Source: Nitrospirota bacterium (GTDB lineage: Bacteria; Nitrospirota; Thermodesulfovibrionia; Thermodesulfovibrionales; UBA1546). Taken from it: a stretch of 64,000 nucleotides of DNA. A model generated the notes under the pieces. That model did no database searches. It saw only the letters and a program-made list of their open reading frames with translations, and was not told the origin of the DNA. This document shows positions 1 through 64,000 of this stretch, in pieces. Position 1 is the first letter of the stretch. Every line of letters starts with the position of its first letter. The position numbers and the translations under genes are program-made. The stretch spans positions 4,003 through 68,002 of the forward strand of contig JACPZK010000004.1 in assembly GCA_016195565.1 (NCBI GenBank), in the 5' to 3' direction.

Positions 1-169
1 CGGCATAGGCGTTGTTGTATCCCCCCAATCCGCCATATTTACCGGAATTTTCCATCCATCCAAGCGCATCCATAAAGCCTATCCAGTCAGTGCGGCTCAC
101 ATTGTTGTTAATGAGCACATTATTATCCGTGTAAAAATTTTGTGTTTTGCTCCAAATAATATCGCCCAT
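1..169 (-). CDS. partial ORF (first 56 codons; continues past window start), unknown function
   Basis: ATG at 169-167 preceded by GGAG (180-177). Open to the window edge (MGDIIWSKTQNFYTDNN...). Starts 2 nt after the stop of 172..1095. Confidence 0.3.
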   Translation of the reverse strand, partial: MGDIIWSKTQNFYTDNNVLINNNVSRTDWIGFMDALGWMENSGKYGGLGGYNNAYA

Positions 170-171
170 GA

Positions 172-1095
172 TTATTCTCCTCCTTTAGTAAGTTCTGTTA
201 GATTGCATTGATTGTTAAGAAAAAAGTTTTTGCCGTCAGTGGTCAAAAATAATGGCCCCATCCAATATGGCAGTTCGCATTTTTTCTGGGTTGGCGGGAA
301 ACTCCAGTGTCCAAAAGTATCATCTCCCTCACGCACCCATAACGGTCTCATTGCGAAATACTTGCTGCCGTATGAATAAATAATTCCACCGCCATAAAAG
401 TAATCTTCTATTCCGTCGAAATTTGCATCAATTATAGCGTCAACTCTACCCCATAACAACTCCGGTGGAAACTTTGTGAGTGCTTTTAGCTTTCTTAAAA
501 TCTTAGATGCTTCTTCCTCGCTATACATTTTATCCAGCGACTTACCCTCGGCAATCCACATCCTCTGGTTGTCAGGATAAGGAATGCAGACATTTAACCT
601 GTTGTCAGCCAAAGTAAAACTATATCCTCGTGTAAAAGAAATGAAATCAAAATCCAACTCCTTGTGATTATCATACCGAATGGTCAGATAAATATCCCTC
701 GGAGCCACTTTTCCTTTTTTGATGATTTCAAATACTTTTTCTATCCCAATGCGCTCGGCACCTTCAAACACTGACAGATCGTAATCAAATCGTGGAAGGG
801 ATTTATCAATATGTATAAGAGCAAACGCCTCCCGTTCGTCTTTCTTTCCATTCTTGTAAAGATCATATCGGCTGTATCCAATCTTCTTTTCCTTATCTAT
901 CCACTCCACCTTCAAAAAGGCATCGCACATAGGGAATTTCTCTTTCAGTGCCTTGGGCGGGTTTTCCATAAACCCAATATTCTTGAAGACCAGTTTGGCG
1001 TTACTTTCACCTGCCTCTGCGGAGAAAGACTTTGCTGCTGCCATTGTAACGCTCAACATCAAAAGCATTATTCCTAAAATAAATTTATTATGCAT
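172..1095 (-). CDS. exported protein of unknown function
   Basis: 307-aa ORF with an N-terminal signal peptide (MHNKFILGIMLLMLSVTMAAA). I recognise no family. Confidence 0.55.
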   Translation of the reverse strand: MHNKFILGIMLLMLSVTMAAAKSFSAEAGESNAKLVFKNIGFMENPPKALKEKFPMCDAFLKVEWIDKEKKIGYSRYDLYKNGKKDEREAFALIHIDKSLPRFDYDLSVFEGAERIGIEKVFEIIKKGKVAPRDIYLTIRYDNHKELDFDFISFTRGYSFTLADNRLNVCIPYPDNQRMWIAEGKSLDKMYSEEEASKILRKLKALTKFPPELLWGRVDAIIDANFDGIEDYFYGGGIIYSYGSKYFAMRPLWVREGDDTFGHWSFPPTQKKCELPYWMGPLFLTTDGKNFFLNNQCNLTELTKGGE

Positions 1096-1178
1096 AGACT
1101 GTCCTCCTTATTTTCCATTTTGGCTTCATGCTTCATTATGATTTTCCCCCGTTTTATACCACATCTCTTTTATAAATA

Positions 1179-1213
1179 TCACCTGTCATTTTTGACAGGT
1201 CGCCTCAGGCGAC
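1179..1213. repeat. palindromic element ACCTGTCA-TTTT-TGACAGGT plus adjacent hairpin GTCGCC-TCA-GGCGAC
   Basis: Read directly. The same CCTGTCA..TGACAGG core recurs at 1328-1352, 54185-54202 and 57591-57612. Confidence 0.8.
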
Positions 1214-1327
1214 TCGCCGAGGAGAGTATCTTAAGCTGCCATTTTGAATGTTTCATAACCTTTTGCCTCTCGCCTATAGCCTCTTGCCTGTTACCTTTCG
1301 CCGTATTGAACCACATTTCTCTTTATT

Positions 1328-1352
1328 CCTGTCACCTCTCAAAAATGACAGG
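1328..1352. repeat. CCTGTCA-N11-TGACAGG hairpin, same family as 1181-1200
   Basis: Arms at 1328-1334 and 1346-1352 are perfect complements. Confidence 0.75.
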
Positions 1353-1409
1353 GGAGGTCTGGCATAGTTTTTGACTTGTTTTGCTCATACCTTGTGCTAT
1401 AATGTTTTT

Positions 1410-1643
1410 ATGAATACAACAGTTAGCGAAATAGACCATATCAAAGAAATGCTTCCTGTGCTTCCTGAAACAGCCCTGCACGAACTCAGGACATTTGTTG
1501 ACTATCTTGCCGATAGGGAACGGAGGCGTAAGGAACTGGTTGAGCGGGTATTGAAAGCGGAAAAGAGCCCTGAGACGATAAGATGCGCTACTCCTGATGA
1601 ATTTATTCAGGCCATTATGAGCGCTGATAATGTGGAAAATTGA
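1410..1643 (+). CDS. putative antitoxin of a type II TA pair
   Basis: Small ORF overlapping the downstream RelE-like toxin by 14 nt. I prefer the ATG at 1410 (MNTTVSEIDH...) over the TTG at 1371. TATAAT at 1398-1403 lies only 6 nt upstream, so the transcript may be leaderless. Confidence 0.5.
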   Translation: MNTTVSEIDHIKEMLPVLPETALHELRTFVDYLADRERRRKELVERVLKAEKSPETIRCATPDEFIQAIMSADNVEN

Positions 1644-1830
1644 TCCCGACAAGACTTTTCTGCGGCGCGCCAACAATCCTTTTGACCCAACGCTGCATAC
1701 ACATGCCCTCACAGGAGAACTCAAAGGCAAGTACGCCTGTTCGCTAACCCATGAGTTAAGGGTTGTATTTAAGCTACATGACGACATTGTTCATCTCCTT
1801 GATATCGGCACCCATGATGAAGTATATTAA
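1630..1830 (+). CDS. RelE/ParE-superfamily toxin, unusually short (66 aa)
   Basis: C-terminal motif HALTGELKGKYACSLTHELRVVFKLHDDIVHLLDIGTHDEVY is typical of the RelE/YafQ/YoeB-like toxin fold. It parallels the second toxin at 46107..46388. Confidence 0.65.
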   Translation: MWKIDPDKTFLRRANNPFDPTLHTHALTGELKGKYACSLTHELRVVFKLHDDIVHLLDIGTHDEVY

Positions 1831-1836
1831 TCTCTT

Positions 1837-2208
1837 ATGAAATATCAATCTATTATGTTATACAGGAAGTGGTATTTCCTGTTTTTCATACTTTGCTTGT
1901 ACGGATGCGCATCTCCAATATACGTTAAAGATCATGCCAGGAACTGGATAGCAAGGCCGTTATCAGAACTTAAACAGGCAATGAAGAGTCCTGATTCGTA
2001 TGCTTCAAAGAGCGGGTGGAAAGAAACTACTTACCAGCTTGCCAATGGGAATTCTGTGTATATCGAGCCTTTTAGCGAGGATTGTTTTATACACTGGGAA
2101 ATAAGTCCGAGAGGTACAATTATTCGCTACCGTGCCGTAGGAAGCGGTTGTGCGCAGGAGTCGAGACCTGACAGTTTCATACGGACGGTTACGCCTCCCC
2201 CACAGTAG
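1837..2208 (+). CDS. small lipoprotein, unknown function
   Basis: Signal peptide with lipobox (FILCLYGC|ASP). Confidence 0.5.
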   Translation: MKYQSIMLYRKWYFLFFILCLYGCASPIYVKDHARNWIARPLSELKQAMKSPDSYASKSGWKETTYQLANGNSVYIEPFSEDCFIHWEISPRGTIIRYRAVGSGCAQESRPDSFIRTVTPPPQ

Positions 2209-2209
2209 T

Positions 2210-2234
2210 AAAGCAAAAAATATTTCTGCTTTTT
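2210..2234. terminator. possible bidirectional hairpin between convergent genes
   Basis: AAAGCA (2210-2215) pairs with TGCTTT (2227-2232), followed by TT. The stem is short, so this is weak. Confidence 0.3.
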
Positions 2235-2241
2235 CGTGCTT

Positions 2242-5034
2242 CTATTTAATAGCATTTGATGCGGTTTGTATATACGGGCAGTAGGCGCGTTCGTGGCAGT
2301 TTCTGCAGGTCTGTTCATTCAATGGAAGGGCCGTAAAATCTCCTTTTCTTAAATCCGAAACTGTTTCTTCGAGATACTTGAGGCAGGTCTCTATGTAATC
2401 ATCCATTGTGTTGCTATCTTTTTTCCCGGGCACCCAGGTGATTTTGGTGTCTTTGACAGAGTATATGCCTGCGCGGTTTACTTTGAATCCGAGGGATTTC
2501 ATCAAAGCCGCATAAAGGAACAACTGAAGGCTTGCGCCTTTATTCACAATCTCTGTCCTGCTGAGCTGTGCTGCGCCTGTTTTGTAGTCAATGAGTTCAA
2601 CTTCATTTTCATTGTTTTCTGAACTTTCAACTTTCAACTTTTCACTTTTCACTTTTTTATCTATTCTGTCTATCTTCCCTCTGAGCTTTATATTTTTTAG
2701 GACCTCTCCTTCGACGGGAGCTTCAGCCTTCATAAACGAATATCCCTCGTCTCTGAGTTCGCTTTCAATCTCATAGATTTCAGGAAGGATGGAAAGGAAT
2801 GAATCCCTTATGAAATTTTTCCAGTAGTTTTCAAGAGGTTTTTCATCAAGCAGTTTTCCAAGGATTTTTTCTGCCTCTGCCTTCATCTCATCAAGGCCTG
2901 CAAAGGGTTTTGCCATTAACTCCGCCATGATTTCATGGATTATTGTGCCGAGAAGCATTGCCTCAATCTCATATTCTTTTGTTTCTGAAGGTTCAAGCCT
3001 GAGAATCTTTTCTATGAAGAATTTCCTGTGGCAGGCCCTGTATGAATCTATGTCTGTAACCCGTATCTTTGAGTTTTCGCCGAACTGTTTTTTTATCAGC
3101 CTGCTTTTGACGCCTATCTCTTTTATATGTGTTGAGAGTGGAATCTCCGTATTTCTCAGGAGTTCTTCTTCCCTGCACAGGATTCCAGGTATCTTCTCTG
3201 CGGCCTCAGCTTTCCACGGCAGGAAAGGCGAGGGCAGGAAAAGCCTGTCCGCCTCCATTGCAGGATAGGAGAGGTGGAGGTTTTTTGACGGCAGCGCTGC
3301 TGTCAGCCGCCGGAATATAAACTGCTGAAGGTTCAGGTATTGCTTCATATTAACAAGGCCTAATTTTGTCTTAACATTGTCAGGCAAAAGAAGGTCTATC
3401 TCAGGCATGGAAGGCAAATCTCCGTCTTTCAGTCCCCCGAGGTATAGATATTCAGGCTCTGCGCCGCGCAGTTCAAAGAAACCTGAAACCTGCACGCCTT
3501 CTCCTTCCGCCTCTTTCTCTGAAGTATTCAGGATATATCTGAGGCTGTCAATGAATTCCCGCAAACCGCCTCTGCCGACATCTGTAAGCATGAGATTGTC
3601 TATGAGGGACAGCTCTTTCAAATCTTTTAGAGGTTCTGAGACCTGTTCTTTGGTGTCTGCATCTTCTGTATCAGAGAAATCCAACTCTGAAAGAAGTTTG
3701 TGGAGAGCTTCTGATATCTGCTTGAAGGTCCCTCTGTCTTTCAGGGATTCAAGGGGGTTGAGTTTTTTAAATACCCACTTAAACTCTTTCTCAATCTCAG
3801 GGAGAACATCTCTTAGTGCAGGGCTCTTAACATTCGACAATGTTTTTGATAAGCCCAGCCATGAGTTTTTGCCTTTGATTATCCCTGAGTAAAGCGATAT
3901 CTGCGGAATCCATTCCCTGAATATGGCCGACATCTTCTTGAAATGCGGGGATGTAAGGAACCGCGAAAATGGAAGCCTTGGATAGTCGTCTGCGACTGAT
4001 TCAAGCATTGCTGTGAGGGCAAGGTAAGGCTCTGTCTTTCCTAATGGTTTTGAGATGGAGAACATGCAGGGGATGCCGTATCTCTTGAATACCCTCTGTA
4101 CAATGTCATGATAAACATGCAGTTTGGGAAATGCGAGAATTATTTTATCTAAAGACCTGCACCTGCCTGATATGAACAGGTTTTTGATGTGCCGTGCAAT
4201 GCCCTCAACCTCTTCGTCTATTCCCGGATATGAGACATATGACAGCCTTTTTTCTGATGACGGCAGGGGAATGGCCGCCTCAGAGCCGGAAGAGTGTGTT
4301 TCAATGCTAAAGTTATTCTTGATAAAATCGTCAAAACTATTTGTTATTGAAGTAAAATTATCATCATGTGGAATTGAGATAAGAGTTGTCTCCGTCTGCT
4401 CAATCAGGCTCTTCAGGATAAGCTCTTCTGAGGGTGTGATCTCGTAAAATCCGTCAAGAATAAGGATGGCAGGGCAGTAATTATAACCGCTTATAATAGC
4501 AGGGCACTCTGCCATGACATCGTTTTCATCAATGAGATCCTGCGCAGCCAGCGTTTCCTGATATTTCCTGAAGATTTCAATTGTCTCCATTGCCCTTTTT
4601 GAGCCTTCTTCAGGGACGTTGAGTTCTTCAAACACGCTTTTGAGTTCTTTGTTAATGACCTCAATGTCTTTGCAAGGGAAATACTGCTTTATCTCATCAA
4701 TAAAGCTGCTTATGATTGAGGAGAAGCCAAGGCCTTTGCCTGAAAGCCTTGAGATGATGATGGGTATAATTGATCCGGATAGCGGGGTTTTATTTCCATG
4801 GAGAGAGTAGAGTTTCTTTGAGAGCTGTTTTATCGTCATCATCTCAGGCGGGATGTAAGTGTTTTTTGTCAGCTTATGAAAAATCCTCTGGCTCTCTCTT
4901 ATTTTCCACGGGGTAGGGGAGAGGCAGAGGATTCCGGAATAATCATTGCCCTTTGTTTTTGAGAGGGCTGTTTTCAGCAGGTCTTCTGTAAAGCCTCTTC
5001 TGCTAAAAGGGACATAAAAAACCTTCACCTGCAT
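2242..5034 (-). CDS. AddB/RexB-like PD-(D/E)XK nuclease family protein with C-terminal Fe-S Cys motif
   Basis: 930 aa. Nuclease motifs GKIDRID ... LIDYKTG. Four-Cys pattern (SYRAC ... CRNCHERAYC, i.e. C..CX2CX5C) as in AddB/Cas4-type nucleases. No Walker A at the N-terminus. No addA partner is adjacent. Confidence 0.65.
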   Translation of the reverse strand: MQVKVFYVPFSRRGFTEDLLKTALSKTKGNDYSGILCLSPTPWKIRESQRIFHKLTKNTYIPPEMMTIKQLSKKLYSLHGNKTPLSGSIIPIIISRLSGKGLGFSSIISSFIDEIKQYFPCKDIEVINKELKSVFEELNVPEEGSKRAMETIEIFRKYQETLAAQDLIDENDVMAECPAIISGYNYCPAILILDGFYEITPSEELILKSLIEQTETTLISIPHDDNFTSITNSFDDFIKNNFSIETHSSGSEAAIPLPSSEKRLSYVSYPGIDEEVEGIARHIKNLFISGRCRSLDKIILAFPKLHVYHDIVQRVFKRYGIPCMFSISKPLGKTEPYLALTAMLESVADDYPRLPFSRFLTSPHFKKMSAIFREWIPQISLYSGIIKGKNSWLGLSKTLSNVKSPALRDVLPEIEKEFKWVFKKLNPLESLKDRGTFKQISEALHKLLSELDFSDTEDADTKEQVSEPLKDLKELSLIDNLMLTDVGRGGLREFIDSLRYILNTSEKEAEGEGVQVSGFFELRGAEPEYLYLGGLKDGDLPSMPEIDLLLPDNVKTKLGLVNMKQYLNLQQFIFRRLTAALPSKNLHLSYPAMEADRLFLPSPFLPWKAEAAEKIPGILCREEELLRNTEIPLSTHIKEIGVKSRLIKKQFGENSKIRVTDIDSYRACHRKFFIEKILRLEPSETKEYEIEAMLLGTIIHEIMAELMAKPFAGLDEMKAEAEKILGKLLDEKPLENYWKNFIRDSFLSILPEIYEIESELRDEGYSFMKAEAPVEGEVLKNIKLRGKIDRIDKKVKSEKLKVESSENNENEVELIDYKTGAAQLSRTEIVNKGASLQLFLYAALMKSLGFKVNRAGIYSVKDTKITWVPGKKDSNTMDDYIETCLKYLEETVSDLRKGDFTALPLNEQTCRNCHERAYCPYIQTASNAIK
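2621..2657. repeat. AAAGT-unit dispersed repeat, in frame inside the AddB-like gene
   Basis: Plus strand reads gaactttcaactttcaacttttcacttttcactttttt. In gene orientation it encodes KVKSEKLKVESSE, between the IDRID and DYK nuclease motifs. Confidence 0.85.
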
Positions 5035-6275
5035 TACGTTCTGTATTCTGCGTTGACTCTTATATATTCCTCTGTCAGGTCGCAGGTAAGCACCTTTGCA
5101 GAGGCAGCGCCTTTGTTCAGGTTTATCAGTATGCTGACTTCGCTGTTGTTTTTCAGATAACTATTCGCATCTGCGTCTTTTCCTGCGCCTGTGCCTTTAT
5201 TTACCACCTTGATATTTCCTAAATGAATGTCTACGTTTTCGTCATTGAATTTTATGCCTGAATATCCGAGCGCAGCCATAATCCGTCCCCAGTTTGCATC
5301 ATTTCCGTAAACTGCTGTCTTTACGAGATTGGAATTTGCAACAGAGAATGCAGCCTTTTCCGCCTCTTTCTCATTATCTGCGCCTTCAACCTCTATCGTG
5401 ATTAATTTTGTGGCTCCTTCTCCGTCTTTAACGATAAGCCTTGAAAGTTCGTATGTAATATCATCAAGGGCCTTTTTAAAGATTTTATAGGATGCAGAGT
5501 TCTCTTTGATTTCAGAATTGCCCAGCATTCCGTTAGCCATTATCAGCGCCGTGTCATTTGTGGACATATCGCCGTCTATTGTTATCCTGTTAAATGATTT
5601 CCTCACAGAATCTTTTAGAGCCTTGCTTAGCGCTCTTTTTTCTACCGAGATATCAGTCATGATGAAACATAGCATTGTTGCCATATTCGGGGCTATCATG
5701 CCGGCGCCCTTGCATATGCCTGCAATGGTTCCTGTCCTGTTTTTGATTTTTATCTTTTTTGTGATAACCTTCGGAAATGTGTCTGTTGTCATTATTGCGG
5801 ATGCGGCGTCACGAAGAGTGTGCCTGCCAAGATTGGCTGTGAGCATGGGAATTACCGCTTTTATCTTTTCCATGGGCATCGGTGTTCCGATGACGCCTGT
5901 TGAACAGACATAGACGAGGGAAGGTTTTATCTTCAGGTTTTTTGCCGTGAGCGACGCTGTCTCAGCGGCATCCTTTATTCCTTTTCTGCCTGAGCAGGCA
6001 TTTGCATTTCAGCTGTTTACGATGATTGCCTGTCCCCTTCCTGATTTAATCCTTTCCATGTCAAGTTTTACCGGAGCTGCCTTTACCCTGTTTGTTGTAA
6101 AGGCCCCTGCGACGTTTGCCTCTGTCTTCGAATAGATTAGTGCGATGTCTTTTCTGCCCGGCTTTTTGATTGCGGCTTCTCCGGCGGAGAACAGAAAACC
6201 TTCTGGGATATGTGTCTTGTCTTTATTCTTTAGCATTGCACCTATTTTATCATATTTATAATGCATTAAAGACAT
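5034..6275 (-). pseudogene. argJ: argJ (glutamate N-acetyltransferase / amino-acid acetyltransferase) interrupted by one in-frame TGA
   Basis: ORFs 6009..6275 and 5034..5879 are in the same frame (1242 nt in total). Reading through gives ...IIVNS*NANACSGRKGIKDAAE..., where the stop (6009-6011) replaces the Gly of the conserved ArgJ motif VNSGNANACTG. Downstream ArgJ motifs (ATMLCFIMTD, NDTALIMANG) are intact. Confidence 0.8.
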
Positions 6276-6328
6276 TTCATTTCCATAAGTATGTTTTTTA
6301 TAATCATGATTGTGTAAGATAATATCTG

Positions 6329-7558
6329 ATGAGAGAAAATTCGGGATGGATAAAAATGTTTTCCGTGATTAAGGATAAAATCACCACCGGGTTCTCCGTA
6401 TTCTGGCACTCAGTTAAATCTTTTATTAAAAACGATAATTCTTCTGCGGCTGCCTCGCTTGCTTATTACTCGCTTTTCGCGTTGATTCCGCTGCTGCTCT
6501 TGCTGTTTTTTGCTCTCAGTTTCTTTATAACATCCTCCAAGGCTATTATGCAAAAGCTTACCATACTCATCAGCCAGTTTATTCCTTATTACAGCGAGAC
6601 CATACTTAATGAGGTTTACACACTGGCAAGGCATAAGGGCATGTGGAAGATAATAAGCCTGGTGGCGCTTCTGTGGATGTTAATGCCGCTGATGAGCGCT
6701 CTGAGAACTGTATTTTATAATATTTTTAAGGTTGAAAAAAGACCGTCTTTTTTGAAGACTAATATTCTGGATCTCAGCGTAATACTGCTTACATTGTCTC
6801 TTCTTGTTGTTGTCAGTTTCTCAAATGTGGCGTTTAAGAGATTTCTTGTTCTTGGCGGCAGCACACTCCCTTACGATATTGCATCTTACCTCCTTACTGC
6901 TGCTGTAATATCAATATTTTACCTTGTTTTCATACCCGTAAGGGTTCCATTCTCATATATATTTGCGGGCTCAGTGCTTACAACATTGCTGTGGGGGATA
7001 ATCAGGCCGTTATTCGGTCTTCTGCTTACGTATAACCCTCAGTACGGTATCACCTTCGGCTCATTAAAGGCGCTGTTTATCATTATTATATGGATATATT
7101 ACTCGTTCAGCGTGCTTCTCTTCGGAACAGAACTAATCGCCAATCTAAGGAGAAAAGACGTTCTGCTGCTGCGCGGGCTGTTTTATGAAACACAGACTGA
7201 CAGGAGAACACAAAAGCTTAAAAGAAAGTTCGGGCGGGATTATAAAGCAGGAGAGATTATATTTGAGGAAGGAGAAAAAGGCAGCGAGATGTTTTATATT
7301 CTCTCCGGCAGTGTGAGGCTGATTAAAAAAGAGCAGACGCTGAGAATTATGCGGAAGGGTGAATACTTCGGAGAGATGGCGCTATTAATCGGGACCTCGA
7401 GGACGACAAGCGCACGGGCAGAGGAGGACAACACTTCTCTTGCCGTTATAACCCCTGAGAACTTTGAAATGCTTCTAAGGGAAGAGCCGAAGATAGCGAT
7501 TTCATTTTTAAAGGAACTTGCTCACAGGCTTAAGAAGACAAATGAAATTCTGCAGTAA
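6329..7558 (+). CDS. YihY/BrkB-family membrane protein fused to a C-terminal cyclic-nucleotide-binding domain
   Basis: Multi-TM N-terminal region typical of YihY/BrkB. The C-terminal ~120 aa carry a cNMP-binding signature (EGEKGSEMFYILSGSV...GEYFGEMALL). The start may instead be the internal ATG near 6356. Confidence 0.65.
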   Translation: MRENSGWIKMFSVIKDKITTGFSVFWHSVKSFIKNDNSSAAASLAYYSLFALIPLLLLLFFALSFFITSSKAIMQKLTILISQFIPYYSETILNEVYTLARHKGMWKIISLVALLWMLMPLMSALRTVFYNIFKVEKRPSFLKTNILDLSVILLTLSLLVVVSFSNVAFKRFLVLGGSTLPYDIASYLLTAAVISIFYLVFIPVRVPFSYIFAGSVLTTLLWGIIRPLFGLLLTYNPQYGITFGSLKALFIIIIWIYYSFSVLLFGTELIANLRRKDVLLLRGLFYETQTDRRTQKLKRKFGRDYKAGEIIFEEGEKGSEMFYILSGSVRLIKKEQTLRIMRKGEYFGEMALLIGTSRTTSARAEEDNTSLAVITPENFEMLLREEPKIAISFLKELAHRLKKTNEILQ

Positions 7559-7637
7559 CTCCTTGATGAAAATATATTTGATTTTCTGTATCATAAGGCT
7601 TGCCATTAGACAACAGGACGGAGGAAAAGGGGCGTAG

Positions 7638-8345
7638 ATGGAATTAAACTCTTCCGCAGGAAAAGACAAAAGCGCACTGATAGAAAGACTTCTCAAAGAG
7701 CTTCCTGTTTTTAAAAGCCTTTCGAATAATTATCTGAGCCGTATTGCAAAGGATTTCATTGTCTTTCAGGCCAAAAAGGGTGAAACGGTATTTTATCAGT
7801 CTGACAGCAGCACAGACCTTTACATAGTTCTTGACGGCGCAGTAAGGGCATCGCTACTAAATCAGGAGGGGCAGGAGCTTGTTCTTGCGACCTTTGATAA
7901 GGGGGACTTTTTCGGCGAGATGAGCCTTCTTGACGGAAAACCGAGGTCTGCCACGATGATAGCAGTGGAGGACTCGGCGCTCGGAATGCTGAAGAGGGAG
8001 AGGTTTCTTTCTGCGGTCAAAAACGACCCCATGATTGCCATTGACCTTCTCTCCGCTGTAGTGCAGAGGCTGAGAATGGCAGACGGTATGATAGAATCCT
8101 TAGCGTTTCTGGATGTCAGCCAGAGACTGATGAAATTGCTTCTGCAGATAGCAAAGGCAGAAGGCGAAAAAGACAAGAGCGGCTTTTTCAGGATAAAAAA
8201 GCTCACCCACAAGGAGCTTGCAGCCCGCACAGGCGCATCAAGAGAGGCCATATCCAAGGTTATAAAAGTGCTTGCTTTCAAGGATGTTGTGAGAGAAGAA
8301 GGGGATTGCTTGCTTATCTCTCCTGAAGCAGAAAGCGGGATGTAA
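7638..8345 (+). CDS. Crp/Fnr-family transcriptional regulator
   Basis: cNMP-binding domain (GDFFGEMSLLDGKPRSAT) plus a C-terminal HTH (THKELAARTGASREAISKVIKVL). Confidence 0.85.
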   Translation: MELNSSAGKDKSALIERLLKELPVFKSLSNNYLSRIAKDFIVFQAKKGETVFYQSDSSTDLYIVLDGAVRASLLNQEGQELVLATFDKGDFFGEMSLLDGKPRSATMIAVEDSALGMLKRERFLSAVKNDPMIAIDLLSAVVQRLRMADGMIESLAFLDVSQRLMKLLLQIAKAEGEKDKSGFFRIKKLTHKELAARTGASREAISKVIKVLAFKDVVREEGDCLLISPEAESGM

Positions 8346-8350
8346 AAATG

Positions 8351-8409
8351 GTGAATTTTCACTTGACAGCGCAGCCTTATACCTTTACACTTTGATATAT
8401 AGTGTAAAG
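8351..8409 (+). promoter_or_regulatory. candidate promoter/operator upstream of the exported-protein block
   Basis: Palindrome GTGAA-TT-TTCAC (8351-8362). TTGACA (8363-8368), 17-nt spacer, TACACT (8386-8391). 9-bp inverted repeat CTTTACACT/AGTGTAAAG (8383-8391 / 8401-8409) overlaps the -10. Confidence 0.35.
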
Positions 8410-8491
8410 ATGTCTTCCGGTCTCATTTTAATGGGTTAAGTTCTAAATTCTTGCAAAGATAAATAAAGTAAAAACAGGGAGGTATCGTCGA

Positions 8492-9661
8492 GTGGGCAGA
8501 AAAATGATAGCTGTATTCCTTTTCGTATTTATTTTTTATGTCTCTGTTAATATTGCCGAGTGTTTTGCTGAATTAGAATGCGTTGATGCAGAGGGCGAGG
8601 CTGTTATTGTGAACAACGATGTGCCGTCTGCAAAAGCAGAGGCAATAGCAAGGGCAAAATGGAGCGCGATAGAGCAGGCGGTGGGTGTTGAGGTTAAGGC
8701 GCAGAGCGTGGTTCAGAATATGACGCTTGTTGACGATGCTGTAAGCAAACAGATAAGAGGCGTTATCTCTGGCTTCAAAGAGCTTGCCAAAGAAACGCGG
8801 AAAGATACCTTTTGGGTCAGGATAAATGCATGTGTTGAACCTTTAAAGGCTCAGGATGCACTTATGTCATTAGCCCTGAATAATTCCTTAGTGGTTTTTA
8901 TTCCTGCAAGGAAACCAAAGGTCGTAAGCGAACATAGCAGCAAGCACAGCACTTCTCTTCAGACGGCTGATGAATATGATGAGACAAACATCCTTTCAGA
9001 AAAATTAATTGGAAAACTTATAGAGCAGGGCTATCAGGTTGTTGATGTGGCTCCAACTCATGCAATGGATGCCGCTGATATCGAAAAGGCGGTGAAGTCC
9101 GGGAATTATATGACAGTGAGGTCTTTGATGTATAAGTTTCTTTCAAATGTCCTGCTTATCGGGAAGATTGATTATACTATCTCAACAAAAAAGGGGGAGG
9201 ATATCGGTTATGGCATTTCCATGCCGTTTCACAATGTCACTGTCAGGCTTACTTACAGGCTGATTACCAGAGATAAGGCAGGCAAGAATATTATTCTTCA
9301 GGCAGGCGCTGAAGAAGCAAAGGGACTGGCAATGAGCGTGGAGGATGCAACTGAGAAGGGTTTGCAGGCGCTCCAGGAAAAGATCACCCCGATTGTGTTA
9401 GAAGCCCTGTCAAAGCACATTAAAGGCGCTTCAAAGAAAATATCCTTTACAGCAAAGGACGTATCAGATATAAGCGTGAATTTCCAGATAAAGGAGATAT
9501 TGCAGAACACCGCGTGGGTTACCTCAGTCGAGGAAAAGAAACTCGGGGAATTTCTGGTTGGTTATCCGGAAAATATAGTTTATCTTATAAACAGCCTTGT
9601 CCAGAAAGGATTCAGACTCACGAACTTTACTAATTTGTCTGTGACAATGGAATACAGGTAA
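8492..9661 (+). CDS. exported protein, N-terminal LPP20/FlgP-like region (tentative)
   Basis: GTG start 9 nt after GGGAGG. Signal peptide present. The pattern AEGEAVIVNNDVPSAKAEAIARAKWSAIEQAVGVEV resembles LPP20-type lipoprotein domains. Confidence 0.45.
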   Translation: MGRKMIAVFLFVFIFYVSVNIAECFAELECVDAEGEAVIVNNDVPSAKAEAIARAKWSAIEQAVGVEVKAQSVVQNMTLVDDAVSKQIRGVISGFKELAKETRKDTFWVRINACVEPLKAQDALMSLALNNSLVVFIPARKPKVVSEHSSKHSTSLQTADEYDETNILSEKLIGKLIEQGYQVVDVAPTHAMDAADIEKAVKSGNYMTVRSLMYKFLSNVLLIGKIDYTISTKKGEDIGYGISMPFHNVTVRLTYRLITRDKAGKNIILQAGAEEAKGLAMSVEDATEKGLQALQEKITPIVLEALSKHIKGASKKISFTAKDVSDISVNFQIKEILQNTAWVTSVEEKKLGEFLVGYPENIVYLINSLVQKGFRLTNFTNLSVTMEYR

Positions 9662-9702
9662 TTCATAAACTTACAGGCCTGATTTAATTAAGGGGGGATT
9701 GC

Positions 9703-10671
9703 ATGAGAAAAGTATTTATCAGTTTTCTGGTTGTTGCCATTATATGTATTAGTGCTTTTACATCCGAGGCGGCAAAGAAAAAAGTAGCGGTTCTGGATTT
9801 TGAGTACGGGACAATAAGGGACCGGTGGTGGCCCGGAGACTGGGATATAGGTAAAGGCATATCAGATATGATGGTAACGCAGCTTGTAAAAGACGGCACT
9901 TTTTCAGTGATAGAGAGAAAACAGATTGAAAAGGTAATCAGCGAGCAAAAACTCGGAGCCAGCGGCCTGGTTGATGTTTCAACTGCAGCTCAAATCGGTA
10001 AAATCCTTGGTGTTAAGTATGTGATTCTGGGAAGCATTACCCAGTTCGGCATTGATACTAAAAATATTGATACCGGCGGCTTTGGAAGGATGTTTGGGCT
10101 TGGAGCAGATGTAGGTGTATCAACTGCTGTTGCTACTGTATATATTGATGCAAGAATGATTGATACTACAACTGCTGAGATAGTTGCTGTAGCTGAGGGC
10201 AAGGCTTCGGAAAGCAAAAGCAATGTGAAAATTTTTGCAAGTGATCGGCATCGGGGATACGGCCACGTGGCAATCGGCAGTTCAGGATTTGATGGTACCA
10301 TTCTTGGACAGACCACGCGCAAGTGTGTAGAAGATGTAGTAAAGCAACTTTCAGGAAAGACGACCGGCGCGGGAACATCTGGAGGAGCAATAAAAACAAA
10401 GGTGGCTGATACTGATGCCGGGTCAAAGACAGTTTATATAGCCGCAGGCAGCGGCGAGGGGATAACAGTCGGCCAGACCTTGTATGTTGTTAAGGTAAAG
10501 AAAGAGATAAAGGATCCTGAAACAGGAGAGGTTATAAAAAGGGTGGTAGAGACAACGGCAGAGATGGAAGTGACCGAGGTTGACAATAAATCCGCAACTG
10601 CTACAATTGTAAAAGGAAACATAAATGACATAAAGATAGGAGACAATGTCAGTTCTACACCTTCACTTTAA
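9703..10671 (+). CDS. CsgG-family (curli assembly/transport component-like) exported protein
   Basis: Signal peptide. KKKVAVLDFEY..GKGISDMMVTQLVKDGTFSVIERKQIEKVISEQ..GVKYVILGSITQFG..GLGADVG..VYIDARMIDTTTAEIV matches the CsgG family pattern. An extra C-terminal beta-rich domain follows. Confidence 0.7.
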   Translation: MRKVFISFLVVAIICISAFTSEAAKKKVAVLDFEYGTIRDRWWPGDWDIGKGISDMMVTQLVKDGTFSVIERKQIEKVISEQKLGASGLVDVSTAAQIGKILGVKYVILGSITQFGIDTKNIDTGGFGRMFGLGADVGVSTAVATVYIDARMIDTTTAEIVAVAEGKASESKSNVKIFASDRHRGYGHVAIGSSGFDGTILGQTTRKCVEDVVKQLSGKTTGAGTSGGAIKTKVADTDAGSKTVYIAAGSGEGITVGQTLYVVKVKKEIKDPETGEVIKRVVETTAEMEVTEVDNKSATATIVKGNINDIKIGDNVSSTPSL

Positions 10672-10694
10672 AACAACAAAACAAAGGCATTACA

Positions 10695-10964
10695 ATGAAC
10701 AAAAATGATAAAGAGGAATTGACTATACTGAGAATGTTATCAATACTCGCATTGCTTTTATTAGCATCTGTCGCATGTGCGCCGCCAGCTATTAAGACCA
10801 CTGCCCTTATGCCTGCAAAGTTTCATGAAGCTGCACAGTTAAAGGAAGTGGCTGTATTGCCTTTTGAAGGTGAGAGGGGAAGAGAGTTTTCAGCTGAAAT
10901 TGAAGGAGTTCTGGCAGGCGTAAACATTGGTGATAAACAATATTTTTCTTTGGCAGATAGCTAA
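10695..10964 (+). CDS. short lipoprotein ORF, possibly a truncated CsgG/LpoB-like N-terminal fragment
   Basis: Lipobox (LLLASVAC). Contains the EVAVLPFEGERG motif shared with neighbouring genes but ends after 89 aa. Confidence 0.35.
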   Translation: MNKNDKEELTILRMLSILALLLLASVACAPPAIKTTALMPAKFHEAAQLKEVAVLPFEGERGREFSAEIEGVLAGVNIGDKQYFSLADS

Positions 10965-11142
10965 AAAACAGGAAAAATCGCCAGTTTAATTGACCTGAAA
11001 GGCGGTGTTTTTGTCGCTTTATAGAAACTTTTAAGGCGGAGGTGAATTTTACCTTTACATATATTGCTGTTAGTGGTAAATAGTAAGAAGAGACGATGCT
11101 AATGCTATTAATAACTTTAACGACAAAACGAAGGAGGTAGGT

Positions 11143-12354
11143 ATGAAAGGCTGTATGAGAGTTCTGTTTATGGTTTTTATTCTTGCGTTTGTTTCTTCGT
11201 GCGGGAAGCAGGTTGCTAAATGCACGGACCCGACCGACAATCCGTCTCACCACTATTTAATGGGGATGCAGGCGCTGGAGGAGAAAAAAATTGATGTTGC
11301 GCAGAGCAAGTTTGAAAGGGCTAATTTTTGCGATGAAAAGTTCTCTCCTGCCCATGACGGTCTTGCCATTGTTTCAGCTTACAAGACTAAACAACAGGCT
11401 GACGCAGCATTTAAAAAAGTAGAGACTGAAAAGGCGATGGAACACCTCAAAAAAGCAGGCAAGCTTGCGGAAAGCGCTGAGGATAAATTTGACCACCTTG
11501 TGGCAACGATGAGAGTATACAGCGCCATTAAACCAACAAAAGACTGGCTGAAGACAGCAGAGGACGCTTTCAGCGATATTCGCGATCTGAAGGTTGAAGA
11601 AAAGAAGCTGACTTATTATCAGGGCAAAGAGGCTGCGGATTATTTTATGGGCAAGGCATATCTTAATGCATTAGAGTTCAGGCAGGCAAGAGATAAGTTT
11701 GCCGATGTCCTCAATGCAAAGAGAGAAGGCAAATGGAATGAGAAGGCTGATAAGGCGCATAAGCGAGTAGACAAGATAGTCCGCGCTATGGCAGGCATTA
11801 CGGTAGGCGATGTCGGCAAGCAGATAGCTGTTAAAGATTCAGTCACAAGGGCAGACCTTGCGGCGCTTCTTATTGTTGAGATGAAACTTGACAAGCTTTT
11901 TGCAGGACGCATCCCGGTAAAATCACAGATTGACAAAATGAAGGCAGAGTTTACGCCGGCAGATGTGCTTAACCATCCATTTAAGGAAGAGGTGCTTACA
12001 ATAATGAAGTGGAAGGTAAGGGGGCTTGAGCCGAAGTTTGACGAGACTACGAAGGCATATCTCTTTAAACCGTCGGATGTTGTAAAAAGAGGCGAAATGG
12101 CATTGATACTTGAAGACGTATTAATTAAACTCACAGGCAAAGAGGAACTTGCCACTGCATTTTTCGGACAGGATACATCACCGTTTCCTGATGTGAGAAA
12201 AACATCGCCGTTCTATAATGCTGTTATGAATATGACAACAAAAGGTATTATGGAAGGCGAGCTTTCAGGCGAGTTCAGGATAGATGCTCCTGTTGACGGA
12301 GCAGAAGCTATTCTTGCAATGAGAGTTTTAAAGCAGAGGATGAACATTTATTAG
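11143..12354 (+). CDS. lipoprotein with TPR-like N-terminal part and SLH (S-layer homology)-like C-terminal repeats
   Basis: Lipobox (AFVSSC|GK). The C-terminus has three SLH-like units (VTRADLAALLIVEM; VVKRGEMALILEDV; FPDVRKTSPFYNAVMNMTTKGIMEG..PVDGAEAILAMRVL). Confidence 0.55.
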   Translation: MKGCMRVLFMVFILAFVSSCGKQVAKCTDPTDNPSHHYLMGMQALEEKKIDVAQSKFERANFCDEKFSPAHDGLAIVSAYKTKQQADAAFKKVETEKAMEHLKKAGKLAESAEDKFDHLVATMRVYSAIKPTKDWLKTAEDAFSDIRDLKVEEKKLTYYQGKEAADYFMGKAYLNALEFRQARDKFADVLNAKREGKWNEKADKAHKRVDKIVRAMAGITVGDVGKQIAVKDSVTRADLAALLIVEMKLDKLFAGRIPVKSQIDKMKAEFTPADVLNHPFKEEVLTIMKWKVRGLEPKFDETTKAYLFKPSDVVKRGEMALILEDVLIKLTGKEELATAFFGQDTSPFPDVRKTSPFYNAVMNMTTKGIMEGELSGEFRIDAPVDGAEAILAMRVLKQRMNIY

Positions 12355-12361
12355 CATTAAA

Positions 12362-12428
12362 TTAAAAGTTGGAAGTTGAAAATGAAAAGTTTTAAAACTC
12401 TTAATTCTAAACTTTTAACTCTTAACTT
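12362..12428. repeat. AAAGT-unit dispersed repeat in inverted configuration (intergenic)
   Basis: ttaaaagttggaagttgaaaatgaaaagtt is followed by its imperfect reverse complement aactcttaattctaaacttttaactcttaactt. It could fold as a long hairpin after gene 11143..12354. Confidence 0.8.
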
Positions 12429-12446
12429 AAATAAAAGGAGGACGAT

Positions 12447-13457
12447 ATGAAACATAAGAGATGGCTTATCGGAGCGTTGATTTTACTCATTGGACTTGGA
12501 GGCATAGCTGTTGCCCAGCAATACCCGATGGATCAAATGGGAGGACAGCAGCCGCCTCAACAGCCTCCCCAGTCAGGCACTGTTCAGGTTGACGCAAGTT
12601 TTACTGCTGCAAATGAGTGGCTGAGCAAGAATAATCTTTCTTTAACCGGCAGCGCTGCAGGCAGGGATGACAATGCTGCTTTCAGTCAGGAAATGATCTT
12701 GTTTTACGGCGAGGCGTATGGCAATCCTGCGCATACTAATATCGCGCAAAGGGGAGGCATGGCTAAAAGGGCAGCAGTAGTTGTCGCTCAGAGATCGCTT
12801 GCAGAATATATGAACGGCTTTGCGATTGTCGGCGATACGCTGGTTAAAGACGGCGTAGCACAGTATGATGTAATCAGGTCTGCTGTTGCTGGGTTCATAA
12901 AAGGCATGCAGGTAGTATTTCAGGATTACAGCCCAGAGAAAGATACTGCCATTGCCATAATCAAGGTAGGAATGCACGGGCCGGATGGTTTTGCAACCAG
13001 CGTGTATAAAAAGATGTTTGTGTCCGAAAAAAAGATGGACCCCCAATTCGTAAAGGCTATTCATGAGGTAGACGGCAAACCTGCACCTAACTTTAAGGCA
13101 GCGGTAGTGCCTATTGAAAGTTACGATGGACTTATAATTGACGCTACTGAGCAGAACTTCAGGCCTGCCCTGATAAACAGGGTGTTCACTCCCAAGGGAG
13201 AACTGCTTTACGATCCATCAAAGATAAGCCAGAAAGTGCTTGTTGAGCAGGGATGCGGCGAATATACAAACAGTGTGGACAAGGCAAAGGCTGCGCTTGA
13301 TTCAAGAGGCGTAAAAAACCCTCTTATTATTAAGGCAGTAGGCACGGTTAGCGTGTCTGACCTTCAGGTCTCCGATGATGACGCAGTGAGTATCTTTTCG
13401 GCAAACCAAAAGAAAGGTTTTTTTGCAAGCGCGAAGGTAGCATTTGTGTTGAAATAA
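12447..13457 (+). CDS. exported protein, LPP20-like central region (tentative)
   Basis: Signal peptide. Q/P-rich linker. MAKRAAVVVAQRSLAEYMNGFAIVGDTLVKDG resembles LPP20-type domains. Confidence 0.4.
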   Translation: MKHKRWLIGALILLIGLGGIAVAQQYPMDQMGGQQPPQQPPQSGTVQVDASFTAANEWLSKNNLSLTGSAAGRDDNAAFSQEMILFYGEAYGNPAHTNIAQRGGMAKRAAVVVAQRSLAEYMNGFAIVGDTLVKDGVAQYDVIRSAVAGFIKGMQVVFQDYSPEKDTAIAIIKVGMHGPDGFATSVYKKMFVSEKKMDPQFVKAIHEVDGKPAPNFKAAVVPIESYDGLIIDATEQNFRPALINRVFTPKGELLYDPSKISQKVLVEQGCGEYTNSVDKAKAALDSRGVKNPLIIKAVGTVSVSDLQVSDDDAVSIFSANQKKGFFASAKVAFVLK

Positions 13458-13504
13458 ATAACGTTAAAGAGTCAACCCCGAGCTGATCGGGGCATGGGTT
13501 TAAG

Positions 13505-13541
13505 CATGAGTGACAGACGATTAGAGCGTCTGTCACTCATG
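13505..13541. terminator. perfect 15-bp-stem hairpin (possible terminator or RNA element)
   Basis: CATGAGTGACAGACG (13505-13519), 7-nt loop, CGTCTGTCACTCATG (13527-13541). Preceded by a smaller hairpin CCCCGA..TCGGGG (13477-13493). No T-tract follows. Confidence 0.4.
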
Positions 13542-13575
13542 ACGTTATGGGGATTCTTTAGGAGGTAAAAGGCTG

Positions 13576-15240
13576 ATGGCTATCTTAATAATATTCCTAT
13601 GCATGGTTGCAGTTTTTTCTCCCCTGCCGTGTTCAGCCAAGACCCTTATTCTTGACGGAGATCTGGAAAGCGGGATAAAGATGTCCCAGCAGATCAGCTT
13701 TGACGTCCAGCAGAGCGTAAAATCATTAACTTTTAAATTTGCTCTTCCGACTGAATTTTCCAATAAGGCAACGTCACAGGGTGTTGACAGCCTGAATATA
13801 AAATTTACGCCTGAACCGGTATCAGTTACAGATGATATAGATAAATTCGGCAACAGGTTTAAAAAAGTCAGGTGGGAGAACCTTAATCAGCGCGTCAATA
13901 TTACAATATCATTCAATGCCCGCATAAAAGCGGAACTGCGTTCAATGGAGAGCACCGCCCCGTTCCCTTTAAACGGAATATCAGGCAATGACGCTGTATT
14001 TCTCAAGCCGACACAGATGGTGCAAAGCGACAATGAAGAAATAATGGCCCTCTCAAGGAGGCTTACAGGCAATGCAAGGACCACTCACGATGCCGTGAAC
14101 GCAATACTTAACTGGGTAGCTGACAATGTGAAGTACACTTACAACCCTCCTCAATACGATGCGATACACACGATGAAAACAGGCAAGGGCAATTGCCAGA
14201 ACTTTGCGCATCTCTCAATGGCATTGCTAAGAGCCGCAGGCATTCCCTCCAGAATTGTCGGCGGCATCAGCCTTAAACGCCAGTGGAAGGTCCCTGTTGA
14301 AAACGGTTATCTTGTGCAGGATATGGGGCAGGGCGGACATGCATGGATGGAGATATTCTTTCCTGATTTAGGATGGCTTTCCTATGATCCCCAGCAGTCA
14401 AGGCAGTTTACTTCAACAAGGCATATCAAACAGACGCACGGACTGGATTCAAAGGATATTAATGACTCATGGTCAGCGTCTCCCTATCTGCCGAAATACA
14501 GCGAGGACATAGAAGCTGTATTTAATAACGACAACATCAATATAAAACTAAGGTCTTCAAAGAGCGCTCCCGTATCTTATATAATGAGCAATAATCTCAT
14601 GGCAAAAACAATCGCCCCTGAAAAACCACTGCCGCCGATTCCTAAACCTGAACCGCCTGTGACAAGGCCGGAACCTCCGGTTAAGCCTTCCCCTAAAAAG
14701 AAAGGCATTATCGAATTCGGCAATACGGACTTTCCAACACTTGTTGATGCCTATCAAACTGTTGGAAATGTTGCTACAAGGATTCTTGATAAAGAGACTG
14801 CCGAGTATGTAACATCACGGTATATTTATGCACAGGCGTTTACCGTGACTGATACGATGACAATGTATGAAGTGTCTCTTGCCATGCGAAAATTCGGAGG
14901 CGACGGCACGCTCTATATTGATATTGTTAAGGATGAAAATGGGAAGCCAGGTTTTGCCGGAGAAAGATCGCTGCCTGTTTTCCTTGGAAACATAAAGTTC
15001 CGTCCGGGTTATTACTGGATAGATTTTGTATTTGCTAAAGCTAATGAGCCGTCGCCTGTTCTTAAGCCGGGCAAATACTGGATAATACTCAGGCATTCAG
15101 GAGAGGCGATAGTAAACTGGTTTTATATTCCCGGCAATGCTTATGGGGACGGAGACGATACGCGTTCAACTGTTAAGGGCTATAAATGGGAAGACCTGCT
15201 GAATTACGACTTCGTGTTTAAGGTGAGGGGGAAAATATAA
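13576..15240 (+). CDS. exported transglutaminase-like cysteine protease superfamily protein
   Basis: Signal peptide. Transglutaminase core motif GKGNCQNFAHLSMALLRAAGIPSRIV ... GGHAWMEIFFPDLGWLSYDP (Cys-His-Asp). Pro-rich linker PEKPLPPIPKPEPPVTRPEPPVKP. Confidence 0.8.
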   Translation: MAILIIFLCMVAVFSPLPCSAKTLILDGDLESGIKMSQQISFDVQQSVKSLTFKFALPTEFSNKATSQGVDSLNIKFTPEPVSVTDDIDKFGNRFKKVRWENLNQRVNITISFNARIKAELRSMESTAPFPLNGISGNDAVFLKPTQMVQSDNEEIMALSRRLTGNARTTHDAVNAILNWVADNVKYTYNPPQYDAIHTMKTGKGNCQNFAHLSMALLRAAGIPSRIVGGISLKRQWKVPVENGYLVQDMGQGGHAWMEIFFPDLGWLSYDPQQSRQFTSTRHIKQTHGLDSKDINDSWSASPYLPKYSEDIEAVFNNDNINIKLRSSKSAPVSYIMSNNLMAKTIAPEKPLPPIPKPEPPVTRPEPPVKPSPKKKGIIEFGNTDFPTLVDAYQTVGNVATRILDKETAEYVTSRYIYAQAFTVTDTMTMYEVSLAMRKFGGDGTLYIDIVKDENGKPGFAGERSLPVFLGNIKFRPGYYWIDFVFAKANEPSPVLKPGKYWIILRHSGEAIVNWFYIPGNAYGDGDDTRSTVKGYKWEDLLNYDFVFKVRGKI

Positions 15241-15282
15241 TGAAACAATCATGTCTCAAGGAGAGACAAAGAGCAATGAAAG

Positions 15283-15420
15283 TGTCATTGCGAGGAGCGA
15301 GATTCCTCACTTGTCATTGCGAGACTCACAAAGTGAGACGAAGCAATCTCAAAACAGGTTCGGAACAGGCTCCGCAGTCTTTAGATGCGAGATTGCCACG
15401 CCTTCGGCTCGCAATGACAA
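15283..15420. repeat. MITE/REP-like element with GTCATTGCGAG terminal inverted repeats
   Basis: GTCATTGCGAG at 15283 and again at 15313. The complement CTCGCAATGAC is near 15407-15417. An internal hairpin CTCAC-AAA-GTGAG is present. A related copy lies at 39218-39309. Confidence 0.7.
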
Positions 15421-15425
15421 GTTAG

Positions 15426-15890
15426 ATGTATTTTCAGATGAAAATACTCAGTATACTGGCTGTTTTTGTTTTTTTCATGCTTTCGGCAGACGCCCTGTCT
15501 GCTGAGAAGGCGCAGAAACAAAACCCGCCCCTGTCCAAAGAAGAAATTCAGAAGTTAAGAGATATAGCAGTGATTATCGCGGAAGAAATAACAAGAAGAA
15601 ACATAAAGTCTGTTACAATAATAGATTTTAAAGACATTGAAGGCAATCCCTCAAAAAGAGGGAAAACAGTTGCTGCTGAATTCCGAAAGCAGATGGAGGC
15701 TTTAGGCAAGGCAAATTTTACGGTTAAGGACAGCGGCGGAGGCGCTTTGGTTACGGGAATGTTTCTTCCGTTTAAGGGCGGCGATAAATGGAGGCTGGAC
15801 ATAAAAGTCATAGAAGCTTTGTCGCCTGACAACAGGCTTATTACCTCTTACAGCGGGTTTTTCAGAAAAACAAAAGGGGTGAAAAAATGA
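15426..15890 (+). CDS. exported protein, unknown function (FlgO/TolB-N-like pattern, tentative)
   Basis: Signal peptide. IKSVTIIDFKDIEGNPSKRGKTVAAEFRKQMEAL resembles the N-terminal module seen in neighbouring CsgG/DUF799-like proteins. Confidence 0.4.
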   Translation: MYFQMKILSILAVFVFFMLSADALSAEKAQKQNPPLSKEEIQKLRDIAVIIAEEITRRNIKSVTIIDFKDIEGNPSKRGKTVAAEFRKQMEALGKANFTVKDSGGGALVTGMFLPFKGGDKWRLDIKVIEALSPDNRLITSYSGFFRKTKGVKK

Positions 15891-18172
15891 AAAATATATT
15901 GTCAGTCTCATCAATCCTATTTGTTTTAATATTCCTTTCATCATGCGCGCCGACACAGGAGATAAAAAAAGACACGCCTGAAGCACAGGCTGTTGCAGAA
16001 GAAGAACTTCCAAGAATCGTTGCAGTCCTGCCATTTCAGAACGATACAGAGGAAAGAGGCATAGCAAATCAGGTCAGGAAAGCATTTTACAACCATTTCA
16101 GTTCCAAACCTTACAGAGATATTGAGCCCTCAATCCTTGATGAAAAAATCGTGCATCTGGAAAAAGCTACAGGCAAAACTGTTCTTGAACTGAAACCTGC
16201 TGAGGTATGCCAATCGCTCGGATGTGACGGGCTGGTATATGGCAGGATCACTGACTTTAAAAAAGTTTACGCTGCTGTTTATTCCCAACTCGGTGTGGAA
16301 GCAGAGGTATGGATAGTGAATACAAAAACAGGGAAAGAGGTATTAAGGTTAAAGGACGCTGTGAGATACCACGAAGGCGGAGTTCCACTATCTCCGCTTG
16401 GAATAATAATGACTGCTGTGTCTACAGCTATGAATCTCAGGGAGATTCAGCAAGTAAGGCTGGTAAGTGAGCTTGCTTACAAGTTAAATGAAAAGATACC
16501 TTCTCCGTCAGGAATGGCCGCTGAGGACAGGCCTGTAATTAAGGAAGTGCTGACTAATATAAAAGAAGGGCCGTTCGGAAAAGGCAAGATAATCAGGGCA
16601 GGGCTTGAAGGCGACAAGTCAATGGTGGCAATGTTTGACATAGGCAATTACAAAAAGAACATTCCGATGAAAGAGGTAAAACCCGGCATCTATACCGGAG
16701 AATACCTTGTGCTGCCCGGAGATAACATAAAAGACATGCCCATCGTTGCTACGCTGAAAAAACCCGGCGGATATGAAAGCCAGTGGATGGATGTAAGCGG
16801 TTTTGTGACGATTGATACCACTCCGCCCCCTCAGGTCAAGGGCGTGAAGGCGAAAGGATTTCACGACAGGATTGAGCTTGCATGGGAGCCGTTAAAGGAC
16901 ATATCCGACCTCGCAGGTTATAAGGTCTTAAGAAGCGAGCAGCCTCTAAGCGGATATGCTGAGATAGCTAAAGTAGAAGTCAGTATTTTTGAAGATAAAA
17001 CAGCCAAGCCTGATAAGATTTATTATTACAGGGTTTCGGCATTTGACCTGACAGGCAATGAATCAGACCTGCAGGACCCTCTCAGGGCCTCTCTCGTATC
17101 CAAAGAACCTGTCCCGCTTTCAGGCGAGCTTAAAAAAGATACTGTTCTTTCGGGAAATTATATTGTGAAAAACAGCCTCACAGTCCCCAAGGGTTTATCG
17201 CTGACGATAGAGCCCGAAACGCTGATTATGTTTGATGAGAATGCATCTCTCAATGTTTATGGCAAAATGATTGCAAGCGGAAAGGAATCTCCTGTTGAAC
17301 TTATACCCGCAGGAGATAAAAAGTGGAAGGGCATAACCGCTGATGGAGCCAATATCGCGGTCAGCGGTTTCCGCATTAAAGGCGCAGCAACTGCAATGCT
17401 TTTGCGAAACACAGAGGGCTCAATGGAAAACGGTGTAATCACAGGCAGCAATATCGGAGTTTCTGTCTCGGGCACACCCTCTGTTGCAATGAAAGGCTTA
17501 ACAATCTCAGGCAATAAAACAGGGATTGAGCTTCAACAGACAGATGCAAAGGTTCTTCAGGCAAACATCTTTCAGAATGCCGAAGGCATCCGCATAAAGG
17601 GATTTTCAGGAGAGATAAAAGACAATAACATCGTTGACAATGAGAAGAACATCTCATCCGAATCAAACATAAAAATTGGCGCAAACTATCTCGGCTCCAT
17701 AAACGTAGATGAGATGAGAATAAAAGGAATCAGCTTAACAAAGACGTATGACAATAAAGTTCCTGACGGCAAGATTGTGGATGCTATTTTCAACCCCTAT
17801 GCGCTTCTAAACAATGAGGAACGCCAGAAAAAGGCAACGGAATTTCTTATTGAGGCAGGCAGCTATTTCAGGCAGAGGAATTACGGCAAGGCAGTAACGC
17901 TTTTTGAAGAAGCATTAAAGGCATTCCCGACTGCTGATACATATTATTACATTGCGCTTTGTTATCAGGAGATGAAGGAAGATGAGAAGGCTCTGAAATA
18001 TTTAAAAGAAGGCGTTGAGAAGTTCCCGAAAGATTCCACGCTCCAAAAATCCCTCGGCCTTATGTATTACCAGAAGGGCAGGGATGCAGAGGCCAAGAAG
18101 GCATTTGAAGAAGTCCTGCGGCTGAGCCCCGAAGACAGACAGGTTAAATTCATGCTTGAGAGGATGAAGTAA
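15887..18172 (+). CDS. multidomain lipoprotein: DUF799/GNA1162-like N-terminus, FN3-like, beta-helix-like repeats, C-terminal TPR
   Basis: ATGA overlap with the upstream gene. Lipobox (IFLSSC|AP). RIVAVLPFQNDTEERGIANQVRKAFYNHF..GCDGLVYGRITDF. FN3-like segment (GYKVLRSEQPLSGY..YYYRVSAFDLTGNES). TPR at the end (YYYIALCYQEMKEDEKALKYLKEG). Confidence 0.55.
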   Translation: MKNILSVSSILFVLIFLSSCAPTQEIKKDTPEAQAVAEEELPRIVAVLPFQNDTEERGIANQVRKAFYNHFSSKPYRDIEPSILDEKIVHLEKATGKTVLELKPAEVCQSLGCDGLVYGRITDFKKVYAAVYSQLGVEAEVWIVNTKTGKEVLRLKDAVRYHEGGVPLSPLGIIMTAVSTAMNLREIQQVRLVSELAYKLNEKIPSPSGMAAEDRPVIKEVLTNIKEGPFGKGKIIRAGLEGDKSMVAMFDIGNYKKNIPMKEVKPGIYTGEYLVLPGDNIKDMPIVATLKKPGGYESQWMDVSGFVTIDTTPPPQVKGVKAKGFHDRIELAWEPLKDISDLAGYKVLRSEQPLSGYAEIAKVEVSIFEDKTAKPDKIYYYRVSAFDLTGNESDLQDPLRASLVSKEPVPLSGELKKDTVLSGNYIVKNSLTVPKGLSLTIEPETLIMFDENASLNVYGKMIASGKESPVELIPAGDKKWKGITADGANIAVSGFRIKGAATAMLLRNTEGSMENGVITGSNIGVSVSGTPSVAMKGLTISGNKTGIELQQTDAKVLQANIFQNAEGIRIKGFSGEIKDNNIVDNEKNISSESNIKIGANYLGSINVDEMRIKGISLTKTYDNKVPDGKIVDAIFNPYALLNNEERQKKATEFLIEAGSYFRQRNYGKAVTLFEEALKAFPTADTYYYIALCYQEMKEDEKALKYLKEGVEKFPKDSTLQKSLGLMYYQKGRDAEAKKAFEEVLRLSPEDRQVKFMLERMK

Positions 18173-18297
18173 TAGAAGTTCAACGGAGATGCAATCAAGG
18201 CAGAATACCCAATCCGTTCTACTGGGCGGTGTTTATATTGCATGGTGAGGGATAGTTGTTTTCAGTTATCAATAGATAAATGAACGAGGAGGGTGCG

Positions 18298-19908
18298 ATG
18301 AACAGAACTATTTTTTCAGCCGCTATTCTGATTTTTTCTTTTGTGTTTTTAAGTAATGCATGGGCATCTCCTGCAGAGATAGAGAGTGTCCCGAAAATCC
18401 AGAACATTGTCCTTTATCCGGACAGCGCAATGATAAAGAAGGAGACGGTCTTTATGGTTAAGAAAGGCGAAAATATCATAAGGATTTCCGGATTGACTGT
18501 AAATTTAACGGACGAATCGGTTCAGGTGAATATTAAGGACAAGGCTGCTGTCAGGATATCCGATGTCAAGGTTGAAAAGACATATCTCCAGAAGACAATG
18601 CAGGACAAGATACAAAAGCTCCAGTCGAGGCTTGAAAGTATTAATGAGCTTATAAAGGAACACTCAAATGAAATCTCCGCAATAAACAGTTCCATCGAAT
18701 TTTTAAAGAAGACAGTTCCATTCCCCCAAAACCAGAAGGTTACACAATCCGAGGTCGAAGGACATGCTAAGTTTATCGAAAAATCTTTATCGGCAAGCTA
18801 CGACAGGACTGCAAAACTTGAAAATAAAATAAAGAAGCTTAATGAAGAAAAGAGGGCAGTGGAAAATGAGCTTAAAACCCTAAGCTCATCAAGGGATGAA
18901 AGCAAAACAATCGTGATCAATCTGCTTTCGAATGCAGACAGGGAAATTAATCTTGGGCTTTCCTACATTGTTGCAAATGCAGGCTGGTCTCCGCAGTACG
19001 ATGTAAGGGCTGACTCTGCCACAGGAAAGATTGATATTGTGTGTTTTGCAGTCATAACCCAGTCTACAGGTGAGGACTGGAAGAATGCGAATATCGAGAT
19101 ATCAACAGCAAGGCCTTCTTATGGGCCTCCTCCGGAACTTTCCGCATGGTATGTGGATATTTACAAGCCGAGGCCTTCAAGCTATAAATATAAAAAGGCT
19201 GTTAAAAGTGAAGACTTAATGATGGCGGAGAAAGTATTTGAGGCAGCTCCGGAACAGCAATTCGAAGAGCCGAAGATAAAGGCAGAGGCCACATCATTCA
19301 GCTTTATAATCCCGGGCAAGGTCAATATTCCATCAGACAACCAGCCGCACAGGATATTAATCGCATCCTCATCCAAAGAGGCTAAACTCGACTATTATGC
19401 AGCGCCGAAGCTCTCAAGACACGCGCATTTAAGGGCAGGACTTAAAAACCCGCTTCCGTTTCCAATCTTCTCAGGGCAGATGAGTATATTTTTAGATGAA
19501 CGCTTTGTGAATACAACATCTGTTAATAAGCAGATTCTTCCTGACGAGGACATGAGCCTGTCGCTCGGCATCGATGAAGGTATTAAGATAGAGAAAAAGC
19601 TCCTGAAGAAATTTACCGAATATTCCGGAGTGTTTTCAAAAGATACTCAGATAAACTACGAATATGCTATTGACATTGTCAGCAGCAAAGACAAAGAAAT
19701 CGGAATTAATATCCGAGATAATTTTCCTGTCTCAAAGAATGAGCAGATAAAGATTGCCCTTGAATCTCCCAAAAAAGAAGATGCAAAAATCTCCGACGAG
19801 GGGATAATATCATGGGAGTTAAGGCTTAAGCCCAATGAGAAGAAAACCCTGAAAATAAAATTCAGGGTCGAGCATCCGAAGGACTTGAAGATTACCGGAT
19901 TGGAGTAG
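18298..19908 (+). CDS. exported DUF4139-family protein (mucoidy-inhibitor MuiA-like)
   Basis: ATG at 18298 follows GAGGAGGG. Signal peptide. Coiled-coil region, then GWSPQYDVRADSATGKIDI, typical of DUF4140/DUF4139 proteins. Confidence 0.65.
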   Translation: MNRTIFSAAILIFSFVFLSNAWASPAEIESVPKIQNIVLYPDSAMIKKETVFMVKKGENIIRISGLTVNLTDESVQVNIKDKAAVRISDVKVEKTYLQKTMQDKIQKLQSRLESINELIKEHSNEISAINSSIEFLKKTVPFPQNQKVTQSEVEGHAKFIEKSLSASYDRTAKLENKIKKLNEEKRAVENELKTLSSSRDESKTIVINLLSNADREINLGLSYIVANAGWSPQYDVRADSATGKIDIVCFAVITQSTGEDWKNANIEISTARPSYGPPPELSAWYVDIYKPRPSSYKYKKAVKSEDLMMAEKVFEAAPEQQFEEPKIKAEATSFSFIIPGKVNIPSDNQPHRILIASSSKEAKLDYYAAPKLSRHAHLRAGLKNPLPFPIFSGQMSIFLDERFVNTTSVNKQILPDEDMSLSLGIDEGIKIEKKLLKKFTEYSGVFSKDTQINYEYAIDIVSSKDKEIGINIRDNFPVSKNEQIKIALESPKKEDAKISDEGIISWELRLKPNEKKTLKIKFRVEHPKDLKITGLE

Positions 19909-19940
19909 GGTGCGAGTATTGGGGGAGGGAGGGAAATAAT

Positions 19941-20252
19941 ATGAACCCGAAGTTCGTCAAGACATTTGTTTGGGCTGCGGTAATCAGCATTTTACTCGGC
20001 ATGGCTGTTATGTCCCCTGCCGGCAGCTTTTTTCTCTACTCAGTTGCAGTGCTTTTTGCTGCAATTCCGACAATCTTTGGCACTAAGAGAACGCGTACTG
20101 CAGCCATCGTGATATTGGCTCTATCCATTGCCTTGCTTGCCGTAACATATCCGAAATTTAATATTGAAATGACGAAATATAGAGAGCGTGCTCATAAGAA
20201 GTCTTCAGAGGGCTCGGCAGTGCCGACTCATCCGCAACAAGGGAGCAGGTAA
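19941..20252 (+). CDS. small integral membrane protein
   Basis: 103 aa with predicted hydrophobic helices. RBS GGGAGGGAGGG upstream. Confidence 0.5.
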   Translation: MNPKFVKTFVWAAVISILLGMAVMSPAGSFFLYSVAVLFAAIPTIFGTKRTRTAAIVILALSIALLAVTYPKFNIEMTKYRERAHKKSSEGSAVPTHPQQGSR

Positions 20253-20405
20253 ACACTGAGATATTTGTGCAGACGGGATATTATTGAGGTGGGATAATAA
20301 GCCTTAAACAGTCTTTTGCTGTAAGGATTTTTAATAGCAGATTTAATCAAACAAAAAGAGTGAGCGGGTTATGAAATTAGAGAAAGTCGCAATGTGAAAA
20401 TTACC

Positions 20406-20434
20406 TTTACCTATGAGAATAGTGCTGATATAAT
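20406..20434 (+). promoter_or_regulatory. candidate sigma70-type promoter for 20458..21447
   Basis: TTTACC (20406-20411), 17-nt spacer, TATAAT (20429-20434). Preceded by TGTGAAAATTACC, similar to 11042-11053. Confidence 0.4.
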
Positions 20435-20457
20435 TTGGTTCAAAAAAGAGATGCACT

Positions 20458-21447
20458 ATGAATAGAAAGATATTTATAAGCCTTTTTCTCTTTACGTTTT
20501 TCTTAACCCCTACCTTTGCCTCTGAAAAGCAGGAAAGTCCCGTAAAACCTGAAAATATTGTTTATGAAAAATACATATCAGAGGGTAATTTTTTTGTTGT
20601 ATTGATCCCTAAAGGATGGGGCAAAAAAGAAAAGGATTTTTCACACGCTTACACAAGAACAGGGGATAAGGTATTCGGAGTAGAGCTTTCCGGACCGCAT
20701 AATGCTGCTGGCTGTGTTCCAGTAGAAAAAGTACATGGATCTGGAGGTGAGGTTATCCAAATAAAGCAGGGAAATGTCGGCACTTTCCATGAACTCCGGA
20801 TAGGTGTCACAAATATAATTAAAGCTGATTATCTTGATGAGGCTGGCATAAAAAAGCATGGTTTAATAGCTATATTGACATTATTTATTGAAGGGAATCC
20901 CCCGCAAGAAAAGGACTTTAAAGTTCATGCGGGGCAAAAGATAATAATGGATAAATACTTAGTGTATGTGGAAGAAATACGAGGAACTGTTAAAGGCTTA
21001 GTAATATTGCGGATAGAAGAGATTTCTAAATCTCCGTATAAAGACGAGGCCCGCCTGACAATCTCCGTTTTGTATTATGAGTACGGACAGTTTTTTAAAA
21101 GTTATGAGAGATATATCAACCTCAAAATAGGGACTTTCACACGCCTCGCCCCGGAAAAAGATGTCTATATTACAAATACGGCAGTGGCGGGAAGGGAGGC
21201 TAAAAAGTTTGAGATTGAAACATTTGAACTTATTCCCCTGCCTTTTAATCCGCCTGATTTCAAGGAAGGCATCATATATGAAATTGTCCCGCCTTCAAGG
21301 AAAGTTACAGTCATAGAAAGATACATTGTAATCCCTGTTGAGAAAGGTTTTTATGTATTGAACTACAGGGCATCGCCTGATATTGCAAAAAGTATTGAAG
21401 GGATATTTGAAAAGGTTTTAAACTCTTTTGAACCATTGATAAAATGA
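20458..21447 (+). CDS. exported protein of unknown function
   Basis: Signal peptide (FLFTFFLTPTFA|SEK). I recognise no family. Confidence 0.5.
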   Translation: MNRKIFISLFLFTFFLTPTFASEKQESPVKPENIVYEKYISEGNFFVVLIPKGWGKKEKDFSHAYTRTGDKVFGVELSGPHNAAGCVPVEKVHGSGGEVIQIKQGNVGTFHELRIGVTNIIKADYLDEAGIKKHGLIAILTLFIEGNPPQEKDFKVHAGQKIIMDKYLVYVEEIRGTVKGLVILRIEEISKSPYKDEARLTISVLYYEYGQFFKSYERYINLKIGTFTRLAPEKDVYITNTAVAGREAKKFEIETFELIPLPFNPPDFKEGIIYEIVPPSRKVTVIERYIVIPVEKGFYVLNYRASPDIAKSIEGIFEKVLNSFEPLIK

Positions 21448-21486
21448 AAAAATTATACGGCTGGGAAATTTTTCATGGGAGGGGAT

Positions 21487-24400
21487 ATGCTTAGATTTAA
21501 GAATTTATTCCGCTTTTTATCAGTCTGGTTTTGGGTTATTGCCATATTGTCAATCAGCCATGTTGCTGTCTCTGCCGCTGAAAAGCCTGAGATTTTTGTG
21601 CAGATGGGACATACAAAAAGAGTTAACTCTGTAGCCTTTTCTCCTGATGGTAAATATGCCTTGTCAGGGAGTTGGGATAAAACCCTCAAGCTATGGGAGA
21701 TTGCATCCGGGAGGGAAGTGCGTACTTTTTACGGGACAGAGAAAGTGACCTCCATAGCCGTAAGTCCGAACGGAAAGTATGTCATTTCGGGAGATGAAGA
21801 TAGAGGAAAAAATCTAAAACTATGGGACATGGCGTCAGGGAAGAGGATAAGGACTTTCAGCGGGGATATACATAGAGATACCGACTATATACAAGATACC
21901 GACAATGTCATCTTCAGCCCTGATGGGAAGCATGTGTTATCAGGAGGTGAAAACCTTAACTTATGGGATATTGCATCAGGAAAAAAATTGCGGACTTTTA
22001 GAAATGCTAACAAGGATAACGCTAGAATTGTTTCAATAGTCATAAGTCCAGACGGCAGGTATGTAATTTCTGGGAGCAGGTACAACGGCCAAGTGCAAAT
22101 GCCGGACGGAACGTTTACTAACGCAAAGAGTAGTGATAACACCATCGGAATATGGGATATCGTCACAGGTGAAAAGATAAGAGCCTTTAACGGGGGTAAG
22201 GGTTGGGTTACAGCGATAGCCATAAGCCCAGATGGAAAGCATGTTATTTCGGGGGACTATGAAGATAGCGCCAGGATGTGGGACATCGCCACAGGCAGAC
22301 AGGTTAAAGCATTCAATGTGGAAGGGGTTTCCTCTATAGCTGTAAGCCCGGACGGTAAATATGCCCTATTCGGCGGCGTCATGAATATCAGGCTCTGGGA
22401 TATTGAAAAAGACAGGGAGATAAAAACCTTCAGCGGACATAGTGGTTGGGTTCGGTCTGTCGCCTTCAGTCCTGATGGAAAGTATGCGCTTTCGGGGAGT
22501 GATGATAACGCCCCCATGCTATGGGATATTGCATCCGGCAAAGAATTAAGGAGCTTTGGCGGATATACGCAACAAGTTGCCTCAGTATCGCCAAGCGCAG
22601 TTGGCAAGAAAATTCTCATAGGTCAGGAAGTTGGTTTGCTGAATCTCTGGGACATTTCAAACGGCAGGCAGATCAAAACAATCAAACACACCCTTGGTGT
22701 TCGTGCTGTGGCAATCAGCCGCGATGGCACGTATGCTGCGGCAGGCGGGTGGGATTTTCCAGAAAGCTCTTCGACCATCAAACTCTGGAACATTACAACA
22801 GGCAGGGAAATACAGACTTTGAAAAAAGCAGGGGTGTATCACTGGGCTCGCCCTGTGGCAATAAGCCCTGGCAATAAGGATATTTTTTGGTCGGTTGGCT
22901 CCACGCTCATGTTATCGGATATTGCAACAGGGAAAGAAATAAAGACATACAGTGGTGGACACAAAGCAGAAATCCAATATGCAATGATGAGTGCTGATGG
23001 CAGATATGCCATTTCTAACGATGGTCTGGCGCTTAACATCTGGGATGTCTCTACGGGCAAAGCAATAAAAACTTTTGATAATAAAAATTGGGGATATCAA
23101 GGGACTTTTAGTTCAGACGGAAAGAACGTCCTCTTGATGGGTTTCGATTACGATAAAAGCAACAAGCTCATCTTCAAAATTTGGGATATTCCGACAAACA
23201 GAGAAATAAGCACATCGGCGGTGCAATACGACTCTAAAATCAAAACTGGTAATATCGACTTATTAGCCATGAGTCACGATGGCAGATTCGCACTTTGGTC
23301 GGAGAACATGACCTTGTACCTTTGTGAAATCTCGACCGGAAAAGTGCTAAGAACTTTATCCGGGCATGTGAACCGAATATCCTTCATAGGCATAAGTCCT
23401 GATGATAAGCATGTGTACTCCGGAAGTTATGACGGCACAACCCGCCTCTGGGACATCTCCACCGGCAAAGAACTCGCCCAGTTCATCAGTTTCACCGACA
23501 GCGAATGGGTTATCATCACCCCTGAAGGCTATTTCAACGCCTCACCGAATGGCGCCAAGCATCTCAATGTCCGTGTTGGCAACAATGTTTATTCCATAGA
23601 CAACTTTTATGAAAAGTTCTTTAATCCTGTTTATGTTGCCTCTGTGCTACAGGGCAAAAAGGTTGAGGCGGTTGCAGATATAAGGAAAGGAATCTTAACG
23701 CCTCCTGATGTCAAGATTACCTCTCCTGAGCCGAACACATCATTCAGCACAGACACTGTGACAATAACCGTCTCTGCGAAGGATACAGGTGGCGGTATTG
23801 ATGAGATACGGCTTTATCATAATGGCAAGGCAATTGGCGAAGATACGAGGGCTGTAAAGATCGTTCCAAAAGGCAGCGAAACAATAAAGACATACACAGT
23901 TGCCCTCGTTGATGGACTTAACACATTCAGGGCAACTGCATTCAGCAAAGACAGGACAGAATCAAACCCGTATGAACTCATGGTAAAACTCACAGCGCCA
24001 TCAAAAGAGGTCAACCTTTATATCCTTGCAGTTGGCATAAATAAATACAAAAACCCTGCGTTGAACTTAAACTATGCAGAGCCTGACGCGCGGGGGATTG
24101 TGAATTTCTTCAGAGAAAAGGGCGGACTATTTAAAAAGGTCACTGTCATTGAGATATATGATGAGAAAGCCACCAGAGAGACGATAATCTCAAAGTTAAA
24201 GCAATTGCAAAACACCCAGCCGCAGGATGCAGTGCTGATATATCTTGCAGGACATGGCGAAAGCATTGGCGACAAATGGTATTTTATTCCCCATGAACTC
24301 ACATATCCTGAAAGAGAGGAGGACGTAAAGACAAAGGGAATATCATCGGATGAATTTTCAGGCTATATAAAAAATATAACTGCACAAAAGATGCTCGTCT

Positions 24401-24750
24401 TGATTGATGCGTGCAAGTCAGGAGCAGTGCTTGTGGCATTCAGGGGTTTTGAGGACAGGAAGGCTCTATCGCAGTTGTCAAGGTCAACAGGTGTGCATAT
24501 AATAGCAGCATCATCCAAAGACCAGTTTGCGGCAGAGGTAAAAGAACTCGGTCATGGGGTATTCACATACACCCTCCTTGAGGGATTAAAGGGCAAGGCA
24601 GCAGGCAAAGGTGAGACTGTTACAGTGAGAAAACTGATGGGATATATAGAAGAAAAACTGCCTGACATAACGAAGAAATACAAACAGGAGGCGCAATTTC
24701 CAGTAGTTGACTCAAAGGGAATGGATTTTCCGTTGGTAATAGTAAAATAG
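21487..24750 (+). CDS. exported WD40-repeat / caspase-like (peptidase C14) protein
   Basis: ATG at 21487 after GGGAGGGG. Signal peptide. More than 12 WD40 units (..SPDGKY.LSGS.D.T.KLWDI.SG.E.RTF). Ig-like segment. C14 domain with the His/Cys dyad (IYLAGHGES ... LVLIDACKSGA). Confidence 0.85.
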   Translation: MLRFKNLFRFLSVWFWVIAILSISHVAVSAAEKPEIFVQMGHTKRVNSVAFSPDGKYALSGSWDKTLKLWEIASGREVRTFYGTEKVTSIAVSPNGKYVISGDEDRGKNLKLWDMASGKRIRTFSGDIHRDTDYIQDTDNVIFSPDGKHVLSGGENLNLWDIASGKKLRTFRNANKDNARIVSIVISPDGRYVISGSRYNGQVQMPDGTFTNAKSSDNTIGIWDIVTGEKIRAFNGGKGWVTAIAISPDGKHVISGDYEDSARMWDIATGRQVKAFNVEGVSSIAVSPDGKYALFGGVMNIRLWDIEKDREIKTFSGHSGWVRSVAFSPDGKYALSGSDDNAPMLWDIASGKELRSFGGYTQQVASVSPSAVGKKILIGQEVGLLNLWDISNGRQIKTIKHTLGVRAVAISRDGTYAAAGGWDFPESSSTIKLWNITTGREIQTLKKAGVYHWARPVAISPGNKDIFWSVGSTLMLSDIATGKEIKTYSGGHKAEIQYAMMSADGRYAISNDGLALNIWDVSTGKAIKTFDNKNWGYQGTFSSDGKNVLLMGFDYDKSNKLIFKIWDIPTNREISTSAVQYDSKIKTGNIDLLAMSHDGRFALWSENMTLYLCEISTGKVLRTLSGHVNRISFIGISPDDKHVYSGSYDGTTRLWDISTGKELAQFISFTDSEWVIITPEGYFNASPNGAKHLNVRVGNNVYSIDNFYEKFFNPVYVASVLQGKKVEAVADIRKGILTPPDVKITSPEPNTSFSTDTVTITVSAKDTGGGIDEIRLYHNGKAIGEDTRAVKIVPKGSETIKTYTVALVDGLNTFRATAFSKDRTESNPYELMVKLTAPSKEVNLYILAVGINKYKNPALNLNYAEPDARGIVNFFREKGGLFKKVTVIEIYDEKATRETIISKLKQLQNTQPQDAVLIYLAGHGESIGDKWYFIPHELTYPEREEDVKTKGISSDEFSGYIKNITAQKMLVLIDACKSGAVLVAFRGFEDRKALSQLSRSTGVHIIAASSKDQFAAEVKELGHGVFTYTLLEGLKGKAAGKGETVTVRKLMGYIEEKLPDITKKYKQEAQFPVVDSKGMDFPLVIVK

Positions 24751-24769
24751 AACTGAAGGAGGTTGCGTT

Positions 24770-25621
24770 ATGCTAAAAATATTTATTTCAGCGATTTTGA
24801 GTTTATTTCTATTCTCTAACCTTTACGCTGCACAATCAACAATCATTGAATCAGAAGGCTATGCATGCATGGGCGAGGATAAATCAATGAAGCAGACAGA
24901 GCATGCCGCTATGGCAGATGCAAAGGATAAAGCGGCAAAAAATGCAGCCACTTATATCAAGGGCGAGACAAAGGTAAAAGACTCACAGTTAGTTAAGGAC
25001 ATCATTGAGGCTTATAACAACGCTACAGTTGTAGTTGATAAGGAACTTGAAAAGGGCTGGTACACTGACCCCTCATTAGGCAAATGTTACAAGGTAAAGA
25101 TAAAGGCAAATGTCATACCTGATGAAAATGCAATGAAAAGAATCTCTCAGGGAACCACAGATGATCCCTCTGCGCCTTTAAATGTACAGGTATGGACAGA
25201 TAAAAAGGAATACAAGGAAGGCGATAAGATTAAGATTTACATGAGAGGCAATAAGCCGTTTTATGCAAAGGTTATCTATAAGGAGACAACCGGAAACCTA
25301 ATCCAGATTTTACCAAACCCTTACAGGAAGGATAACTACTTTAACGGCGGTGTTATTTATGAAATCCCCTCAGGCAATGACAAATTTGAACTTGAGGTGA
25401 ACCCTCCTTTCGGCGAGGAAAGCATTATGATATACGCAAGCGTCTCTCAGCTTGGAGATTTAGATCTGAAAAAAGAGGGCGGCGTCTATCAGGTAAAAAC
25501 TAAGCCAAAAGATATAGGCATAAAGACAAGAAGCGTTAAAGTTAAGGAAGTCACAGAAGGGAAAACCCAGCAGGCAGCAGATTATTCTGAGGGGGAAGTT
25601 GTGGTAAAAACAGGGAAGTAA
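24770..25621 (+). CDS. exported protein with LPP20-like N-terminus and DUF4384-like C-terminal domain
   Basis: Signal peptide. VQVWTDKKEYKEGDKIKIYMRGNKPFYAKVIYKETTGNLIQILPNPY matches the DUF4384 pattern, a domain often associated with bacterial caspase proteins. Confidence 0.6.
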   Translation: MLKIFISAILSLFLFSNLYAAQSTIIESEGYACMGEDKSMKQTEHAAMADAKDKAAKNAATYIKGETKVKDSQLVKDIIEAYNNATVVVDKELEKGWYTDPSLGKCYKVKIKANVIPDENAMKRISQGTTDDPSAPLNVQVWTDKKEYKEGDKIKIYMRGNKPFYAKVIYKETTGNLIQILPNPYRKDNYFNGGVIYEIPSGNDKFELEVNPPFGEESIMIYASVSQLGDLDLKKEGGVYQVKTKPKDIGIKTRSVKVKEVTEGKTQQAADYSEGEVVVKTGK

Positions 25622-25753
25622 CAGTATGCTGCTGCTATTCGGGCATAATTTTGTGGTTTTGAAGGATGTCCTATAAAAGGGAAAGTTTCTACGATATTCT
25701 GAAAAGAAGAATGTCTTAAACTATCTATAAACCTCTAACTTAAGGAGGGTGAA

Positions 25754-28291
25754 ATGAAAACATTCAAAAAAATAACCATGCCAAGAATCGTGTTAATCAC
25801 TTCAATTCTGTTCCTTACCTCATGCGCAATGGCAACGGCAGTCCCGGAGATCTATTTAAAGCAGAGCGATTTAAAGATGGAGCTCAACAAAGAGGCTTAC
25901 GGCATAGATACAATGTATGTTTCAAAAGATGGAAAGTATATGCTAACTGGGAGTATGGGAGATGTTTTAACGGGACTCGGATTATCATCAAAGAGGGCTT
26001 CAATGCGGCTATGGGATCTGACAGAGGGAAAGCAGCTTCTAATGAAACCTACGTCGTCTGAACGAATGCACTCAGTTGCTCTATCGTCTGACAGCAGATA
26101 TTCTGTGACTGGCGGGTTGGCTACAGTTCATGGTTGGCAATCAAAACAGGCAGCTATTCTTGAAATATGGGATATTGCTAATAGCGTTTTATTAAAAGAT
26201 TTTAAAGATTTGCATGGTTCAGTAGTCAGCAGTGTGAATTTTTCTCCTGACGGGAGATATTTGCTTGCCACCGCAGGAACTGATATTCATCTGATTGACA
26301 CAAAAACATGGAACATAGTCAGGACAATGAGTTATAAGTATCAAAAGTCATATTTTTCCTCTCCATATTTTTCCTCTCCATATTTTTCCTCTGGAGTCGC
26401 AACATTTTCCCCGGATGGAAAGTTCATTCTTTCGGGAGGACTGGATGCGGTAGTCCGATTGTGGGATGTTGAAACGGGAAGAGAGATCAGGCAGTTCCAC
26501 GGGCATAAAAAAGGAATGTGGGGGGGTGTTAGTGCTGTTGCCTTTACTACTGACCGTTATGCGCTGACAAGCGGTTGGCATGACGATAATGTCATGCTCT
26601 GGGACATCAAGACAGGTGTTGAAGTTAGGCGATTTTCAGGATTTGAAAGTTATATGTTTACATACGTGTCCGGGCTTGCACTTTCTCCTGACGGCAAGCA
26701 TGTGTTGATTGAGGGTTTTCCACTAAAGATTTGGGATATTCAAACGGGAGAAGGGTTGACAGATCTTAATTATATATGGAAAGGGATGAAAACTGCGAGT
26801 ATTGGAAAAGCCCAGTATCATCCCAACGGACAGCATATTTTATTAACGTGGGGTGAACCCGCAGTTAGGATTTTCGATATCAAAACCGGCGAGGAAATAG
26901 CAGTCTTTATAGGCTTCGAAGACGGCGAGTGGCTAACAATTACAAGCGAGGGGTACTACAACGCTTCAGAGAAAGGCGCCCAGTATCTGACTGTTAAGAT
27001 GGGTGATAAAGACTACATGGTCGAGAGTTTTTATGACGTCTTTTACCGTCCCGATGTTGTTACAGCCAAGTTGAGGGGGGATGACATAAGCGGTCTGATA
27101 ACTATTACAATGAAAGACGCAATCAAAAGCCCTCCGCCTGTAGTTGAGATTAGCCCGATTGCGTCATCTCCAACATCTCCAAAGGCAAAAGTCTGCTACA
27201 AGGCAAAAAGCACAGGTGGAGGCATTGGAGAGATAAGGCTCTTTCATAATGGAAAACTTATCGAATCAGACGGCTACTACAAAGAAACGGCAAAGACATC
27301 AGACAAGATGCAATTAGCACAAATAAACAGCAAAACAATCTATGAAGACATGCGGAGCGTCAAAATAAAAGGCATAGGAGAGATAAGCCCGATAAAGAGC
27401 AAGACAAAAGGAGAACAATTTGAAGCCTGCAAAGAAGTGGACGCAATAGCAGGAGAAAACGAGATAAGCATAACAGCCTTTAATAAAGACAATACAGTAC
27501 AGGGCTACATGCAGACAGTAAAATTCAACTCAACAATAAAACAGGAGGACGCTAATCTTTATATCCTTTCAATAGGCATAGACCAGTATAGGGACAACAG
27601 TGTCGCCCTAAAATATGCGGCAAGGGATGCAAAAGACATTGGAGAAAAACTGATGAGACAATCAGCGACATTATACAAGCCTCAGAATATTCATTACGAG
27701 CTTCTTGCTGACAATATGGCCACAAAGGCAAACACAATAAGCAAAATAAACGATCTTTCAAAGATAATCAAACCCACAGACAGCTTCATTCTCTTCGTAG
27801 CAGGACACGGAATACTTTTACAAAACCAGTACTACATGCTAACCAGCGAATATGACGGAAATGTAAATGAAGGCACAATGATAAGTTCAAATGAAATAGT
27901 TGAAATATCCAAGAAAATAAAATCCCTCTCACAGTTATTCATCTTTGACACATGCCATGCAGGAGGCGTGGATTATATCGTGAGCGGATTATATGATGCA
28001 AGGATGTCAGTGCTTGCAAAGAAGATGGGGCTTCACATATACGCATCAGCCAATTCAAAAGAGCAGGCAATGGACGGGTATCAGGGGAATGGTTTATTCA
28101 CCTATACTCTACTTGACGGATTAAACAATAATAAAAATGCAGACAAAAACAAAGACAACAAAATCTCGCTCACAGAACTTGGAGAATACTCAAAACAGAC
28201 CACAACAGATATATCAAAAAAGATTGGGCATGCACAGACGCCTCTAATCATAAACTTTGGAAAGGACAATACGGTTTATAATTTGAGATGA
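25754..28291 (+). CDS. WD40-repeat / caspase-like (peptidase C14) lipoprotein, paralog of 21487..24750
   Basis: Lipobox (LFLTSC|AMA). WD40 units. The linker motif GEWLTITSEGYYNAS parallels SEWVIITPEGYFNAS in the paralog. C14 dyad present (LFVAGHGIL ... LFIFDTCHAGG). Confidence 0.85.
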   Translation: MKTFKKITMPRIVLITSILFLTSCAMATAVPEIYLKQSDLKMELNKEAYGIDTMYVSKDGKYMLTGSMGDVLTGLGLSSKRASMRLWDLTEGKQLLMKPTSSERMHSVALSSDSRYSVTGGLATVHGWQSKQAAILEIWDIANSVLLKDFKDLHGSVVSSVNFSPDGRYLLATAGTDIHLIDTKTWNIVRTMSYKYQKSYFSSPYFSSPYFSSGVATFSPDGKFILSGGLDAVVRLWDVETGREIRQFHGHKKGMWGGVSAVAFTTDRYALTSGWHDDNVMLWDIKTGVEVRRFSGFESYMFTYVSGLALSPDGKHVLIEGFPLKIWDIQTGEGLTDLNYIWKGMKTASIGKAQYHPNGQHILLTWGEPAVRIFDIKTGEEIAVFIGFEDGEWLTITSEGYYNASEKGAQYLTVKMGDKDYMVESFYDVFYRPDVVTAKLRGDDISGLITITMKDAIKSPPPVVEISPIASSPTSPKAKVCYKAKSTGGGIGEIRLFHNGKLIESDGYYKETAKTSDKMQLAQINSKTIYEDMRSVKIKGIGEISPIKSKTKGEQFEACKEVDAIAGENEISITAFNKDNTVQGYMQTVKFNSTIKQEDANLYILSIGIDQYRDNSVALKYAARDAKDIGEKLMRQSATLYKPQNIHYELLADNMATKANTISKINDLSKIIKPTDSFILFVAGHGILLQNQYYMLTSEYDGNVNEGTMISSNEIVEISKKIKSLSQLFIFDTCHAGGVDYIVSGLYDARMSVLAKKMGLHIYASANSKEQAMDGYQGNGLFTYTLLDGLNNNKNADKNKDNKISLTELGEYSKQTTTDISKKIGHAQTPLIINFGKDNTVYNLR
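26349..26393 (+). repeat. 3 x 15-bp perfect tandem repeat inside the WD40-caspase gene
   Basis: The unit catatttttcctctc occurs three times and encodes (S)YFSSPYFSSPYFSSG. Confidence 0.9.
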
Positions 28292-28346
28292 GGATATCAA
28301 ACTATTGCAAATGCATTGAAGGCAGATGCGAATGGGGTAAAAAGGA

Positions 28347-29117
28347 ATGAAAACAAAAAGGATAACTGAGAGTATTCTTGACACAATACTTTATCTTTCC
28401 GGACTTTTCAATTTAATCCTTAATGCATTTAAAAATCTTCCTTCCCTTAGAATCGGCCCTGTGCGCACTGTTTTCTTCAGGCAGATATATTTTGCCGGAA
28501 TTGAGACTTTAGGCAAGATGATAATCATAGGGCTGTTAATCGGGATTGTCATAATAAGCCAGATTACAAGCCTCATAGGCGTCGGAAGAGGAGAGCTTAT
28601 AGGGAAAATACTGGTTTGGGTTGTAATCAGAGAGTTAGGCCCATTATTCGCAGCAATAGTAGTGATTGCAAGAAGCGTTACCGCAATATCCGCAGAACTT
28701 GGCTCCATGAATGCGCAGGGCGAGGTTGCAAGCATTGAAATGATGGGCATAGACCCTGAGCGATACCTGATAATGCCAAGGATTATTGCGCTTACATTGT
28801 CAGCGGTCATGCTGACTTTTTATTTTGAACTTGCAGCCATACTCGGAGGCATAACTGTCACATCGCTATTCTGGGGCATTCCATTTGAGCAGCATACTAC
28901 AGGGATACTGTCTTCCCTGACCATCCCGGAGTTATCCGCATCTCTTGTGAAAAGCCTTTTGTTCGGGCTGGTAATCTCAGCAGTAAGCTGTTCTCAGGGG
29001 CTCAAGGTCAGCGGAAGCATAACCAAAATACCACAGGCAACAACAAAGGCGACAATGCAGAGCCTGTTTTTTGTGTTTATCTTTGATGGTATAATAACCC
29101 TTATATTTTTCCTATGA
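28347..29117 (+). CDS. mlaE: MlaE/YrbE-family ABC transporter permease
   Basis: 256 aa, multi-TM, with MlaE-like motifs (FFRQIYFAGIETLGKMIIIG...RELGPLFAAIVVIARS). Confidence 0.8.
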   Translation: MKTKRITESILDTILYLSGLFNLILNAFKNLPSLRIGPVRTVFFRQIYFAGIETLGKMIIIGLLIGIVIISQITSLIGVGRGELIGKILVWVVIRELGPLFAAIVVIARSVTAISAELGSMNAQGEVASIEMMGIDPERYLIMPRIIALTLSAVMLTFYFELAAILGGITVTSLFWGIPFEQHTTGILSSLTIPELSASLVKSLLFGLVISAVSCSQGLKVSGSITKIPQATTKATMQSLFFVFIFDGIITLIFFL

Positions 29118-29770
29118 TTACACTTGAATGTGCAAGCCTTAAGGGATTTTTAGATTGCGCTTCACTGGCTATCTCCGGTGGAAAGGCCTGTGTTGTTTTG
29201 ACAGAAACCGAGTTCGAGAAAAACCTTCTCCTGAGAATATTCACAGGGCTGACAAGGCTGGATTCAGGCAAGATTTTTATTTTTGAAAAAGAGGTATCAT
29301 CTTTTTCATCCGGCGAGCTCAATGCCGCGAGGAAAAGAATGGGCATTGTCTTGAACAATGGAGGGCTTATAAGCAATCTCAAGGTCTGGGAAAACATAAT
29401 GCTGCCCTTGTCTTATCATTCATCCTTATCACATCATGACATGGACGAGAAAATGATAAGCATTTTGGGTAAAATAGGCTATGACGATGACCTGACAATA
29501 CTTCCGGGCCCTTTGCCTGTTTACAAAAAGAGGCTTGCAGGGTTTGCAAGGGCCATGCTTATGGAACCTGATTTGATTATCTACGATTCAGTTTTTGAAG
29601 GCTTAAGTCCTGATATCAGAAGTAAAGTGCTGGAAACCATTACTGCGTTCCAGCGTCAAAAAGAGGGCAGGGCATCTCTGTTTTTTGACATGGACGAAGG
29701 GTTGCCGGATTATATCAGAGCAGACAGCATTTACACATTAAAGAAGGGGAAATTTTATGAAAGAAACTGA
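29114..29770 (+). CDS. MlaF-like ABC ATPase homolog with degenerate nucleotide-binding motifs
   Basis: ATGA overlap with mlaE. ABC-like scaffold, but TETEFEKN sits at the Walker A position, LPVYK at the LSGG signature, LIIYDSV at Walker B (no catalytic Glu), and DMDEG at the H-loop. Confidence 0.6.
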   Translation: MITLECASLKGFLDCASLAISGGKACVVLTETEFEKNLLLRIFTGLTRLDSGKIFIFEKEVSSFSSGELNAARKRMGIVLNNGGLISNLKVWENIMLPLSYHSSLSHHDMDEKMISILGKIGYDDDLTILPGPLPVYKKRLAGFARAMLMEPDLIIYDSVFEGLSPDIRSKVLETITAFQRQKEGRASLFFDMDEGLPDYIRADSIYTLKKGKFYERN

Positions 29771-30671
29771 CCCGAGATTCCTAAGGCTGACAGGAAAAGT
29801 AGGATTGTTTTTTATTATTGCAGCCGCAGGCATAATAGCTACTGTGGTTTTTATTGGAATTGAACGCGGCGTCTTTACGGCTAAATACAGGATTAATTTT
29901 ACGGTTGATAAAGGCACGGGATTTTTTGAGGGCATGCCTGTCAAGCTTTCAGGATTTAAGATCGGTAAAATAGATTCCATGTCGCTTGATGAAAATGCAA
30001 AGGTTAAAGTCACCCTTTTAATCAATAAGAAATACAGTAAATGGATACGGCAGGATTCAAAGGCAATGCTTACGAAAGAAGGCTTCATAGGCGAGGGTGT
30101 TATAGACATTAGCGTGGGCAGTACTAATAAGCCTGTTATCGGAGACGGAGGCATTATCCAGAATGAGAAGGCAAGGGGACTTGATGAAATTGCGGAAGAG
30201 ATGCGTCCGGTAATAGGCGAAATTAAAGATATCATAACCTATATAAATGATCCGAAGGGCGACATTAAGCAGACCCTTTCAAACCTTAAAACATTGTCTT
30301 CCGGCCTTAATGCAACAAAGGAAAATGCTGACAAGCTTTTAAAGAACGCTGACAGTAATATTTCAGGCGTTTCGTCTGATGCTTCAAAAGCCCTTAAAAA
30401 TATTGATAAAACTGTTTCGTCTATGAACGATAAAATAAATCCTGTAATCGATAAACTTAACAGGACCATGGACCATGCAGAGAAAACAACAGCAAACCTT
30501 AAGGATGCGGTGGAAAAAGCAGCTCCGAAAGTGCCGCCGCTTTTAAATAAAGGCGAGGACGCACTGAGCGACACCAGTGAAGTTGTAAAGTCTTTAAAGC
30601 AGATATGGCCTATACGCCTCTTTATTGAAAAGCCAAAGGACAGCCTTATTCATGGAGACAGCTATGAATAG
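29757..30671 (+). CDS. mlaD: MlaD/MCE-domain protein
   Basis: N-terminal TM helix. MCE domain (FEGMPVKLSGFKIGKIDSMSL...). Extended coiled C-terminus. Confidence 0.75.
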   Translation: MKETDPRFLRLTGKVGLFFIIAAAGIIATVVFIGIERGVFTAKYRINFTVDKGTGFFEGMPVKLSGFKIGKIDSMSLDENAKVKVTLLINKKYSKWIRQDSKAMLTKEGFIGEGVIDISVGSTNKPVIGDGGIIQNEKARGLDEIAEEMRPVIGEIKDIITYINDPKGDIKQTLSNLKTLSSGLNATKENADKLLKNADSNISGVSSDASKALKNIDKTVSSMNDKINPVIDKLNRTMDHAEKTTANLKDAVEKAAPKVPPLLNKGEDALSDTSEVVKSLKQIWPIRLFIEKPKDSLIHGDSYE

Positions 30672-31635
30672 CAGCCGGCAAGAGATAGTTAAAAGTTTAA
30701 AGTTGAAAATTAAAAGTTCAAAACTTAAGGCTGTTTGCTGTTTGCTGTTTGCTGTCTACTGTCTACTTCTGATTGGCTGCAGTGGCGCTCAAACCCAAAC
30801 ATTGTCCGCCGTTAATCTGAGGGCAATTGAATACAACCAGAACGCAGCGAAGGCTGTGGAAAAAGGCGATTATGAAAAGGCATTGGCTTATTACATGGAA
30901 GCCCTGAAGATAAACCGTTCAATTGAAAATACAGAGGGAATAGCCGTTAACCTTATAAACATAGCTGTGCTATATCAGAAAAAAGGGAATCCCTCAAACG
31001 CACATGAATTTGTAGATATAGCTTTTTCCATGCCTGATATAAGCAATGAAATCAGGTCAGATGCAGCGTATGAGAAGGCAAGGATTTATCTAAAGGAGAA
31101 AAATGCTGCGAAGGCAAAGGAGTGGGTTAATAAGTCTTTGTCCGTGGATAAAGGGCTCCGCGAGGGAAGCAGATGGAATCTGATGGGAAGAATTTCCTTC
31201 GCAGAAGGCAAATACGACGAAGCTGCTGCAATGGCAAATACCGCGCTTAACCTCAACAGGGAAAACAAGCAAAGGGCTGAAGAGTCAAATTCTTTAAGGC
31301 TGATGGCTGAGATAAATGCTCAGAAGGGCCTTTATTGGGAATCAAGAGAGTTATACAAAAAATCACTTGAGATTGATAAGGAGCTCGGAGACAGCAAAAA
31401 AATTGCCACGACTCTCAGGGGAATAGGAATGCTTTCTTTAAAACAGGGGCATTTTCAGGATGCCGCAATTTTTTATTTGAGGGCTTATGATGTCAGCAGC
31501 AACGCCGGGGATACGGAAGGGACATCAGAGGCGCTGGATTCCCTGTCAGATGCATACCGGAAATCAGACGATGATAAAAAGGCAGAGGAAATTTTGAAAA
31601 AGAAAGCCAATCTCGAAAAAGAGAAAAAGAAATAG
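30664..31635 (+). CDS. TPR-repeat lipoprotein
   Basis: ATG at 30664 overlaps the mlaD stop. Lipobox (LLLIGC|SG). Several TPR units ([16 protein letters not shown]..). Lys-rich tail. Confidence 0.7.
30688..30768 (+). repeat. AAAGT-unit repeat followed by a 7-bp tandem array, together encoding the signal peptide
   Basis: gttaaaagtttaaagttgaaaattaaaagttcaaaacttaag (30688-30729) is followed by ctgtttg x3 and ctgtcta x2 (30731-30765). Translated: [14 protein letters not shown] + [13 protein letters not shown]. Confidence 0.85.
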
Positions 31636-31642
31636 ATTCCAG

Positions 31643-32401
31643 ATGAGATTTGATGTAATTACAATCTTTCCTGATATCTTTAATGCCTACCTCAATGCCA
31701 GCATCCTTAAGAGAGCAGCAGAAAGAAATATTATTGAAGTAAAGGTCCATAATCTGAGGGATTTCACGACTGACAGGCACAGAACTGTGGATGATTATCC
31801 TTATGGCGGCGGGCCGGGCATGGTGATGAAGCCCGAGCCGTTCTTCAGCGCGGTGGAGCATATTAAATCCGACGGCATTCCAAGGCGCGTTGTTATGCTG
31901 ACGCCACAGGGGAAGACATTTAGTCAGGATATGGCGCTTTCTATGTCCGGACAAAATCAAAATATGATTCTTATATGCGGCAGGTATGAGGCTATAGATG
32001 AAAGGGTAAGAAGTCTTGTTGATGAGGAGATTTCCATAGGCGATTATGTATTGACTGGCGGAGAACTGCCTGCTTTGGTTATAATAGACAGTATTGTTAG
32101 GCTTATCCCGGGCGTGCTTGGAGATGAGCGCTCTGCTGAAGAAGAATCATTTGCATGCGGCGGGATACTTGAATATCCGCATTACACAAGGCCTCCTGAT
32201 TTCAGAGGGCTTAAGGTGCCTGAGGTTTTGTTGTCAGGAAATCACAAGGCAATATCTCAGTGGAGAAGAAAAGAGGCTTTAAGATTAACCATTGTCAGAA
32301 GGCCTGATCTTATGTCCCAATATGTATCGGGGTTGAAAGACGAGGATAATAAATTGGTTTCGGAAATAAAGGAGGAAGAAAAAAAACATGAATATGATTG
32401 A
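31643..32401 (+). CDS. trmD: tRNA (guanine37-N1)-methyltransferase
   Basis: [13 protein letters not shown]..., [30 protein letters not shown] are canonical TrmD motifs. Confidence 0.95.
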
Positions 32402-32750
32402 ATCAATTGAAAGAGGATACATGAAAGAAGTTCCCGCATTCAATGTCGGCGATACTGTCAAGGTATCCGTAAAAGTTGTTGAAGGAGACAAAGAAAGGCT
32501 CCAGCCTTTTGAGGGCGTTGTTATCGCAAGGCGCGGCGGCGGAACAAGAGAGTCTTTTATGGTCAGAAAGATATCTTTTGGCATCGGAGTTGAAAGGATA
32601 TTTCCGCTGTATTCTCCAAACATAGATAAGATTGAAGTAATTAAACAGGGTTCGGTAAGAAGGGCTAAGCTTTACTACCTGCGAGGTAAAAAAGGCAAGG
32701 GCACACGCATAAAAGAGAAAGAAAGAGAATTTGTACAGCAAAAGGCTTAA
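32388..32750 (+). CDS. rplS: 50S ribosomal protein L19
   Basis: [35 protein letters not shown] is conserved L19 sequence. Position downstream of trmD is typical. Confidence 0.95.
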
Positions 32751-33367
32751 TGAATATCTTCCTGTATGATGAATCCCTGAGGCAAAAGGGGTTTTGCAGG
32801 ATTGCCGGGATAGATGAGGCAGGAAGGGGGCCATTGGCAGGTCCTGTTGTGGCTTCTGCCGTGGTCATGCCTGACGGTAAAACAATAAAGGGACTGCGGG
32901 ATTCAAAGAAAGTTCCTGAAGCCGAAAGAGAAAGCCTGTTTGACGATATAATGGGTTGCTGCCTTGACGTCGGCGTAGGGATAGTAGATGCCGGGGAGAT
33001 AGACAAGATTAACATTCTCAGAGCTACAAAGCATGCGATGGAAAAGGCAATAAAAGCCCTCTCAGCAGAACCTGACCTTTTACTTATAGATGCCGTGAAG
33101 CTGCCCCAGGTGCATATTAAGCAAATTTGTCCGATAAAGGGGGAATCTGTCAGCGCCTCTATCGCAGCAGCATCTATCGTCGCAAAAGTAACAAGAGACA
33201 GGCTGATGCAGCAATATCACGAAATCTACCCTGAATACGGCTTCGAGAAGCATAAAGGATACTGCACAAAAGAACATATGGAAAAATTACTCAGCTATGG
33301 GCCTTGCCCTATTCACAGAAAAAGCTTTGATAAGGTAATGGATTTAGCACTGCCATTCGGGCAATAA
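32750..33367 (+). CDS. rnhB: ribonuclease HII
   Basis: IAGIDEAGRGPLAGPVV and DSKKV motifs. The size fits. Confidence 0.95.
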   Translation: MNIFLYDESLRQKGFCRIAGIDEAGRGPLAGPVVASAVVMPDGKTIKGLRDSKKVPEAERESLFDDIMGCCLDVGVGIVDAGEIDKINILRATKHAMEKAIKALSAEPDLLLIDAVKLPQVHIKQICPIKGESVSASIAAASIVAKVTRDRLMQQYHEIYPEYGFEKHKGYCTKEHMEKLLSYGPCPIHRKSFDKVMDLALPFGQ

Positions 33368-33450
33368 AAGTGTTTAGTATCAGTGAATAGTGCCAGTAGT
33401 TTTCTGAACACTGACACCAAAAACTGACACTGGCAGAATGAGAGGGTATT

Positions 33451-34101
33451 ATGGAACAGGAAAGAATAGATGAAGCGTTAGAGCTTATATGGTTGCTTGA
33501 AGAAGAGGGGCGCACGGAGTTCAACAGGTTTAAATTAAACTCCGATGATGTTAATTTTGATGAGATGGTTAATGAGATGATAAAAAGCAATCTTATCCTT
33601 CTTAAAGAAGACAAGGTTGGATTCACAGAAAAAGGCCGTATGCTCGCAAAAGGACTCATCCGCAGGCATCGTCTTGCAGAACAGCTCTTTACTGATGTTT
33701 TTGAGCTTCCTGAAACCGCTGTTGATGCTGACGCATGCAAGATGGAACACATCCTTAGCGAAGAATTGACAGAAAGCGTCTGCACTTTTCTTGGACATCC
33801 TCCAAAATGCCCTCATGGAAAGCCGATACCAAGAGGCGAATGCTGCAAGAAATATAAAATAGAAATAGAACCGCTGGTTGTCAGGCTGACTGACTTTGAG
33901 GTCGGGCTGAAAGGAAGGATAGTTTTTATAGTATCAGCCGAAACATCAAGGCTTAACAGGCTCAGCTCTATGGGCATAATTGCCGGAAGCGTAATAAAGT
34001 TACTGCAAAAAAAACCCTCCCTTGTTATTCAGGTTGAAGAAACGGCAATCGCAATAGATCCTGACATTGCAAAAGAGATATACGTTAAAAAAACCTCCTG
34101 A
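33451..34101 (+). CDS. DtxR/MntR-family metal-dependent transcriptional regulator with FeoA-like C-terminal domain
   Basis: RRHRLAEQLFTDVF...DADACKMEHILSEEL...HPPKCPHGKPIP is a DtxR-type metal-binding/dimerisation region. The C-terminal SH3-like FeoA segment reads RLNRLSSMGIIAGSVIKL. Confidence 0.85.
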   Translation: MEQERIDEALELIWLLEEEGRTEFNRFKLNSDDVNFDEMVNEMIKSNLILLKEDKVGFTEKGRMLAKGLIRRHRLAEQLFTDVFELPETAVDADACKMEHILSEELTESVCTFLGHPPKCPHGKPIPRGECCKKYKIEIEPLVVRLTDFEVGLKGRIVFIVSAETSRLNRLSSMGIIAGSVIKLLQKKPSLVIQVEETAIAIDPDIAKEIYVKKTS

Positions 34102-34333
34102 TACAGAAGGAGGCTATGCCTGTTTTTCGGCAATATTAAACTACCATTTCAATGGTGCAGATGTTATACGATATATCAGCCTCTTACAAATTCTCATGCG
34201 GGGCTATCCGCTCCACTTCGTAGAGACTTCAGCCCCTATTCTGACAGACCCGTGAATCTTGCCTCAATCCAAACACAGCCTCCTTATTCATGCCTGCCTT
34301 GCTACAGGTTCATCCCGCATGTTAAATTTTAAG

Positions 34334-35632
34334 ATGCAGCGAAAAGTGCATATTCATACATTCGGATGCCAGATGAATGTCCATGATTCTGAGAAAATGG
34401 CCGGCATTCTTAAGGCTGAAGGCTATATCAAGGCTGCAAATGCAGAAGATGCAGACCTCATAATCTTTAATACCTGCAGTATAAGGCAGAAGGCAGAACA
34501 AAAATTCAGAAGCGAACTCGGAAGGATAAAATTATTAAAAACCAAAAACCCGCTGCTTAAGATAGCTGTTGCGGGCTGCATTGCACAGCAGAGGGGGAGG
34601 GATATACTTAAAAAGAGCCCTCATGTGGATTATGTATTCGGCCCGCAGAATATCCACAAATTAGGCGCTATGTTAACAACAAATGCTATGGTTTGCATTG
34701 AAGATAACCCAGAGATTCAACACACCGACCTTCCTGCAGAGAGAAAGGAAAATGTTAAGGCATGGGTCTCCATAATGTACGGATGTAATAATTTTTGCAG
34801 TTATTGCATAGTGCCTTATACGCGGGGCAGAGAAAGGAGCAGGCCCAGTCAAAATATATATAAAGAAATACATGAGCTGGCTGAAAAAGGATTTAAGGAA
34901 GTAACTCTTCTCGGACAAAATGTTAACTCTTATAATAGCGATACTAATTTCCCCGGACTCCTGAGGAAAATAGACACCATAAAAGGGGTTGAGAGGATAA
35001 GGTTTGTCACATCACACCCCCGGGACCTTTCTGATGAACTGATTTTATGCATTAAGGAATTGCCAAAAACCTGTGAACATATTCACCTGCCGCTCCAGTC
35101 AGGTTCAAGCAGAATACTCAAGCTTATGAACAGGGGATATACCTATGAGGACTACATTGAAAAGGTCAGAAAACTCAAAGAAAGTATCCCACAGATTGCA
35201 ATAACAACAGACCTTATTGCAGGTTTTCCCTTCGAAACGGACAATGACCATTCCATGACCATTAAAGCCTTAAGAAGCATTGAATTTGACGGCATTTTTG
35301 CTTTTAAATTTTCTCCACGACAAGGGACAAAAGCCGCAGAGATGGAAGGAAGCATTAATGAGGAGATAACGTCGCAGCGGCTCAATGATATACTCGGGCT
35401 TCAGGACGACATTACTCTAAGTAAGAATGAGGCGCTCAAGGGAACACTTCAGGAAGTGCTTGTTGAGGGTGCAAGCAAAACAGACAAGAGAAAGATAACA
35501 GGCAGAACAAGGACAAACAAGATAGTTAATTTTGAGGGTGATGAGGCGTTCACTGGCTGTTTAGTTAATGTTGAGATTAGAACAGCGATGAGGCACTCTC
35601 TTGAAGGCAGGCTCACAAGTCAAAGCCGATAA
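34334..35632 (+). CDS. miaB: tRNA-2-methylthio-N6-dimethylallyladenosine synthase
   Basis: HIHTFGCQMN (UPF0004 domain), radical SAM CNNFCSYCIVP, C-terminal TRAM. The ATG at 34334 (MQRKVHIH) is more plausible than the upstream ATG at 34259. Confidence 0.95.
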   Translation: MQRKVHIHTFGCQMNVHDSEKMAGILKAEGYIKAANAEDADLIIFNTCSIRQKAEQKFRSELGRIKLLKTKNPLLKIAVAGCIAQQRGRDILKKSPHVDYVFGPQNIHKLGAMLTTNAMVCIEDNPEIQHTDLPAERKENVKAWVSIMYGCNNFCSYCIVPYTRGRERSRPSQNIYKEIHELAEKGFKEVTLLGQNVNSYNSDTNFPGLLRKIDTIKGVERIRFVTSHPRDLSDELILCIKELPKTCEHIHLPLQSGSSRILKLMNRGYTYEDYIEKVRKLKESIPQIAITTDLIAGFPFETDNDHSMTIKALRSIEFDGIFAFKFSPRQGTKAAEMEGSINEEITSQRLNDILGLQDDITLSKNEALKGTLQEVLVEGASKTDKRKITGRTRTNKIVNFEGDEAFTGCLVNVEIRTAMRHSLEGRLTSQSR

Positions 35633-36167
35633 TACCCACAAAGGTGCGTGTCTTGATTTAAAACCTAAAGTAAAACATTCAGAACTTCTTGAAACTATTT
35701 TAAAACAAACAACAATAAGGTATCTCAAAAATGTTCTAATAGAAGAGAACAATATGAAGGGTACATGCTCCGGGACAACAGGTAATCACTTGAAAGTTAT
35801 CGTGCCCATTGATAACCATTCTCGCGGATCCCTTATTACTGTAAGGATTCAGAGCATTCAAGAGGGTAAGCTTATCGGCATCCCAATCTTTTGTCACAAC
35901 TAATTGATTCTAAAGGTATTTCAGCCTGCCTAAAACTCGTTCATATCCGTAGAAACCTATACAGACATTGACCTGAGCCCCGCTACATATCGTCTTAATA
36001 ACAACTTATCAACAACCTTTGTTTATAGCGTATGTCCGATAAGATATATTATGTTAAATTAACATAAACACAAAACCATAGGGTATCCTATAGTGGGGTT
36101 GATCGTGCGAGGCATGGAGTTATATGAAGGCTCCCCTGTCTTGTTAAGGAAGTGTTTTGTAATTGCC

Positions 36168-37292
36168 TTAAATTTCAATAAGTTCGTAGTCTCTGCTTCC
36201 AAGCCCCAGCCTCCCAGCCTCCTCTATCTGCATGCGGTAAGGCTTCCTTGAAAGCTTAAAAAGAATATCCTTGGTTTGCCTTCCTTGCTTTCCAGGCGCG
36301 ATTGCCGCTGATTGCGGTAAGGGCTTTGCCTTTAAGAGTATATCAGTCGTTGCCTGCTCAATTGCCACTATGTCATCAGAGACAAGAATTCCCTGATCCT
36401 GCATGACCGGCACATCAGCAGCCGGCATGCAATCACATTCAGGCTGTATTTCTGTAAGGAAGTTTATATAAATCACTTTATTAGGCTTGAACGTACTTAA
36501 AACAGCCAAAGCAGCTTCTGCGAGGGCCTTCATGAATCTTTCATCATCTCCCGGCAGCATCAAGGCGCCTTCCGGACAAACCCTGGTGCACCTGCCGCAC
36601 CTCCAGCAGTCATCTTCGTTATAGCCAAACATTTCGTTTTCGAACTTTATCAGTTCAAGAGGGCAGGTTTCTTCGCATTGAAGACAGAGCGCACATTTTT
36701 CTTCATCCCAAAGTAACCTGCCCTCACCTATTGTATGCATTGCGCCCCTTCCGCACTTCCATCCGCAGTGTCGATGACTGGAACTTATCCCTCCCATGGC
36801 AACGTTTTTAATTGCACCGGCATAGCCTGCCTGAATATGCCCCTTTACATGTGAACAAACGACCATTGCGGGAACATCATAGATAAGGCTTGCAACTGCT
36901 ATTTCACCAAGAATTTCGCCTGCTTTAACCATTATATTATCATTGCCGTAAAGTCCGTCACCAAGCACAACAGGCGCTCCAACTGAGAGTGAATTTATTC
37001 CGTTCTGGTTTGCGACTTCAAGATAATCCAGTCCTTTTATACGTACCGTATCTGTCACAAAAGGCTTTGCATCTATACCCTTCAAAGCATCCACAACCTT
37101 TCTCAAAAATACAGGTCTTACAACCCTGTGGGCGCCTTCTGAACCGAAATGAGTTTTCACTGCTATCCATTCATCCTTATTAAAATGTGCCGAAAGATTA
37201 ATTTCCTTAAGCACCCGTTCGAGTTTGCCGGGCATGCTGTCAGCATACTTCCATTTTTTTACTCTTGCTGATGCAAAATAGACCTTTGACAT
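36168..37292 (-). CDS. DUF362-domain protein with 2x[4Fe-4S] ferredoxin-type insert
   Basis: MSKVYFA...IAVKTHFGSEG..PVFLRKVVDALKGIDAKPFVTDT is DUF362-like. Ferredoxin motifs are CALCLQCEETCP and CWRCGRCTRVCP. Confidence 0.75.
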   Translation of the reverse strand: MSKVYFASARVKKWKYADSMPGKLERVLKEINLSAHFNKDEWIAVKTHFGSEGAHRVVRPVFLRKVVDALKGIDAKPFVTDTVRIKGLDYLEVANQNGINSLSVGAPVVLGDGLYGNDNIMVKAGEILGEIAVASLIYDVPAMVVCSHVKGHIQAGYAGAIKNVAMGGISSSHRHCGWKCGRGAMHTIGEGRLLWDEEKCALCLQCEETCPLELIKFENEMFGYNEDDCWRCGRCTRVCPEGALMLPGDDERFMKALAEAALAVLSTFKPNKVIYINFLTEIQPECDCMPAADVPVMQDQGILVSDDIVAIEQATTDILLKAKPLPQSAAIAPGKQGRQTKDILFKLSRKPYRMQIEEAGRLGLGSRDYELIEI

Positions 37293-37299
37293 TTTCCCC

Positions 37300-37554
37300 T
37301 CATTTCACAAGCTTATTATAAATATAGCCGATCAGCACTGCGCTCACAAAGCCATCAGCAAAACCATAGAGCAGCCCAAGAAAACTTCCAAGCGGAGTTA
37401 TGCTGTAACCCGGATATATGGATTGCGCAAGAACTTCCAGAAAAAGTTTGCCGTGGCCTGTGTAATAGGAAATCCATGTTGTTATAAACAGCGAAACGCC
37501 CCAGACTGATCCAAGCGCAGCTCCGAGTGCAATCGGTCTTAATTTCATATGCAC
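37300..37554 (-). CDS. small membrane protein
   Basis: 84 aa with three hydrophobic segments. Lies between nadE and the DUF362 gene on the same strand. Confidence 0.45.
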   Translation of the reverse strand: MHMKLRPIALGAALGSVWGVSLFITTWISYYTGHGKLFLEVLAQSIYPGYSITPLGSFLGLLYGFADGFVSAVLIGYIYNKLVK

Positions 37555-37574
37555 CTCAATTTTTACCCTCTATC

Positions 37575-39206
37575 TTAATAACTCCGGTACTTATTTGTTA
37601 TCGGGAACCGCCTGTCTTTGCCGAATGCCCGCGGTGTTATTTTTATTCCCGGAGGAGACTGCCTTCTTTTATATTCACTCCTGTCTATCATCTCTATGAC
37701 CTTCCTTGTGCACTCAATATCGCATCCTGAAGGCAATATATCCTCAAAACTTTTGTCGTCTTCAACATATGCCTTGAGTATGGGATCAAGCACAGGATAC
37801 GGAGGCAGAGAATCCGTGTCCTTCTGATCAGGCCTCAGTTCTGCTGAAGGTTCTTTCCAAAGCACCCTCTCAGAGATTAGCGCCCTCCCCTCATTAGAAT
37901 TTTTCCATTTGCAAAGTTCATATACAAGGGTCTTAGGCACGTCTTTTATAACTGCAAAACCTCCTGCCATATCTCCGTAAAGTGTAGCATATCCGACGCT
38001 CATTTCAGACTTATTCCCTGTTGTCAGAACAAGCCGTCCGAATTTATTGGAAAATGCCATAAGTATATTCCCTCTTATTCTCGCCTGAAGGTTCTCTTCT
38101 GTTTTATCTTCAGGAAGCCCTTTGAATTGCATTTTAAGACTTTCACGATAAACTTCAAATATATTGCTGATAGGCGCCTCAATTATTTTAATGCCGAGAC
38201 TTCTGGCGAGTTCATAAGCATCTTCCCTGCTTTCTTTCGACGTATACGGAGACGGCATAAAGATACCTGAAACATTTTCTCTGCCTATGGCGTCAACTGC
38301 AATTGCAGCAACGAGTGCAGAGTCAACTCCGCCGCTTAAACCTATTACAACTTGTTTAAAATCATTCTTTACCGCATAATCTCTGGTGCCTAAAACAAGC
38401 GCTTTATAAACCTCTTCTTCAAATCCCCCCTCGCCCCCCTTTTCTAAAGGGGGGATGGGGGGATTATAACCGTCCAATGCTATCTCTGAGATAATCATCT
38501 CTTCTTCAAACTGTTTTCCTCTGACTATAATCGCTCCTGTTTTATCAGTTATAAAGCTCCCTCCGTCAAAAACAAGTTCGTCCTGCCCTCCGACTGTATT
38601 TAGATATGCGATTACTATTTTATTGTCAGATGCCCTTTCAGAAATCATCTTTTCCCTTAAATGTGCCTTGCCCATATGATACGGGGAAGCATTTATATTC
38701 AAAATGACCTCAGCGCCTGCAAGAGCCTGATACTTTGCAGGGCCTTCGGGATACCATATATCCTCACAAATATTCACTCCGATATTTATATCCTCAATTC
38801 TATAGACAGGGGTTTCGTTCCCTGCCCTGAAGTATCTGTATTCGTCAAAGACCCCATAGTTTGGAAGAAACACCTTGTGGTACACGCCAATCATCTTGCA
38901 GTTCCGGATTATTGCTGCAGCGTTGTAAAGAATGCTGTCTTTTCTGTCAACAAAGCCGACAACAGCCGCTATATCTTTCGTATTTTCAATAACCATGCTT
39001 AATGCCTCAAGGTTATCGTCTATGAAATGGCGCTTCAGGAGAAGGTCTTCAGGGGGGTAACCCGTAATTGACAGTTCGGGGAATATAACGAGAGAAGATT
39101 TCTTTTCCCTTGCCTTCCGGATGTAATCGCAAATCTTTAAGACATTGCCTTCAATGCCGCCGACAGTAGGATTAATCTGGGCAAGGGCAATTCTGATTCT
39201 CTTCAT
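37575..39206 (-). CDS. nadE: glutamine-dependent NAD+ synthetase
   Basis: N-terminal CN-hydrolase domain ([15 protein letters not shown]; [12 protein letters not shown]). C-terminal NAD synthetase domain ([12 protein letters not shown]). Confidence 0.95.
38423..38464. repeat. 42-nt C6/G6 two-tier palindromic element inserted in frame in the nadE interdomain linker
   Basis: atcccccctcgccccccttttctaaaggggggatggggggat. The C6 runs at 38425-30 and 38434-39 pair with the G6 runs at 38449-54 and 38457-62. It encodes [14 protein letters not shown]. Confidence 0.85.
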
Positions 39207-39217
39207 CTCTCTCCTCT

Positions 39218-39309
39218 GTCATTCCGAGGTCATTTCGACCGAGGAATCTAATTATTCAGCGCACCAATATCATGGTTTAAGATTGCTTCGGCTTCGCCTC
39301 GCAATGACA
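39218..39309. repeat. MITE/REP-like element, same family as 15283-15420
   Basis: GTCATTCCGAGG at 39218 and CCTCGCAATGAC ending at 39309 (1 mismatch as an inverted repeat). Shares CTTCGGCT.CGC.TCGCAATGAC with the first copy. Confidence 0.7.
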
Positions 39310-39355
39310 TTTACACCTTTACTCAATGATAATTTGAAGCGCTTCCATTTGTAAA

Positions 39356-39389
39356 CCCCGTTTAGAAAACAATTGTTTTTCTAACGGGG
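39356..39389. other. near-perfect long hairpin in a divergent intergenic region
   Basis: CCCCGTTTAGAAAACA / TGTTTTTCTAACGGGG, about 14-15 bp with one bulge. It lies between the nadE (-) and TauE (+) gene starts, so it is not a terminator for either. Confidence 0.6.
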
Positions 39390-39412
39390 TAAAGCCGCAT
39401 AAAAATTTAAAG

Positions 39413-39449
39413 CAACTTTTAACTTCCAACTTCTAACTCTTAAGTTTTT
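39413..39449. repeat. AAAGT-unit dispersed repeat (reverse orientation, intergenic)
   Basis: aacttttaacttccaacttctaactcttaagttttt is the complement of AAAGT-type units. Confidence 0.8.
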
Positions 39450-39463
39450 ATGTATAATACCCC

Positions 39464-40423
39464 ATGGATTTTTTGGACATGCTGTTTCCTGTCTCCGGCG
39501 TGAAGACTAACATTCTATTGCCGCCGCTTATTGCAATGGTTATTTCATTCTTCACCTCAATGGCAGGCATATCAGGCGCATTCCTTCTTCTTCCCTTCCA
39601 GATGAGTGTGCTTAATTACACTGCTCCATCAGTGAGCGGGACAAATCATGTCTTTAACATCTTTGCGATTCCAAGCGGTGTTTATCGTTACATTAAGGAA
39701 GGCAGAATGGCGTGGCCGTTGACATGGGTGATAATTGCAGGCACTCTGCCGGGAGTATTTCTCGGTTTTCATGTGAGGGTTTTGTATCTCCCCGATCCAA
39801 AAGCATTTAAGTTTTTTGTTGGGTGCGTATTACTTTATATCGGAAGCCGCCTGCTTAAAGAATTCATAGGTAAAGGCAAAATAAAACCTTCTGCTGCAAA
39901 GGCCCTTGAAAAAAAGTTTAAACAGCAGCAAAGTTCAAGACTAACAGCAGGCATCCCGTCTCATGCGGTTGTAAAGACAAAACATATATCATTAAAAAAG
40001 ATTGAATATGAGTTCTGGGGCGAAATTTTCTCATTTAACCCTATTGTCGTATTTATTCTGTCATTTGTTGTGGGAATAATCGGAGGAGCTTACGGCATCG
40101 GAGGCGGCGCAATTATTGCTCCTTTCTGTATTTCATTGCTGCACCTGCCTGCATATACGATTGCAGGCGCTACTTTAATGGGAACATTTATGACATCAAT
40201 TGCAGGAGCATTGTTTTACAGTATTCCGCTGATAGTGAATAACACCTCCTCAATGCCTGACTGGCCTTTGGGCATTCTGTTTGGCATTGGCGGGTTTGCA
40301 GGCATGTATATCGGAGCGCGCCTTCAGAAATTTGTTCCGCAGCAGCTTATTAAGATAGTATTAGGACTGATAATTATTTTCCTGTCAATCAGATACATTC
40401 TGCAGTTTTTTGCATTTTTTTGA
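39464..40423 (+). CDS. TauE/SafE (TSUP) family anion exporter permease
   Basis: Two-half membrane protein with a G-rich motif (VVGIIGGAYGIGGGAIIAPF), typical of TauE/SafE. Confidence 0.8.
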   Translation: MDFLDMLFPVSGVKTNILLPPLIAMVISFFTSMAGISGAFLLLPFQMSVLNYTAPSVSGTNHVFNIFAIPSGVYRYIKEGRMAWPLTWVIIAGTLPGVFLGFHVRVLYLPDPKAFKFFVGCVLLYIGSRLLKEFIGKGKIKPSAAKALEKKFKQQQSSRLTAGIPSHAVVKTKHISLKKIEYEFWGEIFSFNPIVVFILSFVVGIIGGAYGIGGGAIIAPFCISLLHLPAYTIAGATLMGTFMTSIAGALFYSIPLIVNNTSSMPDWPLGILFGIGGFAGMYIGARLQKFVPQQLIKIVLGLIIIFLSIRYILQFFAFF

Positions 40424-40457
40424 ATTCAGGCTGCATATCATGTAAAATATCAGTAAG

Positions 40458-41690
40458 ATGCCCTTAGCCAGAGAAGCTAAAATCTATAAAACATTTATGG
40501 TCTCCATAAGCCTGATGATTATTGCAGTCCTGTCAGGGATTTTTTTTATTACAACTGCAAGAACCCGACAGTTAATAGATGAGGAAAATGTAATAAGGGC
40601 CAGGACATTATTTAACAGTATAATTTTAACAAGAAAGTGGAATGCTAATCATGATGGAGTATACGTTGAAAAAAAGAAGGGGGATAAGTCTAATCCATAT
40701 TTAACAAGCCCTGACATCAAAACAACTGACGGAAAGGTTTATACAAAAAAGAATCCAGCCCTGATGACCCGCGAAATTTCTGAATATGCTGAAAAGGAAG
40801 GGCTGTTTAAATTTCATTTAACAAGCCTGAATCTCCTCAACCCTGCAAATAAGCCTGACGATTTTGAGACAAGGGCATTGTCATTATTTGAAAAGGGGAT
40901 AAACGAAACTTCCCATATTGAAAAGAAGAACGGCATAACATATTTCAGATATATGGCTCCGCTTTACATAGAGAAAGAATGTCTTCAGTGCCATTCAGCT
41001 CAGGGCTATAAGATAGGCGAAGTGAGAGGCGGCATCAGTATAACCTTTGATATTAAGAATATTCGCAGTAAGTTAGAAACCTATGCGAGCATTTTCGGTC
41101 TGCTGTCCGCATCTTTCCTTTTGGGGCTTATCTTTTTCTTTACAGCGCGGTTAATAAAGAAAACTTCGGAAATTCAGCAGCGATTCGAACACCTGGCTAT
41201 TACAGACGGGCTGACAGGAATATTTAACAGAAGACACATAATGACAAGGTTTAATGAGGAATTCGAAAGAGCACAAAGGCTTAAGAAAAAACTGGGATGC
41301 ATCATGATTGATATAGACAGGTTCAAATCCATAAATGATGAGTTCGGTCATCTTGTCGGAGATGAGGTATTGAGAGAAGTTTCAGTCCGTATAAAGAATT
41401 CCATCCGAATTTATGACGTCTTAGGCCGTTACGGCGGGGAAGAGTTTTTGATTGTATTGCCTGATACAGATTTTGATAATACAAGGAGCCTTGCTGAAAG
41501 AATAAGGGAAAATGTAAAAGCAGATATGTTTTTAGCGGCAGATATGCCTTTGCATATCCATATTACCATCAGCTTAGGCATTACGCGCATGACAGATGGG
41601 GACAGATCTATAGACGATATCATAAAGAGAGCGGACGAAGGACTGTATAAAGCAAAAAACAGAGGAAGAGACAGAGTTGAATGGCTTTAA
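40458..41690 (+). CDS. diguanylate cyclase (GGDEF) with N-terminal DUF3365-type heme-c (CLQCH) sensor domain
   Basis: TM helix. KECLQCHSAQGYKIGEVRGGISI. GGDEF domain with RYGGEEF and an RxxD I-site (RIYD) 5 residues upstream. Confidence 0.85.
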   Translation: MPLAREAKIYKTFMVSISLMIIAVLSGIFFITTARTRQLIDEENVIRARTLFNSIILTRKWNANHDGVYVEKKKGDKSNPYLTSPDIKTTDGKVYTKKNPALMTREISEYAEKEGLFKFHLTSLNLLNPANKPDDFETRALSLFEKGINETSHIEKKNGITYFRYMAPLYIEKECLQCHSAQGYKIGEVRGGISITFDIKNIRSKLETYASIFGLLSASFLLGLIFFFTARLIKKTSEIQQRFEHLAITDGLTGIFNRRHIMTRFNEEFERAQRLKKKLGCIMIDIDRFKSINDEFGHLVGDEVLREVSVRIKNSIRIYDVLGRYGGEEFLIVLPDTDFDNTRSLAERIRENVKADMFLAADMPLHIHITISLGITRMTDGDRSIDDIIKRADEGLYKAKNRGRDRVEWL

Positions 41691-41774
41691 CTGAGGAATT
41701 CCTCCCAGTTTGAGTTGCCGACAAATCTTGTCTATAATAAGCAAGAACATTTACACACACAAGGAGGTGCTTTT

Positions 41775-41963
41775 ATGTTAAAAACTGTTGTTGACTGGGA
41801 TACATGTGTAGGGTGCGGCGCATGTGCAGAGGTCTGCCCTGAAGTCTTTCAACTTAGAGATGATAAGGTATGGGTTGTCGGACTGGACAAATGCAATACC
41901 TGCAATTGTCAGGAAGCTGCCGACATCTGTCCTGTTCAGGCAATAACCGTTACTGAGGAGTAA
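41775..41963 (+). CDS. small [4Fe-4S]/[3Fe-4S] ferredoxin
   Basis: MLKTVVDWDTCVGCGACAEVCPEVF...CPVQAI. The ATG at 41775 follows AAGGAGGTG. Confidence 0.8.
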   Translation: MLKTVVDWDTCVGCGACAEVCPEVFQLRDDKVWVVGLDKCNTCNCQEAADICPVQAITVTEE

Positions 41964-41974
41964 CCGGTAAAACT

Positions 41975-42574
41975 ATGAAGGTTATTGCATTTTTAGGAAG
42001 TCCGAGAAAGGACGGCAATACAGAGCTTCTGCTTAATGAAGCAATAAAGGGGATTATCGCCTCGGGGGACTCGGCTGGGCGAGAGATTCCCGGCTCTGCT
42101 GTGCAAATCTTTAACCTCAATCTCATGAAGATCTCTCCATGTCAGGACTGTGGAGGATGCGACGAGACAGGCAAATGCACTGTTGAAGACGAGATGTCTC
42201 AGATTTACAATACAATAAAAACTGCGGACAGAATCATCCTTGCATCGCCAATCTTTTTCTTCGGGCTAAGTGCGCAGACAAAGATAATGATTGACAGGTG
42301 TCAGGCATTCTGGTGCGAAAAGTATCTGCTCAAGAAACCAATCCCTGAAGGCAAATTCGGAAGGAAAGGGCTCTTATTGCTCGTAGGGGGCATGGAAAAA
42401 GAGGATGGGATTAAGTGTTCCGAGGCAACTGCAAAGGCATTTTTCAGAACCATCAGCGTGCCTGAACATAAGACGTTGAGTGTTCTTGGCGTTGACGCAA
42501 AAGGCGCAATACTTGGGCATCCCACTGCGCTTAAAGATGCATATGAGGCAGGAAAAGAACTGGTTAGGGGTTAA
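41975..42574 (+). CDS. flavodoxin-fold FMN reductase / iron-sulfur flavoprotein-like protein
   Basis: MKVIAFLGSPRKDGNTELL (NADPH-dependent FMN reductase fold) plus a Cys cluster, CQDCGGCDETGKC. Confidence 0.7.
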   Translation: MKVIAFLGSPRKDGNTELLLNEAIKGIIASGDSAGREIPGSAVQIFNLNLMKISPCQDCGGCDETGKCTVEDEMSQIYNTIKTADRIILASPIFFFGLSAQTKIMIDRCQAFWCEKYLLKKPIPEGKFGRKGLLLLVGGMEKEDGIKCSEATAKAFFRTISVPEHKTLSVLGVDAKGAILGHPTALKDAYEAGKELVRG

Positions 42575-43445
42575 CTCTCTTCCACCTTCTGTGTATCCAC
42601 AGCCATTCTGATGGATATTCTTTTACATACGCTTCAATAAAACCTGAAAACTTTTTTGTATCTTCAATAACCGCTTTCTCTTTATCTGCAATATCTGATA
42701 ATTTTACCTCCGGATAAATCGTTATTCTATGGCCTTTATCTGTTCTGTGAATAAATGCAGGCAGGACTGCTGCCCCAGTTTTTCTTGCTATGAGCGCCGG
42801 CATCTTTGTTATCCATGCCCCTCTTCCGAGAAAATCTATTACATACCCCTCATCTGAAAGCACAGCCTGATCCATCAGAATCCCTACGGAGCCGCCTTCT
42901 CTGAGCCTTTCAATAATATTCCGCAAAGCTCCTTTTTTATAAATGACACTGTTGCCGTACCTCTGTCTTGCCTTCTCTATAAATTTGTTTATATAAGGGT
43001 TATTGCTTCTTCTTGCCACTGCTGAAATGTCCAATAACTTGTAAGATGAGGCTATTGCCACGAGCTCCCAGTTCCCGCAGTGTCCTGTTATAAATAGAAT
43101 ACCTTTGCCCTCTGATTTGGTCTTGTATGCATTTTCAGCTCCCTCAATCTCTACAGCATCTATTATTTTTCTGCCTGCGCCGTAATATATTTTGATTATC
43201 TCGCTTAGAGACCTTCCTAAATTCCTGAAATTATTTCTGATTAGCTTTTCAGGCGTTTCCGTAATGCTGATCGCGTGAGATGATATTGAATTGCGGAGAT
43301 TTTCTATTGCGATCTTTCTTCTGCTTCTCCAGAGATAAAAAAGCAGAATACCGAGAAATTCTCCGAACTTAAGCGGAAATACTGCCAAGGGCACGGACAG
43401 CGCTACATAAAGACAAGCCTCAAGAAACCACGCCGTCCGTTTCAT
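42564..43445 (-). CDS. lysophospholipid/lipid A (LpxL/HtrB-like) acyltransferase
   Basis: N-terminal TM helix. HX4E acyltransferase motif (GHCGNWE). The size fits. Confidence 0.75.
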   Translation of the reverse strand: MKRTAWFLEACLYVALSVPLAVFPLKFGEFLGILLFYLWRSRRKIAIENLRNSISSHAISITETPEKLIRNNFRNLGRSLSEIIKIYYGAGRKIIDAVEIEGAENAYKTKSEGKGILFITGHCGNWELVAIASSYKLLDISAVARRSNNPYINKFIEKARQRYGNSVIYKKGALRNIIERLREGGSVGILMDQAVLSDEGYVIDFLGRGAWITKMPALIARKTGAAVLPAFIHRTDKGHRITIYPEVKLSDIADKEKAVIEDTKKFSGFIEAYVKEYPSEWLWIHRRWKRVNP

Positions 43446-45877
43446 GCGTTATTTTCTTTTTTGCCTTTCTCTTTTTCTTCTTCTTCCTCTTTTTCCTTCT
43501 TTCCCTTCAAGGCCTCTCTTATTTCTTCAAAGCGTTTTGCAACAAGGTAATTGATTGTGCCTTCCGGATAGGTTCCATCTTCCCTTAACTCGCCTGCAGG
43601 CAGGCCTGTGAGTATTTCAAGCCCTTCCTCAGCTCTGTTTATCGGGTATATTGTGAATTTTCCTGCCTTAACAGCATCAACCACATCCTTTTTTACCATC
43701 AGGTGTTTTACATTCCGCCTCGGTATTATGACACCGTGGCTTCCGTCAAGCCCTCTCAATCTGCACAACTCAAAGAATCCCTCTATCTTTTCATTTACAC
43801 CGCCTATTGGCTGGACCTCTCCGTTCTGGTCCATAGAGCCTGTAACCGCAATGCTTTGTTTTAACGGCACATTCGCAATACTGCTTAAAAGAACATACAG
43901 TTCTGCGCATGAAGCGCTGTCGCCCTCCACCATATCATAAAGCTGCTCAAATGTTATTGAGGCTGAAAGGCTTATTGGCTTTTTTGAAGCATATCTGCTG
44001 CCAAGGTAGTTCGTTATTATGAGTATTGCCTTTTCATGTATCCTGCCGCTCATCTTGGTTTCTCTTTCTATATTCACAACTCCTGCTTTTCCTGTGTATG
44101 TCGAGGCAGTTATCCTTGAGGGCTTGCCGAAACTGTAATCCCCGAGGTCAAGAACGGCAAGTCCGTTAACCTGTCCGGTTTTTTCTCCTGAGGTGTCAAC
44201 TATCAGTGTCCCCTCCGCAATCATTTCACGCATACGCTCTTCTATTCTGTTGTTTCTGTAAACCTTTTCGTTTATGGCTTTCTCCACATGCTCATTTGTA
44301 ACTGTCTTGCTTTTTGCCTTTAAGGCCCAATAGTTTGACTCAACGATAACGTCATTTATTTCGCTGAACTTTGACGAGAGTTTTTCCTGATGTTCCGCAA
44401 GTCTTGAGCCGTACTCCACAACCTTTGCAATGCCTGTCCTGTCAAAGGGCAGCAGCTTTTCCTCCTTGCATTTCGCCGCAACAAAGGATGCGTATTTTTG
44501 TATGTTTTCATCGGTCCTGTCCATCCTGCTGTCAAAGTCAGCCTTGACCTTAAACAGTTCCCTGTATTCTTCATCAAGGCTGTAAAGCAGATAATAAAGA
44601 TAGGGATTGCCGACAAGTATGATTTTAACGTTGAGCGGAATTGCCTCGGGCTTGAGGGTTGTTGTGGATATCAGCCTGTACTGTTCCCATACGTCTTCTA
44701 TTTTTACTTCCTTATTCCTTAAGGCGCGTTTCAGCGCATCATAGGCAAATATATTTCTCAGAAGGTCCAGGACATTGATGACTATATAACCTCCGTTTGC
44801 CCTGTGAAGCGAGCCGGCTTTTATCATTGAGAAATCCGTTATTGCAATCCCGTACTGTATCTTATGTTCTATTCTTCCAAAGAGATCGAAGTATGTCGGG
44901 TTGCTCTCGAATACACACGGCGCGCCTTTAGTCTCTCTATTGTTCACAAGGACATTAACTATGTACCTGGTAAATGTCGGTTCGGTTTTCGGCATCCTCA
45001 TAAATGGCAGCGCCGGCATTTGTTCCTCCGTCGTCTTAAAATCATCGAGGTGCGCAAGTATGTCTTCCTTAACGCCTTCAAGATACGCAGTTATCCTTTC
45101 ATGACTGCTATATTTGTTTTTCAGTTCGTCTATCAGATGTCCGACAGCAGAAAGCGCAGCCTCTCTCTCAAGCCTGGCAAGGAGGTCCTTGACAAGCTTC
45201 TCTCCGTCTCTCAATGTCCTGACAACATCATCAAGTCTGTCCTGAAGCATTTTGCCCAGCTCTTCTATTTTTTTTCTGGTTTTTTCATCCAGGGCTTCAA
45301 AATCTTCTTCCTTTAGCGGCTCTCCTGTTTTTTTGATAGGAACTATCAGTAAGCCGCTGACGGTCTTTCTTATAGAAAATCCTTTTGCTTGCGCCTCATC
45401 TTCGAGCTGAGAGAAAAGGTCTTTCTGTTTCTTTTGAAATTCCTCAAGAATAAGGTTTTTCTGCTTTTCATATTCTTTAGACTCAAAGACCTTTGGTATC
45501 TCAACCCTGAGCACATTAATAAGCTCATCCATGTCTTTCTGAAAGATTGCAGCGCTGCCCGGTTCAAGCGGCACAGCTATCGGAGCATCGGCATCCTTGA
45601 AGTTATAGACATAACACCAGTCAGACGGAACCGGTTCATTTATTGCCTGTTTGGACAGTATGGACTTGATTGTGGTCATCTTGCCTGTTCCGCTTTCGCC
45701 AAGGATAAATATGTTAAAGCCTCTATTGTTAAAGCCTATTCCAAAATCAAGCGCCCTTAATGCCCTCTCCTGCCCTATTGTTTCCTCAAAAAGAGACAAA
45801 TCGTCTGTAGTTTTGAACTTAAATATGTCCTGATTGCAGCATTTGTAAAGTTCATCAACGCTAAGTTTGTCAGGCAT
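43442..45877 (-). CDS. Lon-like AAA+ serine protease (Lon family, no canonical LonA N-domain)
   Basis: Walker A GESGTGKMT. C-terminal S16 protease domain with GDSASCA (Ser) and GGVNEKIEGF (Lys). The ATG at 45877 follows GGAGG. Acidic/Lys-rich tail. Confidence 0.85.
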   Translation of the reverse strand: MPDKLSVDELYKCCNQDIFKFKTTDDLSLFEETIGQERALRALDFGIGFNNRGFNIFILGESGTGKMTTIKSILSKQAINEPVPSDWCYVYNFKDADAPIAVPLEPGSAAIFQKDMDELINVLRVEIPKVFESKEYEKQKNLILEEFQKKQKDLFSQLEDEAQAKGFSIRKTVSGLLIVPIKKTGEPLKEEDFEALDEKTRKKIEELGKMLQDRLDDVVRTLRDGEKLVKDLLARLEREAALSAVGHLIDELKNKYSSHERITAYLEGVKEDILAHLDDFKTTEEQMPALPFMRMPKTEPTFTRYIVNVLVNNRETKGAPCVFESNPTYFDLFGRIEHKIQYGIAITDFSMIKAGSLHRANGGYIVINVLDLLRNIFAYDALKRALRNKEVKIEDVWEQYRLISTTTLKPEAIPLNVKIILVGNPYLYYLLYSLDEEYRELFKVKADFDSRMDRTDENIQKYASFVAAKCKEEKLLPFDRTGIAKVVEYGSRLAEHQEKLSSKFSEINDVIVESNYWALKAKSKTVTNEHVEKAINEKVYRNNRIEERMREMIAEGTLIVDTSGEKTGQVNGLAVLDLGDYSFGKPSRITASTYTGKAGVVNIERETKMSGRIHEKAILIITNYLGSRYASKKPISLSASITFEQLYDMVEGDSASCAELYVLLSSIANVPLKQSIAVTGSMDQNGEVQPIGGVNEKIEGFFELCRLRGLDGSHGVIIPRRNVKHLMVKKDVVDAVKAGKFTIYPINRAEEGLEILTGLPAGELREDGTYPEGTINYLVAKRFEEIREALKGKKEKEEEEEKEKGKKENNA

Positions 45878-45980
45878 TTTTACCTCCACGACAATGTCAG
45901 TTTATAGTATGTAATTTATTACTATGAACAATTTAGCACAAAAAAAAGTTTTAATAAAGAGATGATGATAATGTAGGCAT

Positions 45981-46100
45981 TTATCCCTTCCCCTCCACAA
46001 TCGCCATCTCCTCCGGCGTGAGGCTGTAGAGGGCATAGACCATTTCGTCAATCTGTTTTTCGAGGGCGGAGGTGTTGGCGCTGAGCGTGAACAACAGTGA
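45981..46100 (-). pseudogene. orphan 3' tail of a restriction-modification type DNA methyltransferase gene
   Basis: 39-codon open frame with no start: ...LEKQIDEMVYALYSLTPEEMAIVEGKG*. The motif IDxxVYxLYxLTxEExxIVE is the characteristic C-terminal end of type IIG / type I / BREX-type N6-adenine methyltransferases. It begins 7 nt after the toxin stop. Confidence 0.45.
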
Positions 46101-46106
46101 TCAGTA

Positions 46107-46388
46107 TTATCTTTTCCCATACAATTCATCATGACTCCCTACATCAAGCAGGACAACCTCTTTTTCCGATATAGCAACAGTCAGCGATACCCTGTATTTA
46201 TCATTTATGCTTACTGCCTGAATACCTTTTAGTTTTCCTCCGAGATGATGGTATTTAAGGTGCGGCTGAAAGGGATCTTTTTCAAGGTCGCGCAGAATAT
46301 CGGCAAGCCTTTTTCTCAATTCCGGATGGCGTTTTTTGAATTTCTCTCCTGAACGCGTAAAATGAGCAGTCCATGCAAGAGTGTACAT
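46107..46388 (-). CDS. RelE/ParE-superfamily toxin (type II TA)
   Basis: ...DPFQPHLKYHHLGGKLKGIQAVSINDKYRVSLTVAISEKEVVLLDVGSHDELY. Starts 3 nt downstream of the antitoxin gene. Confidence 0.8.
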   Translation of the reverse strand: MYTLAWTAHFTRSGEKFKKRHPELRKRLADILRDLEKDPFQPHLKYHHLGGKLKGIQAVSINDKYRVSLTVAISEKEVVLLDVGSHDELYGKR

Positions 46389-46391
46389 TCC

Positions 46392-46655
46392 TCAGTCTTC
46401 CAGTTTTAATTCTTTTATTAAATCTTTTGCAGTCCCGCGCTTAACCCTGCCTGCCTTTATATCCTCAAGCGATGCCCGGATGCGCGCATTATAGACCTCA
46501 TCCTCGGCCTCAAGTAATTCGCTGTAACGCTCTTCTGAGAGGACCACATACTGAGGCTGGTTGTTCTTGATGATGTGAACAGGGCCTTCTTTCAGGACTT
46601 CATCTACGGCTGAAATCCCCTTTCTTTTTATTTCCTGTGCAGCTAATGTATTCAT
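46392..46655 (-). CDS. Phd/YefM-family antitoxin
   Basis: 87 aa. GPVHIIKNNQPQYVVLSEERYSELLEAE is typical of Phd/YefM antitoxins. Confidence 0.8.
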   Translation of the reverse strand: MNTLAAQEIKRKGISAVDEVLKEGPVHIIKNNQPQYVVLSEERYSELLEAEDEVYNARIRASLEDIKAGRVKRGTAKDLIKELKLED

Positions 46656-47068
46656 ATCAATACTCCTTTCAATACCTTTTATGGTACTTATAATAGCTCA
46701 TCTTTTTACTACAGTCAACCCCATGTAAAAGTTCCATACAAATGCGACAGGCCCCCTTTCTGGATAAGGTAGTCAATCAGAGTCTCTATGAAGGATTGCG
46801 GATTCCAGCGACAAGGCCTCTCATTTCTGAATGGGCGGAATGATTCATGATTTCCGGGTGAAATGATTAACACCCTGCATCAGCCGCACCGCCGAAGACC
46901 AAAGACTGGAAAAGAAAAGCGGCTATTCGGCGTCGGGCTGGATGCCTTTGTTGTGCATGGCTTTATTATATTTTTTAATTCTATATTCTGGAGGTTGCAG
47001 TGGTATTTTCTAAATTGGGTCATCTGTGCTGCCATAGTGCGGATTGCAGGATACGACGATCTCATAGA

Positions 47069-47332
47069 TTAGATCGCCTCCCTAATCTGCATTGCGGCGC
47101 CTCTGGGCGCAAAGGGATACCATACCTTTCTTTTCATATCATAACTGAAAGGATAGTATTGTCCCTGCGCATTCCCTTTTGTAAATTGATTGTGGCAGAT
47201 AATATCAATTTCATCATTCCCGTCATCCCACGCCATGAAGGCGTTTGCATCAAATATCTTAAAGTATCTAAAATGGCCTCTTTGTTTCTTTAAATCCTGA
47301 GTAAAGATACAGCTATTACTTTCTGATGCCAT
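47069..47332 (-). CDS. hypothetical protein
   Basis: 87-aa ORF with an ATG start. I recognise no family. GGGAGG near its 3' end precedes a further doubtful ORF (46880..47065). Confidence 0.35.
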   Translation of the reverse strand: MASESNSCIFTQDLKKQRGHFRYFKIFDANAFMAWDDGNDEIDIICHNQFTKGNAQGQYYPFSYDMKRKVWYPFAPRGAAMQIREAI

Positions 47333-47490
47333 TTTTTATAGTTCTCTTATTTTCTTCTGATTTTCGCGCAACTGTTGATGAGTAGATTTTGTTGGCATTA
47401 CGATTATCCTTTTTTAATGGTTTTTAGTTTGCCGTTATTATGGCTACACAACAATGGATATCCGAACATTCCTCGAATGCAAATTAGCAT

Positions 47491-48417
47491 TTACGCCCTG
47501 GGATGATGCTCTGTATATACCTTCTTGATTCTGTCGGTTGAGACCTTAGTATATATCTGCGTTGTGGATATGTCCGAATGGCCGAGCATTTTCTGAACAG
47601 AGCGCAAATCTGCTCCGCCTTCGAGCAGGTGTGTTGCAAAGGAATGCCGCAAAGAATGAGGCGAAAGGTTGATGCCAATCTGTTTTCCGTATTTCTTAAT
47701 TGTCTGCCAGAAACGCTGCCTGGTCATTGCGCTGCCCCTGTTTGTGACAAAGAGATAGTCAGACTGCTTTTTCTTTAAGATGGCAGGCCTGAGTTCTTTT
47801 GTATATTTTTTAATTTTATCCGAAGCCCTTGAGTTTATCGGAACAAGCCTTTCCTTTGAGCCCTTGCCCATAATTCTCAGGAAGCCGGCTTCAAGGTTTA
47901 CATTATTATGCTTAAGAGAAACAAGTTCGCTGACACGGAGGCCCGAAGAATAAAGAATCTCCAGCATTGCCGTGTCCCTTAAAAATGTAGCGCTGCCTGT
48001 CCTGCTGTCAAGGAGAGATATGACGTCTTCAAGGCTTAGAGCTTTTGGAAGCCTTTCCCACTTTTTGGGCGTCTGAAGATTTTCTGAAGGATCTTCTTTA
48101 ATGATTTTTTCTATTATCATATATCTGCAAATGCCGCGCAGGGAGGATATAAATCTGCAGATACTGGTAGTTGAATATCCCTTGTCCTTCACATCACTCA
48201 GGAAATCTAAAATATCGGCTTTTGAGAAGGAGTCAAGCTCCTTGTTTTTTGAAGTCAGAAGCTTTTGAAACAACCCAATGTCTCTTGAATACGCCTCAAC
48301 CGTGTTTTGAGACAGCCCTCTTTCCACGGATAGGTAGATAAGGAACTCTTTTAATATCTTCACAAATACTGTCCCTCCGGTTTTTACCTCTCGGGCCTTA
48401 TGATAAATCCTTTTCAT
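47491..48417 (-). CDS. XerC/XerD-type tyrosine site-specific recombinase
   Basis: N-terminal SAM-like domain (LSQNTVEAYSRDIGLF). Catalytic region ...HSLRHSFATHLLEGGADLRSVQKMLGHSDISTTQIYTKV (R..HxxR..Y). Confidence 0.85.
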   Translation of the reverse strand: MKRIYHKAREVKTGGTVFVKILKEFLIYLSVERGLSQNTVEAYSRDIGLFQKLLTSKNKELDSFSKADILDFLSDVKDKGYSTTSICRFISSLRGICRYMIIEKIIKEDPSENLQTPKKWERLPKALSLEDVISLLDSRTGSATFLRDTAMLEILYSSGLRVSELVSLKHNNVNLEAGFLRIMGKGSKERLVPINSRASDKIKKYTKELRPAILKKKQSDYLFVTNRGSAMTRQRFWQTIKKYGKQIGINLSPHSLRHSFATHLLEGGADLRSVQKMLGHSDISTTQIYTKVSTDRIKKVYTEHHPRA

Positions 48418-48580
48418 TTTCTGCTGCTAATTTGTTATACTGTTTGACAATAAATGTCTTTACTTTTTATTATACATATACGGCAGGCAATTGCCACTAA
48501 CAGCGTCTAATACCATGACAGATATGAGATGGTATAGACGCTTTTTTGCCGGATAATAATGAGATTTGAGGTAATGCGGA

Positions 48581-49690
48581 ATGTGCAGGCTGGCTGCGAT
48601 AACATCAAATAAATATTTTTCTCCTATGGAGAATATCCTCGCCCTTGAAACGATGAAAGAAGGGCACGACGGCTCAGGGCTTGGACTTACGCTTAAAGGC
48701 CTCGGCGCTGAGTTCACGGAATTAAAGAAATACCCGATAATGTCAGGCATCTGCTCTAAAAAAGGCATCAAGGCGCTTGACGATTACATGAAAAAAAACG
48801 GGTTCAGGCTCAAGCATGTATGGACTCCAAAAATAAAACCGGTAAAAGGCATTGTCCCTCGGGATTACTACTTTGCGCGGGTTTATGATTATCCGTCTTC
48901 GTATAAGGATAAATCCTTTTCTGAAAAAGAAGGCCTTTTGATGAACACGCGGCTGGCCCTCAGAAAGATTGGCGAGTCTGACGAATCAATCTTTGTGTTC
49001 TCTTTTTATCCTGATGTTATTACCTTAAAAGAAGTAGGCGACCCTCTTGAGCTTGGTGAGTTCTTCGGGCTTGACAGAGACGGTTTAAAGGCAAAGATCA
49101 TATTTGCGCAGGGAAGGCAGAATACAAACTACCAGATATACCTTTATGCATGCCACCCATTCTTTATTCAGGGTTATTGCTCTATGACAAACGGAGAAAA
49201 TACTGCATTTGTTCCAATCAGAGAGTTTCTGACGAGCAGGGGATTTCCGGGCTATACAGGCTATAACAGCGACAGCGAGGTTTTCACGCATATACTTCAC
49301 TATACAGCAAGACAGTTGAATTACCCCTTAATCTACTACAAAGACGTGATTACACCCCTTAAGGCATCAGAGATGAAAACCAGAAAAGACAGCGGAGCGC
49401 TCAGGCTTATCAAACAGTCATTGAGGCCTCTTTGTATAGACGGGCCCAATATGGTTATCGGATTCACCCCTGACGGAACATGCTTTATGGTGCAGGATTC
49501 AAAGAAACTTCGTCCGGGTGTAGTTGCAGGCGCTAAGGGGAAATATGCGCTCATGTCAGAGGAATGCGGAGTGGACAAGGCTGTTCCGAAGAGAGATAAA
49601 TCCATGGATATCTTCCCTATGAAATACGATATGGTGATTATTGCACCCGGAGCAGAGGAGGTTAAGGTATGGAACCAGCTTCAGGGTTAA
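48581..49690 (+). CDS. glutamate synthase, class II glutamine amidotransferase subunit (archaeal-type split GltS, domain 1)
   Basis: Starts MCRLAAI (Cys1 Ntn nucleophile). First gene of three overlapping glutamate synthase-domain genes. Confidence 0.75.
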   Translation: MCRLAAITSNKYFSPMENILALETMKEGHDGSGLGLTLKGLGAEFTELKKYPIMSGICSKKGIKALDDYMKKNGFRLKHVWTPKIKPVKGIVPRDYYFARVYDYPSSYKDKSFSEKEGLLMNTRLALRKIGESDESIFVFSFYPDVITLKEVGDPLELGEFFGLDRDGLKAKIIFAQGRQNTNYQIYLYACHPFFIQGYCSMTNGENTAFVPIREFLTSRGFPGYTGYNSDSEVFTHILHYTARQLNYPLIYYKDVITPLKASEMKTRKDSGALRLIKQSLRPLCIDGPNMVIGFTPDGTCFMVQDSKKLRPGVVAGAKGKYALMSEECGVDKAVPKRDKSMDIFPMKYDMVIIAPGAEEVKVWNQLQG

Positions 49691-51336
49691 GGCTTGACCA
49701 CAATCACAAGCTTTCTTTAAGAGAATTTCCGTACATAATCCGCTGGCGTGATGACAGGTGCAAAAGATGCGGTCAGTGCACTGCGGTCTGCCCTGTAAAG
49801 GCAATAGAAGCAACTGTAAAAGTTCAGAGATATGTTCAGTCCGAAGGTCCTGTTCCTTCTCCAAAAGCAGAAAGAAAGGTCATCCAGATTGTTGAGCAGG
49901 TAACTGATATGGAAAGATATTGTACAGGCTGCGGGACCTGCACACTTGTTTGCCCCAATGAGGCAATAGAGCCTGAATTTAATCCTCAGAATAAATTCCT
50001 CCACTATAAAAATAAAGGCGGAGAGGGATACAAGAGAGGCGGAAGGAGAAACGATCCGGCCATCTCAACTCTGGACAGGCTTAAGTTCACAAGAATCTCA
50101 ATGCTTACCGACCCTGCGCTTGACGCTGGAAGGCATGAATTCCGCGTAAGGACTCTTTTGGGAAGGATACTTCCTCCTGAGGAGCTTCCATTAAAGATTG
50201 AAAACAACAAACTCTCCGTAAACAAGGACAGCGCAAAATTTATTCCGCCTGTGCGTGAGATATATCCCATAATGATCGGCAGCATGTCAATTGGCGCTCT
50301 TTCTCCCCCTATGTGGGAAGGCCTTGCAATGGGAGTTTCATACCTCAATGAAGTTGAGGGCATGCCTGTTGTAATGTGCTCCGGTGAAGGCGGAATGCCG
50401 CCGAGACTGCTGAAATCAAAATATCTTAAATACTTTATCATCCAGATTGCATCAGGTTATTTTGGATGGGATGAGATAATCCACGCCCTTCCCCACATGG
50501 TTGAGGACCCTGCCGCTATAGAAATTAAATATGGCCAGGGCGCAAAACCCGGTGACGGCGGGCTTCTGATGGCACAGAAGGTATTGAATCTCATAGCAAG
50601 CATTCGTGGTGTTCCCCAGTTTATTGATCTTGCTTCGCCTCCCACACACCAGACAAAGTACTCTATTGAGGAAGCGGTCGCAAAGATGATTCAGTCCATG
50701 TCAATGGCATGGGGATTCAGAGTGCCGGTGTATCCGAAAATCTCAGGCACAAGGACAGCAAGGGCAGTTCTCAATAATCTTGCAAGAAACCCATACGCTG
50801 CAGCCCTTTCAATCGACGGAGAAGACGGAGGAACAGGCGCAGCATACAATGTGTCTATGGACAAGATGGGGCATCCTATTGCCTCAAATCTAAGGGAATG
50901 CTATCTCGACCTCGTAAAACAGGGGAAACAAAATGAACTGCCTCTGATAGCAGCAGGAGGCGTGGGTAAAAAAGGAAATCTCGCGGCAAATGCGGCAGCG
51001 CTTATAATGCTCGGCGCATCTGCTGTTTCTATCGGAAAATACATAATGCAGGCAGCAGCAGCTTGTTTTGGGGATGAATACAACCGGTGCAACCTCTGCA
51101 ACACAGGCAAATGCCCGCGAGGAATCACAACTCAGGATCCGAAACTTTACAGGAGGCTTGACGCCGACAAAGTCGCGGAGCGCGTTGTAGAGACTTTCAA
51201 GGCGGCAGATGTTGAATTAAGAAAGATCTTTGCCCCCATGGGAAGAAGTACGGAGCTTCCAATAGGAATGTCAGACGGCCTAAGCACGGATGACAAGGCA
51301 ATGGCAGAGAGGCTGGGGATAAATTATGCGTGCTAA
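49669..51336 (+). CDS. glutamate synthase FMN-binding subunit with N-terminal 2x[4Fe-4S] ferredoxin domain
   Basis: CKRCGQCTAVCP and CTGCGTCTLVCP. GltS central-domain motifs (CSGEGGMPP; KYGQGAKPGDGGLL; SIDGEDGGTGAA). Confidence 0.85.
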   Translation: MEPASGLRLDHNHKLSLREFPYIIRWRDDRCKRCGQCTAVCPVKAIEATVKVQRYVQSEGPVPSPKAERKVIQIVEQVTDMERYCTGCGTCTLVCPNEAIEPEFNPQNKFLHYKNKGGEGYKRGGRRNDPAISTLDRLKFTRISMLTDPALDAGRHEFRVRTLLGRILPPEELPLKIENNKLSVNKDSAKFIPPVREIYPIMIGSMSIGALSPPMWEGLAMGVSYLNEVEGMPVVMCSGEGGMPPRLLKSKYLKYFIIQIASGYFGWDEIIHALPHMVEDPAAIEIKYGQGAKPGDGGLLMAQKVLNLIASIRGVPQFIDLASPPTHQTKYSIEEAVAKMIQSMSMAWGFRVPVYPKISGTRTARAVLNNLARNPYAAALSIDGEDGGTGAAYNVSMDKMGHPIASNLRECYLDLVKQGKQNELPLIAAGGVGKKGNLAANAAALIMLGASAVSIGKYIMQAAAACFGDEYNRCNLCNTGKCPRGITTQDPKLYRRLDADKVAERVVETFKAADVELRKIFAPMGRSTELPIGMSDGLSTDDKAMAERLGINYAC

Positions 51337-53722
51337 GAAGAAATTAAAAATTAAAAGTGAAAAGTTAAAAGTTAAGAAAAATATCTTAAACTCTCAACTA
51401 AAAGTTATAAAAATACACGGCACTATCAAAGGCAAGCGTGTTCCTTCACGTATCCTTGAGGAGCAGATACAGCAGGCTGTTCGTGATGGCGCAAGGCAAC
51501 TACACATAATCGCAGACGGCCAGCACGGCATAGGCGGCAGGATCTGGCCGAGGGGAGAGACTGTAAAGATAACTGTCGAAGGACCTGTAGGGCAGCGGCT
51601 TGGAAGCATGGGAATGCCGGGCACCGAGATTATTGTAAATGGAAGCGTCTCCGATGATGTGGGATGGCTTAACTGTGGCGCAAAGATAACCGTGCTTGGT
51701 GATGCAACTAACGGCGCATGGAATGCCGCTGCGCAGGGAACCCTGTATGTGCAGGGAAGCGGAGGCGCCAGATGCGACACCATGACAAAGCATAACCCGA
51801 GATTCGATCCTCCCCAGTCATGGTATTTCAGAGATGTCGGAGATTCATTTGCAGAATTTAAAGCCGGAGGCATTGCGATAATATGCAGTGTTAATCCGAG
51901 GAACCCCAAAAATATCATAGGCTACAGGCCATGTGTCGGAATGGTGGGCGGAACAATATATTTCAGGGGAACTATCCATGGCTACAGTGAAAAAGACGTA
52001 AAGCTCGTGGACCTGGCCCCTCAGGACTGGGACTGGCTAAAAACAAATATGAAACCATTCCTTAAGGCAATTGACAGGCAATCGCACTACAATGAACTTA
52101 CAAAGTCATCAGATGACTGGAAAAAACTTATTGCATATACACCGCAGGAAAAACGCGGCAAAAAATGGCTCAGGGTATCCCTTCCTGATTTCAGAAAAAA
52201 CATGTGGGATAAAGAAGTCGGCAGCGGCGGTATATTTGCGGAATACCTGAATCATGAACTCTCTTTATTGCCGTACATTACTACGGGAACTGACAGGCGT
52301 AACACGCCGATATGGGCCAATGAAAAGTTTGCTCCTCCATGCGCTTATGCATGCCCTACACATATTCCCTCGCACAAAAGGGCTTCATTAATCAGGCAGG
52401 GCAAACTTAAGGAGGCGCTTGAGCTTGTATTGCAATACAGTCCCCTGCCGGCAACTGTCTGCGGCGAGATATGCCCTAACCTCTGCATGCAGGCATGCAC
52501 ACGGGCAAGGCTTGATAAGCCTCTGGCAGTAGACAAACTCGGAGAATTGTCGCTTGACCTGCCTGTCCCTGAAAAAGCAGCTCCGACAGGGCATAAAATT
52601 GCTGTTATAGGCGGCGGCCCTGCCGGAATGAGCGCTGCATGGCAGCTTGCGTTGAAAGGGCATACTGTCGACCTCTATGAGTCAACAGGAAAGCTCGGCG
52701 GCAAGATTGAACTCTGCATTCCGAGAGAGAGACTTCCTCATGAGATACTTGAAAAAGAAATATCAAGGTTTAAAGAGCTTGGAGTGAACCTGCATCTGAA
52801 TACAAAGGTTGATAAAAATAAATTCAACGAAATCTATAAGGGTCATGAGGTTGTTGCCCTGGCATGCGGAGCACACCAGCCGAGAAAGATTTCATTCCCA
52901 GGCTCAGAGGATACGGTGTCAGCCTATGATTTCCTCAAAGACATAAACCTTGGGGAAAAACCTGAACTTAAAGGCAAGAAGGTTGTTGTTATAGGCGCTG
53001 GCAATGTCGGAATGGATGTAGCTTCAGAGGCTTACAACAGTGGCGCCGAATCAGTAGTTGCTGTTGATATCCAGAAACCCGCCGCGTTCGGCGAAGAGAT
53101 GCGGATAGCAATGGCAAAAGGAACTCAGGCGCTCTGGCCCAAGCTTACAGACAGATATGATAAAAAAGACAGGAAGCTTTTTTTCAAGGATGGTTCATCT
53201 ATTGATGCAGACTTTGTTGTGATGGCAATTGGAGATATGCCGCAATTGGATTTCCTTCCGCAATCTGTGCATACAGAAAAGGGGTGGATTCCTGTGAATG
53301 AGAACTACCAGACATCAGACGTAAAGGTCTTTGCCATAGGCGATGTGACAGGCCTTGGCCTTGTGACACACGCCATTGGCCATGGCAGGCTTGCGGCAGA
53401 CTACATAAACTACCAGATAATGCATGCCCCACGGTGGCCGGAAATAAAACAGCCGATAGCCTACGAGAGAATAAAAACAGAATACTACGATGCCTGCCGG
53501 GGAGATTTCCCGATTGAGAAGGAAGCAGAGAGGTGCATGTCCTGCGCTACATGCCGTGATTGCCGCATGTGCGAGGCAACATGCTACTGGCAGGCAATAA
53601 GCAGGGTTGAACATAAAGACGGCTCGTACGAATATATTGTTGACGATAACCTCTGCATAGGCTGCGGTTTCTGCGCAGGAATATGCCCATGCGGCGTATG
53701 GGAAATGGCGGAGAACGTTTAA
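51326..53722 (+). CDS. fusion of the glutamate synthase GXGXG domain with a GltD-like NAD(P)H-dependent FAD oxidoreductase and a C-terminal ferredoxin
   Basis: GXGXG region (IIADGQHGIGGRIW..VNGSVSDDVGWLNCGAKITVLGDATNG). GltD-like Fe-S region (CGEICPNLCMQAC). Dinucleotide folds (IAVIGGGPAGMSAA; VVVIGAGNVGMDVA). CMSCATCRDCRMC / CIGCGFCAGICP. Confidence 0.85.
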   Translation: MRAKKKLKIKSEKLKVKKNILNSQLKVIKIHGTIKGKRVPSRILEEQIQQAVRDGARQLHIIADGQHGIGGRIWPRGETVKITVEGPVGQRLGSMGMPGTEIIVNGSVSDDVGWLNCGAKITVLGDATNGAWNAAAQGTLYVQGSGGARCDTMTKHNPRFDPPQSWYFRDVGDSFAEFKAGGIAIICSVNPRNPKNIIGYRPCVGMVGGTIYFRGTIHGYSEKDVKLVDLAPQDWDWLKTNMKPFLKAIDRQSHYNELTKSSDDWKKLIAYTPQEKRGKKWLRVSLPDFRKNMWDKEVGSGGIFAEYLNHELSLLPYITTGTDRRNTPIWANEKFAPPCAYACPTHIPSHKRASLIRQGKLKEALELVLQYSPLPATVCGEICPNLCMQACTRARLDKPLAVDKLGELSLDLPVPEKAAPTGHKIAVIGGGPAGMSAAWQLALKGHTVDLYESTGKLGGKIELCIPRERLPHEILEKEISRFKELGVNLHLNTKVDKNKFNEIYKGHEVVALACGAHQPRKISFPGSEDTVSAYDFLKDINLGEKPELKGKKVVVIGAGNVGMDVASEAYNSGAESVVAVDIQKPAAFGEEMRIAMAKGTQALWPKLTDRYDKKDRKLFFKDGSSIDADFVVMAIGDMPQLDFLPQSVHTEKGWIPVNENYQTSDVKVFAIGDVTGLGLVTHAIGHGRLAADYINYQIMHAPRWPEIKQPIAYERIKTEYYDACRGDFPIEKEAERCMSCATCRDCRMCEATCYWQAISRVEHKDGSYEYIVDDNLCIGCGFCAGICPCGVWEMAENV
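51341..51407 (+). repeat. AAAGT-unit dispersed repeat, in frame at the 5' end of the GXGXG/GltD gene
   Basis: aaattaaaaattaaaagtgaaaagttaaaagttaag ... cttaaactctcaactaaaagtt encodes KLKIKSEKLKVKKNILNSQLKV. Confidence 0.85.
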
Positions 53723-53912
53723 CTTTGGTACTTAATAGAGGAATGATGAAGAGGCGCCTCCGCCTATAGAGCTGCAAGCTTTCCGCTGTTCATCCTTAAA
53801 CGTCTTTCTGTCTTTTTTTACTTTTTAGGCATCCCGTATTATCCCCCCCCTACTCCTTTCCTTTGTGATTCTTTATTTATGTACGTAAAAGTAAAGAATG
53901 TTTTTGAGATGT

Positions 53913-53962
53913 AGAATAATCCATACATTAGGATAATCCATACATAACATATGGATTATCCT
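53913..53962. promoter_or_regulatory. iteron/operator-like repeats: two direct copies plus a perfect 13-bp inverted repeat
   Basis: AGAATAATCCATACAT (53913-), AGGATAATCCATA (53930-53942), 7-nt spacer, TATGGATTATCCT (53950-53962). A partial copy AATCCATACA lies near 54022. Confidence 0.5.
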
Positions 53963-54160
53963 TAAAATTTCCTGTTAAAGGACTATCTTTTATTCGATTC
54001 TCTTAATCTCTACTGCATGAAAATCCATACAAAAGCCCCTTTAAGGTTAAGGCGCCTATCACAATATTCTAATTTAAAATCAAATACTTAAAGGATACTA
54101 TTTCTTTTGGCGTGCCTCTTGCTTATAAAGAAAAAACGGCTTAACTTAACATTAATACAA

Positions 54161-54274
54161 GGGAAAGGAATGTCAAAAAAAGCACCTGTCTTTTTTGACA
54201 GGCGACAATGAATCTCAGGATATGCTATAAGAAAGGATATCAACCCTTATTTTAAGGGTACATGAGATTCTTGA
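54161..54274 (+). repeat. 114-bp direct repeat, copy A
   Basis: Identical to 57569-57682 except for 3 substitutions. Contains the CCTGTC-T6-GACAGG hairpin and the ACCCTTA-TTT-TAAGGGT hairpin. Confidence 0.9.
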
Positions 54275-54464
54275 AAGAGACTTTTATAATCGGACAGCTT
54301 ATGAATACGGATATGGGTAACGCAGAGAATTACATCCCATTTAATTCGGCATTGAAACGCCTGCTCTCCAAGTGTGAAGGGGGTGATGAATACGGGAAGT
54401 AAAGGGTTTAGAGCAACCGACGATAACAAGTAAAACAAATTTTATAGTATAAGGAGGAAGTATA

Positions 54465-55748
54465 ATGAGACTCTATAAACTGAGAAATGCAGTTCTAATA
54501 CTGATGATGTTTTTTGTATTATCTCTTCTTTTTGTTTCTTTAGGGTACGCTGCCTCAGATCCCTCTATTAATGATTGGGGCACTCCTCCAGGAACACCAC
54601 CGCCTTGGCAGACAACGGATATCTGGGTAGATAATAATGGAAACGGAATACCTAATGAAGTGGGTGAGCCCTCAAAAGGGATTAAGAACAGGCTCTTTGC
54701 AAAAGTCAGAAACCTGGGCACAACTGCAGCGAACAACGTCACGGTGAGATTTGCTTACGCACCCTATGGAGCTTGGGGATGGTCCTCATACTCTGATTTC
54801 AAAGAGATCGCTGTTGTGACAGGCGTTAATCTAACTCAATCTGGTACTCCAGATGCAGAGAAGACGATAGAAGTTGAATGGGACTTGAGGGATCTATCTG
54901 AAAACAATGGAGGGATATGGGGTGGTTACACAGTAGGAGACTTTGACCACTTTTGTGTTTGGGTAAAAATAGAGTATCCCGGAGACTCTGATACAACAAA
55001 CAACAAGGCCAGGAACAATTTCACAAATGTCCAAACCGTTTTTGGCAAATCTTATTCAATGAAGTTTCTTGTTAAAAATCCTGAAAATAAAGATGCAGGC
55101 GCTGAATTAATTATTAAGGGTATACCTGAGAACTGGAGGTTTGCGATAGAAGGAGTCAAAGACTACAGAAAATTTGTGCTAAAGGCAGGGGAGTTTAAAT
55201 TGCTTACATTAACATTTACTCCGCCACAACAGCCCATTTCTGCAACACAGATAAAGCAGAATGTGGATATTTCTCTTAAGTTAGACAACAAGATTATTGG
55301 GGGTATCTCATTTGTGGCAACTGTGGAGAAAGAAAAGCCTATGGCATTTACTCCATCCGGTGGGGTCTTGAGTCCTTATTTGATAGGGACATTTGATATG
55401 AGGGATGAAGCAAGAACTGTCCTCCATATCATTAATCCAACAGCAAAAAATCTCAGGTTTATGGTGGCATTTTTTGATGATAACGAGAAGCCCCTCAAAT
55501 GTATCCACGATAAGCTGAGCCCTAATGATTTGTCAGAGATAGATGTGCGCAGATATAAGCTTCCAGCAAAATTCGGTGTTGTGAAGGTTGTCTCATTAAA
55601 TGAAAAAGAAGACATGCCAGAATTAGGAATAGTCGGATACCAAAGGCATTTCTTTAAAGGAATAGGAGCTACTGAAACTATATTGCAGCCTATCCCGGCA
55701 GAGGTATTGAAGGATGACCTTAAGTACATCTGGAAGATATGTAAGTAG
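54465..55748 (+). CDS. exported protein with CARDB-like domain
   Basis: Strong RBS and signal peptide. TTDIWVDNNGNG..NRLFAKVRNLGTTAANNVTVRFAY resembles CARDB-type adhesion/Ig-like domains. Confidence 0.5.
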   Translation: MRLYKLRNAVLILMMFFVLSLLFVSLGYAASDPSINDWGTPPGTPPPWQTTDIWVDNNGNGIPNEVGEPSKGIKNRLFAKVRNLGTTAANNVTVRFAYAPYGAWGWSSYSDFKEIAVVTGVNLTQSGTPDAEKTIEVEWDLRDLSENNGGIWGGYTVGDFDHFCVWVKIEYPGDSDTTNNKARNNFTNVQTVFGKSYSMKFLVKNPENKDAGAELIIKGIPENWRFAIEGVKDYRKFVLKAGEFKLLTLTFTPPQQPISATQIKQNVDISLKLDNKIIGGISFVATVEKEKPMAFTPSGGVLSPYLIGTFDMRDEARTVLHIINPTAKNLRFMVAFFDDNEKPLKCIHDKLSPNDLSEIDVRRYKLPAKFGVVKVVSLNEKEDMPELGIVGYQRHFFKGIGATETILQPIPAEVLKDDLKYIWKICK

Positions 55749-55789
55749 ATAACATCTCTTAATAAAATAGACAAAAAAGGGGGGTTAAC

Positions 55790-57124
55790 ATGGCTACATT
55801 CAATATCCAAGGAAAGGTTATAAACAAAGTCACAAAGCTGAGTGTTCCATATGCAAGGGTGAAAGTCTACGAGATAGACAAAGTTACCGCAGGATATAAA
55901 AGCGACTTTTTGACAGAAGGATTAACGGATTTAAATGGTGTATTCAATATAACCTTTACATGGCCTTATGATATATCTATTCCTGGTAATCGTCCGGATA
56001 TTATCTTTAAGGTAATCCAAAAAATAGATGGAGTCGATAAGATTATCTACAATGAAAATCCAGCCGCGCAGACAAGATGGAACATTGGAGATATCCTTTC
56101 TGTCACATTAGAAGCAGAAGATTGTATATCTATTATCCCTACACCTTCAGGAAGACCTTATGACACTCTATTCGTCTTTACAAGAGTAGGGGTTATCGGG
56201 GTTAACACCATTCACACTGTTGGAGCAGGAGCCAGCGGCTATGCCTATCCTGATATCGATCCAGCAGCGCCAAACAGCAGGGATGCAAATTCACCGTTTG
56301 GGTCTACCCTCGATATCGCGGGATGGTTCGGTCAGTTTACTGACACTGTTCGTTATAAGATACAGTATTCATCCGATGGTGTCACCTTTACCGATATTTC
56401 CGATCCGCTTTACAACAGCTACTACGAGTTTGATCCGAGCGGTGGAAACTGGATAACTATAGCCATGGGGCCATTTACTGAGGGCGGTCAAACAAATGTG
56501 TATAAGATGCCTTATGTTGAAAACCCAGGACAGCCATGGATATTTCCTGACCTTATCGCAAAATGGGATACAACAAAGGTATTGGACGGGCTGTATACTT
56601 TAAGGATACAGGGATTTAAGTGGAATGTATCACATACCACGTTAGTACCTTCTGTTGCACTATTAATTGACCCAAGCTATGGCACCTTGAAGCTGAGGAT
56701 AGATAACTCTCCGCCTGTATCAAAGATAAACGCTGAGACTGGTATTAAATATAACGGGGCCATTAAAAAAGTCTGCGACATAGTAGATTTCACATCGGGG
56801 GCGCTGAGTATAGAATTTGAGGCCAGTGACAGCAAAGGCCATCTCAGGGAGTATGTGCTCAATGCCATGTATGGGCATAACAACGCTGTATCCCCTATCC
56901 CTGCTAATGGAGCAGATAACTATTCAAACCATATAGGTCCCAGCAGGCAGTGGAACGGTGGGACGTTTACTGTCAATTATGACACAACAACTTACACCCC
57001 AGCAAAGATGCCCACATGTGCCTATCAGTTTCGTTTGGGTGTGACCAAGAGAACAACGAATGGATACGGACTTATTTATCCATGGGTAGAGGATACAATT
57101 CACATCACACTAAAGAGGCCATAG
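55790..57124 (+). CDS. hypothetical protein with N-terminal transthyretin/carboxypeptidase-regulatory-like fold (tentative)
   Basis: MATFNIQGKVINKV..ARVKVYEIDK...NGVFNITF..RPDIIFKV. No obvious signal peptide. Confidence 0.4.
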   Translation: MATFNIQGKVINKVTKLSVPYARVKVYEIDKVTAGYKSDFLTEGLTDLNGVFNITFTWPYDISIPGNRPDIIFKVIQKIDGVDKIIYNENPAAQTRWNIGDILSVTLEAEDCISIIPTPSGRPYDTLFVFTRVGVIGVNTIHTVGAGASGYAYPDIDPAAPNSRDANSPFGSTLDIAGWFGQFTDTVRYKIQYSSDGVTFTDISDPLYNSYYEFDPSGGNWITIAMGPFTEGGQTNVYKMPYVENPGQPWIFPDLIAKWDTTKVLDGLYTLRIQGFKWNVSHTTLVPSVALLIDPSYGTLKLRIDNSPPVSKINAETGIKYNGAIKKVCDIVDFTSGALSIEFEASDSKGHLREYVLNAMYGHNNAVSPIPANGADNYSNHIGPSRQWNGGTFTVNYDTTTYTPAKMPTCAYQFRLGVTKRTTNGYGLIYPWVEDTIHITLKRP

Positions 57125-57138
57125 AAAGGAGAAATGGT

Positions 57139-57552
57139 ATGAAAAAAATGACGGGATTATCTCGCACCAGCATCAAATGGTTTGCTGTTATCATTGCCGT
57201 GCTTTGTTTGAGTCTGTTGGCTGGGACGGGTGTATTTGCAGAAAACAAGGAGCGGCCCTGCGCGGATGATGTGGCAAAGTTCTGCAAAGACGTCCAGCCG
57301 GGCGGAGAAGGCATAGCGAAATGTTTAAAGGAACATGCAAACGAATTATCACCCGGCTGCAAGGAAAACATTGCTGCAACAAAACAGAAGATGCAGGCTT
57401 TTTCTGAAACGTGTAAAAATGATATGTCGAAATTCTGCAAAGATGTCAAGCCCGGGGGTGGTCAGATCTTACAATGTCTCAAACAACATGAAAGTGAACT
57501 TTCCCCTGAATGCAAAGCCAATTTGCCGACTTCGCCAATCCTGAAACGGTAA
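57139..57552 (+). CDS. exported cysteine-rich repeat protein (2 repeats)
   Basis: ATG at 57139 after AAAGGAG. Signal peptide. Two copies of C-x6-FC-x-DV-x-PGG-x5-CLK-x-H-x3-LSP-x-C. Confidence 0.65.
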   Translation: MKKMTGLSRTSIKWFAVIIAVLCLSLLAGTGVFAENKERPCADDVAKFCKDVQPGGEGIAKCLKEHANELSPGCKENIAATKQKMQAFSETCKNDMSKFCKDVKPGGGQILQCLKQHESELSPECKANLPTSPILKR

Positions 57553-57568
57553 TCTGATTTGATAGGCA

Positions 57569-57682
57569 GGGAAAGGAATGTCAAAAAAAGCACCTGTCAT
57601 TTTTGACAGGTGACGATGAATCTCAGGATATGCTATAAGAAAGGATATCAACCCTTATTTTAAGGGTACATGAGATTCTTGA
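57569..57682 (+). repeat. 114-bp direct repeat, copy B
   Basis: See 54161-54274. Here the hairpin is perfect (CACCTGTCA-TTTT-TGACAGGTG, 57591-57612). Confidence 0.9.
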
Positions 57683-57711
57683 CAATAAATAAGCTTATAA
57701 AGGTTAGCTTA

Positions 57712-58598
57712 ATGGAGGAAGATATGAGAAACGCTGATGAAAGGCGAGGCATGGGATGGCTCCCTGATTATCCTGATTTTCGGGATTATACAGAGGAGCA
57801 TGAAAATGTTAGTAAGATTATTACAGCAACAGGGGTTACAAAAAAGGCCATAAGCCTCCCCTCATCTGCGGATCTAAGGGCATGGTGCTCGCCTGTAGAG
57901 GATCAGGGCTCTCTTGGTTCCTGCACTGCCAATGCAGGGGTCGGTATGGTGGAATATTATGAGAAGAGGGCATTCGGCAGATATATTGATGCCTCACGAC
58001 TTTTCCTGTATAAAGCAACAAGGAACCTTCTTCACTGGACAGGTGATACGGGTGCATTTCTAAGAAGCACAATGGGCGCACTGGTTTTGTTTGGAGTCCC
58101 GCCAGAAGAATACTGGCCTTATAAGATAGCTGATTTTGATAATGAACCGCCTGCATTCTGCTACGCCTTTGCACAAAACTACCAGACCGTAAAATATTAC
58201 AGGCATGACCCACCTGCAACACCAAAGGATCTCTTATTAAACCGTATAAAAACCTACTTGCAGCAGGCCACCCCTCCATGTTTGGTTTTACAGTGTATAG
58301 TTCAATTGCACAGGCAGGCACGACAGGAAAAATCCCATATCCATGCAAAGGGGAAAAGATAGAGGGCGGGCATGCCATTGTTGCAGTCGGCTATGACGAT
58401 AAGATGAAGATTAAAAACACAGGACTGTGTGGAGTGGAGACAACTGGAGCGCTTCTCATAAGAAACTCCTGGGGCATGGGATGGGGAGACGCCGGCTACG
58501 GCTGGCTGCCTTATGAATATATCCTTAAAGGCCTTGCCGAAGACTTCTGGTCAGTATTGAAGAAGGAGTGGGTGGATACGGGGGAGTTTAAGGCGTAA
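57712..58598 (+). pseudogene. papain-family (C1) cysteine peptidase split by a -1 frameshift
   Basis: ORF 57670..58362 carries GWLPDYPDFRDY and the Gln/Cys motif VEDQGSLGSCTANAG. ORF 58278..58598 carries GGHAIVAVGYDD (His) and IRNSWG (Asn). The frames rejoin as IKTYL|AAGHPSMFGF if one nt is restored near 58260. Confidence 0.8.
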
Positions 58599-58641
58599 TG
58601 GAGAGATTTAAAATTTAAACAGCAACAAAAAGGAGGGTAAT

Positions 58642-59439
58642 ATGGAGATTATAATTCCAAGAAAGCATTTTGCTAAAGTGAAATTACTATTCTTGCTTTT
58701 GGCATGTGGAATCTTACTTTTAGCGAGAGCAGATTTCTCTTATGCAGTTACTAAGACAACAGTTGAGGAATTTTCTATTCCACTGCCGGGGCTAAAGCCG
58801 CAAGGTATTACATGGGATGGGAAACACCTCTGGGTTGTAGATGGAGAGACAAAAAAGGTTTATCGTTTGGATCCCCGTTCAGGCGCTATTCTTCAAACAT
58901 TCGCTGTAGATCTGAAAAAGCCTAAAGGTTTAGCCTTCGATGGAAAATCTATATGGGTTGCCGATGAAGAAACCATGAAAATTCATGCACTCGATCCTCA
59001 GAGCGGCCAAATCGTGAAAACCATACCGATGGAGATTTCTAAGGAAAAAGGTTTTAAATCCTTTGAGGGTATGACCTGGGATGGGAAGCATCTCTGGACA
59101 GCCATTTACGCTGGATTTTCGAGTTCCTTTAATCAAATAGATACAGAAAGTGGTCGGATTGTAAAGAGCATTTTTGCCGAATGTAACCCTCGGGGAATTG
59201 CATCAGATGGAAAATATATCTGGAGCATCTGCTATAACGGAGAAAATTTACCATCCAAGATTGATAAAAGGAAAATCCTTGAAAAAGAGCATGAGATGCT
59301 CCGTTCTCGCATGTTTATCAGAGATATCGAGGGAAGAGACCCCGTAGGACTGGCATACGATGGCAAGTATCTGTGGTATACAGACAGGCAATTAAAAAAG
59401 GCTTTTATGATTTACCCTGGAAATCTGGAAAAGAAATAA
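58642..59439 (+). CDS. exported beta-propeller repeat protein, glutaminyl-peptide cyclotransferase-like (tentative)
   Basis: Signal peptide. Five or so repeats of G(I/L/M)x(W/F/Y)DGK.(L/I)W..D...K.I..(L/I)DP.SG.I. The size (265 aa) and repeat style resemble bacterial/plant-type glutamine cyclotransferase propellers. Confidence 0.4.
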   Translation: MEIIIPRKHFAKVKLLFLLLACGILLLARADFSYAVTKTTVEEFSIPLPGLKPQGITWDGKHLWVVDGETKKVYRLDPRSGAILQTFAVDLKKPKGLAFDGKSIWVADEETMKIHALDPQSGQIVKTIPMEISKEKGFKSFEGMTWDGKHLWTAIYAGFSSSFNQIDTESGRIVKSIFAECNPRGIASDGKYIWSICYNGENLPSKIDKRKILEKEHEMLRSRMFIRDIEGRDPVGLAYDGKYLWYTDRQLKKAFMIYPGNLEKK

Positions 59440-59464
59440 CTAATCTTGAGAAAGGAGGCATGTC

Positions 59465-60319
59465 ATGGATAGGTTGATGAGAAACTTTATGCTTGGCATA
59501 ATAGGTCTATTTTTTGTTTTTTCTGTAGGGTGTGCCCAAAAATACGCAGTACTTATCAGTACAAATGAGGTAACTGCCGATGATACAGCTATTCATTCCG
59601 AATGGTGGTACGATTTAATTTTACAATACAAAATATTAAGAGAGAACGGCTTCAAAGACGACAAGATATATGTCCTTTATGGAAATGGGACTGATTTTGC
59701 TACTGCACATGCTGCCTACAATTCTACCACTCAGTTTGGTCATACAATTACAAATATGGCTGTCAATAAGGCCAATATCCAGTCTATATTCAATACCCTG
59801 AATGGTAAGGTTACGAGTAAGGATTATCTGTACGTATGGTGGATGGGTCATGGGGGAGGTTCCGGGCCGGGTTCCTGCAACCTCTCTATGTCTATCAGTA
59901 ATACAGGAGAGACAGTTACTGATACGGAACTGAGCACATATATTAATAATGTGTCAAATTATAAGAAGCGTTCGGTTGCTGTCATGACATGTCACTCTGG
60001 AGGAATGGTAGATAATATGAATACTGCGGGTAATAAAACTGTGGCCCTCACCTCTTCGACCTGCGCTCAAAACTCTTATGACGCTCCATCCACCTGCGAT
60101 GGTATTTTACATGCAGAATTTAATTACACATTGCCAAATGGTTTGCGTATGATAACTCCATGTGGTACAGCCGTTGGGTCGGACTACGATAGCAACGGTT
60201 ATGTATCATTATCAGAATCGTATCAATACAATACAGCAACTATGACTTCATCAACTCCCCAGATGGGTGATCCGGATAGCATTGCGACAACTACCTATAT
60301 CAAGAAAGATGAACCGTAG
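59465..60319 (+). CDS. legumain-like (peptidase C13 / clan CD) lipoprotein
   Basis: Lipobox (VFSVGC|AQ). KYAVLISTNE... His-Gly (YVWWMGHGGG) and Cys (VAVMTCHSGGM) in clan CD order. Confidence 0.55.
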   Translation: MDRLMRNFMLGIIGLFFVFSVGCAQKYAVLISTNEVTADDTAIHSEWWYDLILQYKILRENGFKDDKIYVLYGNGTDFATAHAAYNSTTQFGHTITNMAVNKANIQSIFNTLNGKVTSKDYLYVWWMGHGGGSGPGSCNLSMSISNTGETVTDTELSTYINNVSNYKKRSVAVMTCHSGGMVDNMNTAGNKTVALTSSTCAQNSYDAPSTCDGILHAEFNYTLPNGLRMITPCGTAVGSDYDSNGYVSLSESYQYNTATMTSSTPQMGDPDSIATTTYIKKDEP

Positions 60320-60388
60320 ATGATGATATGGCAGGAGATGCAGGCTATGTGACTGCCTTATGAATATGGATGAAAGGAGGTGATATTC

Positions 60389-60574
60389 ATGCCTAAAGGT
60401 GAAAAACCGACGTACAAAATTGCAAAGTACGACAGAGCTAATAAGTGTTCGTGTGATTGTGAATGTCAATTACCGGTTACCGTTACTGTCCTCTATAGCG
60501 GGAAAATAAGAACTCCAAAAGGTCTGTCAACTTTAAAAGCAGAGACGCCGGACATTACGATCTTAAGCGAGTAG
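60389..60574 (+). CDS. 61-aa Cys-rich peptide, candidate RiPP precursor
   Basis: AAAGGAGG lies 8 nt before the ATG. MPKGEKPTYKIAKYDRANKCSCDCECQLPVTVTVLYSGKIRTPKGLSTLKAETPDITILSE. The CSCDCEC patch is at 60446-60466. The stop lies 64 nt upstream of a radical SAM/SPASM gene carrying an RRE-like domain. Confidence 0.55.
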   Translation: MPKGEKPTYKIAKYDRANKCSCDCECQLPVTVTVLYSGKIRTPKGLSTLKAETPDITILSE

Positions 60575-60638
60575 TTGCAGAGGTCTGAGAGGGGCCTGAT
60601 TCCAGATCCCCTTTTAGACAAATAGGAGGATTTTGAGA

Positions 60639-61955
60639 ATGGAATCATTATTGTTACGCCGCGAGCCGTTCGGTGGAGTATTAGCGGAGCGAGAAGGAAC
60701 AAAAGTAAAGTTTCTTAATCACACAGGGTTTGAAATAACCTATGGGATTGCCAACGGCTGGTCGGAAGATGAAATAATCAATCACATCAAATCAAAATTC
60801 GATGTATCAAATATGCCTTTAGTCAAAAACGACATCAAAAAATTTCGCAGGATGGTCTCGAATATAAAAGATTGGGATTCCGGTGAAAGCCTTTGGAAAG
60901 ACCCGTCAGAAAATAAGGAATCCTCTCCTATTCCGGCACTATCCGCACCATTGGATTTATACTGGGAAGTTACCAAGCGATGCAATCTTTACTGTCGTCA
61001 TTGTTATAACGAATCAGGCAGTAGAGATTATGAGCCGAGCATGGAACAGATGCGTTCTGTCGTAAATGAGCTAAGTTCAACAAAACTGAGAAGCATTGCG
61101 ATATCGGGCGGTGAACCTTTGATGCGGAAAGACTTGCGGACGATTATCGGATGGCTTCGTCCCCTGGCGACAAATCTTGTATTAGCCACTAACGGAACTT
61201 TGATAGACGAACAGAGCGTTGCATGGATGGGAGAAATGATCAATGAAGTAAATTTAAGCCTAGACGCAGGCAATAAATCAGCATACGAACAATTTAGAGG
61301 TCGAAGGGGAACCTTTGATAAATGTCTTCGAGGACTGGATCTTTTAGTAGAACAAAAAGTCCCTGTTATAATCCAGACTACTATATCCAGATTCAACATA
61401 GATTCTCTCAAAGAGATTGCAACTTTGGCAATAGAGAGAGGCGCTACGGCCTGGATTGTACGGCTGCCCGTGTTCAGTGGTAGGGCTGCCCGAAATGAAG
61501 GTGATTTTCTCAGCCGGAATGAATTAATTGAAAAAGAGCCGCTCCTGTCCGAAATCAGATTACAATACCAATCAAAATTCGCAGACTTACAATTGGGGGT
61601 CAACTTCATGTGGAGTTATCAGGAACCTTATACTTATGTTCAGATAGAGGACAGGGCGATATCATGTTCCGCAGGAACTGTGGGCGTGCTTTTGACTGCA
61701 GAGGGTACATTAGCGCCTTGTCCCTTATTTTCGGGGACGGACTTCAAGTCCGACGCAGTCTGGAATGGTAACTTTCTTAAAGAATGGAAAACGGCTCGAT
61801 GCATGCAGACTATGCGCTCCCTTCGTTTAAATCAGATTGGGCAATGTTTCCATTGCGCACACTTCAAAGTAAAATGCAGCGCTGGATGCAGGGCCAAGTC
61901 TTATTTGAGTGGAGATTTATATTCAACAGATCCAGACTGCGGTTACTTGAACTAA
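60639..61955 (+). CDS. radical SAM/SPASM peptide-maturase-like enzyme with N-terminal PqqD-like (RRE) domain
   Basis: N-terminus RREPFGGVLAEREGTKVKFLNHTGFEI..GWSEDEIINHI is PqqD/RRE-like. CNLYCRHCY is the CX3CX2C motif. SPASM: CSAGTVGVLLTAEGTLAPC ... CFHCAHFKVKCSAGC. Confidence 0.85.
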   Translation: MESLLLRREPFGGVLAEREGTKVKFLNHTGFEITYGIANGWSEDEIINHIKSKFDVSNMPLVKNDIKKFRRMVSNIKDWDSGESLWKDPSENKESSPIPALSAPLDLYWEVTKRCNLYCRHCYNESGSRDYEPSMEQMRSVVNELSSTKLRSIAISGGEPLMRKDLRTIIGWLRPLATNLVLATNGTLIDEQSVAWMGEMINEVNLSLDAGNKSAYEQFRGRRGTFDKCLRGLDLLVEQKVPVIIQTTISRFNIDSLKEIATLAIERGATAWIVRLPVFSGRAARNEGDFLSRNELIEKEPLLSEIRLQYQSKFADLQLGVNFMWSYQEPYTYVQIEDRAISCSAGTVGVLLTAEGTLAPCPLFSGTDFKSDAVWNGNFLKEWKTARCMQTMRSLRLNQIGQCFHCAHFKVKCSAGCRAKSYLSGDLYSTDPDCGYLN

Positions 61956-62025
61956 AGACAATTTAAAAGGGCGATTAATCGACTATGAGCCAAAAAATAG
62001 GAACAGCGACCATTAATAAGAAACT

Positions 62026-62090
62026 GCCCGAACCGGCAGATAACAGAGTGCTTGAGTTTAACTCAAAGGCTACGCCCTTCTCAAACATTC
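62026..62090 (+). repeat. conserved hairpin repeat downstream of radical SAM gene 1 (copy 1)
   Basis: GCCCGAACCGGCAGATAACAGAGTGCTTGAGTTTAAC...CTCAAACATTC. Arms at 62045-62056 and 62080-62090 (one G-U, one mismatch). Homologous to 63923-63989. Confidence 0.8.
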
Positions 62091-62207
62091 GAACCGTTGT
62101 TGCAATTGGGGGCAGAGAGGGAGGAGGTGATAAATTTATTCCGTTATGGCGCTTTTTTGCTGTGTCATGAAGTAATCTGAATCAATTTGATTTCAAAGGA
62201 GGGCAAC

Positions 62208-62792
62208 ATGCAAAAAGATATACAGAAAAAGAAATGGACATCTCCCAAGAACGTTTATCGGACAAAATGGACAACGCGGTTAGATGCAAAAGTATCGGCT
62301 TCACCGGGAAAGCGGGTTGAAGTTAATCCATTAAAAGTTCTCCACCGCTTTGATGGAGGAATGGTATACGAGAGTGCCGGTAGAAAATTCTTGCTTACTG
62401 AAAACATTTTTGGTTCTTATCCCTTTCTCTTAGTTTTTGAGCTATCGGGAAAGGAAATTGAGGTAGAATCAACTTCTTTTCATGCCGTGCCAGAACGCAT
62501 GCTTAAAAGTATCGCGCCAGCGTGCGAAAAAATAGCCCTTAGCGCTAAGCTACCCGAATCTTTGCATAATGTGGAAGTGGACATAACGCCCATGTTAAGC
62601 CAAGTCGTCAAGCTGCCAAGTGGTGTGGAATTATCAAAAGCTATCCTGAAGCTTGGCAAAGGGCCTGAGGTGGCATGTGACTGCGATGTGGATGGGCCTT
62701 GCGGGTACTGCTGTGACACGTGCGATTGTGATACATGCAAGATTGAGGATATCGGAATAGATCCTATGGAAATAGTGATCAGGGGGCGATAG
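62208..62792 (+). CDS. 194-aa protein with C-terminal Cys/Asp-rich patch, candidate long-leader precursor or substrate
   Basis: ATG at 62208 after AAGGAGGG. The C-terminus reads ...EVACDCDVDGPCGYCCDTCDCDTCKIEDIGIDPMEIVIRGR, with 8 Cys and 6 Asp in 21 residues (62676-62738). The stop overlaps the GTG start of the next radical SAM gene. Confidence 0.55.
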   Translation: MQKDIQKKKWTSPKNVYRTKWTTRLDAKVSASPGKRVEVNPLKVLHRFDGGMVYESAGRKFLLTENIFGSYPFLLVFELSGKEIEVESTSFHAVPERMLKSIAPACEKIALSAKLPESLHNVEVDITPMLSQVVKLPSGVELSKAILKLGKGPEVACDCDVDGPCGYCCDTCDCDTCKIEDIGIDPMEIVIRGR

Positions 62793-63886
62793 TGGTCGAC
62801 TCATTGTTGACAGCGTCAGTACCAAACAAGCTCACTGTAATTTTGACACATAGATGCAATCAACGATGCGAGTTCTGTTTTGATGCATCTAATGTGATGT
62901 GCGCATCGAGAGGGGCCGATATGTCAATTGGGACAATGGAATGTATCGTAAAAATGTTGCGAAATTCTCTCCCTGAAAACATGCCATTCAATATCACCCT
63001 TTCCGGTGGAGAACCCACGCTTCATCCAAAGTTCCTAACTATGGTTGAAATTGTATCAGATGCCGGCTTCCCAGTGACCATTTTGACAAATGGTCAGCGC
63101 CTTGCCGATGTGAGCTTTATGAAAAAGGTGATGAAATTCAACCTATGGAACTTTCAATTTTCAATTGAAGGTGCTTCATCGGAGATTCATGACAAGAGGG
63201 TCGGTTGTAGAGGGGCATTCAAACGAACTGTTAAAGCTATCGAGAATGCGCGTGATTTTGGGGTTCGTTTTATCACAAATAGCACGATGACTAAGGCCTC
63301 TGTGAGAGAAATGTATTCTCTTATCGATTTTCTTGATCACCTTGGTGTCCCCAAAATGAACATCGGTAATACTCTTCCCGAATGTGCTGGTCACAACTGG
63401 GCTGTTATGATGCAGTATCCCACAGTTGTTGATATTGCAGAACATCTTACATTGTACGCGCTCACTAAACGAATCAGTTTTTCCTTCATAACGCCTTTAC
63501 CGATATGCCTAAAGGACAAACGTATAATTAGCAATCCATCCGTATGCTCAGCTGGAAGGGTTTCCATTGTGGCGGATGCTGACGGGACTCTGCGCCCTTG
63601 TTCTGTCTGTACCTCTGCAAAAGATGAAGCGCTTCGTATTCAGGATGTCAAAGATCTTAAGGAGATTTATCGCCGAATGGATTCAATAGTCTCGGATTTT
63701 GTCAAGATCGACATCCCGGATGAATGCCGAAAATGCGAGCGCATGAGTGAGTGCCGTGCAGCATGCCCTCTATATTGGAAGGCTAAAGGTGTGGCGCGAC
63801 CATCTCAGTGGTGTCAAGACACATCGGTTCTTGCATGTGAATATGATTCCCAAATGCCACAAAGTGCCGGACAATATTGCACTTGA
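62792..63886 (+). CDS. radical SAM/SPASM peptide-maturase-like enzyme (no N-terminal RRE)
   Basis: GTG start overlapping the upstream stop (taGTG). CNQRCEFCF is the CX3CX2C motif. SPASM: CSAGRVSIVADADGTLRPCSVC ... CRKCERMSECRAAC. Confidence 0.85.
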   Translation: MVDSLLTASVPNKLTVILTHRCNQRCEFCFDASNVMCASRGADMSIGTMECIVKMLRNSLPENMPFNITLSGGEPTLHPKFLTMVEIVSDAGFPVTILTNGQRLADVSFMKKVMKFNLWNFQFSIEGASSEIHDKRVGCRGAFKRTVKAIENARDFGVRFITNSTMTKASVREMYSLIDFLDHLGVPKMNIGNTLPECAGHNWAVMMQYPTVVDIAEHLTLYALTKRISFSFITPLPICLKDKRIISNPSVCSAGRVSIVADADGTLRPCSVCTSAKDEALRIQDVKDLKEIYRRMDSIVSDFVKIDIPDECRKCERMSECRAACPLYWKAKGVARPSQWCQDTSVLACEYDSQMPQSAGQYCT

Positions 63887-63922
63887 ACCTGAAGAGCGTG
63901 AAGAGGAGTCTAACAAAATAGT

Positions 63923-63989
63923 GCCCCAACGGCAGATAACAGAGTGCTTGAGTTTAACACCCAAAGGCTTAGCCCTTCTCAAGCACTCT
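63923..63989 (+). repeat. conserved hairpin repeat downstream of radical SAM gene 2 (copy 2)
   Basis: Perfect 12-bp stem AGAGTGCTTGAG (63941-63952) / CTCAAGCACTCT (63978-63989) with a 25-nt loop. Homologous to 62026-62090. Confidence 0.85.
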
Positions 63990-64000
63990 AAACGTTAGCC

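Follow-up and report, generated by a model that had tools for sequence, protein, structure and literature searches.

Module 2 of the window (the whole stretch of 64,000 nucleotides under analysis) consists of two genes, A and B, that form an obligate pair. Gene A encodes a small protein whose conservation peaks in a short Cys/Asp patch, gene B encodes a radical SAM/SPASM enzyme that lacks an RRE domain, and the two genes together are present in the window and missing at the same position of a related genome. We give an even chance to the proposal that A and B represent a self-contained, horizontally mobile enzyme-substrate pair, in which A would be the substrate of B.

Gene A (62208..62792; all features described here lie on the forward strand) starts with an ATG at 62208, is preceded by the ribosome-binding site AAGGAGG at 62196-62202, and ends with a TAG at 62790-62792. 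The basic N-tail of the 194-residue product (residues 1-33; 62208..62306) is predicted to be disordered (pLDDT about 36) and carries the near-invariant motif YRxRW (Y17-R18-x-x-W21). It is followed by an α/β domain (residues 34-152; 62307..62663), which is confidently predicted (pLDDT about 90 over residues 40-150) to fold into a four-strand meander, helix, strand, helix and strand, and in which Y54, E65, P72, F73, P95, H120, E123 and T127 are invariant. A fold search of this domain against PDB and BFVD gave no match. The Cys/Asp patch CDCDVDGPCGYCCDTCDCDTC (residues 157-177; 62676..62738), again predicted to be disordered, harbors eight of the nine Cys residues; the ninth, C101, is isolated and not invariant. 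A variable C-tail, KIEDIGIDPMEIVIRGR (residues 178-194; 62739..62789), completes the protein and is missing in a subfamily ending in ...CNSCYxCC. This anatomy bears out the sequence-only reading, which had described a 194-residue protein with a region of about 155 residues (156 by our count) in front of a Cys cluster close to the C-terminus, and had proposed a structure prediction for residues 1-155, which does yield a confident fold.

A is a member of an orphan family. Pfam, NCBIfam and PADLOC gave no match for the protein, and a search of 27 members against Pfam and NCBIfam at E ≤ 10 produced no family match, with chance-level matches in two distant members. The isolated tail has no match among the NCBIfam peptide models at E ≤ 10, and a literature search for GPCGYCC found no paper containing this motif. 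The JGI label "6-pyruvoyl-tetrahydropterin synthase" on one homologue (P0004) is unsupported by Pfam, NCBIfam, PDB sequences and the fold search. Within the family, the patch CDCDVDGPCGYCCDTCDC is the most conserved part of A, with a mean pairwise identity of 92% compared with 44% for the domain. The sequence-only reading had named, as one result that would refute it, an N-terminal domain belonging to an unrelated known family combined with a Cys patch that homologues do not conserve; in fact the domain has no known-family match, and no segment of the protein is better conserved than the Cys patch. Patch codons from independent loci differ mostly at synonymous third positions; at the protein level, the patch is under strong purifying selection. 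Across the family the tail contains 8-10 Cys and 4-9 Asp, and distant relatives retain the N-domain as well as a patch that is rich in C[DN] but differs in sequence.

Gene B (62792..63886, 364 aa) begins with a GTG at 62792-62794, which overlaps the TAG of gene A by one base (taGTG), the G being common to both codons, just as the sequence-only reading had it. Since an in-frame stop codon is located just upstream, a longer N-terminus of B is impossible. The CX3CX2C motif for the radical SAM [4Fe-4S] cluster (CNQRCEFC, residues 22-29; 62855..62878) is invariant in the family with regard to C22, C26 and C29, as is an SGGEP motif. Seven further invariant cysteines (C239, C252, C270, C312, C315, C321 and C325) constitute the SPASM region (residues 239-325; 63506..63766) in the form of CX12GX4C and CX2CX5CX3C motifs. 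B scores 69.9 bits against PF04055 (cut-off 29.5) and 16.9 bits against the Pfam SPASM model, the latter value being under the cut-off of 21.5. The cluster motif is preceded by 21 residues and the first core strand by about 10, and homologues of 334-379 aa have the same start position. In profile alignments of the B family, residues 7-325 correspond to CteB 93-417 and residues 10-188 to SkfB 108-277; the alignments set in at residues 7-10 of B, opposite residues 93-124 in CteB, SkfB and SuiB, which all bear an RRE, and opposite positions 101-111 in the AlbA and StsB family models. Judging from these alignments, the beginning of B corresponds to the end of the RRE in CteB and SkfB. The AF2 model of B matches SuiB, anSME, PqqE, SkfB and CteB (E 1e-10 to 1e-13 for SuiB, anSME, PqqE and CteB) and superimposes chain-for-chain on anSME, which has no RRE (TMq and TMt about 0.66 each); an extra lobe is absent from the model. 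Profile alignments and superposition therefore agree with the earlier statement that B starts at the core fold and has no PqqD-like domain. B belongs to the peptide- or protein-modifying type of enzyme. A reading as a defence system was discarded, as PADLOC shows merely generic radical SAM core similarity to viperins.

About 30 homologues each of A and B were found in metagenomes. In all eight independent loci (8/8) the two genes are adjacent on the same strand, a recurrence that goes beyond coincidence, and they overlap or are spaced by at most 13 nt where both are called intact, the exception being L006 with 110 nt by its gene call. An all-against-all comparison of stop-to-stop ORFs from the eight loci retrieved A and B as the only common genes; no third conserved gene, and specifically no RRE protein, protease or transporter/exporter, is common to these loci. 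The B family is a closed clade with identities from 99% down to 48% (at least 387 bits), the next sequences following at 80 bits and 27% identity. The A family is equally closed, with 13 clusters among 1.84 billion representative proteins. The pair resides in seven other contexts without module 1, and some copies of the cassette adjoin conjugation, PRTRC or eCIS genes.

This distribution bears on an earlier suggestion that the RRE of the module 1 enzyme (60639..61955) serves both modules. That enzyme has an N-terminal extension of about 100 aa, with a weak PqqD match (E 0.032, 15 bits) under the Pfam cut-off of 23.4. The suggestion has to be abandoned: the pair exists alone in seven other contexts, module 1 exists without module 2 in the related genome (L018), and the module 1 and module 2 enzymes are merely 22% identical. 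On account of the same low identity, a common origin of the two modules was rejected; the patch resembles CSCDCEC and YRxRW resembles TYKIAKY, but over stretches too short for evidence.

According to the model of an enzyme-substrate pair, A would be made as a cytoplasmic protein of about 21 kDa, and no signal peptide was detected in its sequence. Its N-terminal part, that is the YRxRW tail, the novel α/β domain, or both, would dock directly on B and so take the place of the leader peptide and RRE domain that are usually paired. B would act as a three-cluster radical SAM/SPASM enzyme that abstracts hydrogen atoms in the disordered patch and most probably links the sulfurs of Cys residues to carbons of side chains or of the backbone. 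As to the chemistry, our leading guess is cross-linking by thioethers; the links would be of the sacti- or ranthipeptide type, with Asp as a likely partner, and the outcome would be a rigid polycyclic knot. Since the patch is invariant and neither a protease nor an exporter accompanies the pair, the product is more likely to be kept on its carrier domain, or trimmed by host proteases, and to have one conserved function; a role as a diversifying antibiotic seems less likely. However, a gene for a C39_2-like peptidase follows the cassette in the window behind the second palindrome copy (see below), so that cleavage could take place here.

A displays a number of substrate-like traits, namely the precursor-first gene order, the apparent translational coupling and the disordered tail. 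In composition, this tail is similar to the Cys/Asp substrates of PapB and QhpD (PMC9413430; PMC10114670). Precedents exist for RRE-independent radical SAM maturases (PMC10705402), for long structured leaders (PMC10858898), and, with anSME, for a SPASM enzyme working on whole proteins (PMC10114670). The earlier idea that the N-terminal part of A is a built-in recognition or chaperone domain is compatible with our results and indirectly supported by them: this conserved, confidently folding part always travels with the RRE-less enzyme, and with nothing else in the cassette. The YRxRW motif in the disordered tail is an equally good candidate for the contact with B; in proteusin leaders the disordered part was found to make the enzyme contact (PMC10858898). 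On the other hand, the invariant polar residues H120, E123, E65 and Y54 could signal that the N-domain has a function of its own rather than a docking role. Another earlier suggestion, modification at the protein level rather than formation of a small RiPP, is plausible and slightly favoured because there is no conserved protease or exporter, no signal peptide in A, and an invariant "core". We favour RRE-independent recognition within A, with a product that may remain a protein, as an unproven scenario. The absence of an RRE is in itself not unusual among radical SAM RiPP enzymes, as exemplified by DarE (PMC10705402).

The invariance of the "core" is also a point against an enzyme-substrate pair, as it is the reverse of the usual RiPP pattern and fits a metal or Fe-S site at least equally well. 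It is conceivable, albeit unlikely, that A is a metal- or Fe-S-binding protein whose tail is a ligand set instead of a substrate. A could then be a cluster or electron donor or a metallocofactor scaffold for B, or else a stand-alone mobile determinant for metal or redox stress. An identity of 92% would be expected of a ligand sphere, the alternating CxCxC and CC motifs are metallothionein-like, and the invariant H120, E123 and E65 of the N-domain might complete a metal site. Moreover, two of the contexts (L001/L002 and L006) contain peroxiredoxin or redoxin genes in the vicinity of the cassette, which itself resembles mobile cargo. However, A has no metallothionein, ferredoxin or Fe-S family match at E ≤ 10, and the ferredoxin-type motif CxxCxxCxxxCP is absent from its sequence. 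Asp-rich Cys tracts are typical of thioether substrates and are not known to be so of metallothioneins. No other candidate substrate is conserved near B, and SPASM enzymes characteristically modify peptide or protein substrates that are encoded alongside (PMC10114670). A combination of both ideas, which we likewise regard as rather improbable, is a protein-borne cofactor or metal-binding cage. Here the novel α/β domain would be the carrier, the RRE-less SPASM enzyme would make a polythioether knot on the Cys/Asp tail for metal or redox purposes, and the two genes would move between phyla as an integron-type cassette.

If A and B are viewed as substrate and enzyme, the ranthipeptide/SCIFF systems (PapB-PapA for freyrasin, CteB-CteA for thermocellin) are similar in that a radical SAM/SPASM gene directly follows the gene for a Cys-rich precursor. 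The Cys/Asp-rich tract of A is also comparable to the Cys/Asp motifs cross-linked by PapB (PMC9413430), and CteB is the best full-length match to B among solved enzymes. In contrast to B, PapB and CteB possess an N-terminal RRE (residue 7 of B equals residue 93 of CteB); B scores 69.6 bits against the PapB family (NF047865) versus a cut-off of 340, and the precursors are peptides of about 45 residues, whereas A has 194 aa and a folded domain. Ranthipeptide-type links, from Cys to a non-α carbon of Asp, Glu, Thr or Asn, suit A by composition only. The nearest precedent for a protein-retained product is QhpD-QhpC, where a SPASM enzyme makes Cys-to-Asp/Glu thioethers in a protein that stays a protein (PMC10114670). 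QhpC, the γ subunit of quinohemoprotein amine dehydrogenase, is encoded in a multi-gene dehydrogenase operon that also includes a protease and a flavoenzyme (PMC7876137), whereas no dehydrogenase subunits, subtilisin-like protease or flavoenzyme adjoin the pair in the loci examined; A also lacks a sequence relationship to any known family.

With anSME, B shares the compact, RRE-less architecture of radical SAM core plus SPASM and the length, but the sequence similarity is low (E 3e-7). This enzyme recognises a C/S-x-P/A-x-R motif in sulfatases encoded elsewhere, and A does not contain such a motif. Like B in our model, anSME works on the Cys of a protein substrate (PMC10114670). The proteusin/NHLP and Nif11 precursors resemble A in their long N-terminal region, with rigid folded and disordered parts, and in their C-terminal core, and such structured long-leader proteins are usable as enzyme substrates (PMC10858898). 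Yet A shows no sequence similarity to them (Pfam and NCBIfam, E ≤ 10), its leader, with 156 aa, is longer and has a fold without a match; proteusins have variable cores and a dispensable rigid part, whereas the core of A is invariant. In the case of DarE, finally, a RiPP enzyme of the radical SAM/SPASM type, the precursor DarA is bound without an RRE (PMC10705402). The enzyme employs an N-terminal extension of about 60 residues for this, compared with only about 10 residues before the first core strand of B. DarA is a short peptide, and darobactin chemistry consists of ether and C-C links on Trp.

The relationships of B do not single out one type of reaction. Among solved proteins, the best overall profile match is the thioether-forming SkfB (E 4e-15) and the best full-length match the thioether-forming CteB (E 8e-14); the best NCBIfam match is the mycofactocin maturase MftC with 79 bits, and the best single-sequence PDB match is PqqE. 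Every curated family cut-off lies far above the score of B, and the SCIFF maturase model is not among its best 25 families. As B is only marginally closer to thioether-forming enzymes than to PqqE, BlsE and anSME, the chemistry is not discriminated. The matches to MftC and PqqE bring to mind a small redox cofactor of the PQQ or mycofactocin kind, for which B would cross-link around the invariant G-Y-C and host enzymes would excise the product; we consider this doubtful. An invariant modified segment is typical for cofactor precursors, and VDGPCGY of A may resemble the end of MftA, IDGxCGVY. But the 79 bits compare with a cut-off of 265 for the MftC model (TIGR03962), and other families score equally. 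Furthermore, neither a chaperone of the MftB or PqqD kind nor a peptidase or tailoring enzyme is a conserved neighbour of the pair; the Tyr of A is internal, whereas mycofactocin chemistry needs a C-terminal one; a folded carrier of 150 residues is unlike PqqA or MftA; and one would not expect a core cofactor to be very rare, mobile and patchily distributed.

Should A prove to be modified by B, radical SAM/SPASM maturation would no longer be limited to short leader-plus-core peptides that an RRE reads, but would include a small protein with its own recognition part and an invariant core. With just two genes, substrate recognition without an RRE would become accessible in a compact system, and a new Cys/Asp scaffold with multiple cross-links could result. 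Genome mining by RRE or by short ORFs would miss the A-B family.

Module 2 appears to be mobile, judging from its boundaries. Upstream, an attC-like imperfect palindrome of about 80 nt (62022..62099) contains, in addition to a GGCAGATAAC box and a loop, two arms, AGAGTGCTTGAG and the imperfect CTCAAACATTC; on its left side the flanking sequence is the same as in the cassette-free locus L018. The palindrome is followed by the 5′ leader of the inserted unit (62100..62207), which starts with TTGCAATTGGGGGCAGAGAGGGAGGAGG, similar to the sequence after the GTTA box at other cassette starts. The downstream palindrome (63918..64000) is cut by the window end; L013 has it in full at 6266-6348. Its 12-bp arms are perfect, AAAC-GTTAGCC forms its end, and its right flank, again identical to L018, leads into the gene for the C39_2-like lipoprotein. 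L018 has one palindrome copy and no module 2, so that module 1 is directly followed by the next gene, whereas in the window two copies bracket module 2 and the outer flanks match L018. From this comparison, module 2 is seen to be an insertion.

The gene behind the second copy could be taken as a sign of a conventional secreted RiPP, with a long leader and a tail that is cut by this peptidase and exported as an antimicrobial or signal. Located at a distance of 218 nt downstream of B (L013 6452-7072), it codes for a cysteine peptidase similar to C39_2/C70 and is preceded by the same palindrome as gene A; C1 and C13 peptidases are also encoded in the region. This option is nevertheless improbable. 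L018 contains the peptidase gene but not module 2, which shows that this gene was part of the neighbourhood beforehand. Its product starts with a lipoprotein-type signal (MLKRLSLFLVFSSFLIGMVGC), which places it outside the cytoplasm, whereas a signal peptide is lacking in A. In the seven other contexts the pair is found without a peptidase or transporter. Moreover, the linker of A contains no conserved double-glycine or other cleavage motif, and the core is invariant, not diversifying.

The palindrome itself looks like an integron attC site. It shares the attC architecture of an imperfect palindrome with inverted ...ATAAC / GTTAT... boxes and an unpaired spacer (PMC5027507). The outer boxes GGCAGATAAC and GTTATCTGCC are reverse complements, and the same attC-like boxes flank the cassette in the window and in L009. 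The inner arms, represented by 58 distinct sequences, vary yet stay complementary: at least 10 of 12 arm bases are complementary in 31/100 unique copies, compared with 1/100 in shuffled controls, and in 24 of these 31 copies GTTA or ATTA is placed exactly 4 nt beyond the right arm. As in integron cassettes, the presence/absence polymorphism falls precisely between two palindrome copies, and the ORFs downstream of the element are diverse and rich in toxin-antitoxin genes. C-terminal fragments of putative integron integrases (best match TIGR02249) are encoded on two of about 120 element-bearing contigs.

There are also differences from an integron. The 5′ box AGATAAC fits RYYYAAC only partly, and two-gene integron cassettes are uncommon. 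No integrase IntI is encoded within the window; the only tyrosine recombinase (47491-48417) was dismissed as part of an integron platform, as it is XerD (365 bits) and the genes after it are metabolic. With only two palindrome copies in 74 kb there is no array, and a strict scan of the window and L013 for further attC-like sites found none. In Rfam, the palindrome has no match at E ≤ 1. A terminator was rejected, since no T-run follows the palindrome and a consensus scan of the region gave 6 sites against a shuffle mean of 3.7, as was a σ54 promoter, for which the GG/GC spacing is wrong (checked by eye). Their attC-like context suggests that modules for peptide or protein modification are passed around among uncultured groundwater and sediment bacteria in the form of integron-type cassettes; a limited literature search found no paper on such modules. 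In some metagenome copies of the palindrome, the right half is replaced by a -10-like sequence of the TGTTATAAT type.

Module 2 of the window consists of gene A (62208..62792, forward strand), which encodes the putative substrate of 194 residues, and gene B (62792..63886, forward strand), which encodes a radical SAM/SPASM enzyme of 364 residues. A ribosome-binding site (AAGGAGG, 62196-62202) precedes the ATG of gene A at 62208. The sequence-only reading had noted a stop-start overlap and a clustering of cysteines near the C-terminus of A, and both observations are borne out: the GTG of gene B has one base in common with the TAG of gene A (62790-62792), and eight of the nine cysteines of A are located at residues 157-177 (CDCDVDGPCGYCCDTCDCDTC). 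An in-frame stop lies immediately 5' of the GTG; therefore, a longer N-terminus of B, whose CX3CX2C motif is at residues 22-29, is impossible.

A family alignment together with an AF2 model (mean pLDDT 69, pTM 0.61) divides A into five parts. Residues 1-33 are basic and predicted to be disordered, with a near-invariant Y-R-x-x-W at positions 17-21. The following domain (residues ~35-152, pLDDT about 90) is predicted to form a four-strand β-meander and then a helix, strand, helix and strand; Y54, E65, P72, F73, P95, H120, E123 and T127 are invariant. A short, variable linker leads to the Cys/Asp-rich patch (residues 157-177), and the C-terminal end is variable, reading ...CNSCYxCC or carrying an extension such as KIEDIGIDPMEIVIRGR. 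The patch shows a mean pairwise identity of 92%, as against 44% for the domain and about 31% for both tails. Nearly all patch codons differ at the synonymous position between loci while the residues are unchanged, and therefore the constraint acts on the protein. The N-domain is retained by four more distant members; in one of them the patch too is largely kept, and three have different Cys/Asp-rich patches (SCDICDGTCTHC..., SCTVCDNCDCF and CFCDQCDCWSC). No match to the domain emerged from profile searches of PDB sequences (E > 0.5) or from Foldseek searches of PDB folds (E > 0.3) and BFVD (E > 0.04), and Pfam searches over all 27 A members (E <= 10) gave single chance-level matches only. The stretch VDGPCGY (A residues 161-167, window 62690-62708) is similar to the C-terminal IDGxCGVY of the mycofactocin precursor MftA; this likeness is probably a coincidence.

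A had no Pfam, NCBIfam or PADLOC matches. Among 5.8 billion proteins, a word-indexed search yielded 26 homologues (36-97% identity, 135-271 aa, mostly 183-227 aa), and an exhaustive profile search found only 13 clusters among 1.84 billion cluster representatives. B has ~33 close homologues (48-99% identity), below which the score falls from 387 to 80 bits, the level of generic radical SAM proteins (~27% identity). Among 185,579 species represented by one genome each, A was found in two metagenome-assembled genomes, one deltaproteobacterial and one acidobacterial. In all eight independent loci (L001, L003, L006, L008, L009, L011, L012 and the window, which is also covered by L013) A is followed by B on the same strand, although frameshifts, possibly sequencing errors, interrupt B in L008 and both genes in L012. 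An all-against-all comparison of every ORF revealed no third gene common to these loci. The surroundings are highly varied, ranging from a conjugative element with coupling protein, relaxase and ArdC or a PRTRC cassette with AbiEii and zeta toxin to a contractile injection system and ordinary metabolic genes. AhpC/TSA-redoxin-type genes occur within ~2.5 kb of the pair in L001/L002 (12945-13925) and L006 (5483-6091), in otherwise unrelated contexts, which could reflect a redox link or coincidence. An unannotated protein of ~990 aa directly follows the pair in L003-L005 (10858-13839); another of this size, with faint SMC/AAA matches, is encoded ~5 kb downstream in L001 (16781-19750), and no similarity between the two proteins emerged from the all-against-all comparison, to which both loci contributed.

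In the family alignment of B, C22, C26, C29, an SGGEP motif and seven C-terminal cysteines are invariant, the latter in the SPASM pattern CX12GX4C plus CX2CX5CX3C. The AF2 model is of good quality (pLDDT 83, pTM 0.84) and superposes on SuiB (TMq 0.68) and anSME (TMq 0.67, TMt 0.67), as well as on PqqE, SkfB and CteB. Whereas B and anSME align end to end, the ~100-residue N-terminal lobes of SuiB and CteB, which form the RRE (the PqqD-like recognition domain of RiPP enzymes), have no counterpart in B (TMt 0.54-0.59). At the sequence level, residue 93 of CteB aligns to residue 7 of B, and residue 108 of SkfB to residue 10. Because the alignments begin past the RRE of CteB and SkfB and the model fits anSME throughout, B lacks an RRE by sequence alignment and predicted structure alike, in line with the earlier reading. 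B falls outside all named curated families: each curated score is far under its cut-off, as with the top NCBIfam match, MftC (79 vs a cut-off of 265), and with HxsC (78 vs 268) and PapB (70 vs 340), and such sequence-level matches leave its chemistry undiscriminated.

Upstream, module 1 comprises a 61-aa precursor gene (60389..60574) and its own radical SAM/SPASM enzyme, rSAM1 (60639..61955), which shares 22% identity with B and whose N-terminal extension matches PqqD only weakly (E 0.032). The precursor, with a central CSCDCEC, has four homologues (74-89% identity); its core, an invariant C-x-C-x-C-E-C, is not at the C-terminus but in the middle of the peptide, with about 35 conserved residues after it. 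In L019 and L020 this gene is part of a cluster with at least six radical SAM or B12-radical SAM genes. L018, a groundwater metagenome contig of a related organism, has the order C1 peptidase, two unknown genes, C13 peptidase, 61-aa gene and rSAM1, directly followed by a C39_2-like lipoprotein gene. The intergenic region between the last two contains one copy of a ~80-nt imperfect palindrome (9258-9334). In the window, two copies (62022-62099 and 63918-64000, the latter whole at L013 6266-6348) enclose A and B at this position, and the outer flanks of the two copies match L018. Judged from this comparison, module 2 was inserted, as a unit of ~1.9 kb, into a cluster that already existed. The suggestion that the RRE of enzyme 1 serves both modules is thus refuted, since the pair also forms stand-alone cassettes elsewhere; a functional tie to the downstream peptidase is likewise weakened.

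A scan with GCCCNNAMCGGCAGATAACAG located the palindromic element on at least 120 metagenome contigs (L021-L140); it is also present at L019 6134-6190. Its GGCAGATAAC box is followed by a 12-nt arm, which a loop separates from its complementary partner; after an unpaired spacer of 4 nt comes GTTA with further, variable bases. The left box, reverse-complemented, gives the complete right box GTTATCTGCC. Among the matches listed, the arm has 58 different sequences; at least 10 of 12 arm positions form Watson-Crick pairs in 31 of 100 unique copies, compared with 1 of 100 shuffled controls, and 24 of these 31 have GTTA or ATTA exactly 4 nt past the right arm. Inverted AAC/GTT boxes, conserved structure despite variable sequence and unpaired features are the logic of integron attC sites (PMC5027507), and the element has all of these. 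The left flank is unusually conserved (GCCCGCAACGG...), and some copies have a TGTTATAAT-like sequence in place of the right half. Translations inspected among the matches listed showed diverse small ORFs after the element, many of toxin-antitoxin type, as well as a serine recombinase and a radical SAM enzyme; two contigs encode C-terminal fragments matching best the integron-integrase model TIGR02249 (96 and 91 bits, about 65 residues, ending ...SPLD). In the unrelated context of L009, GTTATCTGC is found about 135 nt before gene A and GGCAGATAAC 45 nt after gene B (~2098-2110 and 3950-3972). In L019 and L020, 33 nt separate the element from the 61-aa gene downstream of it. It is therefore likely that the element is attC-like and module 2 an integron-type cassette. 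We use these labels because, unlike in a classical integron, XerD is the sole tyrosine recombinase of the window and 74 kb contain only two copies.

SPASM enzymes usually act on a peptide or protein encoded alongside (PMC10114670). Considering that the precursor gene comes first, that the two genes overlap by one base and strictly co-occur, and that the Cys-rich tail is predicted to be disordered, we regard A as the likely substrate of B. That the tail is instead a metal or Fe-S ligand is rather unlikely. As there is neither an RRE nor another conserved gene, recognition must reside in A and B themselves. DarE employs a 60-residue extension for recognition (PMC10705402), whereas in its model B has only about 10 residues ahead of the first core strand, and thus the N-terminal part of A is probably decisive. 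Contact could be made by the folded domain or by the disordered YRxRW tail; in proteusins, the disordered part made contact and the rigid part was dispensable (PMC10858898).

If A is the substrate, B would, slightly more probably than not, form thioethers on its tail, given the Cys/Asp composition and the precedents PapB, QhpD and NxxcB (PMC9413430, PMC10114670). That SkfB and CteB match slightly better agrees with this chemistry, but weakly. On the same premise, we lean towards a product kept on the protein, as in QhpC, in view of the invariant patch, the missing protease and exporter and the cytoplasmic nature of A. A conserved small product could be an alternative. Excision of a PQQ- or mycofactocin-like cofactor seems improbable; MftC is the top NCBIfam match of B, but far under its cut-off. 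A conventional secreted RiPP cut by the neighbouring peptidase is equally improbable given the weakened tie to that gene, and a diversifying secreted antibiotic is less likely.

Precedents exist for radical SAM/SPASM precursor pairs, for maturases that work without an RRE, for long leaders with structure and for substrates that are proteins. The novelty lies in how such features are combined: neither Pfam nor NCBIfam contains this orphan family, the leader of 150 residues has a predicted fold without a match, the core is invariant instead of variable, and the unit is autonomous, consists strictly of two genes and is carried on an attC-like-flanked cassette. The pair is a good experimental lead, its mechanism and function being only proposed.

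Further features were seen around both modules. The 10 kb past the window end (L013 6452-16234) encode a C39_2/C70-like cysteine peptidase that bears a lipoprotein signal, and several consecutive proteins of secreted or lipoprotein-like character without family match (one Cys-rich, 551 aa); further on come a PLD-like protein, a 58-aa ORF and a radical SAM gene (658 aa by gene call, incomplete at the fetched locus end). The C1 (papain-family) peptidase gene, a single 291-aa gene in L018, is split in the window into overlapping ORFs of 230 and 106 aa (57670-58362 and 58278-58598) by a frameshift, which reflects either a pseudogene or a sequencing error. A 115-nt direct repeat (54160-54274 and 57568-57682, 97% identical) contains the palindrome TGTCAAAAAAAGCACCTGTC(T/A)TTTTTGACA, and its copies extend into the start codons of two forward-strand ORFs, both beginning MRFL..., one of which is the C1-peptidase gene (57670).
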